Below are positions 1 through 17,566 of a stretch of 17,566 bases of DNA, piece by piece; the stretch's first letter is position 1; each line of letters opens with the position of its first letter. The stretch is from Anaerolineae bacterium (GTDB lineage: Bacteria > Chloroflexota > Anaerolineae > S140-20): contig JALUTT010000019.1 of NCBI GenBank assembly GCA_027021705.1, forward strand, positions 1 to 17,566, written 5' to 3'. Made by a program: the position numbers and the translations under genes. The notes under the pieces were generated by a model. That model had not been told where the DNA came from and searched no databases. It saw only the letters and a program-made list of their open reading frames with translations.

Positions 1-1
1 C

Positions 2-30
2 ATTGTACCCTATTTCGCGGGTTGGCTCAA
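2..30 (-). promoter_or_regulatory. Putative sigma70-type promoter firing out of the left edge of the window
   Basis: Minus strand reads TTGAGC (30-25), a 17-nt spacer, then TACAAT (7-2). It lies in the AT-richer gap downstream of the response regulator. Confidence 0.5.
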
Positions 31-133
31 ATTCATTATGGGCAAGCTCCCCCCCCTTTTTCGACCATTTTACGAAGCCCAGAGCCCATTTCGGCTACCT
101 GTAGGTCCCCAACTCGATACGCTCGCGATCGCA

Positions 134-970
134 TTAAGATCTGGTTGGCTTGGTTGGGGGGGCTGGGTAGGCGAAGAGGTAGCCGCTCCCCCGCACCGTC
201 TGGATGTAACGAGGGCTGGTGGGGTCGGGCTCCAGTTTGCGCCGGAGACGGTAGATGGGGGCTCGCACCAGGTCCCGGGCTTCGGCCTCCGAGACATCGA
301 AGCCGTGGATGGCGCGGACGATGGCGCGGGGCGGGAAGACCTGACCGGGATGGGCCATCAGGAGGGCCAGGATCTCCGTCTCCAAGGGCGAGAGGGCGAT
401 GGTCTCATCTCCTCGGATGACCAGCTTCTTCTCTCGGTCGAGGACCAGGGAGCCGACCTGGAGGAAACGAGCGGGAGAAGGAGCCGAAGGTACGGTTTCC
501 CGGTCCTCGGGAGCCTCTAGGACGGCGAGAGCTTCGTGAAGGAGGTGAGCAGCCCTGCGAAGGTGCTGTTGGGCCCGCCGCTGGTCCAGGGCCTTCTCGA
601 TGCTGGAGACGATCTGGGGAAAGGGACAGGGCTTCAGCAGGTAGTCGTGGGCCCCGGCACGCACGGCGGCGATGGCCGATTCCAGAGTCGCGTGAGCCGT
701 CAACAGGACGACCTCCACGTCCAGGTCCTGCTCCTGGATGAACTGGAGCACAGCCACACCGTCCAGGTCGGGCATCCGCAGGTCCAGGAGCACCAGGTCG
801 AAGGGGGTCTGCTGTAGCATCTCTAATGCCACACGCCCCGACGCCGCCCCGTGAGCGGTAAACCCCATCAGGCTCAGGGCGCGGACGAGCAGGTGTCGCG
901 TGCTGTCCTCGTCGTCCACAACCAGGATCCGGGCCCCAGGATGGCGCGTGGTTGGGGATGGGTCGGTCAT
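134..970 (-). CDS. Two-component response regulator: N-terminal receiver domain plus C-terminal OmpR/PhoB-type winged-helix DNA-binding domain
   Basis: Receiver motifs ILVVDDE, DLVLLDLRMPDLDG, LTAH and DYLLKP. C-terminal LSPLETEILALLM...IYRLRRKLEPDPTSPRYIQTVRGSGY is the Trans_reg_C signature. The start overlaps the kinase stop (ATGA at 970-967). Confidence 0.95.
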   Translation of the reverse strand: MTDPSPTTRHPGARILVVDDEDSTRHLLVRALSLMGFTAHGAASGRVALEMLQQTPFDLVLLDLRMPDLDGVAVLQFIQEQDLDVEVVLLTAHATLESAIAAVRAGAHDYLLKPCPFPQIVSSIEKALDQRRAQQHLRRAAHLLHEALAVLEAPEDRETVPSAPSPARFLQVGSLVLDREKKLVIRGDETIALSPLETEILALLMAHPGQVFPPRAIVRAIHGFDVSEAEARDLVRAPIYRLRRKLEPDPTSPRYIQTVRGSGYLFAYPAPPTKPTRS

Positions 971-3900
971 GGCTCTTCCTTGCTCGCAGATACGGCTTCC
1001 AGGGTCAGGGCCGGTAGTTGGATGGTGAAGCGTGCGCCTCCCTGGGGGCGGTTCTCTGCCCGAATGCTCCCCCCGTAGCGCTCGACGATGCTCAGGCTGA
1101 TGCTCAGCCCCAGTCCCGTGCCGTCGGGCTTGGACGTGAAAAAGGGCTCAAAGAGATGGGGCAGGATCTCCGGGGGAATGCCCGGTCCGGTATCTTCGAA
1201 GACGACGTGTGCTTCCTGCGCGTCCCTTACCCACCGGGTGGTGATTTGGAGCTCTCCCCCTGTGGGCATCGCTTCGATGGCGTTCAGAATGAGGTTCAAA
1301 AAGACCTGGCTGAGCTGCTCTTCGGAGGCGAGGACGGGCGGCAGATCGGGAGCCAAGTCCTGGCGCACGACGATCTGGCTGTGCTGAAGCTGTTTGCGCG
1401 TCAGCACCAGGACGTTGCGCAACACCCGATGGAGGTTGAGGGGCCTTCCCGTCTCCTGGCGAGGACGGGCGAAGGCCAAGGTCTGCTCCACGATGCGCAT
1501 CAAGCGGGTGACCTCCTCCTGGGTGATGCGGAGGATCTCCTCCCGCTCCTGATCGTCCATCGGGAACTGGAGCAGCAGGTGCAAGCTGTTGTGAATGGCT
1601 TGGAGGGGGTTGTTGATCTCGTGAGCCAGCGAAGCGGCCAGTCTTCCCAGGGCGGCCAGTTTCTCCGTCTGGATCGCCCGGTTCTGGAGGAGCCGCTCCT
1701 GGGTGACATCGCGCACCACCTGGACGGCCCCCGTGATCTCACCGTTGTGATCGAAGAGGGGGTAGGTGCGCACGGCCAAGACGGCCTTCCCGTCGGGGGT
1801 CTCTATCTCGCCCTGATGCAGGTGGCCTTCCTGCAGCGTCTGCAGGGAGAAACAGATTCCGTTGGATGGACCCCATCGGCGGAAGATCTCACGGCAGGTG
1901 CGTCCGACGATCTCCTCGGCAGGCTGACGCAGCAGGTGGGGGACGGCGTTGTTGACTCGACGAACGCGCAGGTCGGAGCCGTAGATGATCAACCCGTCGG
2001 TAATGCCGTTGAAGGTTGCCTCCCACTCCACCTGCGCGTTGCGCACTTGCTGGTGGAGCCGGGCATTGGCGATGGCTGCGGCGGCCGACACCGCGATGGC
2101 GCTCAACAACCGTCGGTCCTTGCCATCGAAGGGCCCCGTCCGCTTGTTGAAGAGGGCCACAACTCCCACCACGTCTTCCTGATGGGTTAAGGGAACGGCG
2201 AGCACCGAGCGCACCCAGGACGGCGGTGCCGAGGGGAGCATCGCCGTGAGCTCCCGTTGGGTGAGTCGAAGGGTCCGGTGGCGTTGGACAACCCTCTCGA
2301 TGAGGGGCTGGAGGGGGGCGAGGCGATGGGGCGAGGGTGTCGCCTGACCATCGCTGTGGACGATCTGGAGTGCCGGCCTTTCCTCCTCCACCAACCAGAT
2401 GGCCCCATCCTCGCTCTCCAACAGCTCGCAGGCCGCCTGGAGGGTGTTGGCCAGGACCTGGTCCATCTCCAGGCGCGAGCCGATGAGGTGGGCGATCTGC
2501 ATCAGCGTTTCCCGTTCAGCCGCTTGCTCCAGCCCCAGGTTGAAGAGTTCGGAGTTCTGAAGCATCAAGGCGACGCCGGAGGCGAAGGCTTCGGCCAGGT
2601 CCTGGTCGGTCTGGGTGAAAGTACGATCGCTCCCCGGCGCTTGGGTCAGGTAGAAGAGCCCCCACTGGCGCCCCGGAGTGCACAGGGGAATGCCTAGAAG
2701 GGCTCGGGGCAAGGGAGGCAGGGCACTGGGGAGATCCCTCTGCTCCGCAGGGATCACGGCCGACAGGCGGATGGTCTGGCCACGCCAAGGCTTGCCCAAC
2801 ACGCGATGGGTTCGCAACGCTGTGAAGTGAGCCCGGGAACGGGTCAACGGGGCAGTACCGTGGATCAGGAACTCGATCACCTCACCGTAGGTATCGGTTA
2901 GGATCAGCAGGCCTGAGTGGGCGTTCACCAGACGGACGACCCAGCCCAGGAGGTCTTGCAGATCGGATCTGTCCAAGGGGAGACGTCCTATCAGGTCCTG
3001 GAAGGCACGGGTCAGGACCTCCAACTGGCGGGCCCGGTGCACCATCACCTGCCGGCTCTCCTCCAGCGAGGCGTAAAGGCGGGCGTTCTCCAGGGAGACG
3101 GCGATCTGGTCGGCCAAGGTCTGGAGCAGGAGTTGCTCGTCCTCCGTCAAGGGGTTAGGCTGGTGTCCTCCTACATCCAGGACGCCCAGGACCCGCTCCT
3201 GGGTGCGGAGGGGGAAGATTAGGCGAGGGTAGAGGGCACCCAGCGCCTTCGAGGGGAGTAGGCGTGCAGCCTGGTGGGGATCGGACACGGAGACCTGCAG
3301 TCCTTCCCGGGCTGCTTGGTAGATGCCGCTGTCGGGAGGCAGCGGACGCCCGCCGATCTCGGTCAGCAAAGGGGCGGCCAGAGGGCCGGCAGCGATGGTG
3401 TAGACCAGGTCGTCTCCCTCCCACATAGCCAGCCCGACGAAGGGGTATCCCATCGCCGCCTGGATCAACTCGACCGCTTCGTGGAGCAGGCTATAGGGAG
3501 TGCGCAGGGTGCTGAGCCGGTGGCTGAGCTGGTTGATGAGAAGCAGGCGGTCCGAGGGGACGAAGGATGGTCGGTGCACTGCCTGGGAGGCCAGGTTCCG
3601 GGCCACCCGGATGGCCGCGGAGGTGGAGAGCCAGTGGGCGATCCGCTCCCGGAGCTCAAACGGGGAGAAGGGCTTGGAGATGAAATCGTTCGCCCCGGCG
3701 GTCAGCGCCCTTCGACGGTCCTGCAGAGAGCCCCGAGCGGTCAGGAGCACGATCGGGACATCTGTCAGACCAATCTCCTGCCGGATCGCCTGGCAGACGT
3801 CGTAGCCGTCCACGTCAGGCATCATCACGTCCAGCAGGATCAGGTCAACGGTGTCGCCTTCTTCCCGAAGAAAGTCCAGGGCTTCGTTCCCGGAGAAGGC

Positions 3901-4062
3901 GTGGCTGATCCGGGTAGCAACGCGGCGTAGGACCCCTTTCAAGAGCGCGTGGAGCTCGGGGTCATCGTCTATGAGCAGGATGTGGAACGAGATGGGTTCC
4001 GACGGAACGGACGCAGAGGCTGCGGGAGGTTCCGTCTGGGTGTCGTGGTTGTCCTCTTCCAT
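967..4062 (-). CDS. Cytoplasmic hybrid sensor histidine kinase (REC-GAF-GAF-GAF-PAS-HisKA-HATPase_c)
   Basis: N-terminal REC (ILLIDDD, LILLDVMMPDVDG, FISKPF). Three GAF-like segments end in ENARLY, QNSELF and ANARLH. A PAS-like segment runs TFNGITDGLII...VVRDVT. H-box LAHEINNPL, N-box QVFLNLILNAIEAM, G1 DTGPGI, F FEPFF, G2 GTGLGL. No obvious transmembrane segment. Confidence 0.95.
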   Translation of the reverse strand: MEEDNHDTQTEPPAASASVPSEPISFHILLIDDDPELHALLKGVLRRVATRISHAFSGNEALDFLREEGDTVDLILLDVMMPDVDGYDVCQAIRQEIGLTDVPIVLLTARGSLQDRRRALTAGANDFISKPFSPFELRERIAHWLSTSAAIRVARNLASQAVHRPSFVPSDRLLLINQLSHRLSTLRTPYSLLHEAVELIQAAMGYPFVGLAMWEGDDLVYTIAAGPLAAPLLTEIGGRPLPPDSGIYQAAREGLQVSVSDPHQAARLLPSKALGALYPRLIFPLRTQERVLGVLDVGGHQPNPLTEDEQLLLQTLADQIAVSLENARLYASLEESRQVMVHRARQLEVLTRAFQDLIGRLPLDRSDLQDLLGWVVRLVNAHSGLLILTDTYGEVIEFLIHGTAPLTRSRAHFTALRTHRVLGKPWRGQTIRLSAVIPAEQRDLPSALPPLPRALLGIPLCTPGRQWGLFYLTQAPGSDRTFTQTDQDLAEAFASGVALMLQNSELFNLGLEQAAERETLMQIAHLIGSRLEMDQVLANTLQAACELLESEDGAIWLVEEERPALQIVHSDGQATPSPHRLAPLQPLIERVVQRHRTLRLTQRELTAMLPSAPPSWVRSVLAVPLTHQEDVVGVVALFNKRTGPFDGKDRRLLSAIAVSAAAAIANARLHQQVRNAQVEWEATFNGITDGLIIYGSDLRVRRVNNAVPHLLRQPAEEIVGRTCREIFRRWGPSNGICFSLQTLQEGHLHQGEIETPDGKAVLAVRTYPLFDHNGEITGAVQVVRDVTQERLLQNRAIQTEKLAALGRLAASLAHEINNPLQAIHNSLHLLLQFPMDDQEREEILRITQEEVTRLMRIVEQTLAFARPRQETGRPLNLHRVLRNVLVLTRKQLQHSQIVVRQDLAPDLPPVLASEEQLSQVFLNLILNAIEAMPTGGELQITTRWVRDAQEAHVVFEDTGPGIPPEILPHLFEPFFTSKPDGTGLGLSISLSIVERYGGSIRAENRPQGGARFTIQLPALTLEAVSASKEEP

Positions 4063-4125
4063 ACAGCTTTGCTAGCAGGGTGCTCTCGTGCGACAGGATA
4101 CAGCCTCTTGAGAGGATGGGCTTCT

Positions 4126-4154
4126 ATTATACACTAGCTTTCTGATTTTTGCTA
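4126..4154 (-). promoter_or_regulatory. Putative promoter of the kinase/regulator pair
   Basis: Perfect TATAAT (4131-4126 on minus), 17-nt spacer, weak -35 TAGCAA (4154-4149), within an AT-rich intergenic patch. Confidence 0.5.
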
Positions 4155-4242
4155 TGACCCTCAGGGGGTTTTCAGAGCTTTTCCGTGCTCAAGCAAGCCC
4201 CAGATTCCCGGGGTCTCCGCTGGATCACCCGACCGAACGACC

Positions 4243-4312
4243 GAGGACTGAGGACTAAAGACCGAGGACTAGGGACTGAGGACTGAGGATTGAGGACTAA
4301 GGACCGAGGACT
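4243..4312. repeat. Heptamer tandem repeat (GAGGACT)x10, degenerate, overlapping the 3' end of pbpC
   Basis: Units in order: gaggact gaggact aaagacc gaggact agggact gaggact gaggatt gaggact aaggacc gaggact. On the minus strand they encode the SQSSVLSPQSSVLSP tail and the TAG stop (4271-4269). Confidence 0.9.
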
Positions 4313-6809
4313 GGGAAGGGCGGACCAGGATGGTGACGGGCCGGCTCTCCACGACCTCTCCGTCTGCCGTCCGTCCTCGGGCCACGAAGCGGTGCTCGCC
4401 CGGCGTCAGGGGCCAGAAGGTCCGGTAGGGGGGGCGGTCGAAGGTGGCCAAGGGCCGACCGTCGGCGTAGAGGGTGACCCGCACCAGGGAGACCCCGTCG
4501 CCGGGCCGGGCCGCCACCGGCACCTGCTGGGCCTCGGGGGGCAGGGTCGGGGAGAGCCAGTAGATGGTGCCCGGGTCGGGATGGGTCAGGACGATGGCCG
4601 CTCCGTCGTCCCACCGCCCTCTCGTCTCCTCCGACGGCCCTCCCACCCTCCCGCCGTCCGGCAGCCCGACCTCCCATCCCTGTTGCCGGGCCCACTCCCG
4701 CAACTCTTCGGGCAAGATGAGGACCACCCGCTCCTCGACCTGATCGGGCGGGGTCTCCGGCGTGGCCGGTTCTCCCGTCCGTCGGTCCACGCGCACCAGC
4801 CGGTGCCAGGTGTCCACCTCGGTGGGGGCCGTGCCGGCGATGAAGAGTTCCCGCCGTCGGTGGGGGCAGGCGGGGGAGGGGAGCATCCCGGAGAGGGAGC
4901 AGACCTCCACCCACTCCAAGCCGGGGGGTTCCGGGAAGGAGAGGGGCGGGCGGCCTTGGAGCACAGCCTCCATAAAGTCGTGCCAGATGGGGCCGGCGCC
5001 GGTGATGCCGGAGATGTTCTGCATCGGGCTGTTGTCGGCGTTGCCCACCCAGACGCCGACGGCCAGGTCGGGGGTGTAGCCCAGAGTCCAGTTGTCCCGC
5101 CAATCGGTCGTCGTGCCCGTCTTGGCCGCTGCCGGACGGGAGAGACGCAGCACGCTCCCCCGCCCGAAGGCCGGCGCCCGGGCCTGGTCGTCGGAGAGGA
5201 TGTGGGTGATCAGGTAGGCGACGCGGGGGTCCAGGACCTGGGGGCCGAGTTGGAGGTCGGCCCGGTAGAGCCGCCGGCCCGAGGCGTCCGCCACCTCCAG
5301 CACGGCGATGGGGTTCACCCGCCGCCCGCCGTTGGCGAAGGCGGCGTAGACCGCCGTCAGGTCCAGCAGCCGCACTTCCCCCCCACCCAGGGTGATGGCG
5401 AGGCCGTAGTCGGTGGGGTCGGTGAAGGTCGTCACCCCCAGCTCTCGCGCCAGCCCGATCATTCGGTCCAGCCCCACCTCCTGGAGCACACGGACGGCGG
5501 GCACGTTGTAGGAGGAGGCCAGGGCGACGCGGGCCGAGACGGGGCCGTGGAAACGGCGGTCGTAGTTGGTGGGGACGTAGGGGAGCCCTTCGCGGGTGGG
5601 GAAGCTGGTGCGCACGTCGGGGATGACCGAGGCCGGGGTGAGGGGGTGGGGGCGCGTGGGGTCGAAAGCGGCGGCGTAGGTGAGGGGTTTGATGGCCGAA
5701 CCGGGTTGGCGCAGGGCCAGGGCCCCGTTGACGGCCCCGTCAATGCGGGGGTCGAAGTAGTCGGGGCTGCCCACCATTGCCAGGACCTCGCCGGTACGGG
5801 GGTCCAGCGCGACCAGGGCGGCGTTGTGGACGTTGGGGTCGGGCCTCTCGGAGCCCAGCCGGTTCAGATGGCGGCGGACGATGGCCTCGGCGGTCCACTG
5901 CCAGTCTAGGTCCAGCGTCGTCGTCACCACCAGCCCCTGCCGGTAGATCGCTTCCAGGCCGTAGCGCTCCTCCAGCCACTCCCGGACGAACATCACGAAG
6001 TGGGGTGCTTCGATGGGAAAGGGGGTGGCGGCGAAGTGGAGGGGTTCCCGCTTGGCCAGCCGGGCCTCGTCGGGGGTGACGTAGCCCTGGCGGACCATCA
6101 GGTCCAGGACGACGGCCTGGCGTCGGCGGGCGGCCTGGGGGTTGACCAGCGGGTCGTAAGCTGCGGGGGCTTGGGGGAGGCCGGCCAGCAGGGCGCACTC
6201 GGCCAGGTCCAGGTCGGCCGCCGACTTGCCGAAGTAGACGTTGGCTGCGGCCTCGATGCCGTAGGCGAAGTTGCCGTAGTAGGTCTCGTTCAGGTAGAGG
6301 GTGAGGATCTCGTCCTTGCCGTAGCGGCGGGCCAGCCGCCAGGCCAGGATCGTCTCGCGGAGCTTGCGGGTGAGGGTGCGCTGCTGGCGCTCCTGGGGGT
6401 CCAGGAGCAGGTTGCGGGCCAGTTGTTGGGTGATGGTGGAGCCGCCGGCCAGCACCTCGCCGCCGCGCAGGTTGATCCAGGCCGCCCGCAGGATGCCCAG
6501 GGGGTCCACGCCGGGGTTGCGGTAGAAGTTGGCGTCCTCGGTGGCGATGGTCGCCTGCCGGCAGTAGAGGGGGATCTGGTCCAGGGTGAGGGGGGTGTGG
6601 CGGCCGGCGTGGGGGTCCACGATCTCGTAGAGGAGCCGGCCGTGGCGGTCCAGCAGGCGGGTGCTGGGGGCGCGCCGGCGCCGGTAGAGTTCGTCGGGCG
6701 AGGGGAGCCCGACGATCAGCGCAGCGTAAAGCCGCCAGAGCCCCATCCCGCTCAGGAGGAGCAGCAGGGATGCGGTTAAAAGGAGACGGTGGACGCGGAC
6801 TTTACGCAT
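4269..6809 (-). CDS. pbpC: Penicillin-binding protein 1C-type bifunctional transglycosylase/transpeptidase
   Basis: N-terminal membrane anchor. Transglycosylase motifs EDANFY, GGSTITQQL, RKLRE and YLNETYYG. Transpeptidase motifs SAIK (SxxK), SYN (SxN) and KTGT. Cys-containing VCSLSG...ACP segment and a C-terminal Ig-like domain as in PBP1C. Confidence 0.88.
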   Translation of the reverse strand: MRKVRVHRLLLTASLLLLLSGMGLWRLYAALIVGLPSPDELYRRRRAPSTRLLDRHGRLLYEIVDPHAGRHTPLTLDQIPLYCRQATIATEDANFYRNPGVDPLGILRAAWINLRGGEVLAGGSTITQQLARNLLLDPQERQQRTLTRKLRETILAWRLARRYGKDEILTLYLNETYYGNFAYGIEAAANVYFGKSAADLDLAECALLAGLPQAPAAYDPLVNPQAARRRQAVVLDLMVRQGYVTPDEARLAKREPLHFAATPFPIEAPHFVMFVREWLEERYGLEAIYRQGLVVTTTLDLDWQWTAEAIVRRHLNRLGSERPDPNVHNAALVALDPRTGEVLAMVGSPDYFDPRIDGAVNGALALRQPGSAIKPLTYAAAFDPTRPHPLTPASVIPDVRTSFPTREGLPYVPTNYDRRFHGPVSARVALASSYNVPAVRVLQEVGLDRMIGLARELGVTTFTDPTDYGLAITLGGGEVRLLDLTAVYAAFANGGRRVNPIAVLEVADASGRRLYRADLQLGPQVLDPRVAYLITHILSDDQARAPAFGRGSVLRLSRPAAAKTGTTTDWRDNWTLGYTPDLAVGVWVGNADNSPMQNISGITGAGPIWHDFMEAVLQGRPPLSFPEPPGLEWVEVCSLSGMLPSPACPHRRRELFIAGTAPTEVDTWHRLVRVDRRTGEPATPETPPDQVEERVVLILPEELREWARQQGWEVGLPDGGRVGGPSEETRGRWDDGAAIVLTHPDPGTIYWLSPTLPPEAQQVPVAARPGDGVSLVRVTLYADGRPLATFDRPPYRTFWPLTPGEHRFVARGRTADGEVVESRPVTILVRPSQSSVLSPQSSVLSP

Positions 6810-7123
6810 CTATTCGTGTCCTATCCGCCCGGTGATTGCCCCTATCTTTGGAGATAGGGAGACGAGCCGTCCACGAATGGGGCACGAATACACGAATGAA
6901 GGACCGCCTCCTTCGTGCATTGGTGAGCAATTCGTGGACGGCCTGCTACGGACCACCCTCTCGCTCCCTTGTGGGGAATCACCGCCTATCCGCGGTTTGA
7001 CCGTTCCTCCGTTCCTCGGTAATTGGGAAGGCCGGAGCCCCTCCGACCGCCGGTCGGACACTTCGGCGGCCGAGCGGGTCAGAGAAGCTCCCTGCGGGGG
7101 GAGGGAATACCGTGAATTGTTAC
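6806..7123. mobile_element. Degenerate MITE-like segment bounded by termini of the same family as the 8481-8602 element
   Basis: The right end read in reverse is GTAACAATTCAC...CCTCCCCCCGCAGG, compared with GTAACTGTTCACCCTCCCGCAGG at 8481. A weaker left end GCATCTATTC...CCTATCCGCCCG (from 6806) resembles GTATCTATTCAGCCTACCCTCCCG. No clean target duplication. Confidence 0.5.
6866..6942. repeat. Long imperfect palindrome (REP-like) built from CACGAAT units
   Basis: Perfect 13-bp arms GCCGTCCACGAAT (6866-6878) and ATTCGTGGACGGC (6930-6942). Inner arms CACGAATACACGAA / TTCGTGCATTGGTG match 12/14, and GAAGGA pairs with TCCTTC. An adjacent 8-bp hairpin CCCTATCT-ttgg-AGATAGGG lies at 6840-6859. Confidence 0.75.
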
Positions 7124-7217
7124 CGACTACTACAACCAGAGACAGGCCCAGGAGGCCGTTCGTGCTGCGGCAGAGATCATCCGGTTCTGTGAAGATCATC
7201 TCGTTGGATCGGGATGA
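7124..7217 (+). pseudogene. 3' remnant of a HEPN-domain gene (toxin partner of the MNT)
   Basis: The frame from 7122 reads TDYYNQRQAQEAVRAAAEIIRFCEDHLVGSG*, which resembles the C-terminal helix of COG2250-type HEPN proteins that overlap a downstream MNT. There is an in-frame TGA at 7113-7115 and no start codon or recognisable N-terminal half upstream. Confidence 0.75.
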
Positions 7218-7530
7218 GCTGTGGGCCAGGCTCCGCGCGATCGCTCACAGGATCAAGGTGGACCACAACAACGTTCTAGATGTCCGTGTCTTTGGTTCCA
7301 TTGCTCGAGGTGACCACGTAGGCACCAGTGATGTGGACATCCTCGTTATCCTGGCCGATGCACCGGACTACGGAGGGCCGTCGGCCAGGATCGAGCGCGG
7401 CCGGCTTTTCTACCCCTACTTCGACCTCCCCATCGGCGTGGACCTCCTCGTGTACACCGAGGCTGAGATTGCAGAGGATACCCCTTTCCTCTCCCAGATT
7501 TACGTGGAAAGCGTGTCCCTGTTGTCGTGA
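7162..7530 (+). CDS. Minimal nucleotidyltransferase (MNT, pol-beta superfamily; MNT-HEPN antitoxin type), 122 aa
   Basis: Motif VFGSIARGDHVGTSDVDILV (GSx10DxD) plus VDLLVYT. GTG at 7162 has GGAGG at 7151-7155. The longer ORF start at 6832 runs through repeat DNA. Confidence 0.88.
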   Translation: MLRQRSSGSVKIISLDRDELWARLRAIAHRIKVDHNNVLDVRVFGSIARGDHVGTSDVDILVILADAPDYGGPSARIERGRLFYPYFDLPIGVDLLVYTEAEIAEDTPFLSQIYVESVSLLS

Positions 7531-7638
7531 CGCTGCCCCACGGTTCCCTCCCGTCCCCTATGGGCTAACGAACCCAGAACGGGCCTGGCCGTTGCCCCTC
7601 ACCTTGGCCTGGGCTGACCGGTGAGCCGGTGAGAGGTC

Positions 7639-8466
7639 TCACTCCGTCAGGTAAGCCCGGCGCACGGCCCCGGGATCGTTGGAGGAGATGGTGTCCACCC
7701 CCATGGCGATGGCGGCCGGGTAGTCCCACCGGCGTCCTCCGGGGCTGACGGGAAAGCCGGCGGCGTGGGAAGCCCGGACGAGCAGCGGGGTGAGCATCGC
7801 CGTCGAAGGAGCGACGAAGTCCCCGCCCATCGCCTGGACGAAGGTGAGGGGGTGCAGGAGGAGGCGGCGCAGGGCCGGCAGCCGGGTCAACCCCGGAATG
7901 CGGTGGCTCAGCCGGGCCAACCAGCGGGCCAGACGCCCTCCCCGCACGATGGGGCCGGTGGGCAGGCCGGGCAGGCTTTCTTTGATCTGTAGGAGGCCCC
8001 GAGCGCTGTAGGAGATGCAGGCGGTCTGTTCCACCACACCGTGGCGACGCAGGAGCGCGGCGACGGCCGGGGCCAGCTCGGAGTCAAAGGCTCCGTGGTC
8101 GTACTTGAGCTCGAGGAGCAGCCCGATCCGGCCCCGCGCCCAGGCGAGCACCTCGGCCAGGGTGGGGATGGACTCCCCGACGAAGGCGGGGTCGAACCAC
8201 CGCCCTGCGTCCAGCCGCTTCAGCTCCTGCAAGGTGAGCTCCGCCACGGGGCCGTGCCCATCCGTCGTCCGGTCCACCGTGGCGTCGTGGATGACGACGA
8301 CGTGGCCGTCGGCGGAGCGCCGGACGTCCAACTCCACCACGTCGGCCCCCTCTTCCCAGGCTCTCTGGAAGGAGGCCATCGTGTTCTCCGGCGCAACGGC
8401 GCAGGCACCACGATGGCCCACCAGCCAGGGGCGCTCTCCATCGGCCCGCCATAGGTTCAGCTTCAT
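7639..8466 (-). CDS. Glycerophosphodiester phosphodiesterase (GDPD/UgpQ family)
   Basis: Motifs VGHRG, APENT, ELDVRRSADG, VIHD and IPTLAEVL, LLLELK, and C-terminal GVDTISSNDP. ATG at 8466 is preceded by GGAGG/GAGGGG. Confidence 0.9.
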   Translation of the reverse strand: MKLNLWRADGERPWLVGHRGACAVAPENTMASFQRAWEEGADVVELDVRRSADGHVVVIHDATVDRTTDGHGPVAELTLQELKRLDAGRWFDPAFVGESIPTLAEVLAWARGRIGLLLELKYDHGAFDSELAPAVAALLRRHGVVEQTACISYSARGLLQIKESLPGLPTGPIVRGGRLARWLARLSHRIPGLTRLPALRRLLLHPLTFVQAMGGDFVAPSTAMLTPLLVRASHAAGFPVSPGGRRWDYPAAIAMGVDTISSNDPGAVRRAYLTE

Positions 8467-8480
8467 CCCCTCTGGCCTCC

Positions 8481-8602
8481 GTAACTGTTCACCCTCCCGC
8501 AGGTTAGGCGCGTTTCCGACGCGAAACCGTGCTTCCAATAGCCCATCGGGGCTGAAAGCGTCCTCGACCGGTGACCTGCGGGAGGGTAGGCTGAATAGAT
8601 AC
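8481..8602. mobile_element. 122-bp MITE-like element with terminal inverted repeats and an 8-bp target-site duplication
   Basis: Termini GTAACTGTTCA (8481-8491) and the reverse complement of 8592-8602, GTATCTATTCA, match 9/11. A perfect 14-bp subterminal IR ACCCTCCCGCAGGT lies at 8491-8504 / 8574-8587. Flanks are TGGCCTCC (8473-8480) and CGGCCTCC (8603-8610). Confidence 0.75.
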
Positions 8603-8619
8603 CGGCCTCCAGGGAAAGC

Positions 8620-9699
8620 TCACTGCGCCTCCTGGGAGAGCCCTCCGGCCTGCACCAGCAACTCGGCGTTGAGGATTGCCCCGCCGGCCGCACCCCGCAG
8701 CGTGTTGTGGACGAGGGAGACGAGCCGGATGTGCAGCAGGGGACAGCGGCGTATCCGCCCTACGGTGACTGCCATCCCCCCCTCGGCGTCCCGGTCCCGC
8801 CGGGGCTGCGGACGGTCGGGCTCCTGGCGGACGATGAGGAGCCGTTGCGGCGCGCTGGGCAGCGCTGCGACCTCCGACGAAGGACGGTAGTCCCGCAGGA
8901 CCTCGGCCACCGCCTCGGGCGTCGGTTCTGTGGCAAACCCAATGGACAGGGCGGCCAGGTGGCCGTCGAAGACCGGCACCCGGTGGACCTGGGCGCTGAG
9001 GGTGATGGGGGCTTCCTCCACGCGGTCGCCCACGACCCGCCCCAGCAGTTTGCGGGGCTCCTGCTCCAGCTTGTCCTCCTCCCCTGCGATGTAGGGGATG
9101 ACGTTGTCCAGGATTTCCAGTGAGGGGACGCCGGGGTAGCCGGCCCCGGAGACCGCTTGGAGGGTGACGATCTGGACCTGGCGCACCCCGAAGGCTTCGT
9201 GGAGCGGCTTCAGGGGGAGGACAACGCCGGTGGTGGAGCAGTTGGGGCTGGTGACGATGAAGCCGGGCCAGCCCCGCCGCTGTTGCTGGTGGGGGATGAG
9301 GGCCAGGTGGTCGGCGTTGACCTCCGGGATGAGGAGGGGCACGTCGGGGTCCAGCCGGTGGGCGGAGGCGTTGGAGCAGACGGCGTAGCCGGCGGCGGCC
9401 AGGGCTGGCTCCACCTCCCGGGCCACGCCCGAGGGGAGGGCGGAGAAGAGGAGCCGCGCGTTGGGCGCAGCAGCGGCCAGGGCCTCCGGCGTCGAGGGCA
9501 GGACGGTCATCTCCCGCACCGCCTCCGGCATCTCCCCCGGCACGACCCAGCGGCAGGCTCTTCCGTAGGGCTGCCCCGCCGAGCGCTCCGAGCCGGTCAG
9601 CGCGGCGATGTGGAACCAGGGATGGTCGGCCAGGAGCTGGACGAAGCGCTGGCCCACCGCGCCGGTGGCCCCTAGGATGGCAACGGGGATGTGAGGCAT
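8620..9699 (-). CDS. asd: Aspartate-semialdehyde dehydrogenase (archaeal/fungal-like clade)
   Basis: ILGATGAVGQRF NAD-binding motif, SNAS, PEVN, catalytic PNCST, QAVSGAG, RVPVFDGH and HNTLRGAAG. ATG at 9699 has an AGGAG RBS. Confidence 0.95.
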   Translation of the reverse strand: MPHIPVAILGATGAVGQRFVQLLADHPWFHIAALTGSERSAGQPYGRACRWVVPGEMPEAVREMTVLPSTPEALAAAAPNARLLFSALPSGVAREVEPALAAAGYAVCSNASAHRLDPDVPLLIPEVNADHLALIPHQQQRRGWPGFIVTSPNCSTTGVVLPLKPLHEAFGVRQVQIVTLQAVSGAGYPGVPSLEILDNVIPYIAGEEDKLEQEPRKLLGRVVGDRVEEAPITLSAQVHRVPVFDGHLAALSIGFATEPTPEAVAEVLRDYRPSSEVAALPSAPQRLLIVRQEPDRPQPRRDRDAEGGMAVTVGRIRRCPLLHIRLVSLVHNTLRGAAGGAILNAELLVQAGGLSQEAQ

Positions 9700-9768
9700 A
9701 GACTTCTCCTTAGCTACCCTTGTCCGGCAGAGGGGCCGTCTGATCCTCAAAGTGTGGGACGTTGGCCA

Positions 9769-12700
9769 TCATACTGCGGTAGGAATCTGCCACCGGGTCA
9801 CGATCTTCTGGCCATCGTGCATCCACACCAGCACCGCCTGAGGCAGCGGCCTCGGCGTCCGGTAGTACCAGACCCCTTGCCTGGGAAAAGCGACCCGACG
9901 CATCGGGTTATCGTCCGGGTGGTCTAGGATAGAGACAAAGGCGATCTGGGGAGAGATCCCCTCGAAGCGGTACCCTTTCCCCACCAGTCTCTCCCGCCAG
10001 CTTTCATCCACGCCGTAGAGGTCGAAAGCCTCTTCCTCAAGCCAGGCCTCGTGCTGGACGACCTGCATCCACCGTAACATCACTGTTTCACGCTCTTTCT
10101 CCAGACGGCCTAGTGGTTTGTCAACTGAGATTTTGGTGGGCGCGAAACAGCCTTATAGGGAGGTGCTCACACCCACAAATTCGGGGTTGACGGTCCACTA
10201 GGAAGCGGACTACCTCTCCGGGAGAGCGAGGGAGAAGGACATGGTGGGGGATCTGGGCTATTGGATACTGCCGCAGTTCATCACGGTTGGTTTCCAGGTA
10301 GAGGCGCAGGTATCGTAAGACGTCGGGAACTTCGCTTTCAATGTAGGAGAACGGTTGTTTGCGCAGGATGAGCCGCCGGCCTTCAATCTCAGACATCGTC
10401 GGAGGCCCGCCTATGTGCCAGGAGACGAAGCTTCCGGCGATGAACAGGTCTCCGTAAGGGATGTTCCAGAGATCGAGGAAGGGCCGTGGGTTGAGCACGA
10501 TGTCCTCTTCGCTGATGCGGTGCCCCTGTTCACGCCATTGGTGCAAGTCCTCTCGGGCGGCGACGATCTCGTCCACCACCTGAGCAATCTGGGCCTGGGC
10601 ATCGGCATCGGCGGGCGCGATGGGGTACTGCCTCAAGTTATCGGGGTAGAAGTCAATTCGGCCCTTGGCAATCTTCTGGAAGATGTAGCGAGATAGCCAA
10701 CGGCAGTTGAGCAGAGCGACCAGGTACCTCAGGTCATAGTCGGGGGAGTGCTGAGCAGCCCGCACCAGGGCCTCACGCACAGCCTGACGGTCTAGGGTGC
10801 GGTTGTGAACTTCGAGCAGCCGGTGGGCTGGAACGGCACAGATGACGGTTGCATCGCAGTATAGCTCCCCTTGAGCATCGTAGTACGCCTTCAGGGAACC
10901 CCGGTGAGGACGCCGTGCAACCAGCAGTTTCTCGTTCTCGAAGAGCTCGGGGAACTTCTTGCGCCGGAGTTGGCCGGGTACACGAACCGTCCCCCATTCC
11001 AGCCATCGTATCCGAAGGACCTGGAAACGATCCAGGTCTTTGCCCTGAACGAACTTCTTGGGGTGCTTGGAGTCTGGGGTATCGGCCAGCAGGTCTTCCG
11101 TCACGAAAAGCTTGCGGCGTCTCCCCGCTTCGTCCCTCGGATCCAGGTCCTCGTGCGATACAGGAGCAAGGCCATAGCTGATGTAACAGAGGTCGCCCAA
11201 GGTCGGGTAGCCTGCGAAGTCAAGCTCCTCTTCCCCCTTGAACTCAGGGCGGAAAATCCTCTCGCCCCATCGGCGTTGGGAGAGGGCAGGGAGGCGCTTA
11301 ATGTCCATCTCCCGCAACCGCGCATCCACGATTTTGAAGCGTTGCACCCGATGCCCCTTTGGAGGGGCGCCTTGCCGGACCGCGTAAATCAGGTTGTACA
11401 CCTGAGCTTCGGCGAAGAATTTGATCCCAGGAGCGAAGGTGAGACTTTCGATGGTGGTTTTCTCCAAGATCTGTTGTCGGGAGAGGTGGGCGTAGGCTTC
11501 CGTCTGGTAGGCATCGGAGACGATGAAACTGTGGCGTCCCCCATCGGCCAGTAGGTCCAAGGCGAGCTCGATGAAAGGGATGTACAGGTCCCACTTCTTG
11601 TGGAGCGTCTTGTAGCGCCCGCTGGCTTGAATTTGCTCCCGCAGAGGGGCCACACTGGGATGGTCGGCCCGCACGTAAGGCGGGTTGCCCACGATCCAAT
11701 CGAACCCCCGGCGGAAGTCCAGCCGGAGTGCAGGATTGTACCCACGCCGCTTGATGAGCTCGGCCACTTCCGTTTCATAAGCCAGCCCGTTGTCCGGCCC
11801 AACCAACGGACGAATCTCCTGCGCCCGGGGGAGTAGGGCGTTCGTTGCATAGATGTGGAAACGTTCCACGGTGAAGTGGTCCCCCTCGCGCACCAGGTCC
11901 AGCACCTGCACCAGCAGATTCACCTCGGCCAGAAAACAGGCAAAGCGGTTGACGTCCAGCCCAAAGAGGCTATCGCGCACGTATTCGTTCACCAGCGTCT
12001 TAGGCTCTAGGTCCGGGTACTTTTGGCGTAGGGCCTTGATCAGCCGGCGGGCAGCTTCCACGAGAAACCGACCGCTGCCACAAGCGGGGTCCAAGAGTCG
12101 CCGACCGATGGTGGCCTCTCCCTGATACCCCACCCGATCTAGAATGTAGTTGACTACCTGGGGAGGGGTGTAAAACTGGCCCTTCCGCTTGCGCTCCAGC
12201 TCATCCACGTACTGTTCGTAGATGTGTCCGATAAGGTCCGCGCTCACCTGGCTGAAGTCGAAGCGATTCAACAGGTGGAAGAGGCGCACGATCGCCTCCT
12301 CTTCCCACACGTACCAGTCGAAGATGTCCCGGCTGAAAAAGTGTCCGTAGATGTGGCTGGTGTCCCTGTAGGCGAGGTCCAACAGTGTGCGGTTGGCCTC
12401 GGCCAGATAGGTGAAGAATTGGCGGCTGAAGTGAAGGTAGTCTCTGTACCCCCCATCAGAGATCTTCTGGGTGATCAGCCCTTTGTCCTCACAGATACGG
12501 ATGAGCAGGACACGGGTGACGAAGATGTAGACTGTCTGAAGGCAGAACTCGACCTCGTAGTCCTCGGCCATCGGCCCTGTCTCGTCCTGCCATTGGGCAA
12601 AGTTCTCCACAATCACCCGACTAGGGCGCAGCTTCACCGCTTGTCGGGCACGCCAACGGGCGTAGTCCACGAGAGCCCGGTAGAAGGAGCGCAGCCGGTT

Positions 12701-13660
12701 CTGGAGGTTGACGTGGTTTGCTCCTTGGACGTACCGGTCCAACCCGGATCGGCGTAGAAAAGCGCTCACGAAAGCGGGCTCTTCGATAGCCGTCCACTGT
12801 TCGGTGAAGTCTTCCAAATAGCGCTCCAGGGCCGGACGGTTGACGGTCACCCGGGTCTGCTTCTCAAATGTTTCGAGCCATGTCCACAGTTTGGCTTGCT
12901 CTGCCTCGACCACCGCGCGCCGCTGGGCTTCCTCGGCCTGGAAGGCCCGGTAGAGGGCTTGATGACTGCGAAAACGGAGGAGCACGAGCCGGTGCAGGCG
13001 ATGGATCTCCCGCTTAAGCCCCTCGATGAGGAGGGCTTCGTTTTGGGGATTGTCCGGCGAGAGAGAGAGCCCCGGCTCGGTAGTTTCGGCAATCTCTCGC
13101 TTAAACCGCTCGGTATCCAGGAAAGCTCCCTTGCGGAGAAGGTCGAAGAAGGCCAGGAGGGCCAGACGTTCGTCTTCCGTTGGCGGTCGTGGTGCGTTGG
13201 GGGCGAAGGCGGGCAAGGAGAAGGAGTGGACCCAGTGGAGCCTGTCCCCTGCCCAGGTGTAGACACGGACCTCCTGCCCGTTGGTCAGAACACCGTAGCG
13301 AGCGCTCACGGCGAGCAGATAACGGGCCAGTTGGTCCTCGTAGCGCGTTAGGTCTGCCTCCTGGGTACGCTTCAGCTCCCACAGCATTGCCGGAAGATCG
13401 TTGGCCCTGACCAGGATGTCAATGGCACCCTCCTTCACACGGTGTTCCGGGTCCAGATCGGTCTGGGGATCGTATCCTAACGCCTCCAGGAGGGGTTCGA
13501 CGATCTTGAGACGCACGACAGCTTCATCCGAGGCCGTGGGATGAGCGTTGAGGTAGGCCAAGTACGTCTGGCCGTGGTGTCGGAATCGGGCCAGGATTTG
13601 GCGCACCGCATCCCAGGGGGTGCTCTCTTGACCTTCCAGGAGGAGAATTTGCCTCATCAT
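9769..13660 (-). pseudogene. Type IIG-like fused restriction endonuclease / N6-adenine methyltransferase / TRD gene, interrupted near its 3' end by a MITE (currently 1179 aa; 1267 aa when reconstructed)
   Basis: N-terminal HsdR_N-like PD-(D/E)xK nuclease (LLEALGY...IDIL...WELK...QLARY...LTNG). MTase motifs GQFYTP, LDPACGSGRFL and VGNPPY, followed by a TaqI_C-like TRD. The segment 10110-9769 continues the frame once 88 bp are removed and contains the typical terminal EEEAFDLYGVDE helix. Confidence 0.88.
10113..10198. mobile_element. 86-bp MITE with TA duplication in a CTAG target (IS630/Tc1-like ends)
   Basis: TA at 10111-10112 and at 10199-10200. Ends GTGGTTTGTCAAC and (reverse) GTGGACCGTCAAC match 10/13, and the imperfect IR extends over about 30 bp. 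Excision restores the RM reading frame. Confidence 0.88.
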
Positions 13661-15099
13661 CCTTCACCGGTCAGTTGGTGGAGCGCCCGGACCGCTTCGT
13701 CGGCCTCGTCGGCGGTGACGACCAGGGAGATGCTGCACTCGGAGGAGCCCTGGGCGATGGCGATGACGTTGATCCCCCGTTCCCCCAGGGCGCTGAAGAT
13801 GCGGGCCGCCACCCCCGGCGTCTGGCGCATCCCGGCCCCGACGACGGTGACGATGGCGACCTCCTCCTGGGCCCAGACCCGGTCAATGTCCCGCCGCAGC
13901 AACTCCAGCGCCATCTCCTCCTCGATGGCGGCCACGACGGGGGCGACGGCCGGTGTGGGGATGACGAAGCAGATGCTCTGTTCCGACGAAGCCTGGGAGA
14001 TCATCAGAACGCTGGTGCCGGTGCGGGCCACGGCGGCGAAGGTGCGGGCCGCCACCCCCGGCACCCCCATCATCCCCGTCCCTTCGACGGTGACCAGGCT
14101 CATCCCCCGGATGAGGGTGACTGCCTTGATGGTGCCCGGAACGGCCTCGGACGTTCGCACGATCAGCGTGCCGGGCCGGTCAGGGTAGAAGGTGTTCTTG
14201 ACCCGCAGGGGGATGCTGCGCTCGACGACGGGCCGGATCGTCTTGGGATGCAGCACTTTGGCCCCGAAGTAGGCCAGCTCCGCCACCTCGGTGTAGGAGA
14301 GGACGGGGATGGTGCGGGCCTCGGGGACAATGCGTGGGTCGGCGGTCATCACGCCGTCCACGTCGGTCCAGATCCAGACCTCGTCGGCCCCCAGGACGGC
14401 CCCCAGGATGGCAGCGCTGTAGTCGGAGCCGCCCCGCCCCAGAGTGGTGGTAATGCCCTCGACCGTGGCCCCGATGAAGCCGGTGACGATGGGAAGGATC
14501 CCCTGGTCCAGCAGCGGGGAGAGCCGCTGTTGGGCCCGCTCCCGGGTTTCGTCCAGCAAGGGGTTGGCCCCCTGGAAGTGGTCGTCGGTGACGATGACGC
14601 CGGTGGCGTCCACCGCTTCGGCCGGGGTCCCCTCCTGGCGCAGGCGGGCGGCCAGGATGCGGGCGCTGAGCTGCTCACCCAGGGAGGTGACAGCATCCAG
14701 GGCGCGGGGGGTGACCTCGCCCAGGATGTGCAGGCTGCGGCAGAATTCGTCGAAGCGGGCCAGGTAGTCGTCCACCGTGGCCAGGAGGTCGTGGCGCTCG
14801 CCCTCGGGGGCCAGCAGCCCGTCAATGGCGGCGTAGTGGCGAGCCCGCAGGTCGGTGATGAGACGACGGCAGTGCTGGTGATCACCGGTGATGGCCGTCA
14901 ACGCCCCCTGGGTCAGGGCGTCGGTCACGCCGCTCATCGCCGAGACGACGGTGACCAGCCGGGGCCATTGGGCGGCGGTGGCCCGGACGATCTCGGCGGT
15001 GCGCCGGATCGCTTCGGCGCTGCCCACCGAGGTGCCCCCGAACTTCATCACCAGCAGGTGCCGCTCCTCTTGCTCGGCCGGGGAGTCCTGGGCGGTCAT
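13657..15099 (-). CDS. lysC: Aspartate kinase with two C-terminal ACT domains
   Basis: VMKFGGTSV, VVSAMSGVTD, SLGE, TTLGRGGSDYSA, WTDVDGVMTADPR, YFGAKVLHP, and ACT repeats ISQASSE and IAQGSSE. ATG at 15099 overlaps the hom stop (ATGA) and has a GGAGGGG RBS. Confidence 0.93.
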   Translation of the reverse strand: MTAQDSPAEQEERHLLVMKFGGTSVGSAEAIRRTAEIVRATAAQWPRLVTVVSAMSGVTDALTQGALTAITGDHQHCRRLITDLRARHYAAIDGLLAPEGERHDLLATVDDYLARFDEFCRSLHILGEVTPRALDAVTSLGEQLSARILAARLRQEGTPAEAVDATGVIVTDDHFQGANPLLDETRERAQQRLSPLLDQGILPIVTGFIGATVEGITTTLGRGGSDYSAAILGAVLGADEVWIWTDVDGVMTADPRIVPEARTIPVLSYTEVAELAYFGAKVLHPKTIRPVVERSIPLRVKNTFYPDRPGTLIVRTSEAVPGTIKAVTLIRGMSLVTVEGTGMMGVPGVAARTFAAVARTGTSVLMISQASSEQSICFVIPTPAVAPVVAAIEEEMALELLRRDIDRVWAQEEVAIVTVVGAGMRQTPGVAARIFSALGERGINVIAIAQGSSECSISLVVTADEADEAVRALHQLTGEG

Positions 15100-16208
15100 C
15101 GGCACCCCTCCATCTCCAAGGCCAGGCTGATGATGTCGCTGAGGACACCGGCGGCGGTGACCTCGCCACCGGCTCCCTTGCCGACGATGGTGAGGGGGGA
15201 GACGGCGTAGCGGCTGGTGAAGAAGCTGACCAGGTTCTCCGGCCCCTGGAGGGTCCCTAGGGGGCTGGCCTGGGGCACGGCCCGCAGCCCCACCCGTCCG
15301 CCCCGCTCATCCACCTCGGCGATGTAGCGAAGCGTCCGCCCTTCCTTGTGGGCTGCCTCAACCCGTTGGGCGAACCGCTCGTCCTCTTGCGCGATGGCCT
15401 CCATAAAAGTCTCCACGGGGCAATCGGCCAGCGCAGAGGGGTAGAGGGGCTCAACTTCCAGATCGTCTAGCTCTAGCGGCCAACCGGCGATGCGCCCCAG
15501 GACCAGGAGCTTGCGGGCCACGTCCACCCCACCCAAATCTTCGCGGGGGTCGGGCTCCGTGTACCCCAGCTCCTGGGCCTGGCGCAGCGCAGTGGAGAAG
15601 GGGACCTCCAGCTGCAGTTGGCTGAAGATGTAGCCGACGGTCCCGCTGAGCACCCCTTCGATGGCCGTCACCCGGTCCCCGCTGTCCAGGAGTGTGCGCA
15701 GGGTGGCGATGACGGGCAGGCCCGCGCCGACGGCGGCCTCGCAGCGCAGACAGCGGGTTTCGAAGAAGGGACGGGCCTGGGGCCAGGGGCCGGCCAGAGG
15801 GCGCTTGTTGGCCAGCACGGCTCCCCATCCCTGCTCCAGGGCTTCGCGGATAACGGCCTCCATCCCTTCAGCGGCCGTCACATCCACCATAATGGTCAGC
15901 CGTTCGTTGAAGGCCGAGACAGCCTCGATGACCTCCTGATCCTCTTCCTTCGTCTGGGCACCCGGGTACTCGGCCAGAGGGCGCCCTTGGGCTTTGCCCT
16001 GGATGACTTCCCGGATGGCCTCGTCCCTAAGACCCTGGGGGGCCACGAGCAGCCCATCGCTGTCGGCCAGGGCGACGACGCGCAGGTAGAGGTTTGTCCG
16101 AGCGGCAATGGTGGATCGGGTGGCGACAATTTGGCTGAGCAAAGCCCGTCCCACCTGCCCCAGGCCAAAGACGACCACGTTTACCTCACGAAGTTCGGCC
16201 ATCGGCAT
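15096..16208 (-). CDS. hom: Homoserine dehydrogenase (monofunctional, no ACT domain)
   Basis: VFGLGQVG Rossmann motif, LANK, EAAVGAGLPVI, GVLSGT, GYTEPDPREDLGGVDVARK and GAGGEVTAAGV. An alternative start lies at 16202. Confidence 0.93.
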   Translation of the reverse strand: MPMAELREVNVVVFGLGQVGRALLSQIVATRSTIAARTNLYLRVVALADSDGLLVAPQGLRDEAIREVIQGKAQGRPLAEYPGAQTKEEDQEVIEAVSAFNERLTIMVDVTAAEGMEAVIREALEQGWGAVLANKRPLAGPWPQARPFFETRCLRCEAAVGAGLPVIATLRTLLDSGDRVTAIEGVLSGTVGYIFSQLQLEVPFSTALRQAQELGYTEPDPREDLGGVDVARKLLVLGRIAGWPLELDDLEVEPLYPSALADCPVETFMEAIAQEDERFAQRVEAAHKEGRTLRYIAEVDERGGRVGLRAVPQASPLGTLQGPENLVSFFTSRYAVSPLTIVGKGAGGEVTAAGVLSDIISLALEMEGCR

Positions 16209-16226
16209 CTATCCCCTTATGCGGTT

Positions 16227-17330
16227 TCAGATTGAGGCCCCTTCTGCGGCGGCCACGTAGGTCCGCAGGAAGGTCAGGTGGGCGGTGATCACCTGACCGA
16301 ATCCACTGCTTTCCTCGCGCTCCAGCATTGCGTACAGCGCTTTCAGGACCTGGTCGTGCATTCCCACGGTAAAGCCGTATCCCAGTTCCTGGACCAGGTC
16401 GAGGACGTTGCCGCGTACCTGCTCGTCCTTCTCTCGGGTTAGGGCGGCCAGCAGGGCCTGGAGCAAGGGTTTCATCCCCAGGCTGCGGACGAGGAAATCG
16501 GCCCCCCAGGTCACGTCGAAGGGGTGACGCTGGCGCAGCGTGTTGAGCAGTAGGTAGCTGTGGAGCCGCTGGTTCTCAATGTACGGGGCCAGGTGGTAGA
16601 CGGCGCTGACCAGCAGCATAGCGAGCCGCCGGGGGGATTCGCCCACCTGGGCGGCGACCTCCTCGGGTAGGGGCATCTGCTCGAAGATGAGCCCGCCCCG
16701 CCGGTAGGTCGGGATCACGTTGGGATCGTGCTCCAGCAGGTCCAGCAGGAAGGGCACCACCCCATCAGGACCGAGGACTTGGCTCAGCCGGCTCAGCAGG
16801 GAGACGATGGGAGTCTGTTCCACAGAAGCGGGGGGAGCTTCCACCCGGCCCAGCAGCCCGGACGGCTTCGGGGGAGAGGGGGTGTCCCGCTCAGGGTGGA
16901 AGCTGGCTGCGATGAGGCCAAACCCCTTCTCTCGGAGGAGGCTCACCTGCTGGGAGGGGAGGGGCTTGTAGGACAGCCGCTGCCGGGGCGGGGCGGAGGT
17001 GTCCCGCATTCCCCAGCCGGCCAAGGAGAAGTCGGGTTGCAGGGTGTCGGCACCGGGGACACCGATCTGGCGCAGGGCCTCCCAGGCCGACGGGAGCGCT
17101 TCGTGGGGCTGGAGCCAGTAGTAGGGAGTTCCATGGGTGCAGAGCCCAACCACCCGACCCTGCTGGAAACGGAGCAATCCCGCCCCTATGACGTGTTTCT
17201 CCTGTCCCAACCAGCTCAGGTAGAAGCTTCCCCGAATGCTGGGTTTGGGCTTCCATACCAGGTTGCCCTGGTCGTCCAACACGTACCAGAACTCTCCATC
17301 TTGGGGTTTGGTTTGAGGTAGGACAGCCAT
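16227..17330 (-). CDS. Hypothetical protein, 367 aa: small beta-rich N-terminal domain, Pro-rich linker, helical (HEAT-like) C-terminal region
   Basis: Long ORF co-oriented with hom, GAGGG RBS, a promoter directly upstream and an 18-bp gap to hom. No confident family assignment. Confidence 0.75.
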   Translation of the reverse strand: MAVLPQTKPQDGEFWYVLDDQGNLVWKPKPSIRGSFYLSWLGQEKHVIGAGLLRFQQGRVVGLCTHGTPYYWLQPHEALPSAWEALRQIGVPGADTLQPDFSLAGWGMRDTSAPPRQRLSYKPLPSQQVSLLREKGFGLIAASFHPERDTPSPPKPSGLLGRVEAPPASVEQTPIVSLLSRLSQVLGPDGVVPFLLDLLEHDPNVIPTYRRGGLIFEQMPLPEEVAAQVGESPRRLAMLLVSAVYHLAPYIENQRLHSYLLLNTLRQRHPFDVTWGADFLVRSLGMKPLLQALLAALTREKDEQVRGNVLDLVQELGYGFTVGMHDQVLKALYAMLEREESSGFGQVITAHLTFLRTYVAAAEGASI

Positions 17331-17402
17331 CGCCCTCGCTCGCCTATCTCAGTAATCGGTCGTTGGGTCGGACGGTCGGGTAATCCCGTAGGAGGTGGCT
17401 GC

Positions 17403-17431
17403 ATTATAGCACGATTGGGGGGGGGATACAA
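17403..17431 (-). promoter_or_regulatory. Sigma70-type promoter with extended -10 and a C9 homopolymer in the spacer
   Basis: Minus strand reads TTGTAT (17431-17426), then a 17-nt spacer CCCCCCCCCAATCGTGC, then TATAAT (17408-17403). The TGn extension is present. Confidence 0.7.
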
Positions 17432-17448
17432 ACGGTCAGCCGCGACCG

Positions 17449-17565
17449 TCACGAGTTTGGGACATCATTCTGAGTTGCCTCCAAAGGCCAGACAACGCTC
17501 AGGCCGGCGCAAAGGGAAGCCATCGGCACCTGGCTGATGTCGTAGCCGGCCAACTCCAGCGGGCA
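17449..17565 (-). CDS. Probable 3' end of an upstream gene cut by the window edge
   Basis: Open frame CPLELAGYDISQVPMASLCAGLSVVWPLEATQNDVPNS* with G/C-ending codons in its first half. Too short to identify. Confidence 0.4.
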   Translation of the reverse strand, partial: CPLELAGYDISQVPMASLCAGLSVVWPLEATQNDVPNS

Positions 17566-17566
17566 C

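Follow-up and report, generated by a model that had tools for sequence, protein, structure and literature searches.

Mobile elements that interrupt defence genes are a known source of variation among bacteria. According to PMC10359306, both IS elements and MITEs have inserted into cas genes, and IS elements into other defence systems, while in Anabaena sp. 90 PMC3542288 places 15 of 147 MITEs in disrupted ORFs. For ISY100, PMC2170065 reports that about 24–30 bp of each end suffices in cis. Here, we describe a locus of this kind from an uncultured hydrothermal Chloroflexota lineage. The window, meaning the whole stretch of DNA analyzed, comprises positions 1–17,566 of contig JALUTT010000019.1 (17,566 nt; assembly GCA_027021705.1, Anaerolineae bacterium), and in it a recent MITE insertion has very probably split a solitary Type IIG-like gene, the MITE presumably having been mobilised in trans by a resident IS630 transposase. 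This corrects the annotation, as a 1179-aa “enzyme” and a 104-aa “hypothetical protein” become pieces of one 1267-aa gene. In the course of events that we propose, an 86-bp non-autonomous MITE would have entered a CTAG at codon 1154/1155 and duplicated its central TA, with the transposase presumably supplied in trans by an IS630-family IS of which this genome holds multiple copies. As 88 bases were added, the reading frame would shift, so that the element contributes the final 25 residues of the enzyme and the original last 113 codons remain behind as an orphan ORF.

The split gene and the hairpin within it

Codons 1–1154 of the gene (10199–13660, minus strand) encode fused nuclease, N6-adenine methyltransferase and specificity domains of Type IIG-like character, as judged from Pfam matches and intact homologues. 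The start codon overlaps the TGA stop of an aspartate kinase gene (13657–15105, minus strand; ATGA), an aspartate-semialdehyde dehydrogenase gene (8620–9699, minus strand) lies directly downstream, and homoserine dehydrogenase is a further neighbor. The hom, ask and asd frames are all open, in line with an earlier note on this DNA, which had proposed that the surrounding amino-acid operon stays intact. That note had also ascribed the end of the 1179-aa ORF (10121–13660, minus strand) to the inserted element. Indeed, its final 25 residues, VDRQPRICGCEHLPIRLFRAHQNLS, and the TGA at 10123–10121 that ends the truncated product both lie within the element (10121–10198 on the minus strand, inside 10113–10198), and this tail aligns to no homologue. 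The severed last 113 codons were located by homologue alignments at 9769–10110 (minus strand); they include the 104-aa ORF at 9769–10083 (minus strand), whose frame is open back to 10110. Removing the element and one TA in silico yields one stop-to-stop frame of 1154 codons plus 114 from the junction codon; counted from the ATG, the restored product of this computed empty-site model is 1267 aa long.

We assign the gene to the solitary Type IIG-like restriction-modification enzymes, with predicted cleavage and methylation activity. A nuclease, a gamma-class N6-adenine methyltransferase and a recognition domain are found in one polypeptide: the Pfam model HSDR_N_2 matches residues 46–136 at 33.5 bits (cut-off 25), and the Pfam methyltransferase models Eco57I, N6_Mtase and MmeI_Mtase match at 72.7, 70.8 and 29.5 bits, respectively. 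The REase_MTase_IIG models of PADLOC match as well, with E values down to 3e-23. The translation contains IDILV...WELK, DPACGSGRF and GNPPY, all of them upstream of the cut and conserved in the consensus of alignment A2; we take the first to be the PD-(D/E)xK-like catalytic motif, the second motif I and the third NPPY. The gene stands alone, with neither partner subunits nor genes of BREX or another system alongside, and the BREX PglX models reach 71.8 bits, far below their cut-off of 400. The best structural matches of the recognition module, found with VIA-align, are HsdS, PacII-S, PglX, MmeI and CamA, with Z-scores of 5.2–7.6; as all of these are below 8, they may reflect a common arrangement only. 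Foldseek returned no match in the PDB at E ≤ 0.001, and searches with the 113-aa tail gave nothing usable in Pfam, NCBIfam or the ESM Atlas (where the model was poor, with a pLDDT of 0.37). Since such a fused enzyme uses one recognition module for both cleavage and methylation, losing it would not be suicidal for the cell.

The interrupting element (10113–10198, unstranded) was delimited by its repeats, fold, genome copies and match to IS ends as an 86-bp MITE of IS630 type with a long hairpin. The plus strand reads ...GACGGCC-TA-[GTGGTTTGTCAAC ... GTTGACGGTCCAC]-TA-GGAAG, in which GTGGTTTGTCAAC and GTTGACGGTCCAC are the terminal inverted repeats. The left TA target duplicate (10111–10112, unstranded) forms CTAG when read with the element's first G, and the right one (10199–10200, unstranded) is evident from the sequence, the flanks of other copies and the empty-site joint described below. 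An inverted-repeat finder pairs arms of 27 nt at 10109–10135 and 10176–10202, which are 74% complementary, and the sense-strand RNA of the element is predicted to fold into a single long hairpin (−44.1 kcal/mol, z = −6.8) that none of 200 shuffles matched. We considered whether the element might terminate or drive transcription of the downstream asd gene, and dropped this idea because positions 9600–10400 hold no intrinsic terminator and only one promoter-like site, which is weak and lies outside the element. We also rejected the junction as a recurrent CTAG hot spot of the gene family, as CTAG precedes MLRWM in the window only, among the 11 loci with MLRWM that were scored (4 further loci without the exact motif were left unscored).

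Element copies and the parent insertion sequence

The same genome holds 8 full-length copies of the element, 4 at 100% and 4 at 92–93% identity (E values from 5e-39 to 2e-28, far beyond chance), besides one partial copy. The flanks are TA/TA in 6 of the 8 full-length copies, TA/TG in one and AA/AA in another, and CTAG is restored in each of the 6 copies flanked by TA/TA. The element is therefore small, multi-copy and non-coding, and its insertion duplicates TA, as is the case for MITEs of the IS630/Tc1-mariner type. The 4 identical copies indicate that the element has been active recently. The family was not found in the 40 relatives searched.

The earlier note had recognized an IS630 type from the TA duplication within CTAG, and we found a multi-copy IS630-family IS with matching ends in the same genome. 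Two types of IS end, both beginning with TA-GTGG(T/C)TTGTCAA, occur at 9 and 6 places, and contig breaks coincide with 14 of these 15 places. Over its first 12 nt, the MITE is identical to IS end A, and at its other end it shares GTGG..GTCAA..GAATTTGTGG; both MITE ends resemble end A, over approximately 26 nt, so that MITE and IS have terminal repeats in common. An ORF behind end A matches DDE_3 (PF13358) at 60.3 bits (cut-off 28.6), and NF033545, the NCBIfam model of IS630 transposases, matches two fragments behind end A with 79 and 32 bits, the former remaining below the full-length cut-off of 100 because the assembled fragment is only 158 aa long. The assembly lacks the interior of the IS and contains no intact copy of the cognate transposase; the sole internal IS copy (C4) is frameshifted.

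Intact relatives and empty-site alleles

Intact counterparts of the gene are present in the databases. Three proteins of 1267 aa each (P0164, P0166 and P0169), all from the same 90% cluster, carry exactly the predicted junction, VVRFLGRLEKERETVMLRW (VVRFL-GRLEKERE). Codons 1–1154 of the split gene are 99.7–99.8% identical to residues 1–1154 of these proteins, and the severed tail is 97–98% identical to their residues 1155–1267. P0001 (residues 2–1154) aligns without gaps to residues 1–1153 of P0003 at 91% identity, and P0002 (residues 2–110) aligns to residues 1155–1263 of P0003 at 83% identity. In each of the 10 database homologues, the two alignments follow one another collinearly and are separated at the junction by exactly one residue. 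A search of the genome contigs for related loci with P0003 as query found no relative, and 10 loci were recovered when the tail alignment A1 was used in a second scan; a single frame runs across the junction in 9 of 9 relatives from genome contigs, as well as in L032, L035 and G033. The claims of the earlier note that an 86-bp MITE splits a Type IIG gene, that the 104-aa ORF is the lost C-terminus, and that the reconstructed 1267-aa product should have collinear homologues across the junction therefore all held, the first also through the 8 genome copies, the TA duplication and the empty-site contigs.

The same alignments bear on whether the C-terminal piece could instead be a small subunit that is normally encoded separately. 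Stand-alone tail ORFs do exist elsewhere, in P0019 (131 aa), P0020/P0162 (102 aa) and P0127/P0163 (100 aa), and L033 has a tail behind an unrelated gene. However, P0127 has a frameshifted end and L033 lacks an enzyme body, so that they look like remnants, and the relatives carrying both parts are collinear in 19 of 19 cases (with a frame change approximately 43 codons upstream in L034). In the window, the two parts are out of frame with a mobile element between them, and the closest relatives (99.7%) are fused. At this locus, a natural two-gene arrangement is effectively refuted by the empty-site contigs and the fused 1267-aa proteins, and we give it virtually no probability.

In contigs of three other metagenome runs, X2 (a contig of 4873 nt), X3 and X4, position 10109 is joined to 10198, which skips exactly 88 bp; the joint has 4 ambiguous letters and holds a single CTAG, scar-free. 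Sister populations thus retain the uninterrupted gene. Together with the intact 1267-aa alleles, these empty sites make the insertion a presence/absence polymorphism, as expected of a mobile element. Left of the joint, filled and empty alleles differ in 8 of 710 letters, in a comparison made from contigs rather than reads and with the filled allele resting on one assembly. An outgroup of 1271 aa that is 90% identical is also intact, which makes the intact form ancestral and the insertion derived; the insertion is also recent. The window allele has 4 derived amino-acid changes, 2 of them among the 113 tail codons and 2 among the 1154 body codons (Fisher p = 0.04), a hint of decay that concerns the tail alone and is uninformative on the body.

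We also considered whether the element could have been placed by an assembly mis-join through the repeat, given that in run X1, the probable source, the element interrupts the unitigs and none of the listed pieces crosses it. The left unique flank in X1, however, continues up to 10134, which is 22 nt inside the element and as far as 31-mers would be expected to reach, and the right-hand contig starts at 10198, which is the element's last base and the first base common to both alleles. In addition, the TA duplication and CTAG target are exactly like those of the other copies, and 86 bp is less than the usual read length, such that reads would presumably span the element. An artefact is therefore extremely unlikely. 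Read depth in X1 is approximately 1000–1500 over the element versus 70 in the flanks, which does not represent a copy number. The contig start at 10198 is otherwise unexplained; a minority empty allele or a co-occurring relative could cause it.

Beyond the insertion itself, the earlier note had proposed a heritable ON/OFF switch. In such a scenario, the MITE would enter and leave often enough to create heritable states of the defence enzyme, with exit either through excision by the transposase or through slippage during replication, from one CTAG to the other across the hairpin. Several observations are compatible with this: the filled and the scar-free empty allele both occur naturally, 4-bp direct repeats (CTAG) bracket a strong hairpin, the 4 identical copies point to recent activity, and the right-hand X1 contig could stem from a minority empty allele, or else from a co-occurring relative. 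Hairpins between direct repeats have a geometry that favors precise deletion. Nevertheless, we consider a switch very unlikely. The alleles are from different samples and studies and carry other point substitutions, which makes them different lineages rather than phases of one clone, and with an intact outgroup a single insertion explains everything. X1 has no listed empty-site joint, which we weigh on neither side because contigs drop rare variants. Furthermore, IS630-family elements are described in PMC2170065 as cut 2 nt inside their 5' ends, so that simple rejoining would leave a scar and not restore the site. Among the papers that our literature search covered, there was no report of a MITE-based restriction switch, an IS630 MITE switch or a MITE inside a Type IIG gene. 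The switch thus stands unsupported but not refuted; if true, it would amount to transposon-based phase variation of restriction at the population level.

The severed C-terminus and likeness to known systems

To judge what the cut removes, we rely on an AF2 model of the homologue P0008, in which pLDDT exceeds 90 over residues 300–520. The junction (residue 404) falls inside a helix (396–434) that pairs with the helix after the DNA-recognition domain, and residues 448–520 form the terminal beta domain. In the modelled homologue, the cut takes most of this long C-terminal helix and the terminal beta-sandwich domain, and the canonical recognition core upstream is untouched, so that some activity may persist. 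The last ~220 residues form an extension that occurs in only ~10 of the 150 best representatives and that is conserved in every intact subfamily member (alignment A2). Because of where the cut falls, the truncated enzyme is likely inactive or crippled.

Truncation might also alter the enzyme rather than kill it, leaving a 1179-aa product that retains the nuclease, methyltransferase and core recognition domains and has changed specificity or methyltransferase activity only. We deem this outcome unlikely. The nuclease, motif I and NPPY motifs are intact upstream of the cut, most recognition-domain relatives end ~30 residues past the core without the extension, and a Tn5-truncated HsdS of EcoDXXI with a new palindromic specificity, reported in PMC3874165, sets a precedent. 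On the other hand, the subfamily keeps the extension wherever it is intact, the cut lies inside a confidently modelled helix, and the derived changes hint at tail decay, though they are silent on the body. There is also a small chance that the shortened OFF form, or the orphan tails that recur as ORFs in other metagenomes, serve some function of their own.

We thus return to a recent MITE insertion with probable loss of function as our preferred reading. It provides a clean natural case in which a miniature transposon has truncated a defence gene and probably disabled it, with the alleles before and after insertion both public. It also brings to notice a new IS630-type MITE together with its parent IS, which break the assembly of this genome at 15 or more places. 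The locus contributes a single data point to the proposed trade-off between mobile elements and host defence and opens no new question; although well documented, the inactivation of a defence gene by a transposon is an ordinary event.

Among known elements, the MITE resembles those derived from IS630/Tc1-mariner transposons (ISY100 of Synechocystis, IS630) in its TA duplication, CTAG preference, near-identical multiple copies, non-coding nature and short imperfect terminal repeats in common with a resident IS. Its ~26-nt resemblance to the IS end fits the 24–30 bp that ISY100 is reported to require in cis (PMC2170065), whereas the present family belongs to the genome of an uncultured Anaerolineae-type bacterium and has two ends that resemble the same IS end (A). 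As in Anabaena sp. 90, small hairpins make pseudogenes in a repeat-rich genome, but the MITEs described in PMC3542288 are “type II”, with no matching IS, in contrast to the matching IS630-family IS found here. The locus shares a mutation inside a Type IIG restriction-modification gene with the phase-variable enzyme of Campylobacter jejuni; there, according to PMC4889913, expression is switched on and off at high, reversible rates by a simple repeat that is hypermutable, and here the change is a transposon insertion whose reversal lacks support. Like Tn5 in the hsdS gene of EcoDXXI (Type IC), the MITE truncates the C-terminal part of a protein with recognition domains and paired helices; the EcoDXXI truncation gave an active enzyme with new specificity according to PMC3874165, whereas the module in the window is fused to catalytic domains. 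Finally, as in the cases of PMC10359306, a mobile element disrupts a defence gene as part of natural between-strain variation, but unlike the targets described there, the one in the window is a fused Type IIG-like enzyme of which only the C-terminal 9% is removed.

An element inside a single restriction gene

The Type IIG-like restriction gene of the window is interrupted by an 86-bp MITE at 10113-10198, delimited by reading the sequence. Within plus-strand positions 10100-10210, the element (GTGGTTTGTCAAC...GTTGACGGTCCAC) stands between two TA dinucleotides, preceded by ...GACGGCC and followed by GGAAG.... Its arms are imperfect inverted repeats of 27 nt with 74% complementarity, counting in the flanking CTA/TAG, and its sense-strand RNA forms a single long hairpin of -44.1 kcal/mol, compared with -23.0 +/- 3.1 for shuffled sequences (z = -6.8), none of 200 of which folded as well. 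The truncated ORF (10121-13660, minus strand, 1179 aa) has its final 25 residues and its TGA stop within the element. Downstream, the minus strand is open for 113 codons, from 10110 to a stop at 9769, and the 104-aa ORF with a GTG start at 10083 is part of this open frame. In silico removal of the element and one TA gave one frame, with 1154 codons to the junction codon and 113 beyond it (1267 aa). Re-reading the sequence, the ORFs and the excision showed all coordinates and numbers of the earlier note to be correct, and confirmed that the MITE splits the gene.

The 104-aa ORF had been proposed to be the lost C-terminus of the enzyme. A search of longer proteins with the 113-aa tail found 10 at E <= 0.001 among 101 candidates: seven proteins of 1245-1291 aa with the Pfam domains of the upstream ORF, and three fragments. 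The best of these, P0003 (1271 aa; source name 'MAG: restriction endonuclease subunit M [Chloroflexi bacterium]'), aligns through residues 1-1153 with residues 2-1154 of the truncated product, P0001 (91% identity, gapless), and through residues 1155-1263 with residues 2-110 of the severed tail, P0002 (83% identity). Body and tail alignments abut in all 10 homologues, with exactly one residue between them, and the 25 element-encoded residues align to none of the homologues. The 90%-identity cluster of P0003 has eight members, namely P0001, four proteins of 1271 aa including P0003 itself, and three of 1267 aa (P0164, P0166 and P0169). These last three are 99.65-99.83% identical to P0001 residues 1-1154, read ...VVRFL GRLEKERETVMLRW... 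to ...WQIPTAV, and share 97-98% identity with the tail; the 1267-aa product predicted by the reconstruction was thus found exactly.

In the genome of a relative from the same class and another family (G033), a 60%-identical gene runs in a single frame, and its junction spacing is 88 bp shorter than that of the window. A tail-alignment scan of species-representative genomes returned 10 loci, nine of which are true relatives, all titled as Anaerolineae, Anaerolineales or Chloroflexi MAGs. All nine have one frame across the junction (seven near full length, two cut by contig ends). This collinearity, in 10/10 proteins and 9/9 genome loci, supports the core interpretation that the MITE splits one gene and that the 104-aa ORF is its C-terminus. 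The tenth locus, a 29-residue chance-level match, was rejected as a relative.

Of the five loci given by a metagenome scan, one is the window itself, L032 and L035 are intact homologues, L034 has a frame change and L033 is an orphan tail. The L034 homologue (62% identical) changes frame at L034:3537-3540, near residue 1111 and ~43 codons upstream of the junction, which could mean either a pseudogene or an error in sequencing. Orphan tails of ~100 aa are found in other metagenomes (L033:1300-1671 and proteins P0019, P0020/P0162 and P0127/P0163). The L033 tail follows an unrelated 253-aa gene, and its homology begins at the codon equivalent to L1153, at most one codon from the window's MITE site; P0127 has a frameshifted end, and P0019 (131 aa) comes from a contig of 17.9 kb.

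The MITE family and its IS630-family relative

The search for further copies of the 86-mer was positive: the genome of the window (5.19 Mb in 183 contigs) has eight full-length copies, four at 100% identity (on contigs C96, C67, C10 and C19, the window's own), two at 93% and two at 92%. It also holds one partial copy of 36 nt and two 14-nt matches at chance level (E 4.7). Six of the eight have TA on both sides, and in all six the restored target is CTAG; the remaining two are flanked by TA/TG and AA/AA. The AA/AA copy (C10:24735-24820, L004), 100% identical, lies within a run of GCAAGTTGCAAATTGCAA-type simple repeats. Among 40 relatives searched, the element portion of the query had no match outside its own genome.

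Searching the whole genome for the end pattern gave 61 matches, MITE ends included, and found two further end types, preceded by CTA in 12 of the 13 copies caught and by GTA in the other. End A (GTGGTTTGTCAAGTTTGAATTTGTGG...) occurs in nine places and end B (GTGGCTTGTCAAACTTGATTTTATGAG...) in six. Fourteen of these 15 occurrences lie 121-165 nt from a contig end (end B on C6, C13, C70, C99, C104 and C178; end A on C28, C67, C83, C128, C141, C148, C161 and C167), which argues that a multi-copy repeat broke the assembly there; at least 14 contig ends are attributed to a multi-copy IS630-family IS. From their shared repeat, TA flanks and contig-break behaviour, we infer that A and B are ends of one and the same element.

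The IS interior is unassembled except for a frameshifted copy on C4 (C4:4242-4863), and an ORF begins behind end B with MNKRYIVRLTEEEREYLHELVSTGK. Only one copy of end A, at C4:4242-4363 (96% identical), is internal, and in front of it lies the 3' portion of a transposase gene that matches Pfam DDE_3 at 60.3 bits (cut-off 28.6). Against the NCBIfam IS630 model NF033545, this frameshifted gene scores 79 and 31.9 bits in two fragments (profile positions 136-299), both short of the cut-off of 100 set for the full length. At its left end the MITE matches end A without a difference over 12 nt, and at its right end it has GTGG...GTCAA...GAATTTGTGG in common with end A. An IS630-family element with ends like those of the MITE, which the earlier note asked to look for, is thus present by the end A match and the DDE_3 and NF033545 similarities, but the 183 contigs lack an intact full-length transposase gene for it.

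At C67:44924-45134 (L002), an end of the full IS comes directly after a MITE copy, with one TA shared between the two; the arrangement at this TA is a tandem or nested insertion. The MITE copies at C82:29793 and C71:17173 and the IS end at C83:38722 share the flank ...CCATTCGTGGACGGCTA, and the other flank of that target is found in reverse complement at C56:140406 (loci of this set: L005, L008 and L006); the shared target is apparently either a repeat itself or a hot spot.

Empty-site alleles and the question of reversal

Four public runs, all labelled hydrothermal vent metagenome and all available as contigs, contain the stretch and were compared over 9400-10900: X1, a possible source run (study P1), and X2, X3 and X4 from a second study. 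In contigs of the latter three, 10109 is joined directly to 10198, skipping 88 nt with four letters that fit either side, and these four letters are a single CTAG. The contigs are X2 record 9 (4873 nt, depth 12), X3 record 14 (155 nt) and X4 record 23 (291 nt). That of X2 equals in length the longest contig recorded for P0169 and has, against the window, 8 differing letters in 710 to the left of the joint and 1 in 703 to the right. Given these empty alleles and an intact 1271-aa outgroup, one recent insertion in the window's lineage is the simplest history. Four amino-acid changes are derived in the window allele when it is set against the three intact alleles and the outgroup. Body (1154 codons) and tail (113 codons) have two each (Fisher p = 0.04), which suggests at most faintly that constraint on the severed part has relaxed.

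The earlier note had also raised the idea that precise excision could make the insertion a heritable ON/OFF switch of the enzyme. Slippage across the hairpin, from one CTAG to the other, could conceivably remove the element precisely. An IS630-family transposase is reported to cut 2 nt inside the 5' ends (PMC2170065), so simple rejoining after excision would not restore the site. The scar-free empty alleles have the look of never-occupied sites, and the contigs of the four runs give no sign of reversal. In X1, the left contig stops at 10134, having entered the element by 22 nt. The right contig begins with 10198, the first position that filled and empty alleles share, whereas a filled-only 31-mer graph would put this start ~26 nt further into the element. 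The start could reflect a minority empty allele, but could equally reflect a co-occurring 90%-identical relative with a shared 30-mer; no empty-site joint is listed among the X1 contigs, in which rare variants would be invisible. We regard a reversible switch as unsupported and very unlikely.

The truncated enzyme and known cases of disruption

The enzyme combines an N-terminal HSDR_N_2 nuclease-type domain (residues 46-136, Pfam) with a gamma-class N6-adenine methyltransferase (residues 473-761, Eco57I and N6_Mtase; MmeI_Mtase similarity is weaker), and its translation contains the motifs IDILV...WELK, DPACGSGRF and GNPPY. PADLOC matched Type II methyltransferase, PglX, mad2 and Type IIG models, the NCBIfam BREX PglX models scored far under their cut-offs, and PDB relatives by sequence were methyltransferase cores only. 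Its neighbours are housekeeping genes, which makes it a solitary fused enzyme, the architecture of Type IIG. The gene lies between those for aspartate kinase (ask) and aspartate-semialdehyde dehydrogenase (asd) (9699-13660), its ATG overlapping the kinase TGA (ATGA, 13657-13660). Since ask is directly upstream of asd, with nothing between, in four of six relatives' asd loci (L026, L027, L029 and L031), the 3.8-kb defence gene seems to have been inserted into a conserved operon. Elsewhere in the window, minus-strand ORFs of 367 aa (16227-17330) and 129 aa (6810-7199) had no Pfam or NCBIfam match at the thresholds used.

When P0008, a homologue's C-terminal fragment of 522 aa, was searched against the full database with phmmer, 413 proteins matched at E <= 0.001. 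Among the best 150 of these 413, nine extend past position 500, one as far as 481 and five to 413-437, while the remainder match only about 18-300, mostly ending soon after. As so few of these 150 reach the end, the last ~220 residues constitute an extension confined to a small subfamily; the MITE falls midway along this extension. An AlphaFold2 model of P0008 (26-row alignment, mean pLDDT 74.8, pTM 0.71, pLDDT > 90 over roughly residues 300-520) consists, from the N-terminus, of a poorly modelled recognition core, a helix (268-293), an alpha/beta domain (297-393), a 39-residue helix (396-434) and a beta-sandwich (448-520). The junction falls at residue 404, eight residues into the long helix. 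Residues 297-520, corresponding to P0001 ~1048-1154 plus the tail, are without family assignment and occur only in the small Anaerolineae subfamily.

Foldseek gave no match to this model at E <= 0.001. The top VIA-align matches were CamA (Z 7.6), PglX (7.3), the PacII S subunit (6.9), MmeI (6.3) and Type I HsdS chains (5.2-6.2), all at Z < 8, which may reflect common arrangement only; HsdS-type alignments cover ~55-440 of the model. Residues 266-436 are matched by many coiled-coil entries over 48-88 aligned residues (mostly 48-70), meaning that the two helices are modelled as a pair. On this model, the cut would take away the terminal domain and one member of a pair of helices that form a scaffold resembling the one in Type I specificity subunits; with both lost, the truncated enzyme is probably misfolded or inactive.

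Neither an IS630-type MITE inside a Type IIG gene nor a switch of this kind turned up in the literature searched. In Campylobacter, a Type IIG enzyme is described whose phase variation is driven by a simple repeat (PMC4889913), and the classic transposon-truncated restriction specificity module is EcoDXXI hsdS with Tn5 (PMC3874165). The effects of MITEs have been reviewed (PMC10969869), pseudogene-making MITEs are reported from Anabaena sp. 90 (15/147; PMC3542288), and a further paper documents IS and MITE insertions in cas genes, with IS elements also in other defence genes (PMC10359306). The MITE/IS630 pair described here is new, and the split gene is a new example of the disruption of defence genes, itself a documented phenomenon.
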